This document shows, piece by piece, positions 1-64,000 of a DNA stretch of 64,000 nt. Each line of letters starts with the position of its first letter. Positions within the stretch are counted from its first letter, which is position 1. Source of the stretch: a virus; IMG/VR virus record IMGVR_UViG_3300031857_000027; one strand, written 5' to 3'. Under the pieces are notes generated by a model that made no database searches, was not told the DNA's origin, and was given only the letters and a program-made list of their open reading frames with translations. Both the position numbers and the translations under genes were made by a program.

Positions 1-174
1 GTAGACATATTCACGAACCGCAGTATCGGTCGCCTCTTCAAAACCTTCTACCCTTGAAATAGCGGTAAGTACATCATTCACACATTCCCAAGAATAATTA
101 TGCTCTTTTGCGAAAATCACAATCCCGTCAATCACACGATTGCCGTTGTCTGTAAACATACCATAGTGTCTCAT
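1..174 (-). CDS. hypothetical protein (partial, runs off window start)
   Basis: Open frame MRHYGMFTDNGNRVIDGIV... read manually; GGAG SD at 181-184. Confidence 0.6.
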   Translation of the reverse strand, partial: MRHYGMFTDNGNRVIDGIVIFAKEHNYSWECVNDVLTAISRVEGFEEATDTAVREYVY

Positions 175-185
175 CACATTCTCCA

Positions 186-458
186 TTATTTAAACACAAT
201 CAAAGCCAACAGTATGCTGTTAAAGAAGAAACCAACAGCGTTACTAATTATGTATAATTTATCGTTACGACCCAAAGCACGGATCAGAAACAGAAACAAT
301 CCGCCCCAGACCATCAACACCATGCTTAGTGGTGGCAACTTATCAGTATAACCGAAAATCACACCAAGGCTAGTAGGAAGAGTAGCAGCATGAATCATAA
401 CCATACCGACCCAACCACATGCTTCACTTATATCAAACTTAACAACTTTCTTTCTCAT
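186..458 (-). CDS. small membrane protein (about 3 TM)
   Basis: Three hydrophobic segments; downstream of a sigma70-like promoter. Confidence 0.65.
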   Translation of the reverse strand: MRKKVVKFDISEACGWVGMVMIHAATLPTSLGVIFGYTDKLPPLSMVLMVWGGLFLFLIRALGRNDKLYIISNAVGFFFNSILLALIVFK

Positions 459-486
459 TTTTTACTCACTTTCTCATCACATTGTT

Positions 487-515
487 AGTATGGCGGAAAG
501 CGGTAAGATTGTCAA
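487..515 (-). promoter_or_regulatory. sigma70-type promoter TTGACA-N17-CATACT within an inverted repeat (489-550)
   Basis: -35 at 510-515, -10 at 487-492, 17-nt spacer. Confidence 0.65.
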
Positions 516-589
516 CCATTATCTGCTAGGGGCCTGCCTTTTTCGCCATAATGATTTCTTTTTGACAACTTTTGTGTCAACTGGTGTTG

Positions 590-919
590 TCATTTTTGCA
601 CCTTTCTTATCAATTGAACATCATCATTCGGTGTCACAAATATTCTTGCACGAATGATAATTTCGTCATTTGCATAATCTTGTTGTTTTGTAAACTCTAT
701 GCAATTAGCATCCATAATCTCACGCACCATCAATGAAATTAGTCTATTTTTTACTTCAATATCATCCATTTGTTCGGCTTCATATGGCGACATTTTTAAT
801 GTGGTCGTCAACATTTGACCTTGAATAATATAATCTGCACTTGCAGGTGGAAATATTCCAATTGATGGTGTTGAAGCATCTATATTGCCAACTCCTTGAC
901 TACTTGGTTTAAGGGTCAT
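590..919 (-). CDS. hypothetical protein
   Basis: 109-aa ORF with GGAG SD. Confidence 0.6.
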   Translation of the reverse strand: MTLKPSSQGVGNIDASTPSIGIFPPASADYIIQGQMLTTTLKMSPYEAEQMDDIEVKNRLISLMVREIMDANCIEFTKQQDYANDEIIIRARIFVTPNDDVQLIRKVQK

Positions 920-938
920 TTTATCTCCATAATAAAAT

Positions 939-1013
939 TGGTCCGGCTGCCAGGAATCGAACCTGGATCACAAGATTAGAAGTCATGTGTATTATCCATT
1001 ATACTACAGCCAG
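939..1013 (-). tRNA. tRNA-Arg(TCT)
   Basis: Cloverleaf, GGTTCGATTCC T-arm, anticodon loop CTTCTAA, encoded CCA. Confidence 0.92.
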
Positions 1014-1015
1014 AG

Positions 1016-1091
1016 TGGTGGGCTGTGCAGGACTTGAACCTGCACTCAACGAATTATGAGTTCGCTGCTTTGACCATTAAGCTAACAGCCC
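1016..1091 (-). tRNA. tRNA-CAT, most likely Ile2 (lysidine type), otherwise Met
   Basis: Cloverleaf, loop CTCATAA, GGTTCAAGTCC, CCA; overall resemblance to bacterial tRNA-Ile2. Confidence 0.88.
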
Positions 1092-1095
1092 GAAA

Positions 1096-1180
1096 TGGTG
1101 CGACTAGCCAGAATCGAACTGGCAAACCTTTCGGCGGCAGATTTTAAGTCTGCTGTGTTTACCTATTTCACCATAGTCGC
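1096..1180 (-). tRNA. tRNA-Leu(TAA)
   Basis: Cloverleaf with long variable arm, loop CTTAAAA, CCA end. Confidence 0.92.
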
Positions 1181-1369
1181 TTAATAATACTTAACGTAGA
1201 TACATCTTGGGCTTACACGATAGCCATCCATGCGCCACTGTTCTTTCACTCTGTCACGTTCTTTGTGACATTGTTCAAGGCTACGCTGTGGTGCTTCTAT
1301 CACACCTTTGCTTTGTACAAGTTCAGTGTTTGATTGCAGCATGTATAGACTAATCATTAAAACCCACAT
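1181..1369 (-). CDS. small exported hypothetical protein
   Basis: Hydrophobic N-terminus, two Cys; stop codon abuts tRNA-Leu. Confidence 0.55.
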   Translation of the reverse strand: MWVLMISLYMLQSNTELVQSKGVIEAPQRSLEQCHKERDRVKEQWRMDGYRVSPRCIYVKYY

Positions 1370-2094
1370 TAGTATCCACCTGCCATATTATCTGGTCGTG
1401 CTTCACTACGCTGTGGTGCATCGGTATCTTGATCTTTTAAGTGTAGACCAGTCAGACTATGTTCATCACCAATATAACCTTTGAGGAATGTATTGATAGC
1501 AATACTCACTCTGGTATCATTGCTTGTTGTTTGTTCTACCATATGTGTAAGATATGATGGGAAAATAACAACATCGCCAGTGCCTACAGAAAACCACCAT
1601 GATTCTGAATTGTATGGGTTGAAGTTTTCTGTAGGCAAATTGATTCGGTTGTAACCTTCTTTATAAAATGTAATACGATCTTTTTCTTTATCAGTATTCA
1701 CATAAATGCATCCTGATAACCAACTGTTTGGGTGTGCGTGTTTGTGGTGAAATTGTCCTGTGTCAGTGTAATTCATCCATGACTGTGTAATGTATGTTTC
1801 AACAGAATATTTTGGTGCGTATATCTTTTCCATGTAGTAATTCAAATAGAATTGATAATGATCACGAATTTCTTTCATGGCCGGATGATCTAGCACATAA
1901 CGGTCAGAACTTGTCTTATTGCCTGTGTTTTGTGTCGTAGATTTTGCAGTCTCTTCAAAAAATTCTTTTTCTTCTTTTGTCCAATCACGGTGAAATTTGG
2001 CGAACAGCACTGGTGTTGGAAATAAACCATGCACATTAGGCTCAGGCATAATTTTGATCACACTATTTTTTTCTTTCATTTTCTTCCCTATCAA
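1369..2094 (-). CDS. putative 2OG-Fe(II) oxygenase (TIGR02466-like); start may be 2079
   Basis: LFPTP, SWMN, HxH (HAHPNS), FPSYLTHMV and RVSIAIN motifs. Confidence 0.8.
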   Translation of the reverse strand: MIGKKMKEKNSVIKIMPEPNVHGLFPTPVLFAKFHRDWTKEEKEFFEETAKSTTQNTGNKTSSDRYVLDHPAMKEIRDHYQFYLNYYMEKIYAPKYSVETYITQSWMNYTDTGQFHHKHAHPNSWLSGCIYVNTDKEKDRITFYKEGYNRINLPTENFNPYNSESWWFSVGTGDVVIFPSYLTHMVEQTTSNDTRVSIAINTFLKGYIGDEHSLTGLHLKDQDTDAPQRSEARPDNMAGGY

Positions 2095-2224
2095 TATCTA
2101 ACCACAAATAACCGGCTTGTTCGTCAATCACTCGTTGTGACCACATCTCTTCATTCTCTAGAACAGGCACATCATATTCTGGTGCCATCCAAGGCTTACT
2201 TGTATTTGCTTTCGAAGTATTCAT
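2063..2224 (-). CDS. small hypothetical protein (53 aa)
   Basis: Manually read ORF MNTSKANTSKPWMAPEYDVP... filling the gap. Confidence 0.4.
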   Translation of the reverse strand: MNTSKANTSKPWMAPEYDVPVLENEEMWSQRVIDEQAGYLWLDIDREENERKK

Positions 2225-2414
2225 TTACTTTAAACTTTGCCTCTTCCATTGATGCTGCTATGACTTTTACCCATGCTACACCACCGGCAATCTCCATATC
2301 AAACGGTACAGGACCATCAAATTGAAATTCTTCCGGCATCACTATTTCAATCTCATACTCTTCAAGATTTTGTATGCGTTTCATTACCGCTTCAAATTCG
2401 GCTCGGCGTGTCAT
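2196..2414 (-). CDS. hypothetical protein
   Basis: 72-aa acidic ORF in the operon. Confidence 0.6.
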   Translation of the reverse strand: MTRRAEFEAVMKRIQNLEEYEIEIVMPEEFQFDGPVPFDMEIAGGVAWVKVIAASMEEAKFKVNEYFESKYK

Positions 2415-3276
2415 AATAATCTCCTATCACTCCATTATACACAACTCGTTTTACAGTGTCAACTCTGTGTGAAGAGTTTCGTGCGCCCATTACAACTATT
2501 ACCTCATGGTAATCTCTGTCACCATCTGTTTTATGTACCATAATTGCCACACAAAATCCTGCCGGGTTTGTATAGCCAGTCTTACTTACCTGAACACCAT
2601 TGACTTGTGATAATATGGCAGTGTTCGTATTATGTAGAACTAGGACTCTAGCCTTTTGTTTGACCTGTGTCAAAATTGTTGCCACTTTTTTGGTAGAAAT
2701 GTCACGAATCTCTGGATAGTTTGCTGATTCAATGACCATCTGTGTTACATCACTGGCGGTGCTTACATTGTATTTACTCAAGCCTGATGGATCATCAAAA
2801 CTTGTGCTATACATGTCCAACATCAATGCTCTTGAATTCATATGATGAATGAATCGTTGACGACCACCAGGATAATCTGCTGCTAATGTTTCCGCTGCTG
2901 CATTATCACTCTTAATCAATAGCATATGAAACAATTCACCACGTGTGTATTCACGGTTTGGCATTTTACTGCCTGCCAATTTACTTAACACAAGTTTGCG
3001 GTTCATATCACGATCATAATCTAGTGCAACCATGGCAGTCATCAATTTCGTCATGCTAGCCAATGCACGAACTTGATCAATGTTTTGTGAACGTGTAATC
3101 TTACTATCTGTGATATTCGTTACCATCACTGATATGTTGCCGTAAGTTTGCACGGCATATTGTTTTTCTTTCTTTTTTCTTTTGTGTTTAGGCTTGGCAT
3201 CGGCTGCTGAAACAGTCAGAAAAAATAAAACAAAAAATGCTACAAGCCACTGTGTAAGTGTAAGTTGTTTGTTCAT
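2392..3276 (-). CDS. D-alanyl-D-alanine endo/carboxypeptidase (peptidase S11, PBP7/PbpG-like)
   Basis: Signal peptide; SxxK (ASMTK), SxN (SDN) and KTG (SKTG) motifs. Confidence 0.9.
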   Translation of the reverse strand: MNKQLTLTQWLVAFFVLFFLTVSAADAKPKHKRKKKEKQYAVQTYGNISVMVTNITDSKITRSQNIDQVRALASMTKLMTAMVALDYDRDMNRKLVLSKLAGSKMPNREYTRGELFHMLLIKSDNAAAETLAADYPGGRQRFIHHMNSRALMLDMYSTSFDDPSGLSKYNVSTASDVTQMVIESANYPEIRDISTKKVATILTQVKQKARVLVLHNTNTAILSQVNGVQVSKTGYTNPAGFCVAIMVHKTDGDRDYHEVIVVMGARNSSHRVDTVKRVVYNGVIGDYYDTPSRI

Positions 3277-3387
3277 TGGGTGATTGTGAAAAAAATATAC
3301 GGTAAAGTTATTACCGTAAAGAATACAACGATATAGAAGAATAGATATCTGAATAGAGTGTTCATCGCCCTCTCCTTGGGCGACAAC

Positions 3388-3639
3388 TTATTTCAGTTTA
3401 TCACCCACTTGTTTAACTGTCTTTTCGTAGCCTTCACAAAGTTCCATGTAGTATTGAACCTCATTCCATGCATGTAGTATTTGAAATTTTGCTTCATACA
3501 ATGTATTCGTCAGTGCTTTATATCTGTCTCTAGGACCATTTTCAATAAGTGTTATTAAGATGTCAAGTTTGTCAATGATATTAACATCGTCAATGTCAAC
3601 CTTATCATCATCGCCAAAATTGTCGGGTTCATCTGTCAT
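3388..3639 (-). CDS. hypothetical protein
   Basis: 83-aa ORF overlapping the upstream stop. Confidence 0.55.
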   Translation of the reverse strand: MTDEPDNFGDDDKVDIDDVNIIDKLDILITLIENGPRDRYKALTNTLYEAKFQILHAWNEVQYYMELCEGYEKTVKQVGDKLK

Positions 3640-3842
3640 TTTTCGCCTTTTTCAAGCAGTTTAATTGCATCTTTTGTATACCTTATTTCTTTGTTAAGTG
3701 CATCACGGATTTCATGTAATTCTAGCAACTTTGCTCTCAAACGGTTAAGTTCCTCGTTTTCATCCGTGGACTTTTTTTTGGGTGTAAATGTATATATCTC
3801 AGCCATAATTGAAAGTTTATCATCACTATCAATTTTTGTCAA
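3636..3842 (-). CDS. hypothetical coiled-coil protein (start possibly about 3806)
   Basis: ORF track; heptad pattern. Confidence 0.5.
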   Translation of the reverse strand: MTKIDSDDKLSIMAEIYTFTPKKKSTDENEELNRLRAKLLELHEIRDALNKEIRYTKDAIKLLEKGEK

Positions 3843-3979
3843 TCATCCACATCATCTTCATCCATTAATGCCCACATAATCAGAAACCCCATCATAGCAA
3901 GAATTATACCGAACACATCACCCATTTGCATGGCAATTACAATTAGAATTAGAAACAATAAAAAGATAAATGTTTTCAT
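3839..3979 (-). CDS. small membrane protein (46 aa)
   Basis: Manually read MKTFIFLLFLILIVIAMQ...DEDDVDD. Confidence 0.5.
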   Translation of the reverse strand: MKTFIFLLFLILIVIAMQMGDVFGIILAMMGFLIMWALMDEDDVDD

Positions 3980-4293
3980 TACCATTTCTCCGCTCGTTGC
4001 CATGTGTCATCATAGTCTGCCACATAGTCAGTAACATCAGGAATATTTACCACATAATCTTCCATGTCGGGTATGTGTATCTCTTCACCTTTTCTAAGGG
4101 CTGTAAGATATTTGCCGGCCTTTGCACGTGTTGCTGCACCTTCGGGTGTTTGATGATAGTCTAATAGTTTTTGTGAACGAACTGCTTTGTCTTCTTCAGT
4201 GTGTTCACGCACATTGCCACACGAACGTGAACAATATGGTCCACGTTTATTGTGTGTTGTGCCACATCTAGGACATGTTTTTTGTGCGGGCAT
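3979..4293 (-). CDS. zinc-finger hypothetical protein
   Basis: CPRC...CSRSC motif. Confidence 0.65.
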   Translation of the reverse strand: MPAQKTCPRCGTTHNKRGPYCSRSCGNVREHTEEDKAVRSQKLLDYHQTPEGAATRAKAGKYLTALRKGEEIHIPDMEDYVVNIPDVTDYVADYDDTWQRAEKW

Positions 4294-4891
4294 TTTCTTC
4301 TAGTGTTTTCTCTATGTATTCACAGAGCCAATGACCTAAAATTAAATGACCTTCTTGTATGCGGGGTGTTGATGTTGATGGTATGGCAATATAATAATCA
4401 GAGTAATCATACATCCACGTTGTTTTCATACCCGTGAATGCAATATTGACCAATCCATTAATTTTACCAAACTTCATTGCCTCAAGCACATTTGGAGATT
4501 GACCAGAAGTTGAAAGATAAATTGCCACATCACCAGGTCTTGAGAGTGCTTGTAGTTGTCTTGAAAAAATATATTTGAAACCCAAATCATTACCAATTGC
4601 AGTGAGAATTGAAGTGTCGGTGTTTAATGCAATAGCGGCATATGCATCACTTTGTAAATTGAAATAAGAAACTAATTCACCAGCAAGGTGTTGTGCTTCT
4701 GCTGCTGAACCACCATTACCCATGAAAAAGATTTTATTGCCATTCTTTAGTGCATTCACACAGGCTTCAGCGGCAAGTTTAGTTTGTTCTAATGGATTTG
4801 GTATTGGTCGTGATGCGAATTCAAGTGGAGCATCTGTCAATAAACAATCAATCACCGCTTTGGTGTCCTTCAAAGACTCATAAATGTTCAT
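4268..4891 (-). CDS. gmhA: phosphoheptose isomerase (SIS domain)
   Basis: GNGGSAAEAQH, STSG.S.NV and TPRIQEGH motifs. Confidence 0.92.
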   Translation of the reverse strand: MNIYESLKDTKAVIDCLLTDAPLEFASRPIPNPLEQTKLAAEACVNALKNGNKIFFMGNGGSAAEAQHLAGELVSYFNLQSDAYAAIALNTDTSILTAIGNDLGFKYIFSRQLQALSRPGDVAIYLSTSGQSPNVLEAMKFGKINGLVNIAFTGMKTTWMYDYSDYYIAIPSTSTPRIQEGHLILGHWLCEYIEKTLEENARTKNMS

Positions 4892-4899
4892 AACAATTC

Positions 4900-5169
4900 C
4901 TATGCTGATTGAAAAATGTCCTGTGCCCTACATGTGGTAATGAAATTGATAAATGCCACTGCTTCACTTTCATCTTCATAATAACGAAGAATTGTTTGGC
5001 CTGTGTATTTTGAAATGATCATCAATAGAATATAGTGGTCACGGTAGGTGGAGAATTTAATCCACCAACCGTTTCTGACCACCGGCTGCCAAAATTTGGT
5101 TTTACCCTCTATATCAAGCCTTAGATTCTTTGTTTTCCGATTTGATGATTTTTTTTGCATCTTCTGCAA
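4900..5169 (-). CDS. hypothetical protein (start uncertain)
   Basis: ORF track. Confidence 0.45.
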   Translation of the reverse strand: MQKMQKKSSNRKTKNLRLDIEGKTKFWQPVVRNGWWIKFSTYRDHYILLMIISKYTGQTILRYYEDESEAVAFINFITTCRAQDIFQSA

Positions 5170-5362
5170 TGTTGTTATTCAGATTTACCACTTTCTTTGT
5201 ATATGTAGTAAAACTGTTGTCTGTAACACTGTCAAAATAGGCAATGGTGTGATCAACCAAAATTTTGTTGAAATCAATTGTCTTGATTGTTGCACTTTCA
5301 GCCTTGCGCTGAATATCATTCCATGTGTAGAATGTTGGTAATTGTGGTTGATTTAAAAACAT
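5114..5362 (-). CDS. hypothetical protein
   Basis: 82 aa with AGGAG SD. Confidence 0.55.
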   Translation of the reverse strand: MFLNQPQLPTFYTWNDIQRKAESATIKTIDFNKILVDHTIAYFDSVTDNSFTTYTKKVVNLNNNIAEDAKKIIKSENKESKA

Positions 5363-5499
5363 TGTAATCTCCTTTTGTAATTGAACTCTTTAATAAGTTG
5401 TTCTACATCTGCCGTAGTTTTTGGATCTCTTGTTGCGATAAAATACTCAATTTCAGTCATTTGTCGCTGAGTAAACCAATTAATAAATTTCTTAAACAT
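5353..5499 (-). CDS. small hypothetical protein (48 aa)
   Basis: Manually read MFKKFINWFTQRQMTEIEYFIATRDP...; AGGAG SD. Confidence 0.55.
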   Translation of the reverse strand: MFKKFINWFTQRQMTEIEYFIATRDPKTTADVEQLIKEFNYKRRLQCF

Positions 5500-5554
5500 C
5501 GTTGCTTCTCCTTATATACTAGTATATAGTATTTTTTGCTGCTTTGCAACATTT

Positions 5555-5965
5555 TTAAGAGGCAATTATTTGAAGATTTTTTAGATGTGCCCGTCTAACT
5601 TTTGCTGAGACCCAATCATTATAGTATACACTATCCAGTAAAGCATGTCTACTGAATATTTCATAGGTTTCAAAGTAGGAGCATTCGGACTTTGATTTGC
5701 AGAGGTGTAGAATAGTCCTGCGGAAATTATGTTCGCCTAATTCGGCAACTTCTCTTTTAAGTGTTTCATTGGAACCCCAATAGGTTTCCCAGTCTGAAGT
5801 TTTTCGTATCTTTTTTTTCTTGCCGTTGACTTGCTTGTAGCCAGCGCATGTAAAGTATTTGCGTCCAATATATTTTCTTCCTGTAATAAGATTCTCTATC
5901 AGGTAGACAAAACCAAAATGTGTGCCGTCTTCTTCAAACGGCACACCATCGCAATACCATGTCAT
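5555..5965 (-). CDS. GIY-YIG nuclease-family protein
   Basis: GFVYLI...YIGRK, YWGS and conserved Glu/YN motifs. Confidence 0.75.
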   Translation of the reverse strand: MTWYCDGVPFEEDGTHFGFVYLIENLITGRKYIGRKYFTCAGYKQVNGKKKKIRKTSDWETYWGSNETLKREVAELGEHNFRRTILHLCKSKSECSYFETYEIFSRHALLDSVYYNDWVSAKVRRAHLKNLQIIAS

Positions 5966-6126
5966 AGAGGTTCATCATCTTCATCTTCATCAAAATCTTC
6001 TTGATCAAGTAAAAGATATTCGCCACAAAAACTACAGTACAAAGGGTCAGTTTCGGTTTCCAATTCATTATAAGAAATGCTGAATTCAGAACTACATGCC
6101 GAACACTGGTGATTGATCCTAATCAT
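5962..6126 (-). CDS. small zinc-ribbon protein with acidic tail (54 aa)
   Basis: Manually read CSAC...CSFCG...DEDEDDEPL. Confidence 0.65.
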   Translation of the reverse strand: MIRINHQCSACSSEFSISYNELETETDPLYCSFCGEYLLLDQEDFDEDEDDEPL

Positions 6127-6561
6127 TTAATTACACCAAGATTGTTTTGCCTCACCGTAGTATTCACGTGCAAAGCCATTTTGAATTAACATTGAACGAA
6201 GACTCTGACCATCTAAAACGATATCACCCAATACACGACCACCAAATTTATCCCACCCATAGAGAGTGACTTGACGCTTAGTTGATTTAGCAACGGCGTT
6301 GGTTGTAAATTTAGTAGCGGCTTTTCCTCTTTCATCTTCTTGTGGGCATTGGGCACGAAAGCCTTTCTCTGGTGTATCTACTCCATAAATTCTAACGGCA
6401 AGTTCAGGCTTCAATGGTGCTGGTAAAAATGGTGCAGAAATGACCACAGTATCACCATCATTTACACGAACGATTTGTGCATCATATGTTACACCTTGTG
6501 GTGCTTTCTGTGCCAGAGCCAGTGATGGCACTAACAGTAATGCAAATAATAATTTTTTCAT
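6127..6561 (-). CDS. secreted staphylococcal-nuclease (thermonuclease) family protein
   Basis: Signal peptide; DGDT, RIYGVDTPE and DKFGGRVLG motifs. Confidence 0.88.
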   Translation of the reverse strand: MKKLLFALLLVPSLALAQKAPQGVTYDAQIVRVNDGDTVVISAPFLPAPLKPELAVRIYGVDTPEKGFRAQCPQEDERGKAATKFTTNAVAKSTKRQVTLYGWDKFGGRVLGDIVLDGQSLRSMLIQNGFAREYYGEAKQSWCN

Positions 6562-7013
6562 ATTGATTCCTTACAAACAAGATTTAAAATGTCAAAACGT
6601 GTGGTATTAGGTACATTGAGTGAAACAATGTGTGAATTAACCTCATATGAATTACGGAAAATTACTTTATTGTTCGCATCAACATACAAATCCATGAGAA
6701 GCATTAACTTTTGTTTACCACAATGCAATGAACCATAAACATATAATGCAGTCGCAGGAACATCTACGCCATACATGTAATGTGGTTCGTGATATGGTAC
6801 AAATGCATGAAATTTAACAATCTCATTTTCTGCACCAATCATGCTTTTCTCAATGTATATATCGTGTCCGTCCGACTTGGCTACAAAATACCAGTCGTTT
6901 TGATTGTGTATGATTACATCATCTGCTGTGATGTTGAGTAGAAACTCTGGCTGTGCTGCATGTGACGAAATCGCCAAAAAAACAGCAAGTATAAAAGAAC
7001 ATAGGTATTTCAT
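6558..7013 (-). CDS. secreted hypothetical protein
   Basis: Signal peptide, beta-rich, Cys pair. Confidence 0.6.
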   Translation of the reverse strand: MKYLCSFILAVFLAISSHAAQPEFLLNITADDVIIHNQNDWYFVAKSDGHDIYIEKSMIGAENEIVKFHAFVPYHEPHYMYGVDVPATALYVYGSLHCGKQKLMLLMDLYVDANNKVIFRNSYEVNSHIVSLNVPNTTRFDILNLVCKESI

Positions 7014-7031
7014 GATACCCTCCGAAACACC

Positions 7032-7039
7032 TATTTAGA
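7032..7039 (-). promoter_or_regulatory. T4-type late promoter candidate (TCTAAATA)
   Basis: Variant of gp55 consensus TATAAATA just upstream of the 7013 start. Confidence 0.5.
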
Positions 7040-7103
7040 GAATAAATTAAATTACTGGTTACGGCTCCAGCGTCACCTGATCGTTGTGACCGATTTTTCT
7101 ATT

Positions 7104-8510
7104 TTAGAAACTTAATTGACTTCTAAGCATGATCGCTTTCTCACCATTTACACGACTACCAGAACTGCCGACAAGTGCATCAAACTTAGTATCAACATAG
7201 TTTACCATAAATCTCAAGTTGTCAGTGCAAAACCAAGTTAGACCGTATGTCATAGCAGTAGCACGATTTGATTTACCTGTTGCCACTGTGATTGTGCTTG
7301 CATCAAACTCACTCATACGAACACCAACTTGCCATGCACCCTTGCCACCCTTATCAATAGGATTGTTTGGTTTAATCCAACCAAACGCACCATCTTTATA
7401 TGCATGTGATTCACCAGTCAAATTATACACCGCTTGAACATAATAACCTTTGATTTCTTGATTGTTGCCGGTTAGTGGATCGTATTTGAAGTTGAACTGC
7501 TCACCCTGAACTTTGAAACCTTCATACGCAAATGCTGCTTCTAATCCTTGGCGTGTTCTTATAGTGTCACCACTCAACGCTGAACCAGTAAACCAAGCGG
7601 ACTGCATACGTGATTCTGTTCTACCACTAACTGGTATAACACCACCTTTAATTTCACCTGTGCTATAAGCCGCACCTAAGTGTGCAGTGTATGCTTTGCT
7701 GCCTGTTAGTTCAGCAATGTTAGTGGTTACACGACCAATATAATCAAAACCGTCGAACTCTGCGTTCTTATTGGCTTTGCCTCTACTTGCCGCTATGGCA
7801 TATGTAAGGCCAGGCTTTGGTACACCGTGTAACATGAAACCCGTTTCTTTTGCAGGAATTAATTCTGAATCATTCTGACCAATCAAGCTACGTTCCATAA
7901 AATCTAAATTGTTTGAGCTAGTCAATTGTTCAAGACTGAATGGCATTTTAAACAAACCAAATTGAAATTGCATCTCTGGATTTGCTGCATAGTTTACCCA
8001 CATTTCATCTGCTGTTGATGATGTAGAACTAAACCCATCGCTTGCACCAAAGTTTGCTAATAATTGATACTTAAAATCTTTAGCAAACTGACCACGAACA
8101 CCAAATCTACCACGGCGCATCTCTGCTATGTTTTGGTACGAATCTGTGGTTTGACCGACACCATAATCTGGCGTGTAGTGTCGATAGTCCATATGAATTC
8201 TACCTGTAAGTTGAATGGTGTTGTTACCATCTTTTGATTTAAGTCCAATTCCATTTTCTGTGACTGAACCATCGTTTGCTCTTGCTTGTCTATATTTGAC
8301 TGAATCGCTAACGTCTTTGTCAATTCGCTGTTCTGCAAACTTTTTGTTTTCTTCTCTTTCTTCATATGCTTTGAGTTTTGATTCATATTCTTTTTGAGTG
8401 ATTACATTTTTCTCTCTGAGAATATTCAATGTGTCTTTATACTCATCAGCATATGCAGGAATTACTGCTGCTAGTGCAACTACGATAGAAAGTTTTTTAA
8501 ATAGTTTCAT
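7104..8510 (-). CDS. phosphate-selective porin OprO/OprP family
   Basis: Signal peptide, GLFKMPFSLEQLTSS...FMERS motif, C-terminal Phe, adjacent to pstS. Confidence 0.88.
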   Translation of the reverse strand: MKLFKKLSIVVALAAVIPAYADEYKDTLNILREKNVITQKEYESKLKAYEEREENKKFAEQRIDKDVSDSVKYRQARANDGSVTENGIGLKSKDGNNTIQLTGRIHMDYRHYTPDYGVGQTTDSYQNIAEMRRGRFGVRGQFAKDFKYQLLANFGASDGFSSTSSTADEMWVNYAANPEMQFQFGLFKMPFSLEQLTSSNNLDFMERSLIGQNDSELIPAKETGFMLHGVPKPGLTYAIAASRGKANKNAEFDGFDYIGRVTTNIAELTGSKAYTAHLGAAYSTGEIKGGVIPVSGRTESRMQSAWFTGSALSGDTIRTRQGLEAAFAYEGFKVQGEQFNFKYDPLTGNNQEIKGYYVQAVYNLTGESHAYKDGAFGWIKPNNPIDKGGKGAWQVGVRMSEFDASTITVATGKSNRATAMTYGLTWFCTDNLRFMVNYVDTKFDALVGSSGSRVNGEKAIMLRSQLSF

Positions 8511-8519
8511 GATATATCC

Positions 8520-9542
8520 TTATTTCCAAATTGGGTTGTTGTCTGGACCACGGAAGTCTTTCTTCCAGTTTTCCTGTACGAGTTTAATTACATCGGCTGG
8601 CATGTGAACATATTCCAACTCTGTTGACATTTGACCGCCGTTCTTATATGCCCAGTCAAAGAATTTAAGAACTGCACGACCTGTTAATGCGTCTGCTTGT
8701 TGCTTGTGCATGAGAATGAAACTTGCGCCTGTTGCTGGCCAAGCATCTTTACCTGTTTGCCATGTGAGTAACAAATACATTCCTGGTGCATTAGCCCAAT
8801 CTGCATTGGCTGCGGCTGCTTTAAATGTTGTATCATCCGGTAATACAAAGTTACCATCACGATTCTTTACTGATGCAAATGCAATCTTGTTTCTCTTTGC
8901 AAATGCATACTCAACATAACCAAATGCACCTTTGATACGTTGTACTTGTGCTGCTACACCTTCGTTACCTTTACCACCCACACCAACTGGCCACTTCACT
9001 GCTGTACCTTCACCTACTGCCTTTTGAAAGTCTGCATTTGATTTGCTTAGAAAATTAGTCCAAATAAATGTAGTACCTGAACCATCTGCACGATGAATAA
9101 CTGTAATATTCATAGCAGGTAAATTTACACCAGGATTTAAATCAGCAATTGCTTTATCATTCCATTTGGTAATTTTACCAAGATGAATATTTGCAATTAC
9201 ATCTGGTGTCAACTTTAGTTTACCTGCATCAATGCCATCAAGATTATAAACTGGTACAACACCACCAATGATTGCTGGAAATTGTACAAGACCTTCTTTG
9301 TCTAGTTCTTCTTTCTTGAGTGGCATATCACTTGCACCAAAGTCAACCGTCTTGGCTTTGATTTGACGGATACCACCGCCTGAACCGATTGATTGATAGT
9401 TTAGACCAATGCCTGTGGCAGCCTTGTATGCTTCTGCCCACTTAGCATAGATTGGAAATGGAAAAGTCGCACCGGCTCCAGTTAATTCTGCTGCGGATGC
9501 GACTCCTGTAAATAACAATAATGATACTAAAAAATTCTTCAT
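8520..9542 (-). CDS. pstS: phosphate ABC transporter substrate-binding protein
   Basis: GAGATFP, YQSIGSGGG, DFGASD and RADGSGTT motifs. Confidence 0.97.
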   Translation of the reverse strand: MKNFLVSLLLFTGVASAAELTGAGATFPFPIYAKWAEAYKAATGIGLNYQSIGSGGGIRQIKAKTVDFGASDMPLKKEELDKEGLVQFPAIIGGVVPVYNLDGIDAGKLKLTPDVIANIHLGKITKWNDKAIADLNPGVNLPAMNITVIHRADGSGTTFIWTNFLSKSNADFQKAVGEGTAVKWPVGVGGKGNEGVAAQVQRIKGAFGYVEYAFAKRNKIAFASVKNRDGNFVLPDDTTFKAAAANADWANAPGMYLLLTWQTGKDAWPATGASFILMHKQQADALTGRAVLKFFDWAYKNGGQMSTELEYVHMPADVIKLVQENWKKDFRGPDNNPIWK

Positions 9543-9579
9543 TTTATCTCCTTTGAGTTAGACTACTAAAATTATTCTG

Positions 9580-9597
9580 CTGTAACGGATCCGTCAC
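9580..9597. promoter_or_regulatory. Pho-box-like repeat/palindrome upstream of pstS
   Basis: CTGTAAC-N4-CCGTCAC with 11-bp period on the + strand; also the near-palindrome GTAACGGATCCGTCAC. Confidence 0.45.
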
Positions 9598-9647
9598 AAT
9601 TTGGAATTTTTTTTAATAGTCCAATCGCCGAAGACAATCAGACTTTA

Positions 9648-9655
9648 TATTTAGT
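9648..9655 (-). promoter_or_regulatory. late promoter candidate (ACTAAATA) followed by a 5' hairpin (9618-9644)
   Basis: Consensus variant; 12-bp GU-rich hairpin that forms only on the minus-strand RNA. Confidence 0.55.
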
Positions 9656-9656
9656 A

Positions 9657-10649
9657 TTATGCGGCTTTACCCCACACATTTTCCCAATTACCCGATAATG
9701 CACCTTTTGAATAATCAGTTGCACGATTTTCAAAAAAGTTTGTGTGTGTTGGTGCATTGATCATCTCTTCAACCCATGGAAGCGGATTCTTTTTAACTTT
9801 GAATACACCCTTGAGACCCAGACTAATGAGGCGACGATCAGCAATGTAGCGAATGTATGATTTAACGTCATCAGAAGATAAGCCAGACATGTCACCCATA
9901 TTGAAAGCAAGATCAATAAACTTGTCTTCAAGTTCAACCATCTTTTCAGCAATGGTATAAATTTTTGATTTGAGGTCGTCATTCCATATTTCCTTATTCT
10001 CTTCGATATAAGTGCGGAATAATTTAATCATAGACTCAGCGTGTTGTGTTTCATCCACGATTGACCAAGTAATAATCTGACCCATGCCTCTCATTTTACC
10101 TTGGCGTGGGAAGTTAAGTAACATGATAAAGGAACTGAATAGTTGCATCCCTTCGGTGAAAGCAGAGAATACTGCAATATGAGCAGCAGTAGAAGCCCTA
10201 TCGCCATTCTGTGCGCTAAGATTAAGAACGTAATCATGTTTATCTTTCATTGCTTGATATTCCATAAACTCAGTGTACGTAGTGTCTGGCATACCAAGTG
10301 TTTCAATCAAGTGTGAATATGCTGCAATGTGCAGTGCTTCACGTGCCGCAAAACCCAATAGCATCATTCTTACTTCAGGTTGAGGAAAATAAGGTAGGTA
10401 ATTATTAACATAGCCACCTGCAACATCAATGTCACCCTGAGTAAAAAATCTGAATATATGAGTGAGAAAATTCTTTTCGTTCTGCGTAAGTTTATTCTTC
10501 CAATCCTTAACATCTTCAAGCATCGGTACTTCAGTGTGAAGCCAGTGAGATTGTTCATGTTTCAGCCATGATTCATATGCCCATGGATATGCAAATGGTT
10601 TGAATGATGTTCTTTCGTCTGTTAATCTTGTTTCGTGCTTTTTAATCAT
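9657..10649 (-). CDS. nrdB: ribonucleotide reductase class Ia beta subunit
   Basis: EALH, EGMQLFSSF, DETQH and NFFE motifs. Confidence 0.96.
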   Translation of the reverse strand: MIKKHETRLTDERTSFKPFAYPWAYESWLKHEQSHWLHTEVPMLEDVKDWKNKLTQNEKNFLTHIFRFFTQGDIDVAGGYVNNYLPYFPQPEVRMMLLGFAAREALHIAAYSHLIETLGMPDTTYTEFMEYQAMKDKHDYVLNLSAQNGDRASTAAHIAVFSAFTEGMQLFSSFIMLLNFPRQGKMRGMGQIITWSIVDETQHAESMIKLFRTYIEENKEIWNDDLKSKIYTIAEKMVELEDKFIDLAFNMGDMSGLSSDDVKSYIRYIADRRLISLGLKGVFKVKKNPLPWVEEMINAPTHTNFFENRATDYSKGALSGNWENVWGKAA

Positions 10650-10887
10650 TGATGAATGCCTCTAGTTCTTGTTTTGTTTTATTTCCTACTATTCTTTTTG
10701 ATGGTATATTATCCTCAACGATTACCAATGTTGGTACACTACGAATGCCAAACTCTGCTGCAATTTCTGGATGTATATCAATGTCAACAACTTCAATCGG
10801 CAGTTTTGAATCTACTTCTTCCAATGTCTTTGCTAACATCTTACATGGTCCACACCATGATGCAGTGAATCGTACTATCTTTTTCAT
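10642..10887 (-). CDS. thioredoxin
   Basis: WCGPC active site, SVPT. Confidence 0.93.
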   Translation of the reverse strand: MKKIVRFTASWCGPCKMLAKTLEEVDSKLPIEVVDIDIHPEIAAEFGIRSVPTLVIVEDNIPSKRIVGNKTKQELEAFIND

Positions 10888-11021
10888 TTACCTTGACCTC
10901 TATATTTTTTGTGTGAACGCTTTTCGTGTTTACTCATACTTGCTGTTTTCTTGTGACCGCCTTGTTTAGTTCTTTTATGCACTTTTTTGTGTTTGCTCAC
11001 CAGACCTGTTTGCTTAGCCAT
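10884..11021 (-). CDS. small very basic protein (45 aa)
   Basis: Manually read MAKQTG...HKKYRGQGK; AGGAG SD. Confidence 0.6.
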   Translation of the reverse strand: MAKQTGLVSKHKKVHKRTKQGGHKKTASMSKHEKRSHKKYRGQGK

Positions 11022-11030
11022 AATATCTCC

Positions 11031-11192
11031 TTATTTGCTTTTGTATTTTGAATCCTGTTTTGCTTCAAGTTCTCTTAAATCATTTGCTACATCAGATACA
11101 CCATGCCAATCTTCAATTGCAATCATTACTTGTAGATATTCTAACAAAATTGCTTTCTGTGTTTCAAAGTTACTATAGTCCTTTTGATTCAA
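11031..11192 (-). CDS. small hypothetical protein (TTG start, 53 aa)
   Basis: Manually read ...EDWHGVSDVANDLRELEAK...; AGGAG SD. Confidence 0.5.
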   Translation of the reverse strand: MNQKDYSNFETQKAILLEYLQVMIAIEDWHGVSDVANDLRELEAKQDSKYKSK

Positions 11193-11433
11193 TTTTCTCT
11201 CCTATATGAAATTTCATACCAACATACGTGCCCACAAATGCTCCTAATACCGCTGGTATAATCATCATGTTGTCGTTGGTGTAGTTGATGATTGCCACAC
11301 CACCTAAAAATGTAATTGCTGACGCCCAAATGCTTGATGCAAGTGGTCTATCATTTTGCACTGATTTAAGTAACTGTGTATAAACAACGTCTGTAACAAA
11401 CATACACACAAAAGTAAAAATATATGCCCACAT
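11173..11433 (-). CDS. small membrane protein
   Basis: Three hydrophobic helices. Confidence 0.65.
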   Translation of the reverse strand: MWAYIFTFVCMFVTDVVYTQLLKSVQNDRPLASSIWASAITFLGGVAIINYTNDNMMIIPAVLGAFVGTYVGMKFHIGEKIESKGL

Positions 11434-11565
11434 TATTCTTTTTTCTCTGCTGGTTGTACTATTACTGTTTGTGGTGGCTCAGGCCAAACTTTGTCTTTAA
11501 TTGCATTAGCACCAATCCAACCCCATGCACTAAAAAATCCCCACACAATCATATCTAATATCATT

Positions 11566-12207
11566 TTACTTCTCCAATAATTTATTCACAAACTCTCTCA
11601 GTAGTTTATGATGTCTCCCATGATGCCAATGTTTATGCAAATATGGTTTACTGTACCAATACTCTTCTGCTTCAAGGTGTGGACCTATAAGTCCTATTTT
11701 GTTTTGTATAATTGCTGCCGGATCGCCGTTGCTGTATCTTGCGATTGTTTCAAACTTTGATTCGTTTCCGATAAATGCAGGTCCATCGTAAAAGAAGAAC
11801 CTTTCTGTGTTGCCTTGCCAGTCACATTCAACTGCTTTGGAATAATATCGTTTAGTACAGGTATTTGGTCGTCGTATGTATTGCTTGGCTTCAACGCCAT
11901 CCATAATGTCCAAAAAATGCTTGTCAGCCCAATAAGCACCCATACAAATACCGAGAAATCTACCACCATTTCTAATGTACTGTCTGACACTAGATTCATG
12001 ATATTTAAACATATGGTCATAGGTGTCAGCATCGCCAATGCCACCAGGAAAACAAACAAGATCCACATCGTTGAAGTAATCGTCTTCGATTTCATGTTTG
12101 GTAAAAAGTTTATAGTTATAGTTAGCACCAAGTGCTTTGATTACACCATTACATGATTGTACAGAACACCTTGGGTGCTGTACGAAAAGAGCAATTGTAC
12201 AACTCAT
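11566..12207 (-). CDS. BPL-N / class I glutamine amidotransferase-like protein
   Basis: FPGG, GICMGAY nucleophile elbow, GPHLE (Cys-His-Glu triad). Confidence 0.8.
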   Translation of the reverse strand: MSCTIALFVQHPRCSVQSCNGVIKALGANYNYKLFTKHEIEDDYFNDVDLVCFPGGIGDADTYDHMFKYHESSVRQYIRNGGRFLGICMGAYWADKHFLDIMDGVEAKQYIRRPNTCTKRYYSKAVECDWQGNTERFFFYDGPAFIGNESKFETIARYSNGDPAAIIQNKIGLIGPHLEAEEYWYSKPYLHKHWHHGRHHKLLREFVNKLLEK

Positions 12208-12329
12208 TTTTCTTCTTTTTTATTCTCCTGTTCTTTCTTCTTTTGTTGTGGTTGAACGGGAGTTTTTTCCTTGTAAGTTGGCCTCTTTGGATGCGGCTTT
12301 GGTTTCTTTGTGTTTATTTCAAATGTCAT

Positions 12330-14123
12330 TTAGCCCTCACACGCTAAACAGACCTCCTCAGTAGCCAGTTGCTTCAAATCAATTTCTTGTATAATTTCAC
12401 GTTCAATCTTTTTGGATACTTTGTCGGCCTTTGCTAGTTTCTCTGAACGGCAGTAATACAATGTTTTCAGGCCTTGTTTCCATGCCTGAAAGTGTACTGC
12501 ATGTAAGTATTTAACATTCACATCAGGTCTAAAAAAGAGGTTAATGGATTGCGCCTGGTCAATGTAATGCTGTCTGTCAGCGGCGTGGTCCACAACCCAT
12601 CGTTGGTCAATTTCCATACCAGTTTTGTAGACATCTTTGGTGTATTCATCCAGGAAATCCAAGTGCTGGACGGAACCGTCGTTTGCAATAATACTTGACC
12701 AGATTTCTTGATAGTCCAATTTGTTGTCTGCATCACATTTCTCCTTGATGATTTTATCCAAGAATTTGTTTTTGTTTAGAAAAGCGCCTGAAAGAGTGTC
12801 TTGTCTATAAGCATTAGCACGATAAGGCTCAACGGAGGGACTAGTGTTGCCCATAATAATGGAAGATGAAGCATTAGGAGCAATGGCAAGCATATGGCTA
12901 AACCTTTTACCTGAACCAACAGCATCAGGAGCCTCACCTCTTTCTTTTCCCAATTGGAGATTCGCATCATCTAATCTTTCACGAATATGTTTGAATACTT
13001 GATTGTTGAATGACTTTGCTACGGCAGATTCGAACGCAATATTTTTTTTCTGAAGAAGAGCATGATAACCAAGAGCCCCCACACCAATACTGCGCTCTTG
13101 TTCAGCAGAGAACCTGGCTCTGTGAATAGCATCAGGAGCATTGTCAATAAAATACTGAAGTACATTATCAAGCATTTCCGCCACGTCCCGCAGAAAAAGT
13201 TCATTACTCTTCCAATCATCATAATACTCCAAGTTTACAGATGAAAGGCAACAAACCGCTGTGCGCTGTTTATCTGTAGGTAAAATAATTTCTGAACACA
13301 AATTTGATTGCTTGATGCTCAGACCTTTTTTCTTCTGAAAATCTGGCATTGCACGATTGCTTGTATCAATAAAGTGAATGTATGGTTCACCCGTCAGCAT
13401 ACGTGTTTCAAGAATACGCTGCCACAATTCACGTGCAGATACTTTATCTTTGACTTCACCACTATGTGGATCTTTAAGTTCCCATGTATCATCGGCATCA
13501 TGGTCAAGCATACATGTTTCAATTATATGCATGAATTCATCTGTAATGTTAATTCCATGATGTAAATTCAGTGTGCGTAAATTAGGATCACCTGTGGGTT
13601 TACGCATTTCTAAGAAAGAAATAATATCAGGATGAGAAATGTCAAGATAAGCAGCATAAGAGCCACGCCTTGTACGACCTTGTCTATATGCCAGTGAAGA
13701 TGCATCATAAGTACGTAGATGAGGCATGATGCCAACGGACTTATCATCAGCAGAACGAATTCCCAATCCAATTCCAACTCCACCTCCCAACATTGAAAGC
13801 CAATTTACTTCTGAAAGAGTGTTAACCAAACCTTCTGCACTATCATCAAGATAGGGGAGAAAACAACTAATAGGCAAGCCACGCTTACTACGGCCAAAAG
13901 ACAAGATAGGAGTAGAATAAGAAAGCCAATGCTTACTACTGTAATCGTAAAGCCTCTGAGCATGAGCAACATCACTTGCAAAGGCAGCGGATACAAATGC
14001 AAATCTTTCTTGAGGACTTGATTCAGTCTCTCGCATGTATGATTCTTTGAGTCTTTTAATTCCGAGTTCATCAAATAATTTATCTCTCTCTAGGTCTATT
14101 GTAATGCTGCTAATATCTACCAT
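12330..14123 (-). CDS. nrdA: ribonucleotide reductase class Ia alpha subunit (no ATP cone)
   Basis: ISCF, SNLCSEI, APNASSS, TLYYCR, C-terminal CLACEG. Confidence 0.97.
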   Translation of the reverse strand: MVDISSITIDLERDKLFDELGIKRLKESYMRETESSPQERFAFVSAAFASDVAHAQRLYDYSSKHWLSYSTPILSFGRSKRGLPISCFLPYLDDSAEGLVNTLSEVNWLSMLGGGVGIGLGIRSADDKSVGIMPHLRTYDASSLAYRQGRTRRGSYAAYLDISHPDIISFLEMRKPTGDPNLRTLNLHHGINITDEFMHIIETCMLDHDADDTWELKDPHSGEVKDKVSARELWQRILETRMLTGEPYIHFIDTSNRAMPDFQKKKGLSIKQSNLCSEIILPTDKQRTAVCCLSSVNLEYYDDWKSNELFLRDVAEMLDNVLQYFIDNAPDAIHRARFSAEQERSIGVGALGYHALLQKKNIAFESAVAKSFNNQVFKHIRERLDDANLQLGKERGEAPDAVGSGKRFSHMLAIAPNASSSIIMGNTSPSVEPYRANAYRQDTLSGAFLNKNKFLDKIIKEKCDADNKLDYQEIWSSIIANDGSVQHLDFLDEYTKDVYKTGMEIDQRWVVDHAADRQHYIDQAQSINLFFRPDVNVKYLHAVHFQAWKQGLKTLYYCRSEKLAKADKVSKKIEREIIQEIDLKQLATEEVCLACEG

Positions 14124-14136
14124 TTCTTCTCCATTG

Positions 14137-14802
14137 TTATTGTTCTAGTGCTGCTACTACATTTGGAAATTTATCTGCAATAATTTTCCAGCAGGCCGCT
14201 GCCACTTCGGCATGTTCTTTCTGTGTACCATTTTCCTTACGCAACTGACAGTAGTGGATCCAACTACGCAATGTACCATTCATGTACATACGTGACTGTG
14301 TGTTGCCTTCTGGTAATACTGCACGTGCTTGTTCTTTTGCAATACCATTCGCTATCGCCCAATCGTATGCTGTTTTTGCTTCAGCAATTAGATTGACTTG
14401 CTTAATTTTCCATTCCGACTGCAATTCATTATCGTCAGTCTCAATAGAGTTTTGACGATTCTTTGTATCTTGTAGCCTTGCTTCCCGTAGTTCAAAACCT
14501 AAATCTTTCGTTGGATCAGCATATCGTTGGCTGAATTCTTGAAAGGAAAAACTACGATGTCGCAAGATTTGTCTTGCAATGTCCCGTGTAGTGTTTATTT
14601 CCATAACAACGTTGACCATTTCAAATGGTGACCAATGTTGATTTTTGATGAGATAACGAATTAATTTCTCATCACCTCTTGTCATATTCTGATTGCTTGG
14701 ATTTGATACACGTGCCATGTGTACAATCAAATCTTCAGCGGAGTTGTGACCTGCATACGGTGCAGTCACACCAATTAACTTCACGTTCATAATTTCTTCC
14801 AA
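14137..14802 (-). CDS. thyX: FAD-dependent thymidylate synthase
   Basis: HWSPFE, RHRSFSFQEFSQRY and AR.VLP motifs. Confidence 0.96.
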   Translation of the reverse strand: MEEIMNVKLIGVTAPYAGHNSAEDLIVHMARVSNPSNQNMTRGDEKLIRYLIKNQHWSPFEMVNVVMEINTTRDIARQILRHRSFSFQEFSQRYADPTKDLGFELREARLQDTKNRQNSIETDDNELQSEWKIKQVNLIAEAKTAYDWAIANGIAKEQARAVLPEGNTQSRMYMNGTLRSWIHYCQLRKENGTQKEHAEVAAACWKIIADKFPNVVAALEQ

Positions 14803-15836
14803 AAAGTAAATTTGGCTATAGCCTCAAGTCCATAAAATGTATTACTATCTATGATTTCCTGGATTTCGCCTGTTGAAAAACCATTTAACACCATCTCATT
14901 AATATCTTTACCATCTATGTTATCAGGCCAAATGACGACATTGTGATTTGATTTGATTGCATTTTCAATCAACTTGCACACTTCTTTATTTCTTGGTTCA
15001 TTGTCAAATACAAGCGTAATTTTTTCTGCTTGAATATTTTTCACTGTTAGAGCAAGATTTGCGTCACCTGATGCTACACAATTCTTCAGAAACAAACTAT
15101 CTAGTGGACCTTCAACAAGATACACACGTTCTTTTAAATTCACACGATCCATGCCAAAAACAAGTTTATTATCAGAATCGTCTGTTCTCAATGTAACATA
15201 GCGTAGTGTGCGGTCGCTTGTCTCTAATGCTCGACCAGATACAGCGATCAATTCATTCTGATAATTAAAATACGGTATAACTAGTCTAGCGTCTTCAACT
15301 AGGTTTTTATCGTGATTTGGAATTAGCGCATCACAAAATGCTTTATAGTTTGAAGTGAACAACAACTTATCATAATGTTCTTCGGGGATTAGCCGATTCT
15401 CAGCATACGTTAAACAAAAATGTCCACTTGGTAAACTACTGAGCCATTCCCCATGTTCAAATATGCTGCGCTTTTTGATGTGACCAAATTTGGGTGGGTT
15501 GGTGACGATTCGTGGTGATACTTCACTTTTTCTGTGATACGTGTTGGCAGTTCCGGTTGTGCCCGACTTATATTTTTCGAGTACGTACTCTCCATGTAAG
15601 GATGAGTCGATGTGCTTGAGGAAATTGGCGACATTTGTTCCTACTCCACAGTTATGACAGCGGTAAAATAAATCATTACCCTTGGCGAAAACATAGCCTC
15701 GGGCTTTAAGTAAATTTGTTTTGGAATCGCCACAATAAGGGCATGAAAAATTCCACAGATTGGTATTCTTCTGCTTGAAGTTACGCAAGCGGGAAGAAAC
15801 CATTCTCACATATTTTGCATCAATGTATAGAGCCAT
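14787..15836 (-). CDS. DNA primase (T4 gp61-like)
   Basis: CPYCGD...CHNC zinc finger; TOPRIM EGPLDS, DNEPRN, KDIN. Confidence 0.93.
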   Translation of the reverse strand: MALYIDAKYVRMVSSRLRNFKQKNTNLWNFSCPYCGDSKTNLLKARGYVFAKGNDLFYRCHNCGVGTNVANFLKHIDSSLHGEYVLEKYKSGTTGTANTYHRKSEVSPRIVTNPPKFGHIKKRSIFEHGEWLSSLPSGHFCLTYAENRLIPEEHYDKLLFTSNYKAFCDALIPNHDKNLVEDARLVIPYFNYQNELIAVSGRALETSDRTLRYVTLRTDDSDNKLVFGMDRVNLKERVYLVEGPLDSLFLKNCVASGDANLALTVKNIQAEKITLVFDNEPRNKEVCKLIENAIKSNHNVVIWPDNIDGKDINEMVLNGFSTGEIQEIIDSNTFYGLEAIAKFTFWKKL

Positions 15837-15842
15837 ATCTTC

Positions 15843-15871
15843 ATTATAACACTACTACTCACAAAAATCAA
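15843..15871 (-). promoter_or_regulatory. sigma70-type promoter TTGATT-N17-TATAAT (extended -10)
   Basis: -10 at 15843-15848 preceded by TGn; predicted +1 at or near the primase ATG. Confidence 0.65.
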
Positions 15872-16300
15872 TTAATTAAAAAACTTTGCCAGGTATTCAA
15901 ATTTGACGTTTGAGATCATCCATGCAACAACGACAACACCGCCGGCAACCATCCACTTCCACTGCATCAATGACTTTAGATCGTCATCTTCTTTTTGATT
16001 GTGTTCGGTGATATGATCACGTAATGATTTGATTTCATCCATGATTCTACGCTCAGTCAGTTCTATTTTATCCGATAGATTTCTGTCTGTGGTAGTAATA
16101 CGTGAATGAAGTTCTTTGATATCGCTTACGGTATCTTCTTTGCGTTTGTCCATGTCTTTGTAAATCTGATTGACAATATTGGCATTGTTATCGGTAAGTT
16201 TTTCGATAACACGGTCCATCTTCTCACAAAGGTCTACAAGTGTATAGACCTTTTCTTTGAGAACGCCAACCTCTACTTTAAGTGCTACATCTCCGTCCAT
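15872..16300 (-). CDS. coiled-coil protein with C-terminal TM (lysis cassette)
   Basis: Heptads plus a hydrophobic C-terminal helix. Confidence 0.6.
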   Translation of the reverse strand: MDGDVALKVEVGVLKEKVYTLVDLCEKMDRVIEKLTDNNANIVNQIYKDMDKRKEDTVSDIKELHSRITTTDRNLSDKIELTERRIMDEIKSLRDHITEHNQKEDDDLKSLMQWKWMVAGGVVVVAWMISNVKFEYLAKFFN

Positions 16301-16301
16301 T

Positions 16302-16499
16302 TTATTTCTTCTCAGGAATCTTTGTGCCCTCTAGTTTCTTATGAACTTTGATGGTCTTGCAAACTTCTTTTTCTTTTTTAGTTTTGTTATCAAACTCTTT
16401 GACACAAACTTTCTTTTCTTCAGCGGCAAATGCTGCTTTGGTCAATGGTGCAAAAAGCAGAAACAAAATCATTGATGCTAGGGCAAGTTCTTTTTTCAT
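16302..16499 (-). CDS. small secreted basic protein
   Basis: Signal peptide, two Cys. Confidence 0.6.
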   Translation of the reverse strand: MKKELALASMILFLLFAPLTKAAFAAEEKKVCVKEFDNKTKKEKEVCKTIKVHKKLEGTKIPEKK

Positions 16500-16723
16500 T
16501 TCTTTTCCTTGTTAGTAAATTTTTCAGTTGCGGTAAAACCCAACCCACCAAGGACAATATACATTATAGCATCAATTGTCTGTGGATTCAACTTCTTTTC
16601 AAAAAACAATTCGGCAATAAAACCCGTAGCAAGCAAAAGGAATGCCAAAAAGGTAATTAACCTTTTGCTGCTAGGATTCTGTTCATTTTCTCCAGATAAT
16701 GCTTTAGCAATAAAACTAATCAT
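16496..16723 (-). CDS. putative holin (2 TM)
   Basis: SSKR motif, 2 TM, charged C-terminus, near the endolysin. Confidence 0.6.
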   Translation of the reverse strand: MISFIAKALSGENEQNPSSKRLITFLAFLLLATGFIAELFFEKKLNPQTIDAIMYIVLGGLGFTATEKFTNKEKK

Positions 16724-17196
16724 AGTTCTGGATGTAGTGGTTGTGCTGGTGCTTCTTTACCACCAAAACCTGTTGCAACTGCTGGTGCAAATGCTGCTAC
16801 TGCGGCAACTGGTGCAGCAATTTCTGCACTGCTAGTTGAAAACGTTGCACTAAAACCACCACTTGGTGGCAATGAAGGTGATGGTGTTGGTACATATGGC
16901 TTGTTTGCAGCATCAATCGCTTTTGCTCTCAAGTCTTTGTCATCACCTGCCAACATAATGCCTGACAGTGTACCAGTCAAGAATGTGGCAATTGGAATAA
17001 TTAATTCAAAAAATTTGTTGTCAACAGGACTCATACCGTTCATTGGCTGAGTTACAAAAATCAAACTGTATAGAACAACAAATACAATACCAAATAGTGT
17101 TAAACCTAAAACGATACCAATAAAGAACTTCAGTCGTGCATTTAGTTCCTCAGTAGTGTATCTTTCTCCTGACCATAGATCCTTAATCATTTGCAT
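16720..17196 (-). CDS. membrane protein (2 TM plus Pro-rich tail)
   Basis: Hydrophobic helices; lysis cassette context. Confidence 0.6.
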   Translation of the reverse strand: MQMIKDLWSGERYTTEELNARLKFFIGIVLGLTLFGIVFVVLYSLIFVTQPMNGMSPVDNKFFELIIPIATFLTGTLSGIMLAGDDKDLRAKAIDAANKPYVPTPSPSLPPSGGFSATFSTSSAEIAAPVAAVAAFAPAVATGFGGKEAPAQPLHPEL

Positions 17197-17417
17197 TCTC
17201 CTTTACTTGGAACTTGTTGAAATTGTGTTGATGGTGAAGGTTGACCTGTTTTATTTTTTTCGTAATGAGTCAAGTCTTCAGGACAAGTTCCGTTTGCGCT
17301 ACAATATGGTTTCTTACATTGTTTCTGATCCCAATTTTCTGGGTCTTGGCAAGGATAACGATAGTTCTCTTGACAAGCAACCAGTAATGGAAACAATAGA
17401 AGTGCTAGATATTTCAT
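17187..17417 (-). CDS. small Cys-rich lipoprotein
   Basis: Lipobox LVAC; RYPCQDP.NW motif. Confidence 0.65.
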   Translation of the reverse strand: MKYLALLLFPLLVACQENYRYPCQDPENWDQKQCKKPYCSANGTCPEDLTHYEKNKTGQPSPSTQFQQVPSKGECK

Positions 17418-18034
17418 TAGTGTACTCCTAGAACGTGAAGTGCATGTTCATAATGTTTCTTGCGATCTTCAAGTCCTATGGTGCCACCATTGATTCTCTT
17501 GGTCATTGTAAGAATGTCACCTTTGTCTGCCCACTGATTGAGTTTGTTTGTTTCCCAAAACCAACATGCAGACTGTGCAGCGCCTTCAAAGGTCTGTGTG
17601 TATTCGGCTGCTTCTTCAGGTGTTATTTCTAATGAAGCGGCAAACCAAGTATAGTTTGTTTTGCCGGTCAGTTGAATGAGTCCTCTACCACGATATTTGA
17701 ATCCATCACCAGATGCTTCGTTGCCGTTACCCATGCGGTCAGCATAGATACGATTTGCAATCTTTTCTGGTTTCTTTTCGTATGCTTTTGCAGTTGCCAT
17801 ATCTGGAAAATATTTTCCGAATATCTTCATCAGACTTTCTGCTTTGTAGTTCAAGTTTTCAGTAAGAAAAACAAAACCACCAGACTCATGGGCGCACTGA
17901 GCAATAAACGATGCTATGCGTTGTGGTGTATTGATTTCATAATCTGGAAGTAATTGGCTTAACGCCTTGTGCCACTGGTCAATGTATGGGTTCTTTGGTA
18001 GTAATTGTTTTAATTGTTCTTTTGTGAGTTCCAT
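17417..18034 (-). CDS. endolysin, glycoside hydrolase family 19
   Basis: AQCAHESGGF, YRGRGLIQLTG and INGG motifs. Confidence 0.92.
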   Translation of the reverse strand: MELTKEQLKQLLPKNPYIDQWHKALSQLLPDYEINTPQRIASFIAQCAHESGGFVFLTENLNYKAESLMKIFGKYFPDMATAKAYEKKPEKIANRIYADRMGNGNEASGDGFKYRGRGLIQLTGKTNYTWFAASLEITPEEAAEYTQTFEGAAQSACWFWETNKLNQWADKGDILTMTKRINGGTIGLEDRKKHYEHALHVLGVH

Positions 18035-18049
18035 GTTTTTCCTCAGGTA

Positions 18050-18310
18050 TTATTTTACGGAATCAAAAATCTCCTTTTGTAATCTATACCATTCTATCCA
18101 CATGTCAACTTTGTCACTACACTTATGATACTCCATGTAGTTATCAGATACGACCGTAATCACTTCACTCAGTTTGGTCGTTCCTTCTTGCACTTGCGTC
18201 AGTGGCGGGCAAGGTCTCCCTAATGATTCTGGCATTTCGGGAAACTTGCGAGCCACTGGTACTGTTGTACTACAGCCCGATATCAATAAAACTATAAGTA
18301 ATTTTTTCAT
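18050..18310 (-). CDS. o-spanin-like lipoprotein
   Basis: Lipobox ISGC, Pro-rich, follows the i-spanin candidate. Confidence 0.75.
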   Translation of the reverse strand: MKKLLIVLLISGCSTTVPVARKFPEMPESLGRPCPPLTQVQEGTTKLSEVITVVSDNYMEYHKCSDKVDMWIEWYRLQKEIFDSVK

Positions 18311-18744
18311 GGCTTCTTGGCTGCTTCGTTCAAAATGCTTACTACGTTAGAATCAAGTTCGCATTTTGCATCAATAACTTTTTCCACTTCTTTAATCTTT
18401 TGGACAACAATCTCTCGTTTTTCAACGACTCTCTTTGTTCTCTCTCGGATTTTCGTTTCGATAACAACATTTGTCTGCTGTGATTTCGCTTCTGCATCTT
18501 TTATTTTCTCCTCTAATTCAGCCACTCTTTGGCGCCATTCTTGCTCGACGCTATAGCCTCCTTTCCAGTATATACCGATGCAAAGTAATGCTATGGAAAC
18601 GTATTTAATAACGTTTGCATAGTTGCCAATAAATGGCAGTCTACTACCTAAAAAACCCAATACGGCACCAACGGCACCGCAGATTAAAACAGTGTTGATG
18701 ATGAATAAAAGAAAGCCCGATGGCAAAAAACTAAGAAGCCACAT
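18307..18744 (-). CDS. i-spanin-like membrane protein
   Basis: N-terminal TM plus periplasmic coiled coil. Confidence 0.7.
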   Translation of the reverse strand: MWLLSFLPSGFLLFIINTVLICGAVGAVLGFLGSRLPFIGNYANVIKYVSIALLCIGIYWKGGYSVEQEWRQRVAELEEKIKDAEAKSQQTNVVIETKIRERTKRVVEKREIVVQKIKEVEKVIDAKCELDSNVVSILNEAAKKP

Positions 18745-18967
18745 TTGACTTTCTCTTTATAAATGAAATGAATGTTGCAGTCTTACGTTTCTTCACGCCG
18801 GGTTCACCTTGTGGTCCTACGCCGACACCTGCAATTGCACCACCACCCACAGCGTTAGTGGGCGCACCGCCCATGGCTCCAGCATCCTCTTTGAGTGGTT
18901 TGCAGACTTTATCGGTGCTACACCAATAATAACCTGCGCCACATTCTTTTTTAAATTCGTTCGACAT
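18731..18967 (-). CDS. hypothetical protein (probable head-associated, starts MSNEF)
   Basis: LKE linker, then P.N.VG.G.IAG...GEPG motif; CATAAATA upstream. Confidence 0.55.
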   Translation of the reverse strand: MSNEFKKECGAGYYWCSTDKVCKPLKEDAGAMGGAPTNAVGGGAIAGVGVGPQGEPGVKKRKTATFISFIKRKSNVAS

Positions 18968-18983
18968 AGTTTTATTTATGTGA

Positions 18984-19712
18984 TTAGTACCCTGTTCCAC
19001 CCACATTATAGCCAGTATATACAGTCCACGATGTTCCTGTGCTATTTCCTACCATGACATAACTCTGATTGGCAGTGACGCCACGATTTGATGGCCCCAA
19101 ATCACCACCTGTCAATTTCGCTGTAGAACTATACAAACCAGAAATGACACCAACATTGTTGTTTCCTCTTGCTTGTACACCAACAAGCAATTCAAGCCAT
19201 GGATTACCCGCAGTCAAACTTGGATTGAAGAATGTCAATTCATACACCATGTTAGGGCTGCCCGGTGTACCTGATGTTGATGCCGTACCTTCCCAACGCA
19301 GTCTTCTATAATCTGTGCCTGAAGCAATTGTAGATACTCTTTGCCAAGAATTGTCAGCACCAGCAAAAAAGATTTTATTGAGTGCTGGATTACTTGCACT
19401 TAAACCATTGAACACAGTTGAACCAGAACCAAATGTTACATAATAATTTGAGTTTGGGAAAAAACTTGTATAACCAGTGCTGTTATATGTCCAAGTAAAA
19501 GGAAGTGATACATTTGTGTTAGCATCGTCACCTGTTGCAGATATGATAGATGTCCAACCAGAAGCAGGAAAAGGACTTTGTGCGCCAGCACCAAGAACGG
19601 GTGCTTTCGTTCCAACTTCTAATGTGTAAACACCACTGGGCAATACACCAATACCACCATTGACATCAATACCACCTGTTATTGTTATGCCTGGTCCAAT
19701 GATGATTGTCAT
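18984..19712 (-). CDS. Gly/Ser/Thr-rich putative virion protein
   Basis: Beta-rich composition; DD...V.LPF...Y...NSN.YVTFG segment. Confidence 0.55.
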   Translation of the reverse strand: MTIIIGPGITITGGIDVNGGIGVLPSGVYTLEVGTKAPVLGAGAQSPFPASGWTSIISATGDDANTNVSLPFTWTYNSTGYTSFFPNSNYYVTFGSGSTVFNGLSASNPALNKIFFAGADNSWQRVSTIASGTDYRRLRWEGTASTSGTPGSPNMVYELTFFNPSLTAGNPWLELLVGVQARGNNNVGVISGLYSSTAKLTGGDLGPSNRGVTANQSYVMVGNSTGTSWTVYTGYNVGGTGY

Positions 19713-20107
19713 TTTAGATTTCTGAGAACCTCTGCGACATTCATATCAACTGGTATTTCTGATGATATAATGTCTGTATTGTTGATGCCACGAACTTTTT
19801 CGGGCATGAGATTTAAAAACAACAAGTATGTTTTGAGTATACTATAGTCGTCTTTATTGGTATGATAAAACATAATTCTTGTTGATACTTCAGGACCAAA
19901 AATATTGTACAGAACAACAATATGATTGAGTATCAGACGCTCACGCATTTCACCATGTTTAGAATAACGTCTGAATAATCTTTTGAGATAATTCAATCGT
20001 TTCATGTCTTCAGTGAATTCACTCATAACGCAATTAGGCCTATCATAGGCCTTTGCTGCGTACAACATTATATTGTCATCGGTTAGATTCTCAAAAGACA
20101 TAATCAA
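19709..20107 (-). CDS. conserved T4-like phage hypothetical protein
   Basis: F.EDMKR..YLKRL...RERLILNH pattern. Confidence 0.65.
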   Translation of the reverse strand: MIMSFENLTDDNIMLYAAKAYDRPNCVMSEFTEDMKRLNYLKRLFRRYSKHGEMRERLILNHIVVLYNIFGPEVSTRIMFYHTNKDDYSILKTYLLFLNLMPEKVRGINNTDIISSEIPVDMNVAEVLRNLK

Positions 20108-20108
20108 T

Positions 20109-20130
20109 GAGGCTGCCCGAAAGCAGCCTC
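20109..20130 (-). terminator. stem-loop GAGGCTGC-N6-GCAGCCTC
   Basis: Perfect 8-bp GC-rich stem between genes; weak U-tract. Confidence 0.6.
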
Positions 20131-20138
20131 TATTTCAA

Positions 20139-20717
20139 TTAAGCGTCAGGTGCGATAGCGTCATCGGATGCATCACCTTCCATTGAACCCATTGCTACTA
20201 GAGTTTCAAATGTGGTACGACCGTTACGACCGCCCATTGTAAAGGTGAATGCTGTGTTACCGAATGTGTTTGCTGTTGGTGTACCTGTGTACAAACCAGC
20301 GTTCGTAACTGTGACTGCTGTAATCCTACCAGTAGCAGCCGTTGTTACACTGACTTGTGCAGAGGTATTGTTTGTACCACCACCAGACAATATCAGTGTA
20401 TATGTGCAGGCTGTTGCTGCTGGACCTACAGCATTAGTATTTGCTGCGACCGAATCAATTCCACCTGCGCCTTTTGTACGTGCTACCCAACCAGCGTGTG
20501 TTGGTGTACCGTCAGTGATTAGACCTTCTTCTGTCGTATCAATACCAAATACACCAAACTCTACGTTAGTACGAGTGGCACTCATATATGTGTTGCCAAA
20601 TACTGATGAAGGCTGTGAATTAGCCAGGCTTTCACCAGTAGTTGATGTATCATAGCCAGTCAGACCTGAAAAGTTTGGAGCATTGTTAGATGCGTCTACA
20701 TTTCCCCAAAGTGACAT
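20139..20717 (-). CDS. putative virion structural protein
   Basis: MSLWG, HAGWV and ETLVAM motifs; late promoter upstream. Confidence 0.6.
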   Translation of the reverse strand: MSLWGNVDASNNAPNFSGLTGYDTSTTGESLANSQPSSVFGNTYMSATRTNVEFGVFGIDTTEEGLITDGTPTHAGWVARTKGAGGIDSVAANTNAVGPAATACTYTLILSGGGTNNTSAQVSVTTAATGRITAVTVTNAGLYTGTPTANTFGNTAFTFTMGGRNGRTTFETLVAMGSMEGDASDDAIAPDA

Positions 20718-20745
20718 GTTTTTCTCCTATAAATCTTTGATTAGT

Positions 20746-20753
20746 TATTTATG
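20746..20753 (-). promoter_or_regulatory. late promoter candidate (CATAAATA)
   Basis: 7/8 match to TATAAATA upstream of the 20717 start. Confidence 0.6.
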
Positions 20754-22368
20754 TTTTCTGTATATCGCTAGACAATTCGGGGTCTTTTTGAAACTTATCC
20801 GATGCCTGTTCTTGTTCTTGTTTTTTGCCCTTTGCGGCATCTCTAACAATCTGAGCCTTGCGTGATAGAGTTCTTGCTGCTGCGCTTGGATCGTCAGTGT
20901 TTTCACTCACAGACTTCCAACCACCACCCATTTCTTTGTATTTCTTCGCAGCCCAACCGTTAGCATATGCTGAAGGATATACATCAAACTTAGATTTTGC
21001 TTGTGCTTTAGCCTGCGCCCACTTCTCAGGTGATGTAGGCACATTCTTTTCTTCAAGATATTCAACATCTTCACCCATTGCTCTTTTTTGACTCTGTGTG
21101 TATTTTCTTTGTTTAACTGGTGACATAGATGCCATTGAAGCCTTTTTTCTGTCTCTTTCTACTGCACTATGATAACCACTTCTCAATCTAACTGCCTGAC
21201 CCAGATGTTCATCACCCGCTTCATCATGTCCTTTTGATCTGGCGTCTTTTCCTTTTTTTGTGGCTATTTTTGCAGCACGATCCAAAAGTGCAGGCGAAAG
21301 TTCATCAAGTTGTTCAGTCTCTTCTTTGACATGACCATACTTCTTTTTGTACCAGTCGGGCATACCACTCTTTTGACGGAAGTATCTTACTGTTGCAGAA
21401 TCGTTTGCTTGATCACGATATTTGTTTTCTGCTGTTGTATTATGGCTCTTCATTGCTTCTGCTGCTTTATGGGCATCTTTGGCAATATATTCCAATTCAG
21501 CATTCGTCTTCTTATGATACTCATGACCTTCTAGTGGATGGCGCTGTGATGGGCGACCTTCAGTGAGTTCAACTTCTTCTTTGTTGTATTTCTTTTTTAA
21601 ATACTTATCAACCTTGCGTTCGTATTCACCTTTTGGTTTCTTAGGAACAGGAGTGCCGTGTGGTGAAGGAACATATCGTTTAACTTCTTCATTCAGTTCA
21701 CCACGCAGATAGTTGGCTGCTGTAGAGATATAATCTTCAGCAAGTGTAATCTTTGATTGAACCCATTCTGGCAGATTTGTGTTTTCTTCCATCAAGTCCA
21801 TCATGTCTTGTGCATTGAACATCAGTGAACGAATTTGTGACATCGCCATATCACCTTCATAATCATACTCACGTGCATCTTTTGCTTCTTTAATTGGTGT
21901 AACAATCGTAGAAGACTTATATGGTTTTTTAACTGGTCCAGACACAAATCGTCCTTTCTTTTCTAATTGTTCATCAATCTCTGTTTCTTCAGAAACTCTT
22001 GATGCTTTCATGATACCACGAATCAGTGGTGCTTTGAGTTGCTTGTGTCTTGGAACAGCAATGTGTTCTTTTGACTTTGGATGCCCATATACATCATGGC
22101 CACCACCTGTGCGTTTCAATGTCCAACCTGATTTGCGAAGATGAGCATGAACATCACGTGTCTTCATGCTTGACTCTGGCATCTCATCAAGTTGTTCAAC
22201 TTCTTCCACTTTATATTTCTTTTTGATTTCAGATTGCTTCGCAAGTCTTTCTTTATCGTCAGAAATACCGTAAGAATGACCCAACTCTTTGTAATAGTCG
22301 GGATGTGGTAGTCCCGACTTCTTACGCAGAGCCATTTGTCGTTGATGTAATTTATCTGCGACTGACAT
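20749..22368 (-). CDS. modular putative internal head polyprotein containing a HicA-like toxin domain (22000-22167)
   Basis: Modules split by EEVEQLDE, EETEIDE, EEVELTE, EETEQLDE and EDVEYLEE; HicA pattern MKTRDV...L..SGW...R.GGGH..Y.HP......VP.H..L...L.R.IMK. Confidence 0.75.
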   Translation of the reverse strand: MSVADKLHQRQMALRKKSGLPHPDYYKELGHSYGISDDKERLAKQSEIKKKYKVEEVEQLDEMPESSMKTRDVHAHLRKSGWTLKRTGGGHDVYGHPKSKEHIAVPRHKQLKAPLIRGIMKASRVSEETEIDEQLEKKGRFVSGPVKKPYKSSTIVTPIKEAKDAREYDYEGDMAMSQIRSLMFNAQDMMDLMEENTNLPEWVQSKITLAEDYISTAANYLRGELNEEVKRYVPSPHGTPVPKKPKGEYERKVDKYLKKKYNKEEVELTEGRPSQRHPLEGHEYHKKTNAELEYIAKDAHKAAEAMKSHNTTAENKYRDQANDSATVRYFRQKSGMPDWYKKKYGHVKEETEQLDELSPALLDRAAKIATKKGKDARSKGHDEAGDEHLGQAVRLRSGYHSAVERDRKKASMASMSPVKQRKYTQSQKRAMGEDVEYLEEKNVPTSPEKWAQAKAQAKSKFDVYPSAYANGWAAKKYKEMGGGWKSVSENTDDPSAAARTLSRKAQIVRDAAKGKKQEQEQASDKFQKDPELSSDIQKT

Positions 22369-22370
22369 GA

Positions 22371-23519
22371 TTAGTCCTTCTTGGCCATTTTCGTTGCAGT
22401 TGCATACATTACCGACTTAGCACGTTCACCATAACGCTGTTTGAAACCAGAAAGACCTTTCTTCATACCCATTACGTAATCTTCTTTCTTCTTGGCTTCA
22501 CCTTTTGTTAGTTCACGTTCTTCAATTTGCTGAACACTTTCTGGCATTTCTTTTACACCAGTTGTCTTACCTGCTGCAACTTTTGGTTGTTTCTTTTTGC
22601 CTTCAAAACTTGCTTTTTGGTCTTCATACTCTTTTGTGAACTCATCGTTTGTTGGTTCTTCTGACAACGATTCTTCTTTACGAAGTTTGCTCATTACTTC
22701 GCCAGCCTTTTGTTGTTTTTGTGCTTGATATGCTCTCTCTTTTGAGATAACATCCTTTACCACACCAGCAGCACCTTTTGCAACATCCATAATACCTTCT
22801 TCAATTTCTGTTGCAACAACGCCGTTTACTTTATCTGCATCAATAACTTCAATCATTCTACCATCAATATCCATCTCTTCTGTTTCAATTGGTGCTAACA
22901 CTTTCAGACCATGCTCATTGTACAGTTCAAGCATCTCTGTGAATGATGTTGATTCGTTCACACGTGTTGAACGCTTAAAGTTTTGACGGGCACCATAGCC
23001 ACCCTTTTTCTTCGGTGCATCATCTTCATCATTGTCATCTTTGTAGTCACGCTTGTGAACTAGACCTTTTGCTGTCTTTGTGACTGAGCCATGTTCTGTT
23101 TTACCAGCATCCATGCGCTTCTTTGCATCTGCTACAGTTGGAAATGCTTCGTTCAGTTGCTCTTGTTCAGTTGCTTCAACTTCTTCGTTCTTTTTGCCAT
23201 AGAAGTTATCTTTGTACATGCGTGATGTTGCCTTACGCAGACCTTTTGTGCGATCTTTTGTCTTGTCGGCAATTGCTTTGGTCACATATGAACCAAGTGC
23301 TTTTCTGCCCGCTGGTGTATCACCAACTTCATCTAATTGCTCAACTTCTTCTTTCTTCATATCTTTTTTAGCACGTAGAAGTTTGAAGTCGTGAGCATCA
23401 ACTTTGCCATTTTTGTTGGCATCAATTTTATGCTGATTGCCTTTTAGTTGTTCTTGTTGTAGAACCTTTGCTGCTGCTTCTGCTACACTTTTCAGTGCTT
23501 TGTCATTGAAAATTGACAT
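22371..23519 (-). CDS. modular putative internal head protein
   Basis: EEVEQLDE, EQLNE, EIEE and QIEE linkers; EF-hand-like DANKNGKVDAHD; C-terminal RYG.RAKSVMYATATK. Confidence 0.65.
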   Translation of the reverse strand: MSIFNDKALKSVAEAAAKVLQQEQLKGNQHKIDANKNGKVDAHDFKLLRAKKDMKKEEVEQLDEVGDTPAGRKALGSYVTKAIADKTKDRTKGLRKATSRMYKDNFYGKKNEEVEATEQEQLNEAFPTVADAKKRMDAGKTEHGSVTKTAKGLVHKRDYKDDNDEDDAPKKKGGYGARQNFKRSTRVNESTSFTEMLELYNEHGLKVLAPIETEEMDIDGRMIEVIDADKVNGVVATEIEEGIMDVAKGAAGVVKDVISKERAYQAQKQQKAGEVMSKLRKEESLSEEPTNDEFTKEYEDQKASFEGKKKQPKVAAGKTTGVKEMPESVQQIEERELTKGEAKKKEDYVMGMKKGLSGFKQRYGERAKSVMYATATKMAKKD

Positions 23520-23544
23520 TTTAGTTCTCCTGATTTAGTTTTTG

Positions 23545-24855
23545 TTATCTTGTGACTTCTTCCCAATCCATCGATGCGTAGATATCAGAACCATTAACTG
23601 ATGCTGCCACGCATAATGTGAGTTCGAAGGGTGTATTGGTCAATCCATTTCTTTCTAATTGAAATTTGAATAGTGCTTCTCTAAGAATATCCACTGGTAT
23701 AGAACTTTGTGTAGTAGAAGTTGTAAAGCCCGATGCTAATATTCTTCCACCTGAAATTGTTGCGGCATCTAATTTATATTCAACAGCAGAATTAACTCCT
23801 GCACTTTCCCATGTTCCACCTGTTGTTGTACCACCCGCCCTGAGTTGCCAGTTATAATATGAGTTGTTAGTTAATGCTAATAAAGATAGTGCAGTAATAA
23901 TGACAATCGCATCTAATCTATCCGATTTCAATCTCAAAGAAATGAGATTATAATATGTTCCAGCAACGGCCAAATCAATTGGGCTAGTAACTGGTGTGCC
24001 TATGGCTTGCTGCGATCCAAGCAATTCATATCCACCTTCAGATATAACGGACGAGCAAATCTGTTTGAGTGTGGAATTACTTGCTGTAATACCTGTGTTC
24101 TTGATTTCATAACGCAACGGTAAAGATGCCGTTGTCATATAAGGAACAGTATTCCTATTGTCATTGTGAAATATGTGGGCAGGAACCATTTTACCATCAA
24201 CCACAAATCCACAGCGAACATCACCAACACCCAACCACTCAACATCCATCCAAAGAATATTTGTCTTACTTACATCAATGCCACCAGCATGTTCAGCACC
24301 ACCACTTTGAGATGAATAACCCGTACCGTCAAACTTGTCTATATTCCAATCTGTTTGTGCAACTTTTGTTTCTGTAATTGTTCCTGTTGTATTACTTCTT
24401 AGCACAAAATAGTTTGTTGTACCCTCATTCTCAAAATAGATACCGTTTTCGGCGCCATAATAACCAACTCTCTGACGAACATTTGCTTTAGGTGTTTCCA
24501 TAGCAAATGACGACATCATTAACAAAGACTTACCTGGTTGATATGAAAACACTCTTGTTGTTTCACGAATGACTTCAGCATTTGCTGTAGTTCCCACAGT
24601 CATCACAATCATACTTTGATTGTTTACAAAAGCATATGAACTATTTCCTGCTGTATTTGATGTTGACCACAGTCCGTTATCAGCAAAGCGATGTGTACTA
24701 TCAAAAAGAGTAAATGGTTGTGATAGACGAAGACGACCAAACGCATCTGTGATTGTACCAGATGGCGTAAGACGATCAGACATCATATTCACCTCATAAC
24801 GAGTGAATACTTGTCCTGAATCTATCTTATGTAAGTCGGTTCTAAACTGTGCCAC
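23545..24855 (-). CDS. putative virion structural protein (beta-rich)
   Basis: GTG start; DAFGRLR.S.P.TLFD and EWLGVG motifs. Confidence 0.6.
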   Translation of the reverse strand: MAQFRTDLHKIDSGQVFTRYEVNMMSDRLTPSGTITDAFGRLRLSQPFTLFDSTHRFADNGLWSTSNTAGNSSYAFVNNQSMIVMTVGTTANAEVIRETTRVFSYQPGKSLLMMSSFAMETPKANVRQRVGYYGAENGIYFENEGTTNYFVLRSNTTGTITETKVAQTDWNIDKFDGTGYSSQSGGAEHAGGIDVSKTNILWMDVEWLGVGDVRCGFVVDGKMVPAHIFHNDNRNTVPYMTTASLPLRYEIKNTGITASNSTLKQICSSVISEGGYELLGSQQAIGTPVTSPIDLAVAGTYYNLISLRLKSDRLDAIVIITALSLLALTNNSYYNWQLRAGGTTTGGTWESAGVNSAVEYKLDAATISGGRILASGFTTSTTQSSIPVDILREALFKFQLERNGLTNTPFELTLCVAASVNGSDIYASMDWEEVTR

Positions 24856-25350
24856 TTAGCAGTTCCACTTTCTCAATGCTTTATTAATACGTGAATCTGG
24901 ATCACGTGCTGTCTTTGCTGATGTTAGTCTACGCTTCATCCCACCCATTCTGGCGCAAAATGACTTACGACGATTTGCTGCCTTAGAACCTGCTTTTAGT
25001 TTACTTGGTTTCGTTGTCACAGCAGTTTGTAATTTTGAACCAGGATTTTCACGACGATATGACTCAACACCTTTTTGATTCAAACCACCTTCTGGATTTT
25101 TACCTTCTTTACGCTGCCATGCTGCAACTTCTTCTAATTGTTCTTCTGTAAGTGGACCATCATCGGCTTCATAATCTTCTTTTTTTAACTTCATCATCTT
25201 CGGCTTTGTGAATACAGGATTATCTGCACCACCAGCACCACCTTCTCTCTCTTCTCTTACGCATGAGCCTTTTGCATATGCTTTTTTACCCGGCGCTGGT
25301 TTATATCCAGGCCAACATCTTTCATCCATCAGTTGTTTGAATGATTTCAT
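24856..25350 (-). CDS. modular basic protein with CTS-like N-terminus (DUF6321-like C-terminal domain)
   Basis: MKSFKQLMDE; CWPGY; EQLEE linker; GGLN.KG...RRKSFCARM...LRKWNC. Confidence 0.65.
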   Translation of the reverse strand: MKSFKQLMDERCWPGYKPAPGKKAYAKGSCVREEREGGAGGADNPVFTKPKMMKLKKEDYEADDGPLTEEQLEEVAAWQRKEGKNPEGGLNQKGVESYRRENPGSKLQTAVTTKPSKLKAGSKAANRRKSFCARMGGMKRRLTSAKTARDPDSRINKALRKWNC

Positions 25351-28049
25351 ACGTAGTTTCTCTTTTTAAATGTTATAAGTGAGATACCTTTTTTCTTCAA
25401 TTCATCTTCTTTTTGATCACCAATTGATGCTGTCGTTTCATCACCAGTAAGTTCACTAATATTCTTAGGCACAACTTGTGTTGCTTTACCCTTTTTACTC
25501 AACTTCTCACCCATGTCTCTAGCAGGAGATTCACCAGCACCTGCCATTGAAATACCAGGTTCAATGCCTCTGTCAATCTCAGAAATTATTTCTCTTTCTT
25601 CGGCTTTCTTCTGGAAGTTTTCTTTGATGGTGGCAAGGCTGATGGTTCTTCTTCCTTCGGCAACGGGTTTGTCAAGGGCTGGTCGTTCTTTTCTTCCAGT
25701 ACCGGTTCTAACCTTACCGAGTTGTTGGGCTGACGGGGTGGAACTATTCTGTCCATAAAGTGCTTCAATCGCAGAATGATCAGGTGAATGTATTTCATGC
25801 AAGTCCTCTTTTAATTTAACAACGTATCTGTTACCAACTTTTGCTACTGTGCCATTTTTTTGGTGTGCTTCTTTTGCTGCTGAACCACGAATGTAAAACA
25901 ATCTTGTCTTACCGTTCTTGTCTGTCAATAACTTCTGTTTCTTTTGCGTTTCTTCAAACTGTTTACCAATTAACTTTGTGCCAGAAACATGTTGAATCAT
26001 TTTCCATGCTTCTTTGTGATTCTTGTTCGCAAGATGTTCTTTGAATTTTTTCTTCTGTTCTGGTGTAGCCTTCTGATGAAACTTCATGACTTCCATCATG
26101 CCAATGTTACCTTCATATGCCGCTTCACTGATCTTACCTTTGCCATAGTTTGAAACATTGATTGGCTCACCCTTGCGTTCTGGATTAGGATCATGGCGGC
26201 GTTTTGAAGCCACGGCAGCAGCACGTTCTTTCTTAGATAGTGATGCTCTCTTTTCGTTTGACATACATTTTGGTTTTGCTTCACCTGGTTCTCTGGCGCA
26301 AGGACCAATTGCTTCACCTTTGCTATTGATGCGCTTCCAGCCACCTTCTGGATCAGTTTTACTAAACCACTTACGTAAATCTTCTTTAATCATACCTCTA
26401 CCTAATGTCAGTAGATTGTAAGCACCAGCATCAGACATTGTGTTTACTTCTTCTTCCTCTGTCATCTCTTCTTCATCTGACTTGAGCAAACGAAGTGTGC
26501 GTGTGACTTCTTCTACTGTATCACCTGTAACTGATACTGTGACTGCTTCATTCATCTTGGCCATTTTGTTTTGATGTGTCTCAACAGTCTTTGCAATTTT
26601 CTCTACCGGCACTAAACTACCATGCACTGAACGATGTGTAACTTTGCCGTCTTTACCATAACGGCCAAAGCCATAATACTCTAGACCCATCTTGGACATA
26701 TCTTCATGTGTGCCAGCATCGGCATGTGGTTTCATATCAGTACGAATCGGTGCAGTATCTTTCTTACCCAACTCTGTAGCAATCCAACCTTTTGCCAAAT
26801 CATTCTTCGGTGGCTTGCCGACGAACTTTTGCATGTTTTTAAAAATGCCATCAAGTTCTTTTGTCTTTGCTTCTACAACTTCCGGTGCTGCTGTACGCAA
26901 ATCTTCTGAATTATCAAACTCAACATAGTTGTCACGAAATAGTTTACCAAACATTGGTCGTGCTGCTTGTACAGATTCCCATTTCTCTTTACGAATGTCT
27001 TCTGGCACTGTACGACCACCACGTTGACCACGTTCAATGTTTCTTTCTTTTGATACTTCGTCTGCTGTATTGACCATGACCATGGATGTTTCATAGCCTA
27101 ACTTCTCAAGCATCTCTTTGATCTTGGCATACTTTTCTGGATCATCACCAGTACCATTGATGATCAATCCATTACGACCATGAAGTGCTAAACGTTGACG
27201 CAATTCTGTAACGTTCTTTGCTCTTTTACGAACAGCATTACGTTGTGATTCTTCATTCTCTGGCATCTTCTTATCAAGGTTTTCTTTGTCCATCAGATAC
27301 TCAAGTGCTTTATCAGAATTGATTTCTGTTAGACCATGACCATCTAGTGTCTTGCTTAACACATAGTCTTTGCCTGAACCAGGACCACCACCTAGAAATA
27401 CTGCTTTGAAAATACCTTTGTCGTGTACACCCTCACGAATGATTTCTTCGTGAAGTCTCATACCTTTACGTACATCATTGAACATTTGCTTGACATGAGC
27501 ATGAGACATTGATGATGGTGCGCCTTTCTTGAATGAATCAAGATCGCCACTCTTTGCGTGTTCACGCATTTTAGAAGCAGAAATGCCAGTTACACCTTCA
27601 GCATCAGGATCACGTTCACCTGCTGAGTGTACTTTGATTTCTTTGAAGTTGAAACGGGCACCTTCATGTGTGCCATTGTACTTGTGTAGCAGTCTGTGAT
27701 ATTCTTCTGTGCGGTCAGAACCACCAACCATGTGAAGATGTGTTACACCCTTCTTGTGTAATGCTTCGGCATGGTCAAAGAATGTTGGTTTTTCTTTAGA
27801 TGCTGCTGTGAAATTCGTGCCAGAAAATGCTCTCTTGGCATGTTTGACTTTTTGATCTGCTGTAAGGGGATTCTTCTTGGCGTCCTGTGAATGTGACAGA
27901 ACGATATGATGTGAGCCGCCAACTTTATCGGCGATCTCTTTGACTTTATTGACTAGTTTTTCGTGACCGTTTGTAATCGGATTCATGCGACCAAATGCTA
28001 GGACGGCATGTTTCTCTTTCTGTTCACGTAGAAAATCTCTAAATTTCAT
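25347..28049 (-). CDS. 900-aa multidomain protein: cytidyltransferase-like (HIGH) domain, zeta-toxin-like P-loop kinase and several small modules
   Basis: FGRMNPITNGH, GSDR, ISASKMR; GGPGSGKD, NSD, INGTG, RGGR.VP; N-terminus MKFRDFLRE. Confidence 0.8.
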   Translation of the reverse strand: MKFRDFLREQKEKHAVLAFGRMNPITNGHEKLVNKVKEIADKVGGSHHIVLSHSQDAKKNPLTADQKVKHAKRAFSGTNFTAASKEKPTFFDHAEALHKKGVTHLHMVGGSDRTEEYHRLLHKYNGTHEGARFNFKEIKVHSAGERDPDAEGVTGISASKMREHAKSGDLDSFKKGAPSSMSHAHVKQMFNDVRKGMRLHEEIIREGVHDKGIFKAVFLGGGPGSGKDYVLSKTLDGHGLTEINSDKALEYLMDKENLDKKMPENEESQRNAVRKRAKNVTELRQRLALHGRNGLIINGTGDDPEKYAKIKEMLEKLGYETSMVMVNTADEVSKERNIERGQRGGRTVPEDIRKEKWESVQAARPMFGKLFRDNYVEFDNSEDLRTAAPEVVEAKTKELDGIFKNMQKFVGKPPKNDLAKGWIATELGKKDTAPIRTDMKPHADAGTHEDMSKMGLEYYGFGRYGKDGKVTHRSVHGSLVPVEKIAKTVETHQNKMAKMNEAVTVSVTGDTVEEVTRTLRLLKSDEEEMTEEEEVNTMSDAGAYNLLTLGRGMIKEDLRKWFSKTDPEGGWKRINSKGEAIGPCAREPGEAKPKCMSNEKRASLSKKERAAAVASKRRHDPNPERKGEPINVSNYGKGKISEAAYEGNIGMMEVMKFHQKATPEQKKKFKEHLANKNHKEAWKMIQHVSGTKLIGKQFEETQKKQKLLTDKNGKTRLFYIRGSAAKEAHQKNGTVAKVGNRYVVKLKEDLHEIHSPDHSAIEALYGQNSSTPSAQQLGKVRTGTGRKERPALDKPVAEGRRTISLATIKENFQKKAEEREIISEIDRGIEPGISMAGAGESPARDMGEKLSKKGKATQVVPKNISELTGDETTASIGDQKEDELKKKGISLITFKKRNYV

Positions 28050-28081
28050 AATCCCTCTACCTCTGCGGCAGTTGTTTCTGT

Positions 28082-28096
28082 TATTTAGTATTTAGT
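28082..28096 (-). promoter_or_regulatory. tandem late promoter candidates (ACTAAATA twice)
   Basis: Two overlapping copies upstream of the 28049 start. Confidence 0.6.
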
Positions 28097-28799
28097 AAAC
28101 TTCTAGCGTGTTTGTGGTGGCCACGGTCCCTTGACAATGAATTTGATCCAATTCAACTAGAATTTCTTTGTTTAGCACAAGAAAGTGAGCATGTTCCGTG
28201 TCAATTCTAGTCTGATTTGTTACCGTAATGATTTGTCGTAAAGATTCTAGATAATTGTCTATCAAAGACGGACAGAAAGAATACATTCTGGTAATAAGAA
28301 GATTTGTTGCAAACTCCTTACGACTGTCGGTTAACCATGTTGGTATTCTTTTCTTGAACACATATTTACCAAAGTGATCATGTTCGTGAATATCAAAAGA
28401 ATTCAACAAATCTGTTCTACCTGACAATTTAAAGACTCTATTTACAGACAACATAATCTTGGCCAGATGTGGTTCTTGTTTTAGAAGCAGAAGAGTTTTC
28501 ATCAATAAAGTGCTTTCAGCCTCACTTTTGCGATGATTAACTGCAAATGTACTAATCATTTCATCACTGGAAAAGTCGGCTACAAAATCAACACAGTCTG
28601 AAATGATTTTGATTTTTTCTTCTTCAACTTTGTGTGGTGAACCATCAACGAATAAAACAATAGCGTCAGGTACTTTTTCTCTTAATAATTGTAATCCGTC
28701 TATAGTTTGTTCTAATCGTTCTTCACGTTTAATTTCACCCATGTCTGTGTTGAGTGCTGAAGTTACAATAAAAAGTTTGCGATCAGGTATCAGTGCCAT
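28092..28799 (-). CDS. putative glycosyltransferase-like protein
   Basis: FIVTSA, R.EQT, FKLSGR pattern; sugar cluster context. Confidence 0.5.
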   Translation of the reverse strand: MALIPDRKLFIVTSALNTDMGEIKREERLEQTIDGLQLLREKVPDAIVLFVDGSPHKVEEEKIKIISDCVDFVADFSSDEMISTFAVNHRKSEAESTLLMKTLLLLKQEPHLAKIMLSVNRVFKLSGRTDLLNSFDIHEHDHFGKYVFKKRIPTWLTDSRKEFATNLLITRMYSFCPSLIDNYLESLRQIITVTNQTRIDTEHAHFLVLNKEILVELDQIHCQGTVATTNTLEVY

Positions 28800-29464
28800 T
28801 CAAACTCCGAAAATAATTTAATTGTTTTGTATGTTGCTTTAGAATTCAATACATGAACTATTGTGTTAGTAATTTCCTTTGTATCTAACATTTTATCTTT
28901 AGAAGTATGTTTATCTTGCATTGGTGTTTTGATACCACCAGGATGAATACTTGTCACACGAATCTCATTCATTTGTGTATGCAGTTCAGAGCCCAACGCA
29001 CCAGCAAATGCAGTAATAGCATGTTTAGATGCCGAGTAAACTGCTTCCCATTCCATCTCTTTAAGACCTGCTACAGAGTTAATGAAGATAATATTACTAC
29101 CTTTGTTCATTAACTTGAGTGCTTGCAGTGTCACATACATTGTGCCTTTAACGTTCAAATCAATAATTTGATCTATCTTTTCAACTGTAAAATAACTTTT
29201 GAAACGCCCCCACTCATATATACCCGCATTGTTTACAAGCACATCAATGTATGTGCCAATTCTTTCAAATGCGGCTTTAACTTGATCTGACTTTGAGATA
29301 TCACATTCTATCCACTGAAATGTATCCGGTGCAGAAAATAGTTTTACTGGTGGTTTTGTGCGTGAAAGACCATACACGAAATAACCTTCATCAATCAGCC
29401 TATCTGCAATATCATGGCCAAGGCCATAACTACATCCTGTAACCACGGCAACTTTACGCATCAC
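28790..29464 (-). CDS. SDR family oxidoreductase
   Basis: TGCSYGLG, VNNAG, YSASK and PGG motifs. Confidence 0.92.
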   Translation of the reverse strand: MMRKVAVVTGCSYGLGHDIADRLIDEGYFVYGLSRTKPPVKLFSAPDTFQWIECDISKSDQVKAAFERIGTYIDVLVNNAGIYEWGRFKSYFTVEKIDQIIDLNVKGTMYVTLQALKLMNKGSNIIFINSVAGLKEMEWEAVYSASKHAITAFAGALGSELHTQMNEIRVTSIHPGGIKTPMQDKHTSKDKMLDTKEITNTIVHVLNSKATYKTIKLFSEFEWH

Positions 29465-30597
29465 ATCTCCTCAAAAACATCAATCGCAAGTTTCATTTCA
29501 TCTTCAGTAACATCATTCACAATCTTATAGTTACCAATTGCAATAGGCAGTGGTGCATATTGATTGCCGTTACGGTGTTTAGTTGCATCACGTAGACTCT
29601 CCAACAAATACTTCATATTGGTAAAGTCTTTATGAAATGTTTTCAGTTTCAATCTTTTTGCAACACCAAAGATTCGTTTCAATTGAACTGTGTCAATGTA
29701 GCCACGAATGAATGAGATACACGAACTATACAAACAATCTAATGCTACTGCTTCACCATGCAACAACTCTGGTATATTAGACATCTCAATTACAGGACTG
29801 AATGTGTGACCAAAATCTACGCAACGGTCTAATCGTTTTTCCCATAGATTCGGTCCAAGTTCTGCAATCATGTCTGTGATAGCAAGATTGATTACACGAA
29901 CTGGCACCGCACCATATTGAAACTTTTCATCAATCAGTATCTCTGCATTCTCTTCTAGCAGATGAAAAAGTTCTGGTGATTTGATAACTGCAAGTTTGAA
30001 TATTTCTGCAATGCCATTTACAATCTCACGTTCACTTTGCGTCTTGATAAACTTTTTATCAATGTATGTTGCAAGTGGTGGATAGTACGCACCGATACGA
30101 TTGCGTCTGCCTAGATGATTGACTCCAACTTTAGAGCCTACAGAAGCGTCAACGATGGCAAGAAGTGTTGTGGGAATTTTAACGTAGGGAATTCCACGAC
30201 GGTATATGCTACAAGCAAAGCCAACAATGTCCAGCAGAACACCTCCGCCAATTGCGATAATAGGTTCACGGCGTAACACTCCATATTGTTCAAAAAAGTC
30301 CAAAATACGATCAACATTTTTCCAATTCTTATTTTCTTCTTTGCAGTCTACGCAAAGTATTTTACAACTCAACTTGACTGCACCAAAATATGCTGCGATA
30401 CTATCTTTGTATAAATCATGTACTTCAGAATCAATCACGATAATTCTACGCTCACTATTCGTGATGTTTACAATATCTTGATTGCTTGGGCTAAAGATGT
30501 CAGCAGAGTATGTAAGTTTGAATTCTACTGGTAGTTCTGTTTTAACTGACCAAGTTCGTTTGAACTTGTCATAATCCATCATAAAGTCTAAACTCAT
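29461..30597 (-). CDS. sedoheptulose-7-phosphate cyclase (2-epi-5-epi-valiolone synthase-like; DHQS superfamily)
   Basis: GGGVLLD, PTTLLAIVDA, EL.PNLWE...R.VDFGHTFSP, HGEAV; lacks the AroB LNLGHTFGHAIE motif. Confidence 0.85.
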   Translation of the reverse strand: MSLDFMMDYDKFKRTWSVKTELPVEFKLTYSADIFSPSNQDIVNITNSERRIIVIDSEVHDLYKDSIAAYFGAVKLSCKILCVDCKEENKNWKNVDRILDFFEQYGVLRREPIIAIGGGVLLDIVGFACSIYRRGIPYVKIPTTLLAIVDASVGSKVGVNHLGRRNRIGAYYPPLATYIDKKFIKTQSEREIVNGIAEIFKLAVIKSPELFHLLEENAEILIDEKFQYGAVPVRVINLAITDMIAELGPNLWEKRLDRCVDFGHTFSPVIEMSNIPELLHGEAVALDCLYSSCISFIRGYIDTVQLKRIFGVAKRLKLKTFHKDFTNMKYLLESLRDATKHRNGNQYAPLPIAIGNYKIVNDVTEDEMKLAIDVFEEM

Positions 30598-31547
30598 TTC
30601 ATCGCCTTACTAAACAATTTACATGCATGAACATAAAAATACTTGGCTTTGTTGATATCACCCGCAATCAACTTAAATGGTAGCATACGAATGAACTGTG
30701 ATGCTTCTAGTATATCTATGAGTTTCATTTTATCTTCTGGCAACTCAGAGATAAAGTGTTTGTTGAACGTGTCAAAGTGTTCTGTGCCGCCATGAGGATT
30801 GAACAGATCAATTCCTATAACACGAACATCACGGTCGTTGATGAAACCATAGTGACTACGTGAACACTGAAGCACTTGTGCATAATCAAGATACTTGGTG
30901 TTCCACATACTTTCATCATATGTATCAATAAAAACTACACGATCTTCTTCAAATGAATACATGATGTTTTCAAGTGTGGGATTACCATGAATATTACACT
31001 CATCATCGTTTTCCAATTCTGCAAAGTATTCTTGCAAAACTTGAAGATAACCACCAATACCTACAATAAGGTCTCCGTTGAAACCATATGTGCCACGATA
31101 AAAGAAGTCTTTGAATGATGGCAGACTTATTGCATCAGCAATCTTCTGATCAATCTCTTCATCAAAATAAAGTCTTGGCGCACCAGGAATAGGTTCTTTT
31201 TTAATTGAATGAAGAGTATTCAAACCTTTCCAAACCGCTTGGCTCATTCTGAAGATTTGATCTTCACTCAATATGTCTTTGCTGAGAATGCTTTTGATGT
31301 CACGAAAACCTTCAAGGTATTCTAAATCAAACCATGCAGTTGTTTTGTTTGAATCTACATTCACAACTTTAGGAAACAAGCCAGGATATAGTGTATTGTA
31401 TTCTTGTAATTTCTTTAACTGAGAATACCAACGCATAAAACCATATTCACGATTTTCTATGCGTGAAATTTCTTTACGAACGATCTTCTCATCTGGTAGC
31501 CAGTAAGTTCTACTGAGTGAGCCACCTTTCAATGATATAGTTTTCAT
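30594..31547 (-). CDS. APH/choline-kinase-like phosphotransferase
   Basis: GGS glycine loop, VRK, HGNPTLENI (HGD-type loop with Asn), FID. Confidence 0.7.
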   Translation of the reverse strand: MKTISLKGGSLSRTYWLPDEKIVRKEISRIENREYGFMRWYSQLKKLQEYNTLYPGLFPKVVNVDSNKTTAWFDLEYLEGFRDIKSILSKDILSEDQIFRMSQAVWKGLNTLHSIKKEPIPGAPRLYFDEEIDQKIADAISLPSFKDFFYRGTYGFNGDLIVGIGGYLQVLQEYFAELENDDECNIHGNPTLENIMYSFEEDRVVFIDTYDESMWNTKYLDYAQVLQCSRSHYGFINDRDVRVIGIDLFNPHGGTEHFDTFNKHFISELPEDKMKLIDILEASQFIRMLPFKLIAGDINKAKYFYVHACKLFSKAMK

Positions 31548-32275
31548 TTTGCACCTAATGTTTGCCTTGCTATCTCAATTCCGTATTCTTGAGGACTGCC
31601 TAAAACAATCGTTTCTTGGTTACTACCAAGAGGATTCATGAATACTTGTTTATTAGATTGTATCATACTTTGTATCACATCTGCAATATATAATTCACCA
31701 TCTTTTTCGGCTAACTTGTTATAATATTCTAGATAAAGATGACCCGTCAGGAAACCATAGAAGCCTGATGATGCATACGGTGAGATTTGTTTCTTTTCTA
31801 CAATTTCAATTACCGTATTTTCAAATGCACGAACATAAGAATACTTTGGTGAGTTGCCCACAAAAACATCAATATATGCATCATGCTTTGCGGTTAAGTC
31901 ATCAGCAATAAAATCTATACGACGACCTTTAATAATTGTATCTGCATTGTGTACGAACGTTGGTAAATATTTGTTGTTCAGTTGTTCAATACCAATTGCT
32001 GCTGTGTGTGCTTGGCCTTTTGTGTCACCAATGTATAGAATATTGCTTTCATTCCAACCAAGTGGTTTGATTGCTTCAACAAGTTGATCTTTGAAATAAA
32101 TGTCTCTTTTATTGGCCACAAGAATCAGTTGTGTAACCCAACCAAGATTCTTCAAAATATCATATATGATTGTCTTGTCATTCCAAGGCAAAAGATATTT
32201 TGGTATGTCAAAGCCAACATCATGAAAACGGGTGTTATATCCCGCCATACAGATTATGAGATTCATTTCAACCAT
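31544..32275 (-). CDS. NTP transferase (sugar-1-phosphate nucleotidyltransferase-like)
   Basis: MAG...RF...PKYL, TKGQA.T, EKKQIS and LGSP motifs. Confidence 0.85.
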   Translation of the reverse strand: MVEMNLIICMAGYNTRFHDVGFDIPKYLLPWNDKTIIYDILKNLGWVTQLILVANKRDIYFKDQLVEAIKPLGWNESNILYIGDTKGQAHTAAIGIEQLNNKYLPTFVHNADTIIKGRRIDFIADDLTAKHDAYIDVFVGNSPKYSYVRAFENTVIEIVEKKQISPYASSGFYGFLTGHLYLEYYNKLAEKDGELYIADVIQSMIQSNKQVFMNPLGSNQETIVLGSPQEYGIEIARQTLGAK

Positions 32276-32976
32276 TCTTCCATATCATTTCGTAACAGTG
32301 AATGCCATGTGCCATTATACTCACCAGGTGAGAATGGATGATTGACATCACAGTATACTAGATTTTCACCAACAAGACCGTATCGTTTCCAGTTGGCACT
32401 CATAAAGTCTTCCATCATGAACTGCACACCATTATTGTAGAATTCATCATAGTGTTGATATGCATATGAATACTTGTCCATGTTTTCTGAGGATGAAAAC
32501 GCAAACTGATCATTACCAAAATCACGATTAGGTGACATACGACAGTTTGGAATGTATAGTTTGTTCGGATTCAATGTGTCAAAAGGAATACGAGCATTAA
32601 TTGCAAAATCAAACCGTGAACGAACAACCCAATCAAACTTCATGTTGTGATATTCTTCATACTCACGCTTTGTACGCATACATTCGTAAATTGCAAACAT
32701 CTGCGCCCATGTTGACATGCGACCATCTTTAACTTTCCAGTTTGGTGATGGTGGCGGTGTGTTTGTGTATTTTGATAAATCAATTGTGGGATTTGGTGAT
32801 GTGATGAAACTATGTGCATTATATTTCTCTGAAATATTTTGCATTTCTTCTGCTGGCATTTCCCACGAATGCAGAAACACAGTTACATCGTTGTTTTTGA
32901 TAATGTTTAGATTGTGATACTCAAAGCCTTTTTCCCACATTCTTGGTTGGCCAGAGATACAGAGTGCTATCTTCAT
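32263..32976 (-). CDS. putative glycosyltransferase-like protein
   Basis: KIALCISGQPR, F.HSW, D.VVRSRFD and NDQFA pattern. Confidence 0.55.
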   Translation of the reverse strand: MKIALCISGQPRMWEKGFEYHNLNIIKNNDVTVFLHSWEMPAEEMQNISEKYNAHSFITSPNPTIDLSKYTNTPPPSPNWKVKDGRMSTWAQMFAIYECMRTKREYEEYHNMKFDWVVRSRFDFAINARIPFDTLNPNKLYIPNCRMSPNRDFGNDQFAFSSSENMDKYSYAYQHYDEFYNNGVQFMMEDFMSANWKRYGLVGENLVYCDVNHPFSPGEYNGTWHSLLRNDMEEWLK

Positions 32977-33665
32977 AGGTCACGCCCCACATTTGCTTTG
33001 TTGTCTGTAATGCCGAATGTCTTCAGTTGTTCTTTTTCCATCACGACCATGCTGTTATAGAATGATACAGAATAAAGATTGTTATACACCGCAAGTGCTT
33101 CATCAGAAATTGGTGAGCCTTGAAAGTGTTGTTGATTCACAATATCTGTCACACGCTTACAGTGTTCAGTAAATGTGCCAGCACCACGGAATACACCACC
33201 CCATGGCTGTGGCCAATAACTTGTGTGAGTGTCTTCACAAATATAAACACCACCCTCTTTGATGTGTGTAAATACACTGTTCAATGTAGTGATTTGATGA
33301 TTCATTACATGAGAGCCGTCATCAATCACAATATCAAAATTGTTTTGTGTTTTCAAGAATTCTGACCAGAAGGCAGCGTCACCTTGGTCACCCATCACAA
33401 CTTTAACATCACCGTTGTATTCATATTTCAAACACTCTTCATTGATATCAACTGCCACAACTGAAGTATCAGGACCAAAATACTTTAGCCACATTTCAAT
33501 TGAACCACCACCAAGCACACCGATTTCTAAGATGCGTGGTGCTTTACCTACAAACTTCTTTAGGTGTCTTTCATAAACATCAAAGTAACCTGACCATTTT
33601 GTAGATGGCTTTTCTAAGTCCCAAAATAATTCTTTAATTCTATTTGTCGTCATATTTTGCCTCAA
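32973..33665 (-). CDS. class I SAM-dependent (sugar O-)methyltransferase
   Basis: ILEIGV..GGS, GDQ, IDDGSH and GGVYICED motifs. Confidence 0.85.
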   Translation of the reverse strand: MRQNMTTNRIKELFWDLEKPSTKWSGYFDVYERHLKKFVGKAPRILEIGVLGGGSIEMWLKYFGPDTSVVAVDINEECLKYEYNGDVKVVMGDQGDAAFWSEFLKTQNNFDIVIDDGSHVMNHQITTLNSVFTHIKEGGVYICEDTHTSYWPQPWGGVFRGAGTFTEHCKRVTDIVNQQHFQGSPISDEALAVYNNLYSVSFYNSMVVMEKEQLKTFGITDNKANVGRDL

Positions 33666-34482
33666 TCACTTTCTTCCATTCTGGCACACGATCATACTGA
33701 TGTACAATAGTATACTCTATTCCTGTTGAAGTTACAACCTTGTCACCTTCTAATTTCGGTGATGGTTCTAAAAGATGTGGTCTGAATTGATCAATCTTAC
33801 TTGGATCGGCAGTTGTGCCAAGTTGACATGCCCAACCATATTCTGACTGAGTGTACATTGACGAATCAATATATGGGTGTCTTGAAATCATTACATTGAA
33901 TACTGCTTGATCAACGATTGGTATTGGTCTGTTGATGCAGTTTAGAAACAACTGCAAAGTCAAATCCCTCATTGCATAACCACGACCAGCAAGAACACCG
34001 ACATTAAAGATCGTGTTGTTCTTAAAATCTTCGTAGATGCCTTGACCATAACACTGTGTTAGATTCTCACGACCCCATGGCTCATCTTTATATTTCATGC
34101 TTTCGGAAGAAAATACCAAATCTTCTTGTTTGGATAGATTTTCTTCTAACCATGTAACAGGGTTCTTTTGAAAGATAACATCTCGTACATCTGTGGTAAT
34201 TACATAACGATAGTCATTATCTTTGAGCAGTTTGTAAATGTGAATGAAACGCTCAACATGCACCATCAGTTGAGACTGATAAGTTAGATTGCCGTCTTTG
34301 TCTTGATTGAACGCTATGATTGAGAAGCCTGCGTCAGTTACCTTCTGTGCAGTTTCTTTATCGCAGTTCATGAGAATCAGAACTTTATCACCCTCAAAGC
34401 CTGATTCATTGATGGAATTAATCCAATATTTTAATTTTGCCCAGTCATAATTTGTTGAGCATCCCACGATCACATCTTTCAT
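33640..34482 (-). CDS. putative glycosyltransferase (GT-A)
   Basis: TDVRDVIFQ.NP, NVGV, DQAVFN and VHQYDR motifs. Confidence 0.7.
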   Translation of the reverse strand: MKDVIVGCSTNYDWAKLKYWINSINESGFEGDKVLILMNCDKETAQKVTDAGFSIIAFNQDKDGNLTYQSQLMVHVERFIHIYKLLKDNDYRYVITTDVRDVIFQKNPVTWLEENLSKQEDLVFSSESMKYKDEPWGRENLTQCYGQGIYEDFKNNTIFNVGVLAGRGYAMRDLTLQLFLNCINRPIPIVDQAVFNVMISRHPYIDSSMYTQSEYGWACQLGTTADPSKIDQFRPHLLEPSPKLEGDKVVTSTGIEYTIVHQYDRVPEWKKVIEAKYDDK

Positions 34483-34497
34483 AATATCTCCAGTGAT

Positions 34498-34683
34498 TTA
34501 TTTTATGTCAGTTTCTTTCCAACTTCCTGTAAACTTTTTATATTGTTGTGTGCTTTGACCAGGAGTGTCATCAAGATATTTAGCAGTGAGTTCAGGTCTT
34601 CCCCACTCACCTCCGCCGGCCTTAGATACAAACTCTTGTCTGCTGTCTTTGTTTGCCTTTAAATAATCTTTGAATGTTTTCAT
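34498..34683 (-). CDS. small protein with CTS-like N-terminus (61 aa)
   Basis: Starts MKTFKDYLK at an ATGA overlap; G.GEWG...L...Y..DTPGQ. Confidence 0.6.
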   Translation of the reverse strand: MKTFKDYLKANKDSRQEFVSKAGGGEWGRPELTAKYLDDTPGQSTQQYKKFTGSWKETDIK

Positions 34684-35003
34684 ATCGTGAATGAAGAACC
34701 GCAACCACACGTTGCAGTTACGTTTGGATTTTTGATTGTAAATGAAGCACCCATCATATCTTCTTTATAATCAATCACCGCTTCATTCATGTATTGCATA
34801 CTCATACTATCTATAACAACTCCAATACCATCTCTTTCAAATGTAAAGTCATCATCTGCTGCCGGCAATTCTTCTATTGAGAAGCCATATTGGAAACCAG
34901 AACAACCACCACCCTGAACGAACACACGTAGTTTGAGTGAAGGGTCTTCTTCAGCAATGATAGATTTAATTTTCTTTACAGCAGTGTCAGATATTGTAAC
35001 CAT
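34680..35003 (-). CDS. erpA: iron-sulfur cluster insertion protein (A-type carrier)
   Basis: GGGCSGFQY and NPN....CGCGSSF motifs. Confidence 0.9.
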   Translation of the reverse strand: MVTISDTAVKKIKSIIAEEDPSLKLRVFVQGGGCSGFQYGFSIEELPAADDDFTFERDGIGVVIDSMSMQYMNEAVIDYKEDMMGASFTIKNPNVTATCGCGSSFTI

Positions 35004-35284
35004 TATCCCCTCGTCAATTGCAATACTTTTTGCATTTGTTTCTCAATAATTGGACCACGATTTGGCCAATGAATGTATGGTTGACTTGCTGTCTTGTACA
35101 GATTTGTCAGAAATGGCATAATGATCTTTTCTACTTGCTGAAGTCTTGCTTTATACTCTTCAACAGTTTCATCTTTCTCCGCAATGACTGCTTGATATTC
35201 AACTTCATCAACTGTGCTGAAACCAAAATCATCATCACCATACTCTGCTAAAATTTTATTGATGTCGTAACTCATTTGTCCCAT
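35003..35284 (-). CDS. hypothetical protein
   Basis: DFGFS...PFL.NL...YIHWPNR pattern. Confidence 0.6.
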   Translation of the reverse strand: MGQMSYDINKILAEYGDDDFGFSTVDEVEYQAVIAEKDETVEEYKARLQQVEKIIMPFLTNLYKTASQPYIHWPNRGPIIEKQMQKVLQLTRG

Positions 35285-36495
35285 GCCTTCTGTGCGTTAA
35301 AGTTTTGTCTGCTGAACTCAAGTCTATCTACCAGTTTCAATGCTTTACCAAGATGATCAACAGCAACGAAACCTTCTGGTGCAGTAATACGGAAGCCATC
35401 GTCAGTGCGAACAAATGTGCCAATGCTCTTGATAGTTTCCAACTTACGAATGATCATCAACTTAGCATCAACAATCAGATTCATTAGATCAAATATTTGT
35501 TTCAGTTGAATCGCATTTGAACGATAGAAACGCATCACTTCATTTTTCTCTTTGATGCGTTTTTGTTTTGTGTCTTCTTTCTTTGCTGCCAGAATTTCTT
35601 TGTTCAGTTTTGCTTCTACGTAGTTAATTAACTCTTGTGTATGAACTCTGGTGTCAGCAATCTTTTTGCCTTCACGAACTTTCGTGTTGTTGAATGTTTT
35701 GATCTGTGTAAGAAAAACATCCGATGCAGCAATACGATTCAATGTCAATGCAGGTATCGTGTTGAAAACTCTACCTGCGTTTGAAAGAATAGATGTGATT
35801 GCTGCTGTCTCTTCTTCAGTAAACGTGACAGAACCAGACGCATCAGTAAACGATGCATCACGAAACCAAACATCTTTTGTAGTCTTTAAATGACCAATAT
35901 CAATGTTGAATGATGCTTTCATTGTCTCTAATGTTTTACCGGAGTATGATGTGTGAAACACCACACCAATCTGTGCCGCTAACATTGTTTGTGCTAACTT
36001 TGATTTTACTGGCACAGCATATACGATTGTGTTTGGCTGAAAGATAATATATTCTTCACCCGCAATAGTTTCTTTTTTGATGTCGCCTTTGCTGAACATC
36101 ATGTCGCCTTGCAAAACACCTTTGATGCCCAACTTAGGCAAGAATGCCAATGCAAGTTTGAGTTTTTGATTTAAACCCTCACCAGGATGATTTTCGTCAA
36201 TGTCTTCATCAGTATAATTCAATTTTGCATTTTTTGCAAATACTGATTTCGTACCAACGAAAAATTTACCGTTTTCTGGATTTGTGCCAGCAAAGATAGC
36301 AGGCGCACCATCCCATTTTGTAGTCACATTTAATTTTGAGCCTGTGTGACCAGCAAGCATATTGCGTAAAGAACGGAGAAATTCTATTGCTTCACGTGCG
36401 CCCGATACACCGGCGTTTAATACATTATCTTCAAGATGTTCAAGGTGAACATTCTTGCCTTCTTTACTCTCTTTTATGTAATCCATGAATTTCAT
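35272..36495 (-). CDS. DUF6267-like protein, putative ligase/nucleotidyltransferase fold, CTS-like N-terminus
   Basis: HLEHLED; KWDG (motif I), QGD, EGFV (motif IV), KLVDR (motif V); starts MKFMDYIKE. Confidence 0.65.
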   Translation of the reverse strand: MKFMDYIKESKEGKNVHLEHLEDNVLNAGVSGAREAIEFLRSLRNMLAGHTGSKLNVTTKWDGAPAIFAGTNPENGKFFVGTKSVFAKNAKLNYTDEDIDENHPGEGLNQKLKLALAFLPKLGIKGVLQGDMMFSKGDIKKETIAGEEYIIFQPNTIVYAVPVKSKLAQTMLAAQIGVVFHTSYSGKTLETMKASFNIDIGHLKTTKDVWFRDASFTDASGSVTFTEEETAAITSILSNAGRVFNTIPALTLNRIAASDVFLTQIKTFNNTKVREGKKIADTRVHTQELINYVEAKLNKEILAAKKEDTKQKRIKEKNEVMRFYRSNAIQLKQIFDLMNLIVDAKLMIIRKLETIKSIGTFVRTDDGFRITAPEGFVAVDHLGKALKLVDRLEFSRQNFNAQKAWDK

Positions 36496-37232
36496 TTTGA
36501 CATGCTTAGAAATGGGTTTTGTTTTTTTGTACCTGGTGCCACGGAAAATTTACTGTCTGGCATTTTCTTAATTTTTATTTCGGCTTGCACTTCATAAAAT
36601 TCTGAACGTGTAGATACACGAACTTTGAAATCACCTGAGCCACTTAGAGCAGGAATACCTTTTATTTTAAGTGGATTCTTTTTTGATACCATATAAAAAT
36701 CATCACCCGCCTGCATATAGTATGCTGGTTTTGCTTTACCAATTGTATAATGCTCTGTTACGACATCACCGAGATTGTAATTTTCTTCATTAGCAATGTA
36801 GCGATTAATGCTTGGTTGACTAAAATATGCTTTCATAACACTCAATGGCACAGCACCTTCTTCTTTTAGACCACCTTTATTCGTAGGTATTTTTATTACT
36901 TTTTCAGGTATACCAGAAAACTTTGCAATGTCTTTAATGAATTTTTTTGCCTGTGCGGATTTATTGAGGATGTCTACAGTGTGTTTTGCAGCGGGTGTTG
37001 TATAGGTGGTATGCCATTTACCTTTTTCGTAAAAAACACGTGGATTGGAAAGATTGTCTGTGTGTGACATTTTCACTTCTAACCATATGGCATTTTCACC
37101 TTTGAATTTATCAATCTCAATTTTAACATCCGAATACTCCGTACTAACTTTTGGCCTCAAGGCTTTGATACCTGGAATTTTGTTGATGTTCTTAGCGACA
37201 TCATTTTCAAACTTGTCGGAAGCAGCACTCAT
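36492..37232 (-). CDS. hypothetical protein, possible PD-(D/E)xK nuclease
   Basis: FE...V N-helix, SDV and WLEVK motifs. Confidence 0.5.
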   Translation of the reverse strand: MSAASDKFENDVAKNINKIPGIKALRPKVSTEYSDVKIEIDKFKGENAIWLEVKMSHTDNLSNPRVFYEKGKWHTTYTTPAAKHTVDILNKSAQAKKFIKDIAKFSGIPEKVIKIPTNKGGLKEEGAVPLSVMKAYFSQPSINRYIANEENYNLGDVVTEHYTIGKAKPAYYMQAGDDFYMVSKKNPLKIKGIPALSGSGDFKVRVSTRSEFYEVQAEIKIKKMPDSKFSVAPGTKKQNPFLSMSK

Positions 37233-37259
37233 TAAACACCCTTTCAGTGGTTATTAGAG

Positions 37260-37267
37260 TATTTATA
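37260..37267 (-). promoter_or_regulatory. T4 late promoter TATAAATA
   Basis: Perfect gp55 consensus 28 nt upstream of the 37232 start. Confidence 0.75.
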
Positions 37268-37270
37268 TTA

Positions 37271-37834
37271 TCACAGATAGTGTAGATATCCTCCAATAAT
37301 GTATTTGGTGTTGTCTACTGGCCGACTTGCAATGTGTGGATGTGTCCATAAAGGTGGAAATATGAGCAATTTACCTTCTCTAGGCTGAACTTTGATCTTA
37401 GGTGGCACGTTCTTATTCAACTGAAATACAGTTTCTCCACCCTCCATAACATCATTTAGATACCAGAAAAACACAAGAAATCTTCGTGCGGAATCATGAT
37501 TCTCTACATCTACATGAAACTGTATTTCATCTTTATCGTTAGGAAAGTACCGTTTCATCCTCAATTCTTCAAAACCATATTCTTCTGGCCAAGCCATATC
37601 ATCCACACCAACATCTTTCTTATAAACTTCAATATAGGTGTGTAGAGTAGACATAAGATAATCTATCTCTTTCTTCCACGTGCTTGAATTTTGATTCAAG
37701 TTGATTTCTGTAAATGAGCGATGACCGTCAAGCACGACATTCTCTTGTTGGTCAACATTTTTTTCAAATTTATCTATTGTATTACGACAAAGTATTGGTG
37801 GTAAAACATTATCATATGTTTTCACGTAACTCAT
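37271..37834 (-). CDS. 2OG-Fe(II) oxygenase
   Basis: HVD, YLNDV..GGET, FPP.WTH.H and KY motifs. Confidence 0.88.
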   Translation of the reverse strand: MSYVKTYDNVLPPILCRNTIDKFEKNVDQQENVVLDGHRSFTEINLNQNSSTWKKEIDYLMSTLHTYIEVYKKDVGVDDMAWPEEYGFEELRMKRYFPNDKDEIQFHVDVENHDSARRFLVFFWYLNDVMEGGETVFQLNKNVPPKIKVQPREGKLLIFPPLWTHPHIASRPVDNTKYIIGGYLHYL

Positions 37835-39237
37835 ACTTTGAATCCTCCAAACTTGTTCTTCATCCCAGACTGACGTTCACGGTCACCAAAACTGTTCAGA
37901 GGTTTGTCATCAACTTGTCCGGTATCTACCAAATCATCCTGTGCTGACTGTTCCACATCATACAGTTTCATCTTGGCTCTGTCAATACCCACTACAAACC
38001 GCTTGAAATAATTCGGATCATTGTAGCGATTCTTTAGTTGCTTAATTAGTATCTGATTCAATTGTTGCAACTCTTCGGTACTTATCAAGGCGAACATAAA
38101 GTCTGCGGTCGCTGGTAAGCCAAAGGACTCTGAAGTATCCTCAAGACCAGGATCGCTGGAGGTGAAGCCGGAACGGGTCGTTTGTGTAGCCGATACTATC
38201 GGCACTTCAAACTCAACCGCAAGACCCCTGAGTTCTTCCGCAATAGCCTTAATATAAGAATAACTATTTACGTTAGCACCAGGTTTGATTCTGGCACTTG
38301 CACAAATGTTAAGATAGTCAATGAAAATGATGTCAGGTTTGAAACTCTTTTTTAGTTGCAATTCATTTAACAAAGCACGGAAGTGTAGTGCTGAGGCTGC
38401 TGCTGTTGGATACTCTTTGATGATGAGTTTACCATGTGTTTTGACTTTCAATGCAGAGAACTTGCGGTCATAATCTTGTTTACTGATAGAGTTCAGGTCA
38501 GCAATATCAATGTTCAATAGATTGGCGTCAATACGTTCAGCAATTCGTTCTTCAGCCATTTCCATCGTGATATACAAAACATTCAGACCTTGTGCCAAAC
38601 AAGAACCTGCAACGTGACACATGAACAATGATTTACCAACACCCGTACCAGCAAGTGCAATGTTCAATGTTTTCTTTGGTAGACCACCTTTGGTAATCTT
38701 GTTGAACAAATCAAGGTCAAAAGGAATCTTTGTTTCATGACGATGATAGAAATCAAAACGATTATCTGAATCATCAATATAATCATGACCAACAGAGTTA
38801 TCAAATGATACACCAAGTGCATCAGATAACATCTTTGGTATCATACCTTTATCTTCTTTATTTTCCCTATCATCAAGAATCTTAACAGACTTCATGATGG
38901 CATTATAGATTGCTTTGTCTTGGCAAAACTTTTCAGTTTGCTTGATGAGCCAATCTACATCTGTAGGATCAGTTTTGTCTGCATTGATTTCACGAATCAT
39001 CTCAACGGCTTTTCTGACCTGTTCTTCGGTCAGTTTACGTGATTCTGTAAAATTGATGACAAGTGATTCGTAGGTTGGAAGATGTTTGAACTGATTTATG
39101 TGGTCGTTTATTTCCTCAAACAGATTTTTTTCTGTTGAGTCTGTGAAGTATTCAGTCTTTAAAAAAGGAATAATCTTTCTTGTATAGTCCTCATTAAATA
39201 TCAAATTCTTCAGGATCGTAGTCTCTAGGCGCTTCAT
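37831..39237 (-). CDS. replicative DNA helicase (T4 gp41)
   Basis: AGTGVGKS, IDYLN, SATQ and SESFGLPATAD motifs. Confidence 0.96.
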   Translation of the reverse strand: MKRLETTILKNLIFNEDYTRKIIPFLKTEYFTDSTEKNLFEEINDHINQFKHLPTYESLVINFTESRKLTEEQVRKAVEMIREINADKTDPTDVDWLIKQTEKFCQDKAIYNAIMKSVKILDDRENKEDKGMIPKMLSDALGVSFDNSVGHDYIDDSDNRFDFYHRHETKIPFDLDLFNKITKGGLPKKTLNIALAGTGVGKSLFMCHVAGSCLAQGLNVLYITMEMAEERIAERIDANLLNIDIADLNSISKQDYDRKFSALKVKTHGKLIIKEYPTAAASALHFRALLNELQLKKSFKPDIIFIDYLNICASARIKPGANVNSYSYIKAIAEELRGLAVEFEVPIVSATQTTRSGFTSSDPGLEDTSESFGLPATADFMFALISTEELQQLNQILIKQLKNRYNDPNYFKRFVVGIDRAKMKLYDVEQSAQDDLVDTGQVDDKPLNSFGDRERQSGMKNKFGGFKV

Positions 39238-39559
39238 AATTCTTTGAGGTTAAAATTTCAGTTAATATGTCACCAATGAGTGTATGAAACTCGGTGTCCT
39301 GCGTTAAATCATCAATCGGTATTTGTGGTGAAGTGACTATTGTATAAGAAAAAGTCATCTTAGCATGGTCTTCTTCTTCAGATAGTCTAACTTTACCATA
39401 ATGATAAAGAACTCCCTGATACGGACCCTTTAGTATGCCAACACCAGTTTTAAATCCATCATCAGAATCAAGAAGTGTGAAATCTTCATTAATTTGTGGC
39501 TTCATCTTCTTCTTCCAAAACGGCATCTTCTCCAAGAATGCTGCTATAAGTGATTTCAT
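39194..39559 (-). CDS. hypothetical protein, syntenic with T4 gp40 (start likely about 39505)
   Basis: Lies between uvsX and gene 41. Confidence 0.5.
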   Translation of the reverse strand: MKSLIAAFLEKMPFWKKKMKPQINEDFTLLDSDDGFKTGVGILKGPYQGVLYHYGKVRLSEEEDHAKMTFSYTIVTSPQIPIDDLTQDTEFHTLIGDILTEILTSKNYEAPRDYDPEEFDI

Positions 39560-40550
39560 ATTTTTTCCTTACATATTCTTTGAAACTTTCATTTGCAAGA
39601 ATATCTTTCCAGAACTCTTCATTTTGAGTATCAGCAAAACGTTTCTTCTCAAGAACTTCACCAGTTTCTTGATCTACTTTAGCGTACCAACCATTGCTTG
39701 GCTTAGTGACGAAATTACCTTCGAGTGCAATATCCAATAGGCCAGACCACTTGTTAATACCACCGTCAAAGGATACAGTAACAGGTATTTTGGATTTTTC
39801 TCTGACATATCTACTTTTTTCTACGTTGATAATGAAGTTATAGCCGACAATTTCTGTACCATCTTTGTCTTGTTGACGACCAAGAATCCAGATTGTGTCT
39901 GCTGAGTAATAAGAACCTGTGCCACCACCAACGATATCTTTAGGATACATACCAATCTCTTTGTATGTGTGATTGACAACAATCATTGGAATGTCTTTGA
40001 TTGTCAAATGTGGTGTGACCATACGAAACAAAGATTTCATCTGTTTTGCTCGGCTCATGTCAGCAACAGATTTACCTTCAATTGAATCTTCAACTTCTTT
40101 CTTTGAAGCCAAATTGCCAATCGAATCAAGCACAATAATCACTTTATCATCTTTTTCAATATTTTGCAACTGATTCATGATATCATGTTTCAATTGTTCA
40201 ACATCGGTAATTGGTGTGTGTAACACTCTTTCAGTATCAATACCGAATGCGTCAAAATAACTTTGTGGTGTGCCGAACTCAGAATCATAAAACAGAACAA
40301 CAGCGTCTTCATACTTCTTCATGTATGATTTTGCCATGAGTAAAGCAAATGCGGTTTTAAAATGTTTTGATGGACCAGCAAACATCGTTAGACCTGGTGT
40401 CAAACCACCATCTAAATTACCTGATAGTGCCACGTTAATGATAGGCACATCAGTTTGAATCATATCTTTATCGGTAAAAAACTTTGATTTAGAAAGCACC
40501 GATGTCTCTTTAATCGTTGATGCTTTTTTTAGTTTATCAAGTACGCTCAT
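39489..40550 (-). CDS. uvsX: RecA-like recombinase
   Basis: GPSKHFKT, DSEFG, DSIGNLAS and GGTG motifs. Confidence 0.96.
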   Translation of the reverse strand: MSVLDKLKKASTIKETSVLSKSKFFTDKDMIQTDVPIINVALSGNLDGGLTPGLTMFAGPSKHFKTAFALLMAKSYMKKYEDAVVLFYDSEFGTPQSYFDAFGIDTERVLHTPITDVEQLKHDIMNQLQNIEKDDKVIIVLDSIGNLASKKEVEDSIEGKSVADMSRAKQMKSLFRMVTPHLTIKDIPMIVVNHTYKEIGMYPKDIVGGGTGSYYSADTIWILGRQQDKDGTEIVGYNFIINVEKSRYVREKSKIPVTVSFDGGINKWSGLLDIALEGNFVTKPSNGWYAKVDQETGEVLEKKRFADTQNEEFWKDILANESFKEYVRKKYEITYSSILGEDAVLEEEDEATN

Positions 40551-41448
40551 TCATATCTCCAATATCTGCAATTTTGTCTTTTGGTATTACCGTGTGCTTA
40601 TCATCCACAAAGAATGATTCTAACGTGCGTGACGGTGTGCTGTCAAGTTTTTTCTTCTTTACTGCCTTTTTGATCGGTTCAATCTCACCTTTATCTTCTC
40701 TAATTCTGCGGTATGTTTGATTTGCTGCTATCAATAATAACACAGCAAGTGGGTCAAATACAATAATGATGATGAAGATAACCAATCGTACTGCTTTATC
40801 AATCAAGTCACGATCTTGTGTGCCATAAACTACTTCTGCCACATATTTTATAGGCCCCAAATCCGATTCAGCCTTTTTAACTTCCAAGGATAAAGGGAGC
40901 TTCTCTTCCGTGAGTAACTGTATTTCTTTTTGTAGCCTCTTAGTCTCAGCAATGATTCTCTCACGGTCTTTCTGTTGGGCTTTACGAATTTGGTTCGCCC
41001 GTTCAGCCCCCTTTTCATCTTTCGTTCTGCCCATAATTTGATCGACAGCCTCATCATACTGACTAAGGTTCTTGTTGTTCCTCTCAATTTGCGATTGAAT
41101 AACTTTGATCTTTTCATCATAGATTTCTACCTTTGCTGCTTGTGGTGCTATTGTGCTTGAATGTTCAATGTGTGCTTTTGAAAGATACCCAAAGATTCCC
41201 ATTGATGTAATACCCATCAACAGAACCACAGCAATGAGGAAGTAAAGTTTGAGTGCAGAGAATGTTGTTTTCCAATGATTGTATACCCACGACACAGTTA
41301 CCAGTTTTGCTGCTTCAAGCACAGAACCCATAATGATGATAGGCCAGTATGAACCTGGAAATATCTGTGCAAGACCAATCACCGAGTAATATGCAGCAAT
41401 ACCCGATAAAGCAAGAGCAGTCAAAAATGGTAATATTACATGTGTCAT
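40537..41448 (-). CDS. membrane-anchored coiled-coil protein
   Basis: 3 N-terminal TM, coiled coil, GPIKY, FDPLA TM. Confidence 0.7.
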   Translation of the reverse strand: MTHVILPFLTALALSGIAAYYSVIGLAQIFPGSYWPIIIMGSVLEAAKLVTVSWVYNHWKTTFSALKLYFLIAVVLLMGITSMGIFGYLSKAHIEHSSTIAPQAAKVEIYDEKIKVIQSQIERNNKNLSQYDEAVDQIMGRTKDEKGAERANQIRKAQQKDRERIIAETKRLQKEIQLLTEEKLPLSLEVKKAESDLGPIKYVAEVVYGTQDRDLIDKAVRLVIFIIIIVFDPLAVLLLIAANQTYRRIREDKGEIEPIKKAVKKKKLDSTPSRTLESFFVDDKHTVIPKDKIADIGDMNERT

Positions 41449-41990
41449 GGATTGTTTTTAGAGTGTGGTACATCAAAAACAAAAGTTATCCTATCAACGT
41501 CACCGACATTGAGTGTTCCGTGTAATGCCTTATTATTAAACCAAAGTAAAGTTCCTGGTTCAACAATAACTGATTCATCACCAACAAAGTATTCGTATCT
41601 ACCTTGTATTGATAGATGATAACGATCCTTTGTCAGATAATAAGTACCTTCATCTATATGTCTACCAACTGTTTGACCAACACCTAATTTCAAAAAACCA
41701 CAACGACAAAACTTTTTAAAATGTCTTTTGACAAAACTTATGATTTCTGTGTGATGCTTGTATGCCGGTGTTGGAATACAAAGTTCACTATCACCAACAA
41801 ATTGTTCTTCTCTTTCCAAACCTGCCATAACCAACTGAAGTACATCGGTTGTAACAATGTACTTCTCATGGTCAAGTTGTTCAGTGCCTTTTACTTTTTT
41901 TTGGTTGCCCCAGTCTTCTGGATACTGCTGCAACTGTTTCAATATCTTTGAGACATTAATACCAGTTCTGATTACACGTATATTTTTCAT
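41445..41990 (-). CDS. aspartyl/asparaginyl beta-hydroxylase-like 2OG oxygenase
   Basis: HID, RYHL, WFNN...H and RI..VFD motifs. Confidence 0.8.
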   Translation of the reverse strand: MKNIRVIRTGINVSKILKQLQQYPEDWGNQKKVKGTEQLDHEKYIVTTDVLQLVMAGLEREEQFVGDSELCIPTPAYKHHTEIISFVKRHFKKFCRCGFLKLGVGQTVGRHIDEGTYYLTKDRYHLSIQGRYEYFVGDESVIVEPGTLLWFNNKALHGTLNVGDVDRITFVFDVPHSKNNP

Positions 41991-44515
41991 GAAAAGAAAC
42001 TCTCAAGTGTGTATTGCTTCTCTGTTTGCCAACCGATACAATCAAGAATCAATTTAATCGGTTCAAGAAATGTTTTTTCAAACTGTGTTTCATAATCAAT
42101 ATATTCTTGCAACTCAAACTCTTTTGGCAATCTTGTTGGAAATGAAACAACCATATCTCTGAAAGGGTTTGGTGTTTTGAGATAGGTAAACTTCAACTTT
42201 TCACCTTCTTGTATCAAAGGATACTTAGTCATCAGATTGTGCTGTTTAAGGAAATGATTATACAGTATTGCACCCTTCACATGAATAGGTGTGCCTTTCT
42301 TGTATATTGTAACAGAATCCGCATATTCTTTCAAGCCATTACAGCCACGTGGAAAAGAAATATCTTCAACAGGTAACTTACGAAACTCTTCTCTAAAGTC
42401 GGCAACAAACTTTTGTACCGTTTCTTCGTCGGTGTTTACAACCAAATCAACCAATTGATACATCTTGGCACGTACAGCGGTAGGTGTAGATGACTTGACC
42501 ATCTCAAGACCCATGACCTTGATTTTTGGTTTTGCATACTGAACACCTTCGTTGTTGTACACATTTAGAATATAACGTTTCTTTGCAGTCCAGATACCTT
42601 TATCGGACAAGCCTTCACGTTTCATCTGCATTTTTTGGTCGAACGCATGAACATATTCAGCAAGTTCTTGATAACTCTTATCAATATATGGTTGAATTTT
42701 CTCTTCACAGATTTTGTCCATGAAGGCGATAACTTTCTGAGCCTCTGGTTTTTCTTTATACACAGAGTCAACCAGTGGACCAAGATTAAGATAGATTGAA
42801 TCTGTATCCGAAGCAATAACATAGTCAGTATTAGATTTTAGAATTTTATTCAAATAATCGTTGAGTTTGTTTTCAATCCAACGAATAGAGAGTTGACCCG
42901 CTTGTGTAACAGCAAGTGCTTGGCGCAAATCATAAAACCTAAAATACTGAGAACCCATTGCACCGTAGGCAGAGTTTAGCGAAACTTTCTTTGCAAGTTG
43001 TAGATTGTTGTATCTTGCAATTAACTTCTCAATTTCTTTTTTTCTACCTTTGTCTTTTTCGTTTTCATAATCTTGCTGTTCTTTCAACATCAACTTCTTA
43101 AACTTTTTACGGTCTTCATACATCTCAATCATCATTGCTGGTAGAAAACCTTGCTTGTCTGTACGAAAGAATTGACCATTTGGTGTAACTGTCACATCTT
43201 TCATCACACTCGTATCAATTTTTTGGTCAAGCAAACTTTCTACCGATGCCTGTGTTGAAATACGGCGCATATCATCAGTATAATCATCTTTCTCAATCAA
43301 GGTCTCTGGTGAGATGTTGTATTGCATAATCAAATGCGGATACAGACTGTTTAAGTCAAATGATGCGACCCAATTATGTAAACCAATTTTTGGTTCTTTG
43401 ACATAAGCACCTTCAAATGCTTCACTCTTTTTGGCAATACGGCGTGGTGGCACAACAATCTTCTTATCAAGTAGATAGTTGTAGATCAGTGCATCCCACA
43501 TTCTTGTTTGTGCAAATACATCATCATAGTTACACTTGGTGTCATACGCCAGAGTCAGTGCAAGTTCAACCAGTTTTAGTTTATCTTCCAGTTTCAAAAT
43601 CAGATGCACATCTTTGATGTTATACTCAATAAACTTTTGATGATCAAGTCTATAGAGTTGATGTAAATTATCATACTCATCATATGATAGTTTGCTTTCA
43701 CCAAGTTCTACACTGGCGATTGTATCTAGACGATAGTTCTCGGCGTTTTTACCACCAGGTGCATACCATTGGTACAGTTCAAGATAATCAAGAACAGAAA
43801 TGCCGACCAGATCATAAACAATCTGCTCTTTGCCTTTGAACACAGTCTTTCTTTCAGAATAGACAGACCATGGTGACAACTTGTTTACTACATCATCCCC
43901 AAATAAACGTGAGAAACGATTGACAAGGTAAGGAATATCAAAGAACTTGATATTCCAACCAGTAACAACGTCAGGATGGTCGCTTGACCAATCAGCAATA
44001 AACCGTTCACAAAGATTGATTTCATCTTCACACTTAATGTATGTTTCTTCACCTTTTACCTCATAATCACCACAACCATAAACCGTAGTACCGCCATTCA
44101 ATTGATGAATAGCGATTGCTGTAATAGGCTCAGTAGCCTTGTATGGATCAGGAAATCCATTTTCAGAACCAACCTCAATGTCTATGAAAGCGACAGAGAG
44201 ATGAGAAATATCCCAATCAACAATCCCTCTAAAATTGTCAGCAATGAATGCGTATTCATAGCGTGTATTGCCGTAGATTTTAAAGTTTGAAACATCTTCG
44301 TAACGTTTGACAAAATCACGTGCCTCCCGAATAGTATCAAAAGTCATAGGTTCCAATGGCTCATTGAACAATGAACGCCATTGGTTTTGTTTATTAGACT
44401 GCAAAAACAAAGTCGGAGAGTATTTGACCTTTGTCTTAACTCTCCGACCGTTGTTCACTCCACGAAAAAGTATGTGATTGCCGTGGACGCAAACATTCGT
44501 ATAATATTTACTCAT
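41987..44515 (-). CDS. DNA polymerase B (T4 gp43)
   Basis: DIEV, GWN...FD, DLNSLYP, K...NS.YG, DTDS and KKRY motifs. Confidence 0.98.
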   Translation of the reverse strand: MSKYYTNVCVHGNHILFRGVNNGRRVKTKVKYSPTLFLQSNKQNQWRSLFNEPLEPMTFDTIREARDFVKRYEDVSNFKIYGNTRYEYAFIADNFRGIVDWDISHLSVAFIDIEVGSENGFPDPYKATEPITAIAIHQLNGGTTVYGCGDYEVKGEETYIKCEDEINLCERFIADWSSDHPDVVTGWNIKFFDIPYLVNRFSRLFGDDVVNKLSPWSVYSERKTVFKGKEQIVYDLVGISVLDYLELYQWYAPGGKNAENYRLDTIASVELGESKLSYDEYDNLHQLYRLDHQKFIEYNIKDVHLILKLEDKLKLVELALTLAYDTKCNYDDVFAQTRMWDALIYNYLLDKKIVVPPRRIAKKSEAFEGAYVKEPKIGLHNWVASFDLNSLYPHLIMQYNISPETLIEKDDYTDDMRRISTQASVESLLDQKIDTSVMKDVTVTPNGQFFRTDKQGFLPAMMIEMYEDRKKFKKLMLKEQQDYENEKDKGRKKEIEKLIARYNNLQLAKKVSLNSAYGAMGSQYFRFYDLRQALAVTQAGQLSIRWIENKLNDYLNKILKSNTDYVIASDTDSIYLNLGPLVDSVYKEKPEAQKVIAFMDKICEEKIQPYIDKSYQELAEYVHAFDQKMQMKREGLSDKGIWTAKKRYILNVYNNEGVQYAKPKIKVMGLEMVKSSTPTAVRAKMYQLVDLVVNTDEETVQKFVADFREEFRKLPVEDISFPRGCNGLKEYADSVTIYKKGTPIHVKGAILYNHFLKQHNLMTKYPLIQEGEKLKFTYLKTPNPFRDMVVSFPTRLPKEFELQEYIDYETQFEKTFLEPIKLILDCIGWQTEKQYTLESFFS

Positions 44516-44823
44516 TAAATCACAAGACCAGGTGGTGCAATTTCAATTCGGCTAAACATTTTTCTATATTGTGCCAGCAAATCAGAAACGGGTGTATTGG
44601 TTGTTAGAATGTCATTATTATTGAAAGTAATACCTTTATCAAACTCTTCAACAAAAGCAAGATATGGCGCAAAGCCAACACCACCCGGATCACTTGCTGA
44701 ACGTGGTGGCACTGCAATGACTTGCATTGGGTTTTTTACTTTTACACCAATCTCACCTTTATCAACTACTTCACCAATGATTGTTTGATGTGTTTTAAAT
44801 GTGATACAAACTATTTCACTCAT
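44515..44823 (-). CDS. hypothetical protein (Sm-like pattern)
   Basis: IIGEV...VKNP...FAPY pattern; upstream of gene 43. Confidence 0.55.
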   Translation of the reverse strand: MSEIVCITFKTHQTIIGEVVDKGEIGVKVKNPMQVIAVPPRSASDPGGVGFAPYLAFVEEFDKGITFNNNDILTTNTPVSDLLAQYRKMFSRIEIAPPGLVI

Positions 44824-45050
44824 ACAGATACCCTTGTAGTTGGTTCATAAACATCAAGTGTTACCCACTTTTTTGGAAACAACATTTCACGACCGACAAA
44901 ATCGGCAATGTCATATGTTGGATCATCAACAAGACCGATCAATTCAACCTTGTTGTCAAACTCACGCATCACAAGATCATACTTGTATGCTTTAGAGATT
45001 TTAGGATTGGCTTCAGCCAATTGTTTTGCTACTTTTGTGATATTGCTCAT
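44820..45050 (-). CDS. hypothetical protein
   Basis: 76-aa ORF with SD. Confidence 0.6.
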   Translation of the reverse strand: MSNITKVAKQLAEANPKISKAYKYDLVMREFDNKVELIGLVDDPTYDIADFVGREMLFPKKWVTLDVYEPTTRVSV

Positions 45051-45053
45051 AAT

Positions 45054-45548
45054 TTACTCCTCACATTGAATAACTTTAATTTCACATTTTTTTAGAAAAT
45101 TGATACCTGAATCACTTCTGTAGGCGTTTTTGTAGTAAACCTCCTTGATTCCTGACTGATATATCATCTTAGCACATTCCAAGCACGGTGCGTGGGTAAT
45201 AAACATTGTTGCCCCATCACTTGAGTTTGTTGACCGAGAAACTTTAGCAATAGCATTAGATTCGGCATGTAGAACTTCTGGTTTAGACGTTAACCGTGTC
45301 CAACCATGAGCAGTTTCGGTATAACCATTGGCAATCATCCATTCCGGTGTCTCATAACATTCATCTTTGAGGACATATAAAGTTTCTTCACAGTTGTTAT
45401 CCCAACCAGATGGCATGCCGTTATATCCGATACCAATGATGGTATTGTCTTTGACGATTACACAACCTACATGTAATCTACGAGCAGTTGAAAGTTCAGC
45501 ATAAACGCTGGCCGCTTTCATATGGGCTTTTACGTATTTTTCTTTCAT
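45054..45548 (-). CDS. dCMP deaminase
   Basis: GYNG, HAE and PCLEC motifs. Confidence 0.92.
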   Translation of the reverse strand: MKEKYVKAHMKAASVYAELSTARRLHVGCVIVKDNTIIGIGYNGMPSGWDNNCEETLYVLKDECYETPEWMIANGYTETAHGWTRLTSKPEVLHAESNAIAKVSRSTNSSDGATMFITHAPCLECAKMIYQSGIKEVYYKNAYRSDSGINFLKKCEIKVIQCEE

Positions 45549-45600
45549 TATAAGTAAGCACTCACTTCATGCATGGCGCACGACGAAAAAATCGTTCCGA

Positions 45601-46464
45601 CTATTCCAAAATGACAAGTGACGTTCTAGCCACGTTTACGTTGTTGGCGTGTAGGAAGAATGGTAAAAATCTTTCACCTAAAAAACCTGGATATCTCCAA
45701 GGCAATGGCTCAGATGTTGTTGTAGTTGTTGGATATACTCTGCTTGTGTTCTGCCACACATATTCTAAAAGTTCAAATAACTCAGAAGCATATTTTCTGA
45801 ACAGTTGCTTACGCATGACATAACATGTTTCAAAACTGGCGCCGTTGTCATCCCACCAACTCATCTTGTCTCTGTAATCAGGTAATAACTTTTCAATACC
45901 CTCTAAAAACAGATTCAAATACTCTGCTGGTTGTGACTGTAGATACTGATTACGAACTGAGTATGGCAATGGTGTGATGTGATTCGTAATCGCATCGTGT
46001 GTCTCAAGTAGTTTGAGTGCGGCCGCCTTCTGTTCATCGGATGACATGTAATTAGCACTTTCTTGTGTGGCCGGCAACGATGATTTCAGAATATTTTTAC
46101 CCAAGTCACCTTTGAAGTCCAAATAACGACGATATGTTGTACAGCCAATGAAGTCTGCACGACCATTATGCCACAAGTAATACTCGGATGCTTGTTGTGC
46201 TAATGCACGAAGAAACTCATCTTCACTACACATGCTGTAATAGTGACGATAGCCATATACACTTTTATGTTGTGATGTGTTGATCCAATTGCCGGGACCT
46301 GGTGGTTGCCACTTGTATGGCGCATGAGAACCAGCGTATGCTGCTTTCAGCCAAGAGGATTCATGATTAAAAGGAAAGTCTTTATGAAAGTGACTTACCA
46401 TCAACAGATCAGTCACCTTGCACCTCTTCTTTTTTCTTCTTCTTGAATTCAATTCGTGGAGCAA
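45601..46464 (-). CDS. DUF4422-like (glycosyltransferase-associated) protein; true start probably later
   Basis: SE, IG...YRRY and R.PGFLGER motifs. Confidence 0.65.
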   Translation of the reverse strand: MLHELNSRRRKKKRCKVTDLLMVSHFHKDFPFNHESSWLKAAYAGSHAPYKWQPPGPGNWINTSQHKSVYGYRHYYSMCSEDEFLRALAQQASEYYLWHNGRADFIGCTTYRRYLDFKGDLGKNILKSSLPATQESANYMSSDEQKAAALKLLETHDAITNHITPLPYSVRNQYLQSQPAEYLNLFLEGIEKLLPDYRDKMSWWDDNGASFETCYVMRKQLFRKYASELFELLEYVWQNTSRVYPTTTTTSEPLPWRYPGFLGERFLPFFLHANNVNVARTSLVILE

Positions 46465-46572
46465 TGATTGCTTGAATCATCTCACGCTTGTAGTCAGTCT
46501 TGTTTTTACCAGAAAGACCTGAAAGTAGAACCTTCAGTTCTTTGCCCATTTTAAAGTTTGAATTTGATTTCA

Positions 46573-47181
46573 TTACCATGTCCAAGCAACATAAGAGTAT
46601 CGTGTGCCTTTCGTCACCAGATCGACTCTGTGTGGATAAAGGAAGTTTGATGGGAAAATCATAATCTCACCAGACTTCAAAGTTATAGGAGTGTCTTGCC
46701 AAAATACCAAATCACCACCATCATAGCCGCCATTCAAACCACCAAGAATAGTAAGTGTTGGTATACCCTTACGTTGACCATCAAACATTGAATGAATGTG
46801 GTCGCAGTGAAGTTTCATTTGTGTATCTTCACGATAACGGTTGAAACGAACTTCAGTGAATCCTTGCCAAGATTGATACCAATTACAACCCCAATCAGTA
46901 AGTTCTTTGTGATATCTCTGCAAGCCATCCCATATTCTTTGCATGATGTACTCTTTGTGCTTTACATTTGACCATGTAACAGCAAGTTCATGCTCATACG
47001 AATGATTAGAATTATTCTGATAGTCGTAGAACTGGTGCGTCTGAAACTGTCCTTCAACTAGTTCAAGTTCGTCAACAGTTTCTTGACACACTTCTGGTGT
47101 GAGCCAATCGGAATAGATTTTGAGATATGATCGTAGGTCTTTGTCCATCATGTATCCTTCAAAGTGGGGCTTGCGCCCCAC
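46573..47181 (-). CDS. 2OG-Fe(II) oxygenase (start likely 47150)
   Basis: HCD, Y.GG, FPSNFLYPH.V and RYS motifs. Confidence 0.88.
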   Translation of the reverse strand: MGRKPHFEGYMMDKDLRSYLKIYSDWLTPEVCQETVDELELVEGQFQTHQFYDYQNNSNHSYEHELAVTWSNVKHKEYIMQRIWDGLQRYHKELTDWGCNWYQSWQGFTEVRFNRYREDTQMKLHCDHIHSMFDGQRKGIPTLTILGGLNGGYDGGDLVFWQDTPITLKSGEIMIFPSNFLYPHRVDLVTKGTRYSYVAWTW

Positions 47182-47182
47182 T
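47163..47182 (-). terminator. hairpin after hsp20
   Basis: AGTGGGGC-N4-GCCCCACT perfect stem, short U run. Confidence 0.65.
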
Positions 47183-47184
47183 GT

Positions 47185-47670
47185 TTATGCAGCCTGTTTT
47201 TCTTCTTGTAGAAGTTTAGGCTCAAAAAATTTCAGTTCATTACCAATTTCAATGCGTTTTGGCTTTTGATGTTCTGGAATAACATTAATAAGACCAACAC
47301 GCAGAATACCATCTTTGAGTTCTGAACTATGTACTTCAATAGTGTCAGCAATGGTAATTGTTTTTGTGAAGTTACGTGCAGCAATACCTCTGTGTAGATA
47401 TTCTGCTTGTCCCATATCTTCATCTTCTTTATTACCTTTGATTACCAAAGTATTTTTTTCTCTGGTAATTTCAATGTCGTCTTTACTGAAGCCTGCAACC
47501 GCAAGTTCAATAATGTAACGATTGTCATCTACTCTGATAATATTGTGATACGGAAAAGTATTTCCAGTATGTTGTGCTGGCGTAGCAGACAACAACTTCT
47601 CAATGTCATCAAAGAAACGATCAAAGCCAAGAGTATGATGTAGTAAAGGACTAATACGAGTAATAGTCAT
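47185..47670 (-). CDS. small heat shock protein (Hsp20/IbpA-like)
   Basis: GFDRFF, PYHNI, ELAVAGF, YLHRGIA.R.F and DGIL motifs. Confidence 0.95.
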   Translation of the reverse strand: MTITRISPLLHHTLGFDRFFDDIEKLLSATPAQHTGNTFPYHNIIRVDDNRYIIELAVAGFSKDDIEITREKNTLVIKGNKEDEDMGQAEYLHRGIAARNFTKTITIADTIEVHSSELKDGILRVGLINVIPEHQKPKRIEIGNELKFFEPKLLQEEKQAA

Positions 47671-47720
47671 AGTTTTCTCCTTTTAAGCAAGTAAAATTAC
47701 GTGACCCCGAAGGCATCACG
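47671..47720 (-). promoter_or_regulatory. ROSE-like RNA thermometer in the hsp20 5' UTR
   Basis: UUUUACUUGCUUAAAAGGAGAAAA pairs UUGCU with the SD (bulged G); upstream UUCG-capped hairpin. Confidence 0.6.
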
Positions 47721-47722
47721 AC

Positions 47723-47905
47723 TCACTTGGCAATCGCAAATGCTGTACGATTGACAAGATAAGTTCTTTGTGGATTACTTTGATTGAAGACTTTAATGAA
47801 CTCATTATTGCCTTCTTTTATCACATCATCGTAATTCCGTGTGTACACCTCTTCTTTGGTGTACTTGTTAACCAGTTTAATCGCATTGTTTTTCACTTTG
47901 CTCAT
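47723..47905 (-). CDS. hypothetical protein
   Basis: 60-aa ORF between regA and hsp20. Confidence 0.55.
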   Translation of the reverse strand: MSKVKNNAIKLVNKYTKEEVYTRNYDDVIKEGNNEFIKVFNQSNPQRTYLVNRTAFAIAK

Positions 47906-47917
47906 GATGCATCACCG

Positions 47918-48322
47918 TTATTCAGTTCTACCTTTTTTACCTATGTTATATTTAGCAACTAGTTCCCATTCATCTTTTTCTTTGAAAGCAATAATCTTAA
48001 TTTGATGAATTGGTGCCATATTATTCTCTACTATATCATAGTTTACAATCTTTAGCAAGCCCCATTCCTCAAGTAAATTGGCAATAGCGTTACGTCTTTG
48101 TATATCATTTTCGGTAATTGTTGATAGCTTACCATCTAATGCAAATAATTCTTTGAAGTGTACGATATAATACTTACCTTGTTTATGTAGAATATGGCAA
48201 GACTGATACAGCACCCTCTCTTTACGACTTGAGACACCGATTCTTGTGAGTGTCTCACGAATTTTTAAAAAGTCATCTTGATTTGAAAGAACGACTTCAA
48301 CAAACTTTGATAAATCAACCAT
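47918..48322 (-). CDS. regA: translational repressor RegA
   Basis: FLKIRETLTRIG, LYQSCHILHKQG and HFKELF motifs. Confidence 0.96.
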   Translation of the reverse strand: MVDLSKFVEVVLSNQDDFLKIRETLTRIGVSSRKERVLYQSCHILHKQGKYYIVHFKELFALDGKLSTITENDIQRRNAIANLLEEWGLLKIVNYDIVENNMAPIHQIKIIAFKEKDEWELVAKYNIGKKGRTE

Positions 48323-48323
48323 G

Positions 48324-48710
48324 TCATTTCCTTAACCCACCCGTCAGGGTTTCTTCTTTTAGTTTTTGGATTTGTTCTTTGCTGAGAAGTCTCAAAGCCT
48401 CACGTGCTTTGGAATCGGACAGGCCATAGACCAGTTTGACACATTCCAAATCATCGTTTTTTTCAGCCTTAGCCCACTTCGCAAACGGTCTTTTCATAGA
48501 CCTGACGGTATTTAGCAAATAGTCAAATTGTAGTTTCTTTTCAAGGTAGTGCCTACTATTCATCTCATTCGCAAAGGCCAGACAATCCTTGTGTTGAGAC
48601 AAGGCTCGGTTGACCAGAAAAGGAGCATAGTCTTTCTCGGTTATATCATCTACAATCATTTGCTTCTTAGTTTGTAGGATGGCAGTTGCATAGTCAAATG
48701 GATTACTCAT
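48324..48710 (-). CDS. clamp loader small subunit (T4 gp62)
   Basis: Y.PFLVNRALS, ANEMN; synteny with regA. Confidence 0.9.
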   Translation of the reverse strand: MSNPFDYATAILQTKKQMIVDDITEKDYAPFLVNRALSQHKDCLAFANEMNSRHYLEKKLQFDYLLNTVRSMKRPFAKWAKAEKNDDLECVKLVYGLSDSKAREALRLLSKEQIQKLKEETLTGGLRK

Positions 48711-49704
48711 ATTTAAAAATCACCGTGTCATCTAAACTTTTCTCATTTTTAAGTTCATTCTGCAATGCCTGCCTTTTGCTGCTGACCAGTGAGAATTTAT
48801 CAAAAACGTAATAATGTTTTTCAAAGTGAACATTCTTAACATCATCTATCATGTTTTTATTTCCGACTTTACCGACGTTCCAACAACTCACACCATCTTC
48901 TTTCAAATGGCTTAGTGATTTTTCAATCAAAGGTTTGAGAAACTCTGCAATCCAGGATTCATAGTTAGTTACATTGTTTATTGATTGAGTTGACTCTTTA
49001 GTATAAACTTCAACATCAAAATAGGGTGGGCTGGTCAAAACCATATCCACTTTAGGTAAATTATAGTTAGCCATATTTAAAGCATCATCACATATGATTG
49101 TAACTTTATCTTCAATATTTAAAAACTTAATCAGTCTTTGTAAATTTTTATAAGTTTCTGTATTTGGTTCAAAAGCAATGTATCTTGCACCACTTGAAAC
49201 CACACCTAACATTCTTCCACCCCAACCAGCACATGGGTCTAAAACTATTTTTGGTTTATATTTCAAACACAAAAGTTTTGCCATTTGTGGTCTATACATT
49301 GTACTTTTGGTTAGACCACAACAAAAATAAACTCCACGTTTTAGTTCTGAAAGATATGGTGTGCTATGACTCTTTCTATTCCAACGTAAAATTTTTTGCA
49401 GATTTTCAGCAGTCCAACTGTTGGCAAAACTTTTACCACGATTGTCTTCTATTTTATAGAAGTTTGGGAAAAAGTGTTCACACAATTTCATTCCAATTCT
49501 TGAAGTTGAATTGATGGTGTTTTCATTTGAAAACCAACGAATCAAATTGTTCCAATCTGTCCTTAGTTGTTCTTCAGTATAAAGTGTTTTGTAATCTATA
49601 CCTTCTAATTGAGTGGCTAAGTCATTGACTATACCCTCAAATTGTTCATCGGAAAGATTTCTGGTACTATATCTGATATTCAAAAAGTCTTTTATTTCAA
49701 CCAA
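48703..49704 (-). CDS. amino DNA methyltransferase (m4C/m6A)
   Basis: LDPCAGWGGR (SAM binding) and TSPPYF (catalytic) motifs. Confidence 0.85.
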   Translation of the reverse strand: MVEIKDFLNIRYSTRNLSDEQFEGIVNDLATQLEGIDYKTLYTEEQLRTDWNNLIRWFSNENTINSTSRIGMKLCEHFFPNFYKIEDNRGKSFANSWTAENLQKILRWNRKSHSTPYLSELKRGVYFCCGLTKSTMYRPQMAKLLCLKYKPKIVLDPCAGWGGRMLGVVSSGARYIAFEPNTETYKNLQRLIKFLNIEDKVTIICDDALNMANYNLPKVDMVLTSPPYFDVEVYTKESTQSINNVTNYESWIAEFLKPLIEKSLSHLKEDGVSCWNVGKVGNKNMIDDVKNVHFEKHYYVFDKFSLVSSKRQALQNELKNEKSLDDTVIFKYE

Positions 49705-50261
49705 AATTCTAGACCTCTTAGTTCTTCCTTATTTTTCCATTCAGAAATGTCGTAGACAAAATCCAAATCAAAAAAATTATCAAAATTACCCATCAAAATG
49801 TAATCGTCATTCTTTATTTTTTCACCACCTTGTTGATGTTTAAACAAAGGAGAAGGTGTGTTGTCCATATGGTCAATAAAGTCTTGTTTCTTGAAGAATA
49901 CCATTTTTGACTTTGAAAGATCATAGTTGACTCCAAGAAAGATCAATCTTTCCCAATCTTTTTTTATTGAAATGTGATTAAGCGCAAATTGATTGTGTAC
50001 TGTTTCATGTGCTAAACTAATTTTAACTTCGGTTTTATAACCATCAATTAAAAAATCCTGTCCTGAATTTTTTCTTTCTCTTACAGAACAGTTTAGTAAT
50101 GTCATGTATTTACCTACTATTTTCTCTCCCAAGGCGCCTTTGTTTTTGTTGGATATCAATGGATACTTTTCAAAGAGTGTGCCTTCCCACAAGTTTTTAG
50201 ACTTTTCTTCCATAAACTTGTTGAGTTTGCCATCTTTAAATAAGGTATCAAAAGGTATCAT
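49692..50261 (-). CDS. putative PD-(D/E)xK restriction endonuclease
   Basis: KG.LGE, QDFLIDG.KTEVK; directly upstream of the MTase. Confidence 0.6.
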   Translation of the reverse strand: MIPFDTLFKDGKLNKFMEEKSKNLWEGTLFEKYPLISNKNKGALGEKIVGKYMTLLNCSVRERKNSGQDFLIDGYKTEVKISLAHETVHNQFALNHISIKKDWERLIFLGVNYDLSKSKMVFFKKQDFIDHMDNTPSPLFKHQQGGEKIKNDDYILMGNFDNFFDLDFVYDISEWKNKEELRGLEFWLK

Positions 50262-51187
50262 TTGAATTCCACGTTAGCCATGATTTCTGTCAGGCAAGCA
50301 ACAAGATTGATTTCATGGTCAGCAACAAATGCTTGCTTGTATTGGTAGTCAGCAAGAATTAAGACTGCTTGTGGTATACTCTGAGGCTTTGCAATGTCAT
50401 ACAAAGCATCATAGAGTTTGCGAAAGAATGTCGTGTTATCAATTTCCGACGTTGCTGCCCATTTACGGACGGACGTAAAGTCTTTTTCTTTCAAATGTTT
50501 GACAATCTGTGTTAGAGAAATATCACCAATCTGAGAGAGGATGCCTACATCAATCTTGCCGAGTTTGGAATAGCGTTGAAGTTCATTGATAACACGACGA
50601 AAATCTGGAAAGTGTTTCTTGACTACTTCGGCAATTACCTTTTCGTCAAATTCAACTTTCTCTGTATCAAGTATGTGTGTGATGCGTTTGAAAAACGCAG
50701 AAGCCATTTGCGCTTTTTCACCATTCTTCAAACCAAATTCAATGACCGCACAACGACTGTGTAGTGGATCAATGATTTTGTTTTTATAGTTGCAGGTGAA
50801 AATGAAAGAACAGTTTGCAGCAAACTCTTCAATCGCATTACGCAGAATTGCTTGTGCGTTTGGTGTTAGATAATCTGCTTCATCTAGAATGACAACCTTA
50901 CGGCCACCAGAAAGTGAAACCGATGATGCATAGTTTTTGATTTTGACACGAATTGTATCGACGCCGTTCTCATCAGAACCATTGATTACCATGTAGTCGC
51001 AACCGATTTCGTTGCACATGGCTTTGGCGATTGTCGTCTTGCCCACACCCGCCCCACCAGCCAGAAGGAGATTTGGCATCTCTTTCTGGTTTACGTATTG
51101 TTGAAACACTGCTTTCAAACGTTCTGGTAGAATACATTCTTCCACTGTTCGTGGCCGATACTTTTCTGTCCATAGAAGATGTTCCAT
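50258..51187 (-). CDS. clamp loader large subunit (T4 gp44)
   Basis: WTEKYRP, GAGVGKTT, DEAD and SRC motifs. Confidence 0.96.
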   Translation of the reverse strand: MEHLLWTEKYRPRTVEECILPERLKAVFQQYVNQKEMPNLLLAGGAGVGKTTIAKAMCNEIGCDYMVINGSDENGVDTIRVKIKNYASSVSLSGGRKVVILDEADYLTPNAQAILRNAIEEFAANCSFIFTCNYKNKIIDPLHSRCAVIEFGLKNGEKAQMASAFFKRITHILDTEKVEFDEKVIAEVVKKHFPDFRRVINELQRYSKLGKIDVGILSQIGDISLTQIVKHLKEKDFTSVRKWAATSEIDNTTFFRKLYDALYDIAKPQSIPQAVLILADYQYKQAFVADHEINLVACLTEIMANVEFK

Positions 51188-51225
51188 GGTAACCTTTCAC
51201 AAAAATCATAATGTAATATATTATA

Positions 51226-51441
51226 TCAGTCAGCGTTCAATTTTGCAAGCACTTCAAGATATGGTTCTTTAACTTGCCAATCAATATTATTGACACCGTA
51301 AATAACAGTTCTTGGTTGTAGTTGTGCATTTGAATCTGGCTGAATTAGTTCAAAGACTGATGCAACAATGTCTTTATTGATAGCGATTGAATCACCATCG
51401 TGGTTTAGTGATGCATTTGTAAAAATAACAAACTTACCCAT
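51226..51441 (-). CDS. hypothetical protein
   Basis: 71-aa ORF. Confidence 0.55.
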   Translation of the reverse strand: MGKFVIFTNASLNHDGDSIAINKDIVASVFELIQPDSNAQLQPRTVIYGVNNIDWQVKEPYLEVLAKLNAD

Positions 51442-51443
51442 GA

Positions 51444-52124
51444 TTAACCTTTCTCATATTTTGAGCCTGCTTCAGTTGCAATCCAATACTGAATGCTCAT
51501 TGATTTGTGTTTGAAGTGTGCAATACCCTTTGAAGAGATAGTTACTGAATAAGCACCAGCAAGCATCTTCAAATTCTCTGTTTTGAACAGCATCTTGTAC
51601 TTGTCACCATTGCTCTTTGACACTTCAAGAGATTCTGTGTGTGCTGCATCATTCTGCAAATCAAATGCAGTTACAGAAACTTTACTACCATCAGATTCAA
51701 TAGCAATATGTGGTGAAGAAAGGACATTGGCAGCACGAAGAATCCAATCAAAGTCTTCTGCACTCAAATCAAATTTGATTTCTGGATTGTTGAGTTCCAG
51801 ATTCTTATCTGGTGCAGCAACGATCATGCTTGATGCACAGAAGCGATATTTGATTTTGCTGCGACCTTGTAGACCAGAGATGAGAACATTTGCCTCATCA
51901 AAGTCAATCACAGGTTCTTCTTTGTGTAGTGAAAGAACGGACAAAAAGTTGTTCAGATCATATACACCAAACTCTTTTGGAATTTCTTCAGAGACAACAG
52001 CCTCAGCAAGAATATTCTTATGAGTAGAAATGGTACGAATTGTTTTGCCTGGTTTGAAAAGAATGCCTTGATTAATACTGGCAAAGTTTTTCAATACAGA
52101 CAGAGTTTCATTTGAAAGTTTCAT
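51444..52124 (-). CDS. sliding clamp (T4 gp45)
   Basis: MKLS.ETL..LKNFASIN, FGVYDLN.FL and YWIA.E motifs. Confidence 0.95.
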   Translation of the reverse strand: MKLSNETLSVLKNFASINQGILFKPGKTIRTISTHKNILAEAVVSEEIPKEFGVYDLNNFLSVLSLHKEEPVIDFDEANVLISGLQGRSKIKYRFCASSMIVAAPDKNLELNNPEIKFDLSAEDFDWILRAANVLSSPHIAIESDGSKVSVTAFDLQNDAAHTESLEVSKSNGDKYKMLFKTENLKMLAGAYSVTISSKGIAHFKHKSMSIQYWIATEAGSKYEKG

Positions 52125-52127
52125 GAT

Positions 52128-52397
52128 TTATTTCCTCGTCAAGTCATGATTATGTAAGGCCATTATAGCATAGTGTACAACTTTTAACAAGTCATCTCGA
52201 TTATAGCCGTTCTTTTTGCCGTAACGCTGTGCATACTTCATGATGTTTCCAATAAAGAATCCTTCACCGTGCCCACAGTCTATAATGAATTCTGAAGTTT
52301 GGAATTTGTTTAGTGAGTAGTGTTGACCGTATGTCTTGTCGATGTATTTTTTTAACTCTTCAAGAATACGGTCTTCACTGTATTTGTAGTCGATCAA
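52128..52397 (-). CDS. DUF3310-like protein
   Basis: TY.QHY, GF.IGNIMKY..RYGKK...DLLK motifs. Confidence 0.7.
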   Translation of the reverse strand: MIDYKYSEDRILEELKKYIDKTYGQHYSLNKFQTSEFIIDCGHGEGFFIGNIMKYAQRYGKKNGYNRDDLLKVVHYAIMALHNHDLTRK

Positions 52398-53209
52398 AGT
52401 CTACCGGTATACTGAGCAACAGCGGGCATGTTGCCAGTAAATGCGTATGTACCGATATGCTGAGTTCTCATCCAAGGACACAACCAAATGTTTCCACCCA
52501 TCTTGCGCCACATTTGACAGAACATATAATCTTCTGACAGATAACGCTCAGAGCCACCACCAACACATGAATCAGTTGTGTCAATCACGGTATCAAAGTA
52601 TGCATGAATGTAACGTGAGCCATCGAAATGTGCTTGACCAATATGATCGGGCTTATAACGAATGAAAGGATATTCTTCTTTCATCTTATCAAACACCTGA
52701 CGCTTGATCATCATATGACCTGTACCAATTTCCATTACTTCTAATGGCTCGGATACTTGGAATTGTTGTGTGCCTTTTACTACGTTGAATACGTATTCAC
52801 CAACAAGATTCTCAAGTTCTTTTGGATTCAGGTCTGGATGTTTGCGGGCTGTTTCCGCAATGTTGCCCCAGTTGATTGACTTCTTGGGATAAGGACCACC
52901 AATAACATCTTTATCTAATGCCATCAGTGCTACGATATCATTCGGATCAAAGTGAATGTCCGAATCAATGAACATCATGTGTGTAAAATCTGTGCGTAGA
53001 AACTCATCTACCAAATAGTTTCTTGCTCTTGTGATGAGTGATTCGTTGAAGAGAAAAGAAAACTTTGTTTCAATGCCATAACGAATCATGATAGTTTGTA
53101 AGTCAAGGCAAGACTTCATATACAAACCGTGATTCATACCACCATACATTGGTGTAGCCACGAACAGTTTATTCTTTCTCAGTTCTTCAAGGTTAACTTG
53201 TAATTGCAT
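52394..53209 (-). CDS. putative glycosyltransferase (GT-A fold)
   Basis: ATPMYGG, ESLITRARN, FIDSD and YLSEDY.FC motifs. Confidence 0.75.
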   Translation of the reverse strand: MQLQVNLEELRKNKLFVATPMYGGMNHGLYMKSCLDLQTIMIRYGIETKFSFLFNESLITRARNYLVDEFLRTDFTHMMFIDSDIHFDPNDIVALMALDKDVIGGPYPKKSINWGNIAETARKHPDLNPKELENLVGEYVFNVVKGTQQFQVSEPLEVMEIGTGHMMIKRQVFDKMKEEYPFIRYKPDHIGQAHFDGSRYIHAYFDTVIDTTDSCVGGGSERYLSEDYMFCQMWRKMGGNIWLCPWMRTQHIGTYAFTGNMPAVAQYTGRL

Positions 53210-53220
53210 AATTTATCCAT

Positions 53221-53260
53221 AAAAAAAGAGTGAGAACACATAATATATATGCTCTCACTC
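53221..53260 (-). terminator. intrinsic terminator
   Basis: GAGTGAGAGCA/TGTTCTCACTC stem followed by T7 on the minus strand. Confidence 0.7.
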
Positions 53261-53279
53261 CACCAGTTTCTAGCCTAAT

Positions 53280-53543
53280 TTAGGCAAACGCTTCTGCTCC
53301 AAGAACAGCATGTGCCATAGCAACCATTTCTTTGGTTGGTTTGCCGAGTTTGTAGTAAGTGATACGACGACCATCAGCAAGAGTTTTCTTGTTGGTATAG
53401 ATGCAGTAGCCTTCAGCACGAAGTTCTTCAATGCGGGCACCAACGTTTACGATACCGAAACGGGCACGTGCTTGTGCAGAAGTCAAGGTATTGTAAGGAC
53501 CGTCCTTAGAAAGGAACTTTAGAATTTTCTCTTTAGCAGACAT
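53280..53543 (-). CDS. winged helix-turn-helix protein
   Basis: LT..QA..RFGI....ARI.ELR..GY.I pattern. Confidence 0.75.
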   Translation of the reverse strand: MSAKEKILKFLSKDGPYNTLTSAQARARFGIVNVGARIEELRAEGYCIYTNKKTLADGRRITYYKLGKPTKEMVAMAHAVLGAEAFA

Positions 53544-53614
53544 TCAATTTACTCCATAAAAATTAGTCGCACGAAAAATGAATAGTAGAGGCGACTTTTC
53601 TCTACATAGTTAAT

Positions 53615-53652
53615 AGTATATACAAAAAAAGAGAGTGTGTCAACACTCTCTT
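53615..53652 (-). promoter_or_regulatory. terminator-promoter hybrid: TTGACA-N17-TATACT with the -35 at the apex of a hairpin plus U-tract
   Basis: -35 at 53638-53643, -10 at 53615-53620; stem AAGAGAGTGT/ACACTCTCTT. Confidence 0.75.
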
Positions 53653-53668
53653 AGGCAATAGTGAAAAA

Positions 53669-55045
53669 TTAAGCAAATGTTACCGCTTGATCAGACCAAC
53701 GATTACCTTTTTTATTGTTGTATTCAGCGCAAACAAGTTGACCGTTTTCAATAGTAGTTTCACCACCTAGATCGTGTGGTAGAATGTGATCGGCTTGCCA
53801 CTTTTTGTGATTGTTGATCTCATGTTCTGGAATTTCTTTACCAGTTTTAGGGCAAACACCACCTTGTTTTGACCATAATTCATACTTCTGTGCTTGTGTA
53901 TAAAAACGTTCTTTATCACGTGCAGTCACAAGTTTACCAAGGCAATCAACTTTATTGAACTCACGCAACAAAGTATCTTTACGTGCAGTCAATTCTGGTG
54001 CAGACATGGTATCATTACATGAACTATAAGTACGTGATTCACCACCTGAAGTTGTCATGATTGGTTTATCATTTGCAATCAAACGATTCTCTGTAGCCAT
54101 AAACCACTTGAAAAAATCACCTTCATTCAAAATTTTCATGTTGTTGTCTTGAATATGTGTAGTCAACATATAAAGATTGAATAATGTTGATGAGTTTTTA
54201 AAACCATCATCAGCATATTTTTTCACAAGGCGCAGAACTTCTTCAATGCGTTTCTCTGCACGATTTGTACCACGTGATACCGCAGAGTCATCTTCATAGG
54301 CTTTTTTCTTTTCACCCAATTGAATTGTTTTTTGGGTGCCAAACGTTGAGTAAATTGCCATTGAAACAATAAAGTCATCAATAGAACGGCGAACAAATTG
54401 TTTCTCTGTTGGAAAAACTTTTTTCAAAACTGGATAGTGTTCTTTAACACGATCACGAACCCAACCCGAAAAAGGAACTAGAATAGCATTTAGTTTTTCT
54501 TGTGAGTTAAGAGATACACCGTCATTGATATTCAAAAACAATTGTGTCATATCATAACGTGTAGCATTCGTATATGCAACATAAGCCACTTGCACATACT
54601 CATCAACATATTTGCGGAAAATTTTCTTGAATGTATTATAATTGTCGCAGGTTTTATCAACGTGTACCGTTGTACCATTAGGCAGTGTATAATCTCCATG
54701 TGCAATGGAAATTTTGCCTTCTAAAAATTCATTGATAGTAATGGTGCGGTTGTTACCGTCAATTGAAATCCATTCATATCCTTGGTCTTGCCAATATTTG
54801 AAGTATTTCCAGTCATCTGAACCCTCGATAACATTTTCAAGGCACTTCTCGACATTACAAAGAACAATTTTTGATGGTGCCATGCCTGTAACAAGTGATG
54901 TTACAAATGCGGTTTTTGTATCATCAGACCATCGTGCAGATGATTGAAAGGAAAGGTCTAGACCTGTTTTTTTACGCAAGTCAAAAAGTTGCGGATCAAT
55001 AAGTTTGAAGGATGCATTATAGCAATGCAGTGTATTGTATTTCAT
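53669..55045 (-). CDS. DUF262 (ParB-like) plus C-terminal HNH protein, GmrSD-like
   Basis: FQ...RW, IDGNNRT, FLNINDG..L...EK; DHI.P...GG.T...N.QL.C...N..K. Confidence 0.75.
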   Translation of the reverse strand: MKYNTLHCYNASFKLIDPQLFDLRKKTGLDLSFQSSARWSDDTKTAFVTSLVTGMAPSKIVLCNVEKCLENVIEGSDDWKYFKYWQDQGYEWISIDGNNRTITINEFLEGKISIAHGDYTLPNGTTVHVDKTCDNYNTFKKIFRKYVDEYVQVAYVAYTNATRYDMTQLFLNINDGVSLNSQEKLNAILVPFSGWVRDRVKEHYPVLKKVFPTEKQFVRRSIDDFIVSMAIYSTFGTQKTIQLGEKKKAYEDDSAVSRGTNRAEKRIEEVLRLVKKYADDGFKNSSTLFNLYMLTTHIQDNNMKILNEGDFFKWFMATENRLIANDKPIMTTSGGESRTYSSCNDTMSAPELTARKDTLLREFNKVDCLGKLVTARDKERFYTQAQKYELWSKQGGVCPKTGKEIPEHEINNHKKWQADHILPHDLGGETTIENGQLVCAEYNNKKGNRWSDQAVTFA

Positions 55046-55134
55046 AATTTCTCCTAGTTTAGTTTCTGACCAGTAGTCAGAGTTTAAAAAAGTGTCACTT
55101 ACTTAAACATTGTTTGTTCAGTGACACAAATATA

Positions 55135-55163
55135 ATCCTAACAGAGGACTAAGCCTCTGTCAA
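55135..55163 (-). promoter_or_regulatory. sigma70 promoter TTGACA-N17-TAGGAT with internal inverted repeat
   Basis: -35 at 55158-55163; ACAGAGG/CCTCTGT stem. Confidence 0.7.
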
Positions 55164-55166
55164 GAA

Positions 55167-56348
55167 TTAAAACGGCTGTTCTTCAGAAGTTGTTACCGGT
55201 TCAATCTGTTCAGTTGATACCAATTCACTAGGATCAATACCAGCATCAATCTTAGTATACAGATCAAGGAAGGTAATCTTAGTATCGGCATCAAAACGAT
55301 TCAAGCAATACTCAATCGCTTTTTTCTTATCACCGTAAATACCGAATGTTTTCACAATGTGTACCAAACGGCGGGTTGAAATAACCTCATCACAACCACC
55401 ATCAGCAAAGGTATTACGAATCGTATTAGCCCAAGTAACTAGATTTTTGGCAAATACATCATCAGAACGACCGACTGAATCAAGTTCTTTGTTGATAATT
55501 TTTTCTTCAATACGTGCAGGTGGAAACTCTTGCTCCATTGTATTTGGGAAACGCTCAAGAAACGCCTCATTCAATACATTGGTAAACATATAGCGACCAT
55601 CTTCAGAGCCTTTACCTTTTGTGTTAGCGGTAGCAAACACGGTAAAACCTGGCGCAGGTGTAACCAGTTCATTCTTTTTCTTTAGCAAGAATGGCTTACC
55701 CTCAAGTACCCGTTGTAAGCAGGAAAGATTCTGAGCGCCGTAGTCAATCTCATCAATACAGAGTACAGCACCTTGGCGGGCTGCCACAGTCACAGGACCG
55801 TCACGCCATTCCATTTGACCGTTGATCAGAACATAGTTACCAAGCAAATCACTCTCATCAGAATCAGGTGTCATTGATACGCAAACGAATTTGCGTTTTG
55901 CTTTGGCGCAAGCCTGTTCAATACTCATGGTCTTACCGTTACCAGATTGACCAGTGATGAACACAGGGAAGAATTGTTTTGATTTCACAATTGACAACAC
56001 ATCATCAAAGTTGCCAAAAGGAACATAGTTGTCATATTGAAAAGGAACCAGATTCTCAAGTTCAAGATCAGTTGTCACATTTGCAATACGATTACCTTGC
56101 ACAGGTTCGGGTTTTGCCATAGGTATTACCTGTGCAGCCAGACTGATGGCTGGTGTAGCACCAGAGGCGCCAGGAACACGATATACACCACGTTTGACCT
56201 TATTACTCTCATCGTTAGTGAACCAGTAGGGAATCGCCAGACCAGCATCGGAGGCAATGTCTTTCACTTCTGACAACGATACCTCAGCCTTACCAGTTGC
56301 ATTAAGAGCATCAATAAAAGCCTGACGTTTATTAGCACGACTTGTCAT
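55167..56348 (-). CDS. MoxR/CobS-like AAA+ ATPase
   Basis: GQSGNGKT, DEID, TANTKGKG, LNEAFLERF and ISTRRL motifs. Confidence 0.9.
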   Translation of the reverse strand: MTSRANKRQAFIDALNATGKAEVSLSEVKDIASDAGLAIPYWFTNDESNKVKRGVYRVPGASGATPAISLAAQVIPMAKPEPVQGNRIANVTTDLELENLVPFQYDNYVPFGNFDDVLSIVKSKQFFPVFITGQSGNGKTMSIEQACAKAKRKFVCVSMTPDSDESDLLGNYVLINGQMEWRDGPVTVAARQGAVLCIDEIDYGAQNLSCLQRVLEGKPFLLKKKNELVTPAPGFTVFATANTKGKGSEDGRYMFTNVLNEAFLERFPNTMEQEFPPARIEEKIINKELDSVGRSDDVFAKNLVTWANTIRNTFADGGCDEVISTRRLVHIVKTFGIYGDKKKAIEYCLNRFDADTKITFLDLYTKIDAGIDPSELVSTEQIEPVTTSEEQPF

Positions 56349-56380
56349 AATATAAATTCTCCATCACTTTAGGAACTACC

Positions 56381-56419
56381 ATTATATAAGGATACCACCA
56401 CTTTGTCAAGCGGTGGTAT
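56381..56419 (-). promoter_or_regulatory. consensus sigma70 promoter TTGACA-N17-TATAAT with the -35 inside an inverted repeat
   Basis: -35 at 56404-56409, -10 at 56381-56386; ATACCACCGC/GTGGTGGTAT. Confidence 0.85.
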
Positions 56420-56423
56420 GTTA

Positions 56424-58712
56424 TCAAACTGCTATCATACCGATGAAACGTGATACCAGAACACGGTTGACTTGACGATTTTTGGTATACTTACTGAACG
56501 CCTTGGTCAAAGTTGAGGTGGTAACTTTTGTTGGTGCCTCAAAGTCTTCATCCTCAATATTCAAATCACTACCACCTGGTAGAATAAAGAATGATTCATA
56601 GCCAACATTCTTTGATTCAAGATACTTATCTTTGCGAATCAATTTCATGTACTTTGAATACGCATCTTTCAATTGATAGTAATTCTCACGTGGTGATTTA
56701 CGCAGTTCATTAATTTCATCATTAAACAAACGGCGGCGTACAGCATTTTTCATCATGTAGTTGGGCGACAAATAGAAGCCGATGATTTTTACACCGGTTG
56801 TTTTCGTCAACCAATTACTAATGGCAATACGAATACCATCATCACCTTCAGGTACCGCTTGTTGAATTTTGTTTTTCTTATCACATAGAAAAACGTTCTG
56901 ATAATTTGTACTGAAGAAGTTTCGGTTGCCATTGATGCTTTCACCTTCATTCGGTTTGTGATATGAATTGATATCATCAGCATCACCATCATGAACCACA
57001 CACAAGTTTACAATATCAAGATTGTTCACAGTGCGGAACTCTTTGATAATTGATTGGCAAGCAATCATCGCCTCAGTCAACGGTGTATTGGACAGTGAAT
57101 CGGATTGTGGGCGATAAAAATTAGCACCTCTAGAATAACGACCACCAGACCAAGCATTCATGAGACACAGAATATTCTTTGTTGCCTTAGAAAATTCTGA
57201 GTTACTCATCTTTGAGTTAATTAACTCACGAAGATACACCGAAGACAAGTGCATCTCACGATTGTTTTCAGAGAAACAACCATAAGATTTACCTGTACCA
57301 GGTTCTTCACGGTAGTCAATCGTTTCACGAACATGATCAGCATTACCGAAACCATATGCTGCAAATGGAATGTTTACTTTGCGGCAGAAGGTAGCCAACA
57401 CAAGTATCTGTTCATATGATGCACCAAGATTCTCTGACATTGAACCAGACTTATCAAGCAACAAAATCAAGCCGTGCGATTTACCTTTAGGCACACGCAT
57501 AACTTTTTTGAAAATGTTATCATCAATCTGATATTTGAAAACACGGCTTACATCAATGTCACCAGTTGACGATGTTTTCGCTTTAGAAAACTTATCGGCA
57601 GCCTTACGCATCTCAAATTCTTTTGCCAACAATGAAATGAATCGTTCATTCTTACGACGAAAATCATTGTACAAAGTATTGGCAATTGATTGATAGTCAG
57701 AAGGTCGCTGTTTTGAAAACTCTTCAGTCAGAACTTCCTGTACACGTTTTGCTGGTGTGACAATCTTTGTCAGATTCGGCTTAGGTATATCAACATAAAC
57801 ATACTCACGTGCATGTTTCGCAATGAGTTTGCCTTCATTCTGACGGAAGTTTTCATCAGTCTCACACCGTGGTTCGGGAGTTTGATCCTCACGTACACTC
57901 TGAGATTCTTTGGTGCGATTTACACCATCTTTGTCTTCACCCTCATCATCACCTTCCTCTTCACCATCTTGGCTAGCGTTTGATGCCGATTCATTTTCTT
58001 GATCACCATCTTCACCTTTGGCTTTAGTCTTAGATTTTTGTTCACCTTCGCCATCAGTCTCAGCATCACCTTCATTTGAACCAGGTTGGGTTTCATAATC
58101 TTCATCACCCTCATCGGACTCAAAATTATCTTGAGGCATATTAGTCTGAGACTGTTCTTCTTTTGAATAGTCCCAAATCTCATTGGTAACTTTGAGAACA
58201 TCATCCCATGTTTCACAGGTCTGAACACGTTCAACAAACTCCTGTTCTTTTGCATTGAATGCAACAGGAATGGTGTAGCCAGATTTTGAATAGATGTTCA
58301 AACGGTCAATGAACGACATTGTATTAACATCACGACCAGCCAGACCAAAGAAGTCTTTGTCCATGAGTTCATTGAAACCGTTGACAAACGAACGGCGCAG
58401 ACCAGGATAACGGCGCTTTTGTCGTTTTTCAATACGTGCATCTTCAACTACATTCAAAAAGCCTTTGTAGTTTGCACCACGTTCATGTACAGCACCATGC
58501 CAACCATCGGCAGGAGTATCAATAGCGTGACCAACTTCATGACCCATTAGCAAGTCATAAAGGTCGCCTGACATTTGTTCCCAAATAGGACAGGTTAGAA
58601 CACGATTTTTAGGATCAAACATTGCCGTTGGAACTTTGGCATGTTGAACGATAAGATTCTCGGTGGCCATGAGTTTGGCCAGACCGGACTTTTGATTTTG
58701 AATGTTACTCAT
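56424..58712 (-). CDS. HExxH peptidase-like plus VWA domain protein (partner of the MoxR/CobS ATPase)
   Basis: HEVGHA, NVVEDARIE, acidic linker, MIDAS DKSGSM, TPL, HDGD. Confidence 0.85.
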   Translation of the reverse strand: MSNIQNQKSGLAKLMATENLIVQHAKVPTAMFDPKNRVLTCPIWEQMSGDLYDLLMGHEVGHAIDTPADGWHGAVHERGANYKGFLNVVEDARIEKRQKRRYPGLRRSFVNGFNELMDKDFFGLAGRDVNTMSFIDRLNIYSKSGYTIPVAFNAKEQEFVERVQTCETWDDVLKVTNEIWDYSKEEQSQTNMPQDNFESDEGDEDYETQPGSNEGDAETDGEGEQKSKTKAKGEDGDQENESASNASQDGEEEGDDEGEDKDGVNRTKESQSVREDQTPEPRCETDENFRQNEGKLIAKHAREYVYVDIPKPNLTKIVTPAKRVQEVLTEEFSKQRPSDYQSIANTLYNDFRRKNERFISLLAKEFEMRKAADKFSKAKTSSTGDIDVSRVFKYQIDDNIFKKVMRVPKGKSHGLILLLDKSGSMSENLGASYEQILVLATFCRKVNIPFAAYGFGNADHVRETIDYREEPGTGKSYGCFSENNREMHLSSVYLRELINSKMSNSEFSKATKNILCLMNAWSGGRYSRGANFYRPQSDSLSNTPLTEAMIACQSIIKEFRTVNNLDIVNLCVVHDGDADDINSYHKPNEGESINGNRNFFSTNYQNVFLCDKKNKIQQAVPEGDDGIRIAISNWLTKTTGVKIIGFYLSPNYMMKNAVRRRLFNDEINELRKSPRENYYQLKDAYSKYMKLIRKDKYLESKNVGYESFFILPGGSDLNIEDEDFEAPTKVTTSTLTKAFSKYTKNRQVNRVLVSRFIGMIAV

Positions 58713-58741
58713 TTGATAACCTCGTCAATCACTGAGTAACC

Positions 58742-58770
58742 ATTATATATGGTTTGACGGGGTTTGTCAA
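58742..58770 (-). promoter_or_regulatory. consensus sigma70 promoter TTGACA-N17-TATAAT
   Basis: -35 at 58765-58770, -10 at 58742-58747. Confidence 0.85.
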
Positions 58771-58830
58771 GCACATCAGAAAAGTGTTGCAAAAAAGACA
58801 TCAATACCTCCATATCAAACTGTACACACC

Positions 58831-58859
58831 ATTATAACTGGTATGCTGGAGATTGTCAA
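58831..58859 (-). promoter_or_regulatory. consensus sigma70 promoter TTGACA-N17-TATAAT
   Basis: -35 at 58854-58859, -10 at 58831-58836. Confidence 0.85.
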
Positions 58860-58871
58860 GTTGCTTTTTTG

Positions 58872-60200
58872 CTAACGACCGACCTGCGGTAGGTACTTAG
58901 CCTTGGTCTCTTCCCACGATAGTTCAATTAAGTCATCATAAAACAGTGTTTCATAAGATACATTGTCTTTCTTCATCAACTGTTTGATACGACCTTTGGC
59001 ATGTTTGTCTCTCCAGATACCAACTAATGAATCGTAGTCAGTAGGAAAGGCCTTGACTAATTCACTTTCTTTGATTCGGTCACAAAGAAAATCGTTTGTG
59101 TTTGTATACAATGAACTAAAGTAAATGCCACGTGCATGTTCAGAACGAATGAGTTCTTTAGGCACTTTCAGTTGTGAATAAGTAAAGTTCAAAGAACGAT
59201 TCTTATGGTCACGTTTGTGTGGCTGACCACTTGGTTTTACCGCTTCATACCATTCAAAGTATTTGCGTGTGTGATTTTTTTTCAGCCATTCACGAATCTC
59301 ATATCGTGTATCTTTTTCTGGTTCAAATGAAACAGAACCAGAGGTGAAACCCATTGGCTGCCAATGATCTAGATTATCATACTGTGATAAACCACCCGCC
59401 TTAGTTTTACCATAAAGAGAAGTTGTGGTAACACCAACAAGCACATCACCATAAACTCTTTTCCAGATATTTTGCACTTCATCTGACAGACACAACAATG
59501 CTAGTAGTTTACCACCAACATAGTTGAAGCCTAGTGGTTGAAAAGGTACAATCGTAGAACCAATAGCAGTATGATTAATCATAGCACCTTGTGTCTTACG
59601 TTCACGTGACCAACCAATAAAGTTATCACGTGGTGTCAGATCAAGAAAATCTGATGAGATACAAATCACACCAAGATATTTACCAGTAACATCGTCTTTG
59701 ACAATAAAGTTTAGATTACGACCGATATTGGAATTGTTTTTCATCGTAGAGATGAATGTACGAATCGTATTCCAAGTTTCTGGTAGTTTCTTGTTTCTTT
59801 TCTTTGTGATTGTTACTGAAGAACCATCAATACCAGTTTTTGTAATTTCACCAGAATCATCGGTATACTCTAGAACAGGTTTAAGATTCAAATAGTCTTC
59901 AGCGGATTCTGGCACCCAAATATTTGATTTGACATCCTCAATAGATGCCGCTTGTGACAAATCAATTAGTTGTTTCTCAACACCAAACAATGTTGAAACT
60001 TCTCTACTAGGATATTTGTCTTGTACTTCACACCATTTCTGATACAAAGTATACTCTTTGACATCCATTTGTGAAACATAAGTCAACTCACGTATAACTT
60101 TTTCACGCAGGTAATCAACATCAATATCGGAAAAAGAACTGGCGGGATTTTTGTCCTGCCATTCTTGCCATTGTTGCTCTACAAATGTTTTCTCATCCAT
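58872..60200 (-). CDS. DUF4338 / Druantia DruA-like protein
   Basis: GR.L...V.D...GKYLG, RD.FIGW, GFNY.GGKLLA and TTTSLYG motifs. Confidence 0.7.
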   Translation of the reverse strand: MDEKTFVEQQWQEWQDKNPASSFSDIDVDYLREKVIRELTYVSQMDVKEYTLYQKWCEVQDKYPSREVSTLFGVEKQLIDLSQAASIEDVKSNIWVPESAEDYLNLKPVLEYTDDSGEITKTGIDGSSVTITKKRNKKLPETWNTIRTFISTMKNNSNIGRNLNFIVKDDVTGKYLGVICISSDFLDLTPRDNFIGWSRERKTQGAMINHTAIGSTIVPFQPLGFNYVGGKLLALLCLSDEVQNIWKRVYGDVLVGVTTTSLYGKTKAGGLSQYDNLDHWQPMGFTSGSVSFEPEKDTRYEIREWLKKNHTRKYFEWYEAVKPSGQPHKRDHKNRSLNFTYSQLKVPKELIRSEHARGIYFSSLYTNTNDFLCDRIKESELVKAFPTDYDSLVGIWRDKHAKGRIKQLMKKDNVSYETLFYDDLIELSWEETKAKYLPQVGR

Positions 60201-60771
60201 TTTTTTTGCTATTACGAATAATTTTTTTCACAAGTTTAGTTGCTCTTTGTCTTGCCATTCTCAGTGCTACGGGCTTCACATAGTTCGTATAATGAATTCC
60301 ATTCATGTGGTCCATTTCATGCATAAAACAACGAGCCGTTAATCCATCAAGTCTCATTTCTTGTTTTTCACCATGCTCATTAAGAAATTCAACTTCAATC
60401 CAATCAGGTCTTTCTACATTTAAAAACAGACCTGGATAAGATAAGCATCCTTCTTTTTCTTTTACTTTATTGGCAGACATTATTTTTAGTTTAGGATTCA
60501 AGCATGTTAGTTGAAAGTCGTCCATACCAATAACAAACATTCTCTCAGCAACACCGCATTGGTTTGCAGACAATCCTAAACCAGAATACAATTTCATGGT
60601 AGTACGCAAACGTTTTGCCAAATGAACAATTGCGGGATTAGGAAAGTCTCCTTTATACTCAGGTATAGGAACACTCAACATAAAGTAATCTTCACCATGT
60701 ACAGGCAAAGGATTTACTTTCTCTATTTGTTGTAAGCCAGCGGCAGTATCAATTGTTAGTATCTCACTCAT
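60193..60771 (-). CDS. def: peptide deformylase
   Basis: GLGLSANQ, EGCLS and HEMDH motifs. Confidence 0.95.
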   Translation of the reverse strand: MSEILTIDTAAGLQQIEKVNPLPVHGEDYFMLSVPIPEYKGDFPNPAIVHLAKRLRTTMKLYSGLGLSANQCGVAERMFVIGMDDFQLTCLNPKLKIMSANKVKEKEGCLSYPGLFLNVERPDWIEVEFLNEHGEKQEMRLDGLTARCFMHEMDHMNGIHYTNYVKPVALRMARQRATKLVKKIIRNSKKNG

Positions 60772-62474
60772 TTCACCATCCTTGAAAAATTTTTGACTTT
60801 CTCAAATTTAATTGTATTTGCAAACTTATCTTGTAGTATGTCACCTTTATGGCTGATGACAAACAGATTTACACCTTCAAGTGTATGTAATATCTTCATC
60901 AAGTCTTCTGTGCCACTTGTATCTAAACTTGAATCAAACACTTCATCAAGTATCAATAGATTGGTATTGGTGGAGTTCTTTAGTTTTGCAACTGCTCTCC
61001 ATGTCAACATCAATGCCATATCAATACGCTGTTTCTCACCTTCTGAAAAATTATGGTAAGAAAATTCATCACGATGCCTAGACTTAATTGTTTCTTTGAA
61101 TGACTCATCAAGATTGAAGTTCACAAAGAAATCCATACTTGTCAGATACTTGTTCACCAATTTGTTTATTACTGGCAAATATTGCTTGATGATGTTTGTT
61201 TTGATGCCGGTATCTTTCAACAATGAAGAAGCAACATCGTAATATGCTTTATCATCCAACAACTGCTTCAGTTCATCTTGTGCTTGTTCAACCTCTTTCT
61301 TGATGGTATCTAATTCATCCTCATCAACGTCTTCTTTTGGCTTTTGTATTTGTTTGATTTGTTTTTCTAGTTTGATAATTGAATCATTCAAACCTTTGAC
61401 ACCAGTCTGTGTTGTCGCCAATTGAATGCGTACATTTGATAGTTCTTTTTCTTTTTCACGCAGTTCAGCAACTACATTTTCTTGATCTGTAATTTTTGTT
61501 TGTAATTCCGTCAAAGCACTAGCAAGTTCGTGTTCTTTTGTGCCAAGTTCTGTGAGTTGCCCTTCTTTAAACTCCATGGTAATGGCCTGCCTACAGGTTG
61601 GGCAATCAGCATTGTGTTCATAGAAACTTCTATCATTTCCCACTTTGGATATCTTGCTCTCAATTTGTGACTCAACTTTTTTAAACGCAGTAATCTTCTT
61701 TTCATTTTCAGGAATTTTAGCACAGACTTCGGATAAGGTCTGCTTGGTTTGTTCCAAGCTGTCAATGTCACCATGTAAGGTGCGAATGGTTTCTCTGTGC
61801 AGAAGTATCTCTTCCTCATATTCTTTTACCTTTGCTTCATTATCTTGATTGAGTTTATCTTGATGCTCTTTCTTCAATTGATACTTCTGCATCAACAAAG
61901 ATATATCACTCTTTTTTGCTACCGTCAGGTCTTTATTGTTTGACAATCTTTCTTTGATTAGACCATTCATTGTAGAGAAAATCTGAATGTCTAACAAGTC
62001 TTCAATAATTGCTCTACGGTCGGCAGAAGACAACTGCATGAACGGCGTAAACGATGCTGAACCAAGAATAACGATCTGTGTGAAAGACTTGTAGTTTAGT
62101 TTGAGAATAAACCTCTCTAGGTAGTCTTGATAATCTCTTACAGCCGCATCTTGATTCAGCAAAACTTTATCTTGGTAGATTTCAAAGATGTTTGGTTTGA
62201 TACCACGAACAATCTTGAACTCTTTGCTACCAATTGAAAACTCTATTTCAACTACAGCATCCCGATTGTTGATTGAGTTTACAAGATTTGGTTTGTTAAT
62301 TGCACGAAAAGGTTTACCAAACAAACCAAAACACAAGGCGTCAAGCATCGTTGACTTACCAGAGCCATTCGTACCTACAATTAATGTATTAGCGTTACTG
62401 TTTAGTGCTATTTCGGTAAAGTAATTACCGGTACTTAACAGATTTTTCCAACGCAGTGTTTTAAATAATATCAT
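60768..62474 (-). CDS. recombination endonuclease ATPase subunit (T4 gp46, Rad50/SbcC-like)
   Basis: GTNGSGKS, CPTC hook, FSEGE and LDEVFD motifs. Confidence 0.96.
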   Translation of the reverse strand: MILFKTLRWKNLLSTGNYFTEIALNSNANTLIVGTNGSGKSTMLDALCFGLFGKPFRAINKPNLVNSINNRDAVVEIEFSIGSKEFKIVRGIKPNIFEIYQDKVLLNQDAAVRDYQDYLERFILKLNYKSFTQIVILGSASFTPFMQLSSADRRAIIEDLLDIQIFSTMNGLIKERLSNNKDLTVAKKSDISLLMQKYQLKKEHQDKLNQDNEAKVKEYEEEILLHRETIRTLHGDIDSLEQTKQTLSEVCAKIPENEKKITAFKKVESQIESKISKVGNDRSFYEHNADCPTCRQAITMEFKEGQLTELGTKEHELASALTELQTKITDQENVVAELREKEKELSNVRIQLATTQTGVKGLNDSIIKLEKQIKQIQKPKEDVDEDELDTIKKEVEQAQDELKQLLDDKAYYDVASSLLKDTGIKTNIIKQYLPVINKLVNKYLTSMDFFVNFNLDESFKETIKSRHRDEFSYHNFSEGEKQRIDMALMLTWRAVAKLKNSTNTNLLILDEVFDSSLDTSGTEDLMKILHTLEGVNLFVISHKGDILQDKFANTIKFEKVKNFSRMVK

Positions 62475-63547
62475 TCAGTAGTGGTACTCAGTGCCTCAAC
62501 ATAAAGTTCCTGCATAATACTTTTTAGTTTAACAGGCTCTACATTGATTGTCAAGTTATCGATATACTTTGAAAGTATTGTCATGGTATCTTCTGCCTGA
62601 TCAACTAATTCTTGGTCAATATCAGTTGTTGTATCGGTGAAATCTTCAACGACAGATATATCGGCAGCACCGGCTTTGTATATACTATCAATCACAATGT
62701 CAAACAAAAATGGATTTAGTTTGTTGATCACAACCACCTTGACATAACAACCCTCATAGATCGAATAGTCCATGAATGTTGGTTTATAACCTTCAGCGAA
62801 ATTTTCTAGTTCATCATTATAATTTAACTTGTAAAACATTCTGTATGGGTTCTTGACAAACTCTTGTTCACGGGTATGTGTGTCAAAGATGACAAAGCCA
62901 CGTGGGTCATTATAATCTGCCCATGTCATTTCATTTGGTGAACCAACGTAGTAAATGTGTCCATCATCAGAACGATGATGAAAATGACCAGACAAAACTA
63001 TATCATACTTGTTAAACAGTGCCTTGTCAATACCCTCATGGCAAATATTACCACGATCCATTTCAAAGCCTGCTATTTCAAAATGACCAAAAACGATTTG
63101 TGATTTGGAGTCTTTTAGTCTTTGAGTGATTTCAACTTCGTTATCGTCACATATCCAAGGTACCAGGTCAATATCAATGCCGCCAAACTGCATTGTAGTA
63201 AAAGTATCCAGTACAGTAACATTATCATAACCGTTTAGAAGTAACTTTGAGGAGTTAACCTGAAGGGTGTTTTTGAAAGCGACATCATGGTTACCAAGGA
63301 ATGTGATGAACGTGATGCCATTTTCTTGTAGTTTATCAAAGAAATATTTACGACATAGATAGAGTGAATTGAAGTTAATAAACTTACGGCGGTCGAAAAG
63401 ATCACCAAGTTGTACAACGGTTGTAACATTGTGATCCTTTAAGTAGGGGAAGAACACGTTATCGTAGAACTTCTCTATGTATTTATGAAAGTCTAAAGAA
63501 TCACCTCTCATACCGAAGTGAGTATCACCAAGCACACATATTTTCAT
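62471..63547 (-). CDS. recombination endonuclease subunit (T4 gp47, Mre11/SbcD-like)
   Basis: GDTHFG, GDLFD, GNHD and SGHFH motifs. Confidence 0.96.
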   Translation of the reverse strand: MKICVLGDTHFGMRGDSLDFHKYIEKFYDNVFFPYLKDHNVTTVVQLGDLFDRRKFINFNSLYLCRKYFFDKLQENGITFITFLGNHDVAFKNTLQVNSSKLLLNGYDNVTVLDTFTTMQFGGIDIDLVPWICDDNEVEITQRLKDSKSQIVFGHFEIAGFEMDRGNICHEGIDKALFNKYDIVLSGHFHHRSDDGHIYYVGSPNEMTWADYNDPRGFVIFDTHTREQEFVKNPYRMFYKLNYNDELENFAEGYKPTFMDYSIYEGCYVKVVVINKLNPFLFDIVIDSIYKAGAADISVVEDFTDTTTDIDQELVDQAEDTMTILSKYIDNLTINVEPVKLKSIMQELYVEALSTTTE

Positions 63548-63551
63548 AATA

Positions 63552-64000
63552 TTACTCTACATCATCATCTAGAAATTGTTCAAGACCCTCCGACTTCTTT
63601 TCTTTTTTCTTTTTCTTATTTTCCTCAAAGTTATGAATGAACTCTGAGATGTTATCATACAACTCAAACTGCTTCATGTTACCATTTTCATCTTCATACA
63701 TCTCACCCTCATCAAGCAAACCAAACTGTTGTGTGGCTTTATACTTCACATACAGTTGCTTCTTCTCACGCATAATTCTACGCAGAAAAGCATAGTAAAT
63801 TATCTGTGTGAAGTAAGCAAATGGATTCTTTGATTTGGCAGGATCAAAGTTACGAAAATACATCAGACAGTTTTCAACACCATCTGATATCATCTCATCA
63901 CGGTATGTGTATGAAATAAAGTTTGGCTTACGTGATAGGTGTTCTGCAATCTTTAGAAAGCATTCGCCAATGTAATCTGGTATCTTTGGCTCTGGTTTAT
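63552..64000 (-). CDS. late sigma factor (T4 gp55), 5'-truncated by the window end
   Basis: Frame stays open to 64000: YIGECFLKIAEHLS.KPNF..Y.YRDEMISDG; NPFAYFTQI. Confidence 0.93.
   Translation of the reverse strand, partial: KPEPKIPDYIGECFLKIAEHLSRKPNFISYTYRDEMISDGVENCLMYFRNFDPAKSKNPFAYFTQIIYYAFLRRIMREKKQLYVKYKATQQFGLLDEGEMYEDENGNMKQFELYDNISEFIHNFEENKKKKKEKKSEGLEQFLDDDVE

Follow-up and report, generated by a model that had tools for sequence, protein, structure and literature searches.

Shuffled modular genes of an uncultured T4-like phage as probable polyproteins of the virion head

The block of minus-strand genes considered here belongs to an uncultured relative of phage T4 (133-kb record, about 75% complete) and lies in a stretch of 64,000 nucleotides, referred to below as the window; we consider it fairly probable that this block is a hypervariable locus encoding T4-type internal head proteins in the form of polyproteins. 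It comprises ORF900, ORF164, a conserved virion protein of 436 aa, ORF382 and ORF539 (Table 1), and the four ORFs of 539, 382, 164 and 900 aa occupy the coordinates given in the initial annotation, which had taken them for cassette genes with head-packaged products cut by the prohead protease. All four encode chains of basic modules joined by acidic spacers of 5-7 residues, the spacers being bounded by [LIVM]-x-E, in many cases on both sides, and having a net charge of -3 to -4.

Table 1. Positions of the genes and sequence elements discussed in the text.
Feature	Position	Strand	Remarks
ORF900	25347..28049	-	CTS-like leader of 9 residues, followed by a cytidylyltransferase-like and a P-loop NMP-kinase-like module and roughly six small ones
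ORF164	24856..25350	-	Opens with a CTS-like leader; a small basic module containing Cys and an acidic spacer region precede the C-terminal DUF6321
Conserved virion structural protein, 436 aa	23545..24855	-	phrog_1645, 6.5e-137; not a polyprotein
ORF382	22371..23519	-	About eight modules plus spacers; no CTS-like leader
ORF539	20749..22368	-	Four acidic spacers among nine modules; CTS-like leader absent
Two tandem CTAAATA motifs	28082..28095	-	Late-promoter-like, near-consensus only; 38-45 nt before the ORF900 start
Terminator-like hairpin	20109..20130	-	Follows the gene next downstream of the block
CTS-like leader of ORF900, MKFRDFLRE	28023..28049	-	Ends L-R-E; homologous leaders conserved in relatives
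HicA-like module, ORF539 aa 63-127	21988..22182	-	Pfam HicA_toxin PF07927, 35.3 bits (cut-off 27); between two spacers
ORF539 module aa 357-433	21070..21300	-	Missing in 36/36 aligned homologues
Acidic spacer EVEQLDE, ORF539 aa 56-62	22183..22203	-
Acidic spacer EVEQLDE, ORF382 aa 58-64	23328..23348	-

The linkers listed in the initial annotation were all located, including EEVELTE, EQLEE, IIRE, MNE, IKE and ISE; EEVEQLDE begins at aa 55 of ORF539 and aa 57 of ORF382, while EETEQLDE and EDVEYLEE stand at aa 349 and 433 of ORF539. The two exact copies of EEVEQLDE differ at four synonymous codon positions, so it is the peptide that is conserved and not a DNA repeat. Across the whole 133-kb genome the strict spacer motif is confined to ORF539 and ORF382, and in the family as a whole E-x-E-x-[LIVM]-x-E occurs 81 times in 82,000 residues versus 7.2 +/- 2.4 in composition-preserving shuffles, its rate being 20-fold lower in other ORFs of the same loci. 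The modules predicted between the joints range from 23 to 295 residues, most with a pI of 9.3-11.3, and are thus small and basic like the mature products of T4-type internal proteins.

Module swapping between persistent linkers had been proposed as the way these genes evolve, and alignment of relatives demonstrates it directly. The virion protein of the block, with 155 relatives in viral contigs, served as a synteny anchor, and across the 80 syntenic loci compared whole modules are inserted, deleted, reordered and transferred between neighbouring genes. The commonest place for homology to stop is exactly the Glu of the [LIVM]-x-E motif, which takes 17.7% of right-hand ends versus 2.4% expected for random positions, although p-values for such junctions overstate independence because related sequences are counted. 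When the motif is not pre-selected, 34% of ends have Glu as their final aligned residue, versus a background of 7.9%, and Asp shows no enrichment; P3, the residue two before the Glu, is L/I/V/M in 55% of Glu-ending joints versus 24% at other Glu (odds ratio 3.8), with L and I most enriched. It is the exact-offset and unbiased profiles only that separate [LIVM]-x-E from any acidic pair, since in a coarse breakpoint test (+/-2-5 residues) enrichment near the motif is no better than near acidic pairs in general; the motif also occurs inside modules and is, by itself, no predictor of cutting. One upstream module may precede different modules, the switch coming directly after its own [LIVM]-x-E with a variable middle residue; many joints have no common spacer, the module-specific tail sharing just the first and third motif residues; and an internal module of one phage is the start of a separate ORF in another, exactly from the residue after the Glu.

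Each of the nine Glu residues predicted as P1 in ORF539 (62, 127, 133, 161, 227, 270, 349, 440 and 489) is invariant in 37 homologues, which differ by insertion and deletion of whole units, and the module at aa 357-433, missing from the aligned homologues, is present in the ORF382 equivalent of locus L005, with a virion protein 99% identical. Relatives of ORF382 (277-504 aa) differ by whole spacer-plus-module units, the ORF164 family is built as leader, variable modules and DUF6321, its shortest member (97 aa) consisting of leader and DUF6321, its longest reaching 343 aa and one having HicA in the middle, and breakpoints of homology in ORF900 cluster at aa 194-206, 553-557 and 637-643. Sequence identity shows much faster divergence in the cassette genes than in the virion protein beside them, 30-54% versus 95% at locus L008; the internal-protein loci of T-even phages follow the same pattern. 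At E <= 1e-5 ORF539 has over 6,000 matching database proteins, for which HicA-like is the only name given, if any.

The genome encodes a gp21-type prohead protease (Peptidase_S77 PF03420, 1.5e-36, 122 bits, G000:C1:19429-19899) adjoining gp22 and gp23 inside a T4-like head module. The gp23 of this phage carries I-L-S-E at what is presumably the site of the T4 L-T-E maturation cut, and the predicted joints fit the (L/I/V/M)-x-E rule of T4-type proteases. Between its portal and protease genes the phage encodes two further proteins that carry the acidic motif, an observation in keeping with head cargo. Leader N-termini MKFRDFLRE of ORF900 and MKSFKQLMDE of ORF164 are as initially annotated; a T4-like N-terminal targeting leader is found for these two ORFs but not for ORF382 and ORF539. 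Comparison with the T4 capsid targeting sequence (CTS) was by pattern only, against its sequence (PMC8442874) and mutational data (PMC8442874, PMC9026906): positions 4, 7, 8 and 10 matter in T4 (PMC9026906), and the leader pattern here is hydrophobic at positions 4, 7 and 8 with Glu at position 10. Such leaders begin 48 of the 75 cassette proteins upstream of the virion protein (64%) versus 19 of 834 other ORFs, and a comparable one heads each of the cytidylyltransferase homologues from S-CREM2, S-SSM5, HTVC008M and Stenotrophomonas phage DLP_6. Packaging into the virion, claimed for the products of the block, finds its counterpart in homologues from cultured relatives only: gp154 of the cyanophage S-CREM2 (leader plus cytidylyltransferase) and its gp160, a leaderless multi-module protein with three modules in common with the block, were both detected in purified virions by mass spectrometry, these data recording presence only and their authors mentioning possible carry-over of abundant proteins (PMC10665884), and the S-SM1 cytidylyltransferase (T4-GC190) was also detected in virions (PMC3037559).

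The modules with family matches are few. ORF900 matches CTP_transf_like, Zeta_toxin (50.5 bits) and AAA_33 (43.1 bits) in Pfam, and cytidyltransferase (1.5e-62) and phrog_727 among PHROGs; the nearest solved structures for its kinase module are adenylate and UMP-CMP kinases, zeta toxin being weaker (0.0049), and the label 'zeta toxin' was dropped, the similarity not being specific to it. The HicA-like module of ORF539, the sole HicA in the genome, retains the conserved Gly-x-His (G89-G90-H91, invariant in 37 homologues) and is predicted by AF2 to form an alpha-beta-beta-beta-alpha unit; a PF15919 search, the only profile used for the HicB antitoxin, gave no match in the 133-kb record, itself about 75% complete. 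Scanned singly against Pfam, ten modules had no match above cut-off, the strongest below it being a weak one to DUF5872 in aa 441-489 of ORF539, and an ESM Atlas search with ORF382 returned unnamed viral clusters only. Neither a peptidase family nor the T4 IPI, IPII, IPIII or Alt families appeared among the Pfam and PHROG matches of the four ORFs. Structure prediction, suggested earlier as a check on the modules, was applied to ORF539, where confidence dips at the spacers but is low overall (mean pLDDT 51.9), for which reason the model was kept out of fold searches and served only to show where confident islands and dips lie. The AF2 model of the virion protein (pTM 0.75) is predicted to be all-beta and resembles, at best, ConA-type lectin sandwiches in a generic way, a PDB sequence search with this protein giving no match. 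Three or four modules at most warrant the wording 'effector toolkit', the remainder being mostly small basic peptides.

Elsewhere in the window, a DUF6267 ligase-like protein (35272..36495, minus strand) starts with the CTS-like leader MKFMDYIKE and is a probable further capsid cargo. DUF6267 is fused with a cytidylyltransferase in the phrog_455 profile, and phage DLP_6 has the two as a gene pair, with leaders on both.

As to transcription, the late-promoter-like motifs reported before the block are present as two near-consensus CTAAATA ahead of ORF900, but no perfect TATAAATA stands nearby, its sole copy in the window being at 37260. No terminator-like hairpin was found on the minus strand within the five-gene block, and its genes, the four ORFs and the virion protein, probably form a single late transcript.

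The same data may be viewed from other standpoints. That the chains are packaged but remain uncut, or lose the leader only, as polyvalent multidomain proteins with acidic stretches for flexible spacers, is a rather unlikely alternative: polyvalent phage proteins of 2-15 domains travelling with DNA are documented (PMC5512222) and the S-CREM2 data attest presence alone, yet a passive spacer leaves unexplained the invariant Glu and the L/I/V/M at P3 around a variable middle residue, the failure of Asp to substitute for Glu at joints, and the motif on both sides of many spacers. Processing in the head could also release modules of mainly structural value, DNA-condensing or core-forming basic peptides and not effectors. 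With the bulk of modules being basic, 28-90 residues long and free of family matches, and with the same acidic spacer motif occurring in the two proteins of the portal-protease interval, this deserves mention, but it too appears unlikely, given that enzymes or a toxin-type RNase, their catalytic residues conserved, are found among the modules and that modules turn over fast between near-identical phages, which suggests conflict-driven and not structural roles.

Quite improbable, in our estimate, is that the ORFs encode cytoplasmic mosaic proteins foreign to the virion, in which linkers are nothing but recombination joints between modules. Conserved spacer-coding DNA could indeed supply microhomology for illegitimate recombination, and no terminator or strong late promoter links the block to virion genes; against this, the spacer copies differ at synonymous sites and in many joints without a common spacer nothing but the first and third residues of the motif is shared, two observations by which microhomology alone was ruled out as the cause of the joints, while homologues are found in purified virions and the block flanks a virion structural protein.

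If the block does encode polyprotein internal head proteins, the N-terminal leader of about 10 residues would take ORF900 and ORF164 into the prohead core, whereas ORF382 and ORF539 would get there by a route other than a T4-like leader. Cleavage by the gp21-type protease would follow at every joint, on the C-terminal side of the Glu in [LIVM]-x-E; the short acidic spacer peptides would exit the head, and the basic modules and enzymes would remain with the DNA and reach the host together with it. Among the delivered enzymes there would be a nucleotidyltransferase, an NMP-kinase-like protein and a HicA-type RNase, and cargo would be gained, lost or relocated as spacer-plus-module units.

Several known systems come close to this organization. 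The internal proteins IPI, IPII, IPIII and Alt of T4 have a capsid targeting sequence and are processed by gp21 (PMC9026906, PMC8442874, PMC5694885); shared with them are a leader of about 10 residues with the same pattern, ending in (L/I)-x-E, the gp21-type S77 protease, small basic mature products and genes in hypervariable loci far from the head module, and Alt illustrates that enzymes can be cargo and that cuts at both ends are possible (ITE-6 and LTE-619; PMC9026906, PMC8442874, PMC5694885). In T4, however, there is one protein per gene with one or two cuts, whereas here a chain holds up to nine or more modules with a recurrent acidic spacer, two of four genes are leaderless, sequence similarity to internal-protein families is absent and cleavage is predicted from sequence. 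In phages and conjugative elements, polyvalent proteins (Iyer, Burroughs, Anand, de Souza, Aravind 2017; PMC5512222) likewise unite many unrelated domains in one polypeptide, as is found here, with proposed delivery along with the incoming DNA and domains freed by proteolysis in analogy to RNA-virus polyproteins; they differ in that release is by embedded peptidase domains, while the present joints match a prohead protease acting in trans, and in that modules here are much smaller. The paper on them mentions neither cyanophage, Synechococcus nor HicA (PMC5512222). In phiKZ-like giant phages (201phi2-1, phiKZ, SPN3US) ejection and inner-body proteins are processed (PMC5694885, PMC10052503) by a T4-related prohead protease cutting after Glu of a three-residue motif, at several sites in some proteins, but the residue two before Glu is small (A/S/G/T) and not hydrophobic, long propeptides are removed with one mature part retained, and no string of independent modules is described. 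The first module of ORF900 is itself T4-GC190, a cyanophage core gene treated in the respective papers as a single protein possibly carried in the virion, with no mention found there of a leader, a protease site or polyprotein organization (PMC3037559, PMC10665884). Nor was a description of a capsid targeting sequence or polyprotein cargo found in the literature on cyanophages and other T4-like phages.

It is possible, and we put it forward tentatively, that T4-like phages of lakes and oceans possess a general plug-in capsid cargo, one gene delivering many injected proteins: a leader or other entry signal would bring a chain of interchangeable modules into the prohead, and the head protease would cut every [LIVM]-x-E joint. 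The HicA RNase would be harmless while fused, and the DUF6267 ligase-like, cytidylyltransferase and NMP-kinase-like enzymes might counter host defences in the first seconds of infection. In T4 a short leader and one protease suffice for loading foreign proteins into the capsid and delivering them to the cell; if the proposal is true, a single gene could encode many injected factors, cargo could be recomposed as units change places while the joints stay fixed, and each module would have testable boundaries in its predicted mature ends. The recurrence of cytidylyltransferases and kinases in cyanophage virion proteomes would be explained, natural joint and leader sequences would become available for engineered phage protein delivery, and, the family being very large, one explanation would cover a large share of the uncharacterized proteins in abundant aquatic myoviruses.

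The five genes listed first in the table below lie head to tail, separated in turn by -4, 0, 25 and 2 nt; within the block, the minus strand shows no terminator-like hairpin. Four of them, named by their length in residues, encode long modular proteins; the fifth encodes the embedded virion structural protein. The initial annotation placed late-promoter-like motifs before this block: two copies of CTAAATA are indeed situated 38-45 nt 5′ of ORF900, but a perfect T4 late box is missing, and the promoter claim is weak. Throughout the window ATAAATA occurs in 4 copies on both strands together, whereas shuffling predicts 16.5 ± 3.8. Each copy is on the coding (minus) strand, and those at 37260 and 20746 precede a gene start by 33-34 nt; the scarcity of the motif fits selection against stray late-promoter cores. 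The virion protein itself is modeled by AF2 as all-beta (pTM 0.75). Its fold is similar, at low TM-scores, to phage receptor-binding domains and to lectin sandwiches of the ConA type; the N-terminal 50 residues, though conserved, are disordered in the model. The protein may bind carbohydrates as a surface or fibre component and not belong to the head interior.

Positions of the features discussed (window coordinates, unless preceded by G000:C1, the whole 133-kb record, or L085, the S-CREM2 locus)
Feature	Position	Strand	Remark
ORF900	25347-28049	minus	
ORF164	24856-25350	minus	
436-aa virion structural protein	23545-24855	minus	phrog_1645, 6.5e-137
ORF382	22371-23519	minus	
ORF539	20749-22368	minus	
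DUF7207 gene	19709-20107	minus	
91-aa ORF	18731-19006	minus	module families 11 and 20
107-aa protein	34680-35003	minus	PF01521, 2.1e-20
DUF6267 protein	35272-36495	minus	385 bits
Two proteins of portal-protease interval	G000:C1:17937-19026		219 aa and 153 aa; outside window
S-CREM2 DUF7207-gp160 neighborhood	L085:6972-8236		gp160 virion-detected

Every linker named in the initial annotation is present in the four proteins. Two exact copies of EEVEQLDE differ at four synonymous positions, so it is the peptide that is conserved. The strict acidic linker motif was found nowhere else in the 133-kb genome, while the generic spacer E-x-E-x-[LIVM]-x-E exceeds composition-matched shuffles 11-fold and the other ORFs of the loci 20-fold. 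Cutting in silico after Glu of the [LIVM]-x-E joints releases basic pieces (pI 9.3-11.3) and acidic spacers of 5-7 residues with net charge of -3 to -4, the majority flanked by [LIVM]-x-E at both ends; each long protein contains one acidic module as well. Recognizable module families are four, namely a cytidylyltransferase-like nucleotidyltransferase, a P-loop kinase closest to adenylate and UMP-CMP kinases, a HicA domain and DUF6321, and the other modules gave no family match above the cut-off. AF2 modeled ORF539 poorly as a whole, but with confidence that dips at spacers and is higher in four modules, including the HicA unit folded as alpha-beta-beta-beta-alpha.

Using the virion protein as an anchor, 80 syntenic loci with anchor identity of 52-99% were fetched, and the genes flanking it diverge much faster: in one locus (L008) the anchor is 95% identical and its four neighbors only 30-54%. 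As the initial annotation had proposed, modules are swapped between persistent linkers, since whole modules change gene and position in syntenic loci with joints kept. In L008, for example, the ORF164-equivalent contains the HicA module; the ORF900 module aa 557-642 is placed downstream of the virion protein in three loci (L014, L020, L046), and the ORF539 module aa 357-433, missing in 36 of 36 aligned homologues, is carried by the ORF382-equivalent of L005, where the virion protein is 99% identical. The ORF164 family follows the plan leader, variable modules, DUF6321, ranging from a minimal form of 97 aa to 343 aa. Transitive BLAST collected 220 unique cassette proteins (the modular family beside the anchor), which were split at supported joints into 625 segments of 140 module families; 146 multi-module proteins display 107 distinct architectures, with 12 different families directly after HicA and 11 preceding DUF6321, which is last in every case. 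The family evolves in modular fashion at fixed joints. At E ≤ 1e-5 its members exceed 6,144, and their source names, where given, are only HicA-like. The 91-aa ORF belongs to the same homology network, and in it L-K-E connects a Cys-rich N-terminal part to a Gly-rich part with basic tail; therefore, the cargo family may reach beyond 20749-28049.

Several measures speak to whether the joints are protease sites. Right-hand ends of strong local alignments fall exactly on Glu of [LIVM]-x-E in 17.7% of cases vs 2.4% for random positions, and left-hand ends begin 1-5 residues ahead of Glu because the joint itself is common to both sequences. With no motif preselected, Glu is the last aligned residue in 34% of ends (background 7.9%) and L/I/V/M stands two residues before the end in 31% (background 17.7%), and Asp as last aligned residue shows no enrichment in this profile. 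At Glu-ending joints the residue two before Glu is L/I/V/M in 55% vs 24% for the remaining Glu in these proteins; enrichment is highest for L and I, although the corresponding p-value overstates independence because counts include related sequences. Module-specific tails keep motif residues 1 and 3 while the middle one varies, and many different modules occur behind one and the same tail. Across 37 homologues of ORF539, all nine predicted cut-site Glu are invariant, as is Gly-Gly-His of HicA, and a module internal in one phage starts a separate ORF in another, beginning at the residue just past Glu. The same rule applies to T4-type proteases, which cut after Glu, as at ITE-6 and LTE-619 of T4 Alt (PMC5694885, PMC9026906). 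On sequence grounds, the joints show the signature of the head protease that the phage itself encodes.

Bases 31338-95337 of a 133-kb IMG/VR virus record, read on the reverse strand, make up the window. The record is about 75% complete by estimate, and its closest relatives in culture are cyanomyoviruses and Pelagibacter phage HTVC008M, all of them Kyanoviridae. Its T4-type head module runs from the portal through three small proteins and one more of 120 aa to the gp21 homologue (Peptidase_S77, 1.5e-36; G000:C1:19390-20040), followed by the scaffold protein and gp23 (2.1e-143). This gp23 has I-L-S-E 33 residues N-terminal of the conserved V-R-R-x-x-P-N-L motif, a distance that probably corresponds to that of the maturation site in T4. 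Two products of the portal-protease interval carry acidic motifs of the cassette-spacer type: the 219-aa product combines a start resembling the T4 capsid targeting sequence (CTS) with an internal acidic [LIVM]-x-E motif, and the 153-aa product has an acidic N-terminal half ending in a motif of this type and a very basic C-terminal half; both probably belong to the prohead core or the internal proteins. At its N-terminus, the protease has a nine-residue stretch ending in H-I-E, comparable to LIE-9 noted for T4 gp21 (PMC9026906).

The T4 leader MKTYQEFIAE alone is enough for packaging, positions 4 and 7 serving targeting and 8 and 10 processing (PMC8442874, PMC9026906). The N-terminus of ORF164 fits it position for position, and ORF900 and the DUF6267 protein do so with one residue missing. 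Among cassette proteins, the leader pattern matches 48 of the 75 encoded upstream of the virion protein and 3 of the 133 downstream; for other ORFs the count is 19 of 834. Therefore, ORF382 and ORF539 are devoid of the known targeting signal, and for these two genes this is the principal gap in the head-cargo reading. The DUF6267 gene, with its CTS-like start, is kept apart from ORF900 by an eight-gene sugar cassette, and a 107-aa protein of the iron-sulphur cluster biosynthesis family is situated between this gene and the cassette. The phrog_455 profile spans DUF6267 and cytidylyltransferase, and the two are therefore fused in some phages; they form a gene pair in HTVC008M, S-SSM5 and Stenotrophomonas phage DLP_6, the cytidylyltransferase having a CTS-like leader in 3/3 and DLP_6 bearing leaders on both genes.

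For relatives, published data support virion association of the cassette family. Cytidylyltransferase, one of the core genes of cyanophages, was detected in S-SM1 virions (PMC3037559), and mass spectrometry of CsCl-purified virions of cyanophage S-CREM2 detected gp154, gp155, gp156 and gp160, with the authors' own caution that abundant proteins may co-purify (PMC10665884). Translated from its gene, gp154 is a CTS-like leader followed by cytidylyltransferase, and leaderless gp160 contains three modules joined at [LIVM]-x-E, which are homologous to ORF900 aa 557-642, to the first module of ORF164 and to ORF539 aa 441-489; a leaderless polyprotein of this family is therefore virion-associated. 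A DUF7207 gene directly precedes gp160 and another lies near the polyprotein block studied here, which points to a conserved neighborhood.

Taken together, we are moderately inclined to regard the cassette proteins as processed head cargo, and the rest of the probability is shared by cargo that stays uncut, by mainly structural peptides and by mosaic proteins foreign to the virion. Cleavage, injection, the entry route of the two leaderless products and the role of most modules are what we infer. Polyvalent proteins (PMC5512222) are the nearest concept, although they rely on embedded peptidases, none of which is present here, and ejection proteins of giant phages are processed by related proteases at A/S/G-x-E but are not strings of modules. 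In the literature, we found neither a capsid targeting sequence nor polyprotein cargo described for cyanophages or for other phages of the T4 type. Mechanistically, we propose the route taken by the T4 internal proteins and Alt, in that modules joined at [LIVM]-x-E would be cut by the phage's gp21-type protease. The cassette proteins differ from those of T4 in being polyproteins, in their recurrent spacer and in being shuffled by units.

What the first reader, a model, noticed from the sequence alone, without database searches (positions are those of the whole stretch)
22000..22167. HicA-like mRNA interferase embedded between two protease-type linkers, with no HicB antitoxin
Seen: residues 68-123 of the 539-aa ORF (MKTRDVHAHLRKSGWTLKRTGGGHDVYGHPKSKEHIAVPRHKQLKAPLIRGIMKAS) follow the HicA pattern and retain the G-x-H catalytic His. 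They are flanked closely by EEVEQLDE and EETEIDEQLE. No hicB-like gene is visible in the window. Inference: the toxin is latent while fused, released during head maturation and injected, either to cut host RNA at entry or to titrate host HicB or a defence system. A toxin activated by capsid maturation would be an unusual control mode.
Basis: partly seen in the sequence, partly recalled or inferred. Interest (0 to 1): 0.85.

Follow-up and report, generated by a model that had tools for sequence, protein, structure and literature searches.

The report
Phage head-cargo polyprotein carrying HicA
An uncultured freshwater T4-like phage carries a genuine HicA RNase-toxin domain, with no antitoxin, inside a chain of small basic modules joined by linkers that look like cut sites of its own head protease, so the toxin is probably packed in the capsid, cut free and injected, though this has not been measured.

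Summary
Residues 68-123 of the 539-aa ORF (window 20749-22368, minus strand) are a true HicA domain: Pfam 35.3 bits against a cut-off of 27, an AF2 model matching solved HicA structures at 1.1 Å, and Gly89/His91 aligned with the functionally required Gly22/His24. No HicB is found in the 133-kb contig or in two complete relatives.

The protein consists of six basic modules joined by five acidic E-E-x-E-x-L-x-E linkers (0.025 expected by chance), all predicted disordered. In 87 diverse HicA-carrying proteins, the residue before the module is Glu in 87/87 and the residue two before it is L/I/V/M in 86/87. This fits the (L/I)-x-E↓ rule of the T4 gp21 protease, which this phage encodes.

Elsewhere the same module follows T4-like capsid-targeting leaders. 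One example is a complete 214-kb relative, where it occupies the position of the neighbouring 164-aa gene.

Best reading (confidence about 0.55): capsid cargo comparable to T4 internal proteins, cut free by the prohead protease and delivered with the DNA.

"Latent while fused" and "titrates HicB" are unsupported. This protein itself lacks an N-terminal leader.

The scan has reported the same kind of polyprotein on at least six other genomes. I found no paper describing it.

The parts
20749..22368 (-). 539-aa modular protein (p539): six basic modules joined by five acidic linkers
   Evidence: ORF. More than 4000 homologs, nearly all with a HicA Pfam hit. Module and linker charges. Beads-on-a-string AF2 model, pTM 0.27.
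22213..22368 (-). Module M1 (aa 1-52), three predicted helices. It has no T4-like CTS at its N-terminus.
   Evidence: Relatives carry 14 extra residues, MSDKPKKYFSAMRE, before the equivalent of Ser2.
22183..22212 (-). Linker 1, KVEEVEQLDE (aa 53-62). Predicted cut after L-D-E62.
   Evidence: Logo from 87 diverse carriers: E at -1 in 87/87, L/I/V/M at -3 in 86/87. pLDDT below 50 over 56-64.
22000..22182 (-). HicA module (aa 63-123): MPESSM N-terminal extension followed by the alpha-beta-beta-beta-alpha core.
   Evidence: Pfam 35.3 bits. AF2 model and Foldseek hits to HicA structures.
22096..22098 (-). Codon of His91, the putative catalytic histidine. Gly89 lies two residues before it.
   Evidence: Aligned with His24 and Gly22 of B. 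pseudomallei HicA. Their functional role is described in PMC3969222. His91 is invariant in 53 relatives and at least 90% conserved in 150 diverse relatives.
21961..21999 (-). Linker 2, RVSEETEIDEQLE (aa 124-136). Predicted cut after I-D-E133.
   Evidence: Among 120 close relatives the site reads [ILMV]-[DEGQKN]-E, with a variable middle residue and an invariant Glu. It lies at the start of the pLDDT<50 stretch 126-172, although DSSP draws a low-confidence helix over residues 128-137.
21583..21960 (-). Module M3 (aa 137-262), helical EYDYEGDM...PEWVQSKITLAEDY unit.
   Evidence: The same unit forms the C-terminal part of a CTS-headed 179-aa protein (MKTFKQLREE...) of the cultured cyanophage S-H9-1.
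21559..21582 (-). Linker 3, KEEVELTE (aa 263-270).
   Evidence: pLDDT below 50 over 260-281.
21331..21558 (-). Module M4 (aa 271-346), GRPSQRHPLEGHEYHKK... unit.
   Evidence: Found separately in dozens of IMG/VR loci (L049-L081).
21301..21330 (-). Linker 4, VKEETEQLDE (aa 347-356).
   Evidence: Alignments to seven relatives stop exactly at residue 356. pLDDT below 50 over 344-353.
21079..21300 (-). Module M5 (aa 357-430), helical, net charge +10.
21049..21078 (-). Linker 5, MGEDVEYLEE (aa 431-440).
   Evidence: pLDDT below 50 over 431-441.
20752..21048 (-). Module M6 (aa 441-539), YPSAYANGWAAKKYK..GGGW unit.
   Evidence: phrog_27331. Also present in the S-BM3 protein SBM3_00185.
22371..23519 (-). 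382-aa sister polyprotein, which also contains EEVEQLDE (aa 57-64).
   Evidence: Syntenic with p539 in 57 of 78 related loci.
23545..24855 (-). 436-aa virion structural protein in the same gene string.
   Evidence: phrog_1645, E 6.5e-137. 57% identical to proteins annotated 'virion structural protein' in cyanomyovirus records.
24856..25350 (-). 164-aa protein with the T4-CTS-like start MKSFKQLMDE and a C-terminal DUF6321.
   Evidence: In the complete relative G002, the protein at this position is CTS + HicA + DUF6321.
25347..28049 (-). 900-aa protein starting MKFRDFLRE, with cytidylyltransferase-like and zeta/AAA_33 kinase domains followed by small modules.
   Evidence: A homolog (P0168, 865 aa, MKFTDFLTE) carries the HicA module at residues 764-828.
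28082..28095 (-). Two tandem CTAAATA heptamers about 35 nt upstream of the 900-aa gene. Possible late-type promoter (weak evidence).
   Evidence: The heptamer is not enriched in the window overall, so this is only a lead.

Best explanation
The 539-aa protein is capsid cargo of a T4-like freshwater myovirus. It is the polyprotein counterpart of T4's internal proteins.

Proposed mechanism:
1. It is made from a conserved gene string that includes a virion structural protein.
2. It is built into the prohead core.
3. The phage's gp21-type prohead protease cuts it after the Glu of each E-E-x-E-x-(L/I)-x-E linker.
4. The short acidic linker peptides leave the capsid. The basic modules stay with the DNA.
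5. One of these modules is a free, roughly 70-residue HicA RNase (about residues 63-133) with its catalytic Gly89 and His91.
6. The modules enter the next host cell with the genome. There the HicA module most likely cuts host RNA during the first minutes of infection.

No antitoxin would be needed. The producing cell is already doomed, and the toxin is aimed at the next cell.

Shown here: the HicA fold and catalytic residues; the absence of HicB; the linker motif and its conservation pattern; the protease gene; and T4-like targeting leaders on relatives and neighbours.

Inferred: cleavage, packaging, injection, RNase activity and its target.
For: 1. HicA identity. Pfam match above the cut-off. 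AF2 core at pLDDT 81-87. Foldseek top hits are all HicA, with TM 0.83 and rmsd 1.1 Å to 6g26. His91 and Gly89 align with His24 and Gly22, the residues whose mutation abolishes toxicity. His91 is invariant in 53 relatives and at least 90% conserved in 150 diverse ones.

2. Protease. The contig encodes a Peptidase_S77 (gp21-type) protease at 122 bits, phrog_207 E 1e-72. It sits between portal and scaffold/major head genes. Four of five large related contigs encode it too, including both complete genomes.

3. Cut-site pattern. There are five linkers against 0.025 expected. In 87 representatives sharing no more than 50% identity, the residue before the module is Glu in 87/87 and never Asp. Position -3 is L/I/V/M in 86/87. 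Position -2 varies (D59, E12, N4, S3, Q2). The downstream site in close relatives reads [ILMV]-x-E with a variable middle residue. In T4, CTS residues 8 and 10 govern processing and Asp at position 10 blocks it (PMC9026906). T4 Alt is cut at ITE-6 and LTE-619 (PMC5694885).

4. The linkers are module junctions. Homology to seven relatives ends exactly at LDE-356. All five linkers lie in stretches with pLDDT below 50. Modules are net +4 to +10 and linkers net -3 to -5.

5. Targeting leaders on HicA carriers.
- The T4 CTS is MKTYQEFIAE (PMC8442874).
- Single-module HicA proteins of about 80 aa start MLTFKEFIAE, MKSFKDFLHE or MLSFKEFISE.
- P0168, P0203 and P0235 are CTS-headed polyproteins that carry the module.
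- In the complete 214-kb relative, the gene between the p900 and p436 homologs reads MKSFTQFINE-EVEILDE-HicA-EEVELDE-DUF6321.
- In this window, the neighbouring genes start MKSFKQLMDE and MKFRDFLRE.

6. A 219-aa protein lies between the portal and protease genes, at the position of T4 genes 67/68. It starts MKSLLEFKSIVE and contains EEVELEE.

7. Conserved context. The order p900-p164-(p436 virion protein)-p382-p539-p192-p132 recurs in dozens of viral contigs.

8. No HicB is present in the contig, in two complete relatives or in 101 HicA-carrying proteins.
Against: - There is no experimental evidence of any kind. No cultured phage in the held collection carries the module, so no virion proteome can be consulted.
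- p539 itself has no CTS-like N-terminus. It begins where relatives continue after a 14-residue leader, MSDKPKKYFSAMRE. The commonest form among close relatives also lacks that leader.
- The conserved E-E-V-E part of the linker goes beyond the T4 (L/I)-x-E rule and is unexplained.
- Late timing is not shown. TATAAATA is absent near the genes, and CTAAATA is not enriched in the window.
- A conserved His is compatible with RNase activity but does not prove it.
- An injected non-specific RNase would also threaten the phage's own early transcripts.
Confidence: 0.55

Rival explanations
1. The protein is packaged and processed as proposed, but the HicA-fold module is not a toxin. It would serve as a basic nucleic-acid-binding internal protein that neutralises charge on the packed DNA, as T4 IPs do, or protects the incoming DNA.
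For: All six modules are net basic and the linkers acidic. The HicA fold is dsRBD-like (PMC3969222). T4 internal proteins are basic and contact DNA phosphates (PMC3012670). Relatives of p539 in G003 and G005 lack the HicA module, so it is dispensable.
Against: Gly-x-His and the P-R-H histidine are kept across 150 diverse carriers. Simple charge neutralisation would not require this.
Confidence: 0.15
2. The protein is not packaged. It is a cytoplasmic multidomain protein of the infected cell, its acidic linkers are only flexible spacers, and HicA degrades RNA inside the producing cell.
For: p539 has no N-terminal CTS. No virion data exist. Late expression is not shown.
Against: A mere spacer would not keep Glu (never Asp) at -1 in 87/87 cases and a hydrophobic residue at -3 in 86/87. 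It also would not explain T4-like CTS leaders directly in front of the same module, or the same motif in a protein encoded between the portal and protease genes.
Confidence: 0.15
3. The module acts as a decoy or binder. It would titrate a host HicB-like antitoxin or a defence component rather than cutting RNA.
For: None specific. The only basis is that HicA domains bind HicB in known systems (6g26).
Against: Sequestering host HicB would free a host toxin, which would harm the infection. Conservation of the catalytic His is not needed for binding.
Confidence: 0.05
4. It is an ordinary toxin-antitoxin or addiction module whose antitoxin is unrecognised or lies in the missing quarter of the genome.
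For: The contig is about 75% complete.
Against: Two complete relatives carrying the module have no HicB. None of 101 carrier proteins contains a HicB domain. The module is always embedded or CTS-headed, never part of a bicistronic pair.
Confidence: 0.04

Closest known systems
Phage T4 internal proteins IPI, IPII, IPIII and Alt (capsid targeting sequence plus gp21 processing; injected with the DNA)
   Same: The phage has a gp21-type S77 protease. Neighbouring genes and homologs carry T4-like leaders (compare MKTYQEFIAE with MLTFKEFIAE and MKSFKQLMDE). Predicted cuts follow (L/I)-x-Glu. The mature pieces are basic. The cargo is diverse and fast-shuffling.
   Different: Here many cargo units are strung into one polypeptide and separated by internal cut-site linkers, rather than one leader per protein. 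The cargo includes a toxin-family RNase domain. This particular protein lacks the leader. Nothing has been shown biochemically.
HicAB type II toxin-antitoxin systems (E. coli, B. pseudomallei, Y. pestis, S. pneumoniae HicA)
   Same: The Pfam family, the dsRBD-like fold, and the conserved Gly-x-His and P-x-H motifs are shared.
   Different: There is no HicB and no bicistronic operon. The domain is embedded in a 539-aa phage protein and has a conserved six-residue extension (MPESSM or MPGANM) after the predicted cut.
Polyvalent proteins of phages and conjugative elements (Iyer et al. 2017, PMC5512222)
   Same: These are long multidomain proteins of mobile elements, proposed to be delivered with the DNA and in some cases processed by proteases.
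   Different: That survey does not mention HicA, cyanophage-type phages or CTS-derived linkers. The modules here are mostly tiny basic units of unknown fold, and the protease is the prohead protease.
Processed ejection/inner-body proteins of giant phages (phiKZ, 201phi2-1, SPN3US)
   Same: Head proteins are cut after Glu at short motifs by a gp21-related protease, with several sites per protein (PMC5694885).
   Different: The motif differs (A/S/G-x-E) and so does the phage lineage. No HicA cargo has been reported there.

Membership tests
HicA toxin domain family (Pfam PF07927) | Profile match above the curated cut-off | tested here: met
   35.3 bits against 27. 40.7 bits in the six-frame search.
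HicA toxin domain family (Pfam PF07927) | dsRBD-like alpha-beta-beta-beta-alpha fold | tested here: met
   AF2 secondary-structure order and pLDDT 81-87. Foldseek hits to 6g26, 1whz, 4c26, 4p78, 5yrz and 6hpb.
HicA toxin domain family (Pfam PF07927) | Conserved Gly and His in the beta1-beta2 turn (Gly22/His24 of B. pseudomallei HicA) | tested here: met
   Gly89 and His91 align with them. At least 90% conserved in 150 relatives.
HicA toxin domain family (Pfam PF07927) | mRNA interferase activity and toxicity | not testable with these tools
   Requires expression and RNase assays.
HicAB type II toxin-antitoxin system | Cognate HicB antitoxin gene next to hicA | tested here: not met
   No PF15919 or PF05534 match in the contig. 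None above cut-off in two complete relatives. None in 101 carrier proteins.
HicAB type II toxin-antitoxin system | Small stand-alone toxin of about 60-90 aa | tested here: not met
   The domain is embedded at residues 63-133 of a 539-aa protein.
T4-type capsid-targeted, gp21-processed internal proteins | The phage encodes a gp21-type (S77) prohead protease | tested here: met
   122 bits at G000:C1:19429-19899. phrog_207 E 1e-72.
T4-type capsid-targeted, gp21-processed internal proteins | N-terminal capsid targeting sequence resembling MKTYQEFIAE | tested here: not met
   p539 starts MSVADKLHQRQ. The feature is met by neighbours p164 and p900 and by HicA carriers elsewhere.
T4-type capsid-targeted, gp21-processed internal proteins | (L/I)-x-Glu sites at the boundaries of the mature piece | tested here: met
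   LDE62 and IDE133. Conservation pattern across 87 and 120 relatives. Actual cleavage is not testable here.
T4-type capsid-targeted, gp21-processed internal proteins | Presence in the virion and entry into the host with the DNA | not testable with these tools
   No cultured phage carries the module.
Polyvalent proteins (Iyer et al. 2017) | Several conflict-related domains in one polypeptide of a phage or plasmid | tested here: inconclusive
   HicA is the only recognisable domain in p539. Other carriers add Zeta_toxin, ADP-ribosyltransferase, HD and SfsA domains. The paper does not list HicA.

The most novel reading that the evidence does not exclude
T4-like phages of lakes and oceans load their capsids with protease-cleavable polyproteins whose linkers derive from internalised capsid-targeting leaders. 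One of the shuffled cargo cassettes is an antitoxin-free HicA RNase. It would be released only inside the sealed prohead and fired into the next host cell as a pre-made weapon against host or defence RNA.
Probability: 0.4. Interest if true: 0.8.

Novelty: new variant of a known kind. Interest (0 to 1): 0.62.

Why it matters
If this reading is true, a classic bacterial toxin domain has been repurposed as virion cargo. It would be controlled by compartmentation and a maturation protease rather than by an antitoxin.

It would also extend the T4 internal-protein paradigm from single leader-tagged proteins to shuffled polyprotein arrays. These arrays are very common in environmental phages: more than 4000 homologs and more than 550 viral contigs.

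The work gives concrete, testable predictions: exact neo-termini, P1 Glu dependence and His91 dependence. It also points to a large pool of small unknown modules that may be injected effectors or anti-defence proteins.

Tried and rejected
- Cultured carriers. A tblastn of the module against 50,697 phage records found only four weak hits (33-37% identity) to unrelated phage records and nothing T4-like. No virion proteome can therefore be consulted.
- Literature. 'HicA' with 'capsid targeting sequence' returned 0 papers. The polyvalent-protein survey does not mention HicA. A search on cyanophage internal or core proteins found nothing relevant.
- Late promoters. TATAAATA occurs once in the window and not near these genes. 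ATAAATA and CTAAATA are not enriched. Only a tandem CTAAATA pair upstream of the 900-aa gene remains as a lead.
- Expression. Two freshwater metatranscriptome runs hold short contigs of relatives (mostly 90-96% identical) over parts of p382 and p539, for example 22101-22493. DNA carry-over cannot be excluded, and contigs show neither level nor strand. This is not used as evidence.
- Frameshift idea. I considered joining p382 and p539 by a frameshift. p539 has its own AAGGA ribosome-binding site and ATG, 2 nt after the p382 stop, so this was rejected.
- Core-protein naming. The 219-aa and 153-aa proteins between portal and protease have no informative PHROG match. Their equivalence to T4 gp67/gp68 rests on gene position only.
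- Complex prediction was not used. An enzyme-substrate pair with a short linker is outside what that test judges well.
Full report
**What is at the coordinates.** The finding lies on the minus strand. window:22000-22167:- encodes residues 68-123 of a 539-aa ORF (20749-22368, minus strand), and the quoted peptide is exact.

The window is part of a 133-kb IMG/VR virus contig estimated to be about 75% complete. The contig has a T4-type head gene block:
- portal (phrog_213);
- two small acidic/basic proteins;
- a gp21-type prohead protease (Peptidase_S77 at 122 bits; phrog_207 E 1e-72);
- scaffold (phrog_237);
- major head protein (phrog_138).

The major head protein is about 65% identical to those of cyanomyoviruses (Kyanoviridae). 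Near-identical DNA occurs in lake-water and freshwater metagenomes from several studies. One lake run holds many pieces at 99% identity or more. This is therefore an uncultured freshwater T4-like myovirus.

**Is it HicA?** Yes.
- Pfam HicA_toxin matches residues 71-122 at 35.3 bits, against a cut-off of 27. PHROG phrog_353 'toxin' matches at E 3.7e-11.
- An AF2 model of residues 55-140, built on 150 diverse relatives, has a helix-strand-strand-strand-helix core at pLDDT 81-87 and flanks below 50.
- The best Foldseek hits in the PDB are all HicA proteins: 6g26 (TM 0.83-0.85, rmsd 1.1 Å), 1whz, 4c26, 4p78, 5yrz and 6hpb.
- The histidine of G-G-H is His91. In the alignment to 4c26, which is the H24A mutant, it falls on position 24, and Gly89 falls on Gly22.
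- G22C and H24A are the two changes that abolish the toxicity of B. pseudomallei HicA (PMC3969222).
- Gly89, His91, His96-Pro97 and Pro106-Arg107-His108 are invariant in 53 relatives. Their equivalents are at least 90% conserved in 150 diverse carriers.

**No antitoxin.** Neither HicB profile matches the contig, even at E ≤ 1. Because the contig is incomplete, I also checked two complete relatives with terminal repeats (172 kb and 214 kb). Each carries exactly one HicA module. Neither has a HicB match above cut-off. The only signal is a 15-bit match interrupted by three stop codons. None of 101 HicA-carrying proteins contains a HicB domain.

**The flanks are one recurring linker.** The protein contains E-[ED]-x-E-x(0-1)-[LIMV]-x-E five times: EEVEQLDE at 55-62, EETEIDE at 127-133, EEVELTE at 264-270, EETEQLDE at 349-356 and EDVEYLEE at 433-440. 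Shuffled sequences give 0.025 occurrences, and none of 20,000 shuffles reached five.
- The six segments between the linkers are net basic (+4 to +10). The linkers are net acidic (-3 to -5).
- In a full-length AF2 model (pTM 0.27, separate folded islands), every linker falls in a stretch with pLDDT below 50.
- Alignments to seven relatives with different C-terminal halves stop exactly at residue 356, the Glu of LDE. The linkers are therefore the junctions at which modules are exchanged.

**The module is a shuffled cassette.** The whole protein has more than 4000 homologs and more than 550 matching viral contigs.
- An exhaustive search with the 70-residue module found it at every possible position, from residues 8-77 to 764-828, in more than 100 proteins of 200-1100 aa. 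These proteins share no more than 50% identity with each other. Bacterial-type stand-alone HicAs appear only at much weaker scores.
- In 87 such carriers the eight residues before the module read E-E-V-E-Q-[L/I]-[D/E]-E. Position -1 is Glu in 87/87 and never Asp. Position -3 is L/I/V/M in 86/87. Position -2 varies (D59, E12, N4, S3, Q2). A conserved M-P-G-A-N-M follows.
- In 120 close relatives the downstream site reads IDE, IEE, IGE, IQE, IKE, VNE, MDE or LDE. The first residue is hydrophobic, the middle is free and the Glu is fixed.

**Why this points to the prohead protease.** T4 gp21 cuts C-terminal to Glu. Alt is cut at ITE-6 and LTE-619 (PMC5694885). In the IPIII leader, residues 8 and 10 (Ile, Glu) govern processing, and Asp at position 10 blocks it (PMC9026906). 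The pattern seen here has a hydrophobic residue at P3, any residue at P2, and a strict Glu at P1 even within an Asp-rich context. A protease constraint predicts this pattern; a mere flexible spacer does not.

The phage has the protease, and so do four of five large related contigs. A 219-aa protein encoded between portal and protease, at the position of T4 genes 67/68, starts MKSLLEFKSIVE and contains EEVELEE. The scaffold protein has 14 [LI]-x-E sites against 6.4 expected. p539 has 10 against 4.4.

**Why this points to the capsid.** The T4 capsid targeting sequence is MKTYQEFIAE (PMC8442874). Residues 4 and 7 are needed for targeting. Among the HicA carriers:
- Single-module proteins of about 80 aa begin MLTFKEFIAE, MKSFKDFLHE, MLSFKEFISE, MLSFKEFIVE or MITFLQYIQE.
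- Longer carriers begin MKFTDFLTE (P0168, a homolog of the neighbouring 900-aa protein, with HicA at 764-828), MKTFKDFMAE or MKKFKDFIGE.
- Some keep a leader internally, directly after the module, such as 'MLSFKEFITE' in P0241. This looks like two leader-tagged genes fused into one.

The clearest case is the complete 214-kb relative. There the gene between the p900 and p436 homologs encodes MKSFTQFINE-EVEILDE-HicA-EEVELDE-DUF6321. This is the position of the window's 164-aa gene, which itself starts MKSFKQLMDE and ends in DUF6321. The window's 900-aa gene starts MKFRDFLRE.

The order p900-p164-(p436)-p382-p539-p192-p132 recurs, all on one strand, in dozens of contigs. p436 belongs to a family annotated as virion structural protein. 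The cultured cyanophage S-H9-1 has a 179-aa protein with the leader MKTFKQLREE whose C-terminal part is module M3 of p539.

Other carriers of the HicA module add Zeta_toxin, ADP-ribosyltransferase (the activity of T4 Alt), HD and SfsA domains.

**What is weak.**
- Nothing has been measured.
- No cultured phage in the collection carries the module.
- p539 itself has no leader. It starts MSVADKL..., at the point where relatives continue after MSDKPKKYFSAMRE. Its own targeting would have to rest on module M1, on co-assembly, or on something unknown.
- Late expression is not established.
The module's neighbours vary freely, so there is no conserved in-cis inhibitor.
- 'Titrating HicB' has no support either.
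- The RNA target is unknown.

**Comparison and novelty.** The closest known system is the T4 set of internal proteins and Alt: a leader, gp21 processing and injection. The differences are the polyprotein format with internal cut-site linkers, the toxin-family RNase as cargo, and the lack of a leader on this protein. As a domain it is a member of the HicA family. It is not a HicAB system, because the antitoxin and the operon are absent. I found no paper describing HicA as virion cargo or these linker polyproteins.

The scan itself has reported the same kind of polyprotein on at least six other genomes, with the same reading. That shows it is widespread. It is not independent proof. I rate it a new variant of a known kind, at interest 0.62.

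Noticed in passing
window 25347-28049 (-): The 900-aa protein starts with the CTS-like leader MKFRDFLRE. It contains a cytidylyltransferase-like domain (phrog_3041, E 1.5e-62) and a Zeta_toxin/AAA_33 P-loop kinase domain, followed by small modules. It appears to be a second, enzyme-bearing candidate cargo polyprotein.
   Followed up: partly
window 22371-23519 (-), residues 24-49: The first module of the 382-aa sister polyprotein has a sub-threshold EF-hand/dockerin-like calcium-loop motif (DANKNGKVDAHDF), immediately before its EEVEQLDE linker.
   Followed up: no
window 35272-36495 (-): The 407-aa protein also starts with a CTS-like leader, MKFMDYIKE. I checked only the N-terminus.
   Followed up: partly
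window 23545-24855 (-): The 436-aa virion structural protein (phrog_1645) is shared at 57-61% identity with cyanomyoviruses and also with Puniceispirillum phage HMO-2011, whose genome is only 55 kb. The family has therefore moved between very different phage types.
   Followed up: no
L028:2369-2896 (complete 214-kb relative): A 175-aa protein reads CTS - EVEILDE - HicA - EEVELDE - DUF6321. It is the most compact natural construct for testing packaging and cleavage.
   Followed up: yes
window 21327/23327 and 20997/22182: Contigs from a lake DNA run and from an RNA-library run join p382 directly after its LDE-64 to linker 4 of p539. They also join LDE-62 of p539 to a point in M6. These look like relatives that recombined at the linkers, but the flanking matches are short (25-26 nt), so this is only a hint (table 5).
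   Followed up: no
G000:C1:17937-19026 (outside the window): Two small proteins lie between the portal and protease genes. One starts MKSLLEFKSIVE and contains an EEVELEE site. The other has an acidic N-terminal half rich in [LIV]-x-E sites and an extremely basic C-terminal half. They are likely prohead-core proteins, assigned by gene position only; the first has only a weak match (E 2.6e-4) to a PHROG of unknown function, and the second has no match.
   Followed up: partly
L083:2660-4150: On another contig, a CTS-headed 83-aa HicA (MLTFKEFIAE...) sits next to a 385-aa DUF5824/DUF6321 protein and a ferritin-like gene. HicA and DUF6321 modules therefore travel together in single-gene form as well.
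   Followed up: partly

What the first reader, a model, noticed from the sequence alone, without database searches (positions are those of the whole stretch)
25347..28049. HIGH-family nucleotidyltransferase fused to a zeta-like P-loop kinase in a CTS-bearing protein
Seen: aa 1-200 are cytidyltransferase-like (FGRMNPITNGH, ISASKMR). From aa 207, after LHEEIIRE, comes a kinase (GGPGSGKD, INGTG, R...GGR.VP), followed by five or more small modules. Known: zeta toxins phosphorylate UDP-GlcNAc, related AAA_33/PNK kinases heal RNA ends, and HIGH-family members include NMN adenylyltransferases. Inference: an injected nucleotide-modifying pair that could act in NAD or signalling-nucleotide counter-defence, RNA end healing, or cell-wall precursor poisoning. 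The substrate cannot be read from the sequence.
Basis: partly seen in the sequence, partly recalled or inferred. Interest (0 to 1): 0.7.

Follow-up and report, generated by a model that had tools for sequence, protein, structure and literature searches.

The report
Head-packaged nucleotidyltransferase–kinase cargo polyprotein
An uncultured T4-like lake phage strings an NMNAT/PPAT-like adenylyltransferase, a zeta/polynucleotide-kinase-like kinase and several small modules into one 900-residue protein that starts with T4's "load me into the head" tag, so it is probably packed in the capsid, cut apart and injected with the DNA, but its substrates are unknown.

Summary
Window 25347-28049 encodes a 900-aa protein with an intact HIGH-type nucleotidyltransferase (aa 10-201), an intact P-loop hydroxyl-kinase (aa 207-430) and at least six small tail modules. 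The N-terminus MKFRDFLRE mimics the T4 capsid-targeting sequence MKTYQEFIAE, and the genome encodes gp21-type protease and gp23. Homologues of the transferase were found by mass spectrometry in virions of cyanophages S-CREM2 and S-SZBM1, and both start with the same kind of leader. Close relatives differ by whole-module cassettes. Across 119 diverse kinases the boundary reads L/I/V (95%) - variable - Glu (98%) - Gly, the shape of a gp21 site. By fold the transferase is nearest NMNAT and PPAT, not cytidylyltransferases. The kinase is nearest the PNK/zeta clade, not NMP kinases. The two enzymes are separable modules: separate genes in HTVC008M and Melnitz, transferase alone in cyanophages, spacers of 0-690 aa elsewhere. 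Packaging, cleavage, injection and substrate are all inferred, and the raw L/I-x-E count is not enriched. This scan has noted the same tagged ligase-like, transferase and kinase kit on several other genomes. Verdict: a new variant of T4-type head cargo, of moderate interest.

The parts
28082..28095 (-). Two tandem CTAAATA motifs 32-48 nt upstream of the ATG; a possible late-type promoter
   Evidence: All 7 CTAAATA in the window are on the coding strand, but the count (7) is not above chance (9.4 expected). No exact TATAAATA is present here. Suggestive only.
28052..28063 (-). Purine-rich ribosome-binding site (gaggtagaggga) ahead of the ATG
   Evidence: Sequence read.
28023..28049 (-). aa 1-9, MKFRDFLRE: T4-type capsid-targeting-sequence-like leader ending in L-R-E
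   Evidence: It aligns with the T4 CTS MKTYQEFIAE (PMC8442874; roles of residues 4, 7, 8, 10 in PMC9026906) with a one-residue gap. P3 and P1 are conserved at 0.99 each among 119 homologues. pLDDT is lower here (69) than in the folded core.
27447..28022 (-). aa 10-201: HIGH-superfamily nucleotidyltransferase (TNGH and ISASKMR motifs), NMNAT/PPAT-like fold, phage-specific family
27432..27446 (-). aa 202-206: short linker between two candidate protease sites, LHE(201) and IRE(206)|G
   Evidence: Six close homologues carry a ~70-aa extra module inserted exactly here.
26760..27431 (-). aa 207-430: P-loop hydroxyl-kinase of the zeta/PNK (AAA_33) clade. Walker A is GGPGSGKD; candidate catalytic residues are D246, R336, R340 and R346
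26547..26759 (-). aa 431-501: beta-rich appendage (GLEYYGFGRYGK...) that travels with the kinase
   Evidence: found after the kinase in 47 of 150 representatives.
26382..26546 (-). aa 502-556: acidic spacer module ending IKE(556)
   Evidence: absent as a block in some close homologues; the IKE site is kept wherever the module is present.
26124..26381 (-). aa 557-642: Cys-containing basic cassette (DLRKWF...GKGKISE)
   Evidence: found in 6 representatives at E down to 1e-38; about ten-fold depth peak at 26257-26347 in lake metagenome contigs, consistent with a cassette shared by many phages.
25950..26123 (-). aa 643-700: helical cassette (AAYEGN...KQFEE), present or absent among close homologues
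25794..25949 (-). aa 701-752: small basic module ending LKEDLHE(752)
   Evidence: (13 representatives).
25452..25793 (-). aa 753-866: low-complexity and basic stretch with conserved VAE(798), IKE(810) and ISE(866) sites
   Evidence: at ISE(866), P3 and P1 are each 0.97 conserved and 8 different residues occur at P2.
25350..25451 (-). aa 867-900: conserved C-terminal peptide (LTGDETTASIGDQKEDELKKKGISL...)
   Evidence: module g (aa 836-900) matches 25 representatives. It lies at or within a few residues of the C-terminus in all eight inspected, five of them kinase-only proteins. It could be a C-terminal propeptide or anchor, as in T4 Alt (PMC9026906).
20109..25350 (-). Co-oriented downstream block, probably one transcription unit: DUF6321 protein (24856-25350), virion structural protein phrog_1645 (23545-24855), 382-aa K/E-rich protein, 539-aa HicA polyprotein, 192-aa protein, then a strong terminator (20109-20130)
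   Evidence: Synteny in 80 related loci: DUF6321 in 63, the 382-aa protein in 45, HicA in 44, the 192-aa protein in 40, with only 42 loci long enough.
35272..36495 (-). DUF6267 ligase-like protein with the same kind of leader (MKFMDYIKE); a conserved neighbour or fusion partner of the transferase and kinase in other phages
   Evidence: (385 bits).

Best explanation
The gene encodes a precursor of phage-head cargo. The 9-residue leader MKFRDFLRE is proposed to dock the protein onto the scaffolding core during prohead assembly, as the T4 CTS does. The phage's gp21-type protease would then cut after Glu at exposed L/I-x-E sites: E9, E201/E206 and several tail sites including E866. That would free (i) a ~192-aa NMNAT/PPAT-like adenylyltransferase, (ii) a ~295-aa zeta/PNK-clade kinase with its beta-rich appendage, and (iii) several small basic peptides. 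These stay in the head with the DNA and enter the cell at infection, so the enzymes act before any phage gene is expressed. Shown here: the domains, their intact catalytic motifs, the leader, the protease gene, the cassette architecture, the boundary motifs, and homology to proteins detected in cyanophage virions. Inferred: packaging of this protein, cleavage, ejection. For chemistry, my committed guess (about 40%) is small-molecule nucleotide chemistry of the NAD/CoA type: the transferase adenylylates a phospho-compound such as NMN, and the kinase phosphorylates a sugar hydroxyl of a nucleotide, as zeta, AvrRxo1 and dephospho-CoA kinase do. The two modules work independently rather than as an obligate couple.
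Against: No direct data exist for this phage: there is no virion proteome and no cleavage mapping. The raw [LI]xE count is not enriched (12 against 9.4 expected, z about 1), unlike gp22 or the HicA polyprotein. Near-invariance of E206-G207-V208-x-D210, its order in the model (pLDDT about 85) and its persistence in leaderless proteins mean this motif could be part of the kinase fold rather than a cut site. About 30 of 92 transferase proteins with the domain near the N-terminus have no leader. The authors of the virion proteomes warn that abundant late proteins may co-purify. The promoter evidence is weak. For chemistry: no NMNAT, PPAT or NMP-kinase sequence model is met; no Nampt, Nudix or ART was found in the 75%-complete genome; the top kinase folds include RNA-acting enzymes.
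Confidence: 0.6

Rival explanations
1. Same packaging, different chemistry: an injected nucleic-acid end-healing kit. The kinase would be a 5'-OH polynucleotide (or tRNA-directed) kinase that works with the CTS-tagged ligase-like DUF6267 protein to repair tRNA or DNA ends cut by host nucleases at the moment of entry, as T4 Pnk plus Rnl1 counter PrrC. The transferase would serve some accessory step.
Against: No healing phosphatase or cyclic phosphodiesterase domain was found in this protein. T4 Pnk's Arg three residues after the catalytic Asp is not conserved. No known end-healing system uses a HIGH-type transferase. DUF6267 gave no sequence match to solved ligases. Cyanophages keep DUF6267 and the transferase without the kinase. 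Fusion orders vary, as expected for independent cargo.
Confidence: 0.25
2. The protein is packaged but not cut internally. It would be a single large 'polyvalent' virion protein whose conserved L/I-x-E-G element is simply part of the kinase fold; only the N-terminal leader, if anything, is removed.
For: E206, G207 and D210 are more conserved than a degenerate protease site needs to be, and they persist in leaderless proteins. This segment is ordered in the model. There is no overall enrichment of [LI]xE. Uncut polyvalent proteins are well documented (PMC5512222).
Against: P2 is fully variable while P3 and P1 are fixed. The transferase end also carries a conserved (L/I/V)(H/K)E. Modules are inserted precisely between the two sites, and long leaders end ...L.E|A just before the transferase. 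The same domains occur as separate genes with only a leader.
Confidence: 0.15
3. The protein is not virion cargo. It would be a late-expressed cytoplasmic enzyme pair, an auxiliary metabolic gene of the NadR or CoA-synthase type, that adjusts host cofactor pools during infection, and the leader resemblance would be coincidental.
For: Fused HIGH-transferase plus P-loop-kinase enzymes exist in metabolism (NadR; PPAT-DPCK CoA synthase; both appear in the fold lists). The proteomics authors caution about co-purification (PMC10665884, PMC9602691). Many family members lack a leader.
Against: The leader is present in only 3 of 484 ORFs of the genome and is kept in 119 of 120 homologues. Two independent virion proteomes detect leader-bearing homologues. 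The gene sits in a block with a virion structural protein. The K/E-rich cassette tail has no metabolic rationale. No equivalog model of NadR, NMNAT, PPAT or DPCK is met.
Confidence: 0.12
4. The kinase is a true zeta toxin that phosphorylates UDP-GlcNAc to block peptidoglycan synthesis and weaken or kill the host.
For: Zeta_toxin is the best Pfam hit (50.5 bits). Zeta has the best Foldseek E-value (9e-7). The INGTG and GGR.VP motifs resemble zeta motifs (resemblance from my own knowledge).
Confidence: 0.05

Closest known systems
Phage T4 internal proteins IPI, IPII, IPIII and Alt (capsid-targeting sequence plus gp21 processing)
   Same: A roughly 10-residue N-terminal leader with aromatic, aromatic, L/I and Glu at the T4 positions; a gp21-type protease and gp23 in the same genome; cargo thought to be ejected with the DNA; Alt is likewise an enzyme and is trimmed at both ends (PMC9026906).
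   Different: T4 cargo proteins are single-domain proteins with terminal propeptides. Here one precursor carries two enzymes plus at least six small cassettes, with candidate internal cut sites. The enzymes are of other classes. Nothing has been measured for this phage.
Virion-associated 'NMNAT-like / cytidylyltransferase' proteins of T4-like cyanophages (S-CREM2 gp154, S-SZBM1_140, S-SCSM1 ORF91, S-CBWM1)
   Same: They are homologous to aa 14-215 (E 8e-23 and 2e-33). They have the same CTS-like leader, were detected in purified virions by MS, and have DUF6267 as a neighbour.
   Different: The cyanophage proteins carry the transferase plus an SH3-like module and no kinase. In the papers I read, neither the leader nor protease processing is mentioned.
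NadR (NMNAT + ribosylnicotinamide kinase) and CoA synthase (PPAT + dephospho-CoA kinase)
   Same: A HIGH-type adenylyltransferase and a P-loop kinase in one polypeptide, in the order transferase then kinase as in CoA synthase. All four domains appear among the fold neighbours.
Zeta/PezT and AvrRxo1 toxins; T4 and bacterial polynucleotide kinases (AAA_33 clade)
   Different: Walker A ends in Asp (GKD in 91 of 119 sequences) instead of Ser/Thr. There is a long helical insert (aa ~264-290). There is no antitoxin and no phosphatase domain. The substrate is unknown.
Polyvalent proteins of phages and conjugative elements (Iyer et al. 2017, PMC5512222) and protease-processed ejection proteins of phiKZ/SPN3US (PMC5694885)
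   Same: Many unrelated effector-type domains on one virion-delivered polypeptide, cassette shuffling, and prohead-protease cuts after Glu in giant phages.
   Different: In the term searches I made of that survey, NMNAT and HicA were not mentioned, the kinases described were Ser/Thr-type and the NTases shown were Pol-beta; I did not search it for zeta. Here the targeting device is the T4-type CTS.

Membership tests
T4-type CTS-targeted, gp21-processed head cargo | N-terminal ~10-residue leader with hydrophobic/aromatic residues at positions 4 and 7, L/I at 8 and Glu at 10 | tested here: met
   MKFRDFLRE against MKTYQEFIAE, with a one-residue gap (PMC9026906). Conserved in 119 of 120 homologues. 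Found in 3 of 484 ORFs.
T4-type CTS-targeted, gp21-processed head cargo | Phage encodes a gp21-type (Peptidase_S77) prohead protease and a T4-type capsid | tested here: met
   Peptidase_S77 at 122 bits and Gp23 at 474 bits in the same record.
T4-type CTS-targeted, gp21-processed head cargo | Protein physically present in purified virions | not testable with these tools
   Shown only for homologues: S-CREM2 gp154 and S-SZBM1_140 by MS (PMC10665884, PMC9146016; homology).
T4-type CTS-targeted, gp21-processed head cargo | Cleavage after Glu of L/I-x-E | tested here: inconclusive
   Conserved, P2-variable sites sit at the domain boundaries. But there is no overall enrichment, the motif could be structural, and there are no cleavage data.
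T4-type CTS-targeted, gp21-processed head cargo | Late expression | tested here: inconclusive
   Tandem CTAAATA upstream, no exact TATAAATA, and the count is not above chance. Two short metatranscriptome contigs only.
HIGH-superfamily nucleotidyltransferase (Pfam CTP_transf_like) | (H/T)xGH and ISxxxxR motifs on a Rossmann-like fold; Pfam gathering score | tested here: met
NMN adenylyltransferase (NadM / archaeal / NadR / NadD equivalogs) | Meets a curated NMNAT sequence model | tested here: not met
Phosphopantetheine adenylyltransferase (CoaD) | Meets the curated PPAT model | tested here: not met
True cytidylyltransferases (GCT/TagD, CCT) | Closest fold and sequence relatives are CTP-using enzymes | tested here: inconclusive
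Zeta toxin (PF06414) | Pfam gathering score; P-loop; catalytic Asp; lid arginines | tested here: met
Zeta toxin (PF06414) | UDP-GlcNAc 3'-kinase activity, and a cognate epsilon/PezA antitoxin | not testable with these tools
   No assay is possible. No antitoxin-like neighbour was noticed, but this was not searched specifically.
Polynucleotide kinase / AAA_33 (PF13671) | Pfam gathering score and fold; Asp-x-x-Arg acceptor site of T4 Pnk | tested here: inconclusive
NMP kinases (adenylate / UMP-CMP kinase) | Curated model met; NMP-binding arginines (GxLLR, DGFPR) | tested here: not met
Polyvalent proteins (Iyer et al. 2017) | Two to fifteen unrelated conflict-type domains in one phage polypeptide, next to virion genes | tested here: met
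   Two enzymes plus at least six modules. Neighbours are a virion structural protein and a HicA polyprotein.

The most novel reading that the evidence does not exclude
The head delivers a ready-made dinucleotide-cofactor unit. An NMNAT-like enzyme would rebuild NAD-type dinucleotides, and an AvrRxo1/zeta-like kinase would phosphorylate a ribose hydroxyl of such a nucleotide. Both would act in the first seconds of infection, before any phage transcription, to blunt NAD-depleting or nucleotide-signalling immunity or to make a modified cofactor. This would be one option in a large, shuffled repertoire of CTS-tagged, protease-released enzymes (transferase, kinase, ligase-like, ART, HicA) across aquatic T4-like phages.
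Probability: 0.15. Interest if true: 0.85.

Novelty: new variant of a known kind. Interest (0 to 1): 0.55.

Why it matters
T4's capsid-targeting sequence is known from a handful of small coliphage proteins. This family has more than 5,500 clusters at 50% identity and is common in lakes and oceans. It suggests that aquatic T4-like phages use the same device to pre-load whole enzymes, strung together as cleavable polyproteins and swapped as cassettes.

It also offers a simple explanation for a repeated but unexplained proteomic observation, 'NMNAT-like/cytidylyltransferase' proteins in cyanophage virions: they carry a T4-type loading tag. If the enzymes act on NAD-type nucleotides or on broken RNA ends at the moment of entry, they would be a pre-expressed layer of counter-defence that gene-expression studies cannot see.

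The leader, the protease and the isolated domains are all directly testable in cultured relatives (HTVC008M, Melnitz, S-CREM2, S-SZBM1) and in T4 itself.

Tried and rejected
- Plus-strand reading of the coordinates gives no ORF. The gene is on the minus strand.
- megablast of the region against cultured phages found no match.
- Enrichment of [LI]xE against shuffles: not enriched in this protein (z about 1). I dropped motif count as an argument.
- NMP-kinase reading: suggested by the best phmmer hits to AK1, then rejected because the NMP-binding arginines are missing, the curated models fail and fold ranks are lower.
- Transferase-only profile against PDB sequences: no NMNAT or PPAT recovered, only a weak motif match to MJ0951. 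No substrate signature could be transferred.
- Partner-gene test for NAD salvage or use: no Nampt, Nudix or ADP-ribosyltransferase in the 75%-complete record. Absence in a partial genome is weak evidence.
- Exact T4 late promoter TATAAATA: none upstream of this gene.
- ESM Atlas and BFVD: only uncharacterised viral relatives, with no functional lead.
- RNA runs: two short contigs only. They cannot show strand, level or timing, and DNA carry-over is not excluded.
- DUF6267 against solved structures by sequence: nothing.
- S-SZBM1_139 is not DUF6267, as I first guessed. It is the downstream K/A-rich neighbour. DUF6267 (gene 141) is not mentioned in the paper text I searched.
Full report
**What is there**

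The finding's coordinates hold a 900-codon ORF on the minus strand. It starts at the ATG at 28049, is preceded by a GAGG-rich RBS, and its stop codon lies at 25347-25349. The plus strand has no frame. The window is part of a 133-kb IMG/VR virus record estimated to be 75% complete. All large genes run on one strand. The record encodes ribonucleotide reductase, ThyX, primase and a lysin. It also encodes a T4 gp21-type prohead protease (Peptidase_S77, 122 bits) and a gp23 capsid protein (474 bits). It is therefore an uncultured T4-like phage. Near-identical copies of the gene occur in lake and freshwater metagenomes from about 15 studies.

**The two enzymes**

Residues 10-201 form a HIGH-superfamily nucleotidyltransferase.
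- The TNGH and ISASKMR motifs are present. Pfam CTP_transf_like scores 23.4 bits against a cut-off of 21, and PHROGs 'cytidyltransferase' scores 1.5e-62.
- The AlphaFold model is confident (pLDDT 93). Only the first ~10 and last 5 residues are at lower confidence.
- Foldseek ranks NadD, PPAT and FAD synthetase alike.
- No curated NMNAT or PPAT model is met, and a transferase-only profile finds no solved relative by sequence.
- The nearest ESM Atlas clusters are all viral.

So this is a phage-specific HIGH family of adenylyltransferase-like shape, and its usual label, 'cytidyltransferase', is probably a misnomer. The substrate cannot be transferred from any known family.

Residues 207-430 form a P-loop kinase (Zeta_toxin 50.5 bits, AAA_33 43.1 bits), also modelled with confidence (pLDDT 93.5).
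- phmmer's best solved hits are AK1 and UMP-CMP kinases. However, the NMP-binding arginines are missing in that alignment, and the curated NMP-kinase models fail.
- Across 119 diverse family members, K227 (118), D246 (109), R336 (118), R340 (110) and R346 (118) are kept.
- Walker A ends in Asp in 91 of 119 sequences, which is unusual.

The kinase is thus a member of the zeta/PNK clade and most likely phosphorylates a hydroxyl group. Sequence and fold do not say whether that hydroxyl sits on a nucleotide sugar or on a nucleic-acid end.

**A very large, modular family**

Aa 1-430 match more than 4,200 proteins in the word-indexed search. The top 120 are 69-100% identical over aa 1-430, yet total lengths range from 645 to 1019 aa. 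The exhaustive search finds 5,594 cluster representatives at 50% identity.

Among the best 150 representatives, 91 carry both domains, and 90 of those have the order transferase then kinase. The spacer between the two ranges from 0 to about 690 aa. A further 39 have only the kinase and 19 only the transferase. This sample is biased towards two-domain proteins, because the query had both domains.

In cultured phages the kinase is rare: HTVC008M, Melnitz, Atu_ph07 and RsoM2USA. In HTVC008M the kinase and the transferase are adjacent separate genes, in reverse order. In Melnitz they lie 50 kb apart. Cyanophages have the transferase without the kinase. Hence the two enzymes are separable modules, not an obligate bifunctional unit.

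An alignment of 18 close homologues shows whole-module insertions and deletions. One is a ~70-aa module inserted exactly between the transferase and the kinase. Individual tail modules recur elsewhere. The beta-rich piece after the kinase is found in 47 of 150 representatives. The last ~60 residues match 25 representatives; in all eight inspected the match lies at or within a few residues of the C-terminus, and five of those eight are kinase-only proteins.

**Evidence for head targeting and processing**

- *The leader.* Published T4 work shows that the first 10 residues of IPIII (MKTYQEFIAE; PMC8442874) suffice to load proteins into the head. Residues 4 and 7 matter for targeting and residues 8 and 10 for cleavage, and gp21 cuts after Glu of L/I-x-E (PMC9026906). 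This protein starts MKFRDFLRE, the same pattern with a one-residue gap. The leader is kept in 119 of 120 close homologues and occurs in only 3 of 484 ORFs of the genome. The other two are the DUF6321 protein next door and the ligase-like DUF6267 protein.
- *Bona fide substrates in this phage.* gp23 has GILSE|T at the expected propeptide position, and a 219-aa protein beside gp21 starts MKSLLEFKSIVE.
- *The kinase boundary.* Across 119 diverse kinases, the residues just before the core read L/I/V (113), then any residue, then Glu (117), then Gly (101). This holds whatever lies upstream. Stand-alone kinases have nothing but a leader before this point, for example Melnitz gp118 MKTFAELQE|GVYD.
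- *The transferase boundaries.* The transferase ends in a conserved (L/I/V)(H/K)E, and long N-terminal extensions in other members end ...L.E|A just before its first strand.
- *Candidate sites.* Conserved sites with a variable middle residue, outside the folded cores, are E9, E201, E206, E556, E642, E752, E798 and E866.
- *Proteomic evidence from homologues.* Several papers report 'NMNAT-like/cytidylyltransferase' proteins in MS proteomes of purified T4-like cyanophage virions (PMC9602691, PMC9146016, PMC10665884). I confirmed that S-CREM2 gp154 (E 8e-23) and S-SZBM1_140 (E 2e-33) are homologues of this transferase. They start MKNFSSFLTE and MRFRQFIIE.
- *Genomic context.* The gene heads a block that runs through a virion structural protein, two K/E-rich proteins (one carrying HicA) and a 192-aa protein to a strong terminator. 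Nearly all related loci long enough to show the block keep it.

**Evidence against, or limits**

- Nothing has been measured for this phage.
- The number of [LI]xE motifs in the protein is what its composition predicts (12 against 9.4). The scaffold, the 219-aa core protein and the HicA polyprotein, by contrast, are enriched.
- The E206-G-V-x-D segment is ordered in the model and persists in family members that have no leader at all. It may therefore be part of the fold rather than, or as well as, a cut site.
- About 30 of the 92 transferase proteins with the domain near the N-terminus start directly at the first strand.
- The upstream motif is a tandem CTAAATA, which from my own memory is the late-promoter variant reported in T4-like cyanophages. 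It is not TATAAATA, and its count in the window is not above chance.
- RNA evidence consists of two short metatranscriptome contigs.

**The DUF6267 connection**

The CTS-bearing DUF6267 protein (35272-36495) lies directly upstream of the transferase gene in S-CAM9, Melnitz and S-SZBM1, and two genes upstream of the kinase-transferase pair in HTVC008M. In this window the two are separated only by the 6.4-kb carbasugar cassette and a few small ORFs, so the cassette looks like an insertion into an older arrangement.

PHROG 455 spans both DUF6267 and the transferase. Long DUF6267 proteins include fusions to the transferase, to the kinase, to an ADP-ribosyltransferase and to DUF5824. Only 6 of 120 carry the transferase or kinase, however, and they do so in three different orders. 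I read this as a shared cargo chassis with swappable enzymes rather than a fixed pathway.

**Mechanism**

The best-supported account is a head-cargo precursor that is loaded through its leader, trimmed by the gp21-type protease, and ejected with the DNA. I put packaging at about 0.75 and internal cleavage at about 0.55.

For chemistry, I favour small-molecule nucleotide chemistry of the NAD/CoA type, at about 40%. The reasons are that the transferase is nearest NMNAT and PPAT, that zeta and AvrRxo1 are among the kinase's neighbours, and that an ADP-ribosyltransferase is an alternative cargo on the same chassis. Nucleic-acid end healing together with DUF6267 comes next, at about 25-30%, because PSTK, Pnk and Pnkp1 are among the top folds. 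No Nampt, Nudix or ART partner was found in the partial genome.

**Comparison and novelty**

The device (CTS plus gp21) is known from T4, and virion detection of the transferase homologues is published. In the literature I could search, I did not find the following:
- recognition that these virion proteins carry a T4-type leader;
- the transferase-kinase polyprotein architecture with boundary L/I-x-E motifs;
- the size of the family.

The same kit has been noted repeatedly by this scan on other genomes. That is agreement between AI readings, not independent proof. I class the finding as a new variant of a known kind, of moderate interest.

Noticed in passing
window 28092-34482 relative to 35272-36495 and 25347-28049: In S-CAM9, Melnitz and S-SZBM1 the DUF6267 gene directly abuts the transferase gene. 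Here the 6.4-kb carbasugar cassette and a few small ORFs lie between them, so the cassette looks like an insertion into a conserved cargo-gene pair. It is present in 33 of 74 related loci with enough upstream flank.
   Followed up: partly
window 35272-36495 (-) and proteins P0281-P0309: DUF6267 (ligase-like, with a CTS-like leader) is fused in other phages to an ADP-ribosyltransferase (PF03496), to DUF5824, to the HIGH transferase or to the zeta-like kinase, in varying order. It looks like a chassis for swappable cargo.
   Followed up: partly
window 27366-27389 (-), aa 221-228: Walker A reads GGPGSGKD. Asp replaces the usual Ser/Thr after the P-loop Lys in 91 of 119 family members, with Ser in 26 and Thr in 1. 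This is unusual for P-loop kinases.
   Followed up: no
window 26257-26347: Contig depth in lake metagenomes peaks about ten-fold here (598 against roughly 30-150 elsewhere in run X10). This lies over the Cys-containing basic cassette, and contigs diverge near 26250-26258. The cassette appears to be shared by many co-occurring phages.
   Followed up: no
L003:9-668 (G000:C1:17937-18596): A 219-aa protein just upstream of gp21 starts MKSLLEFKSIVE and is enriched in [LI]xE (z 3.2). It is likely a prohead core or internal protein with its own CTS.
   Followed up: no
L006 (G000:C1:114804-115019), outside the window: A second, small (149-aa frame) and much more canonical CTP_transf_like gene (58.8 bits). 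It may be a true cytidylyltransferase for a sugar or glycerol pathway.
   Followed up: no
window 7032, 9648, 28082, 28089, 34577, 47949, 48509 (all on the minus strand): All seven CTAAATA motifs lie on the coding strand, and four lie in intergenic regions upstream of gene starts. The total count is not above chance.
   Followed up: no
window 24856-25350 (-); S-SZBM1_139 (L100:1489-2862): A short Cys-x-W-x-G-Y-K...C module (CWPGYKPAPGKK..GSC) recurs in the DUF6321 protein, in the MS-detected virion protein S-SZBM1_139 and in representative P0271. It is another travelling mini-module of unknown role.
   Followed up: no
window 34680-35003 (-): A 107-aa ORF ending ...CGCGSSF looks like an A-type (IscA/HesB-like) iron-sulphur carrier. 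The only PHROG hits are of unknown function.
   Followed up: no
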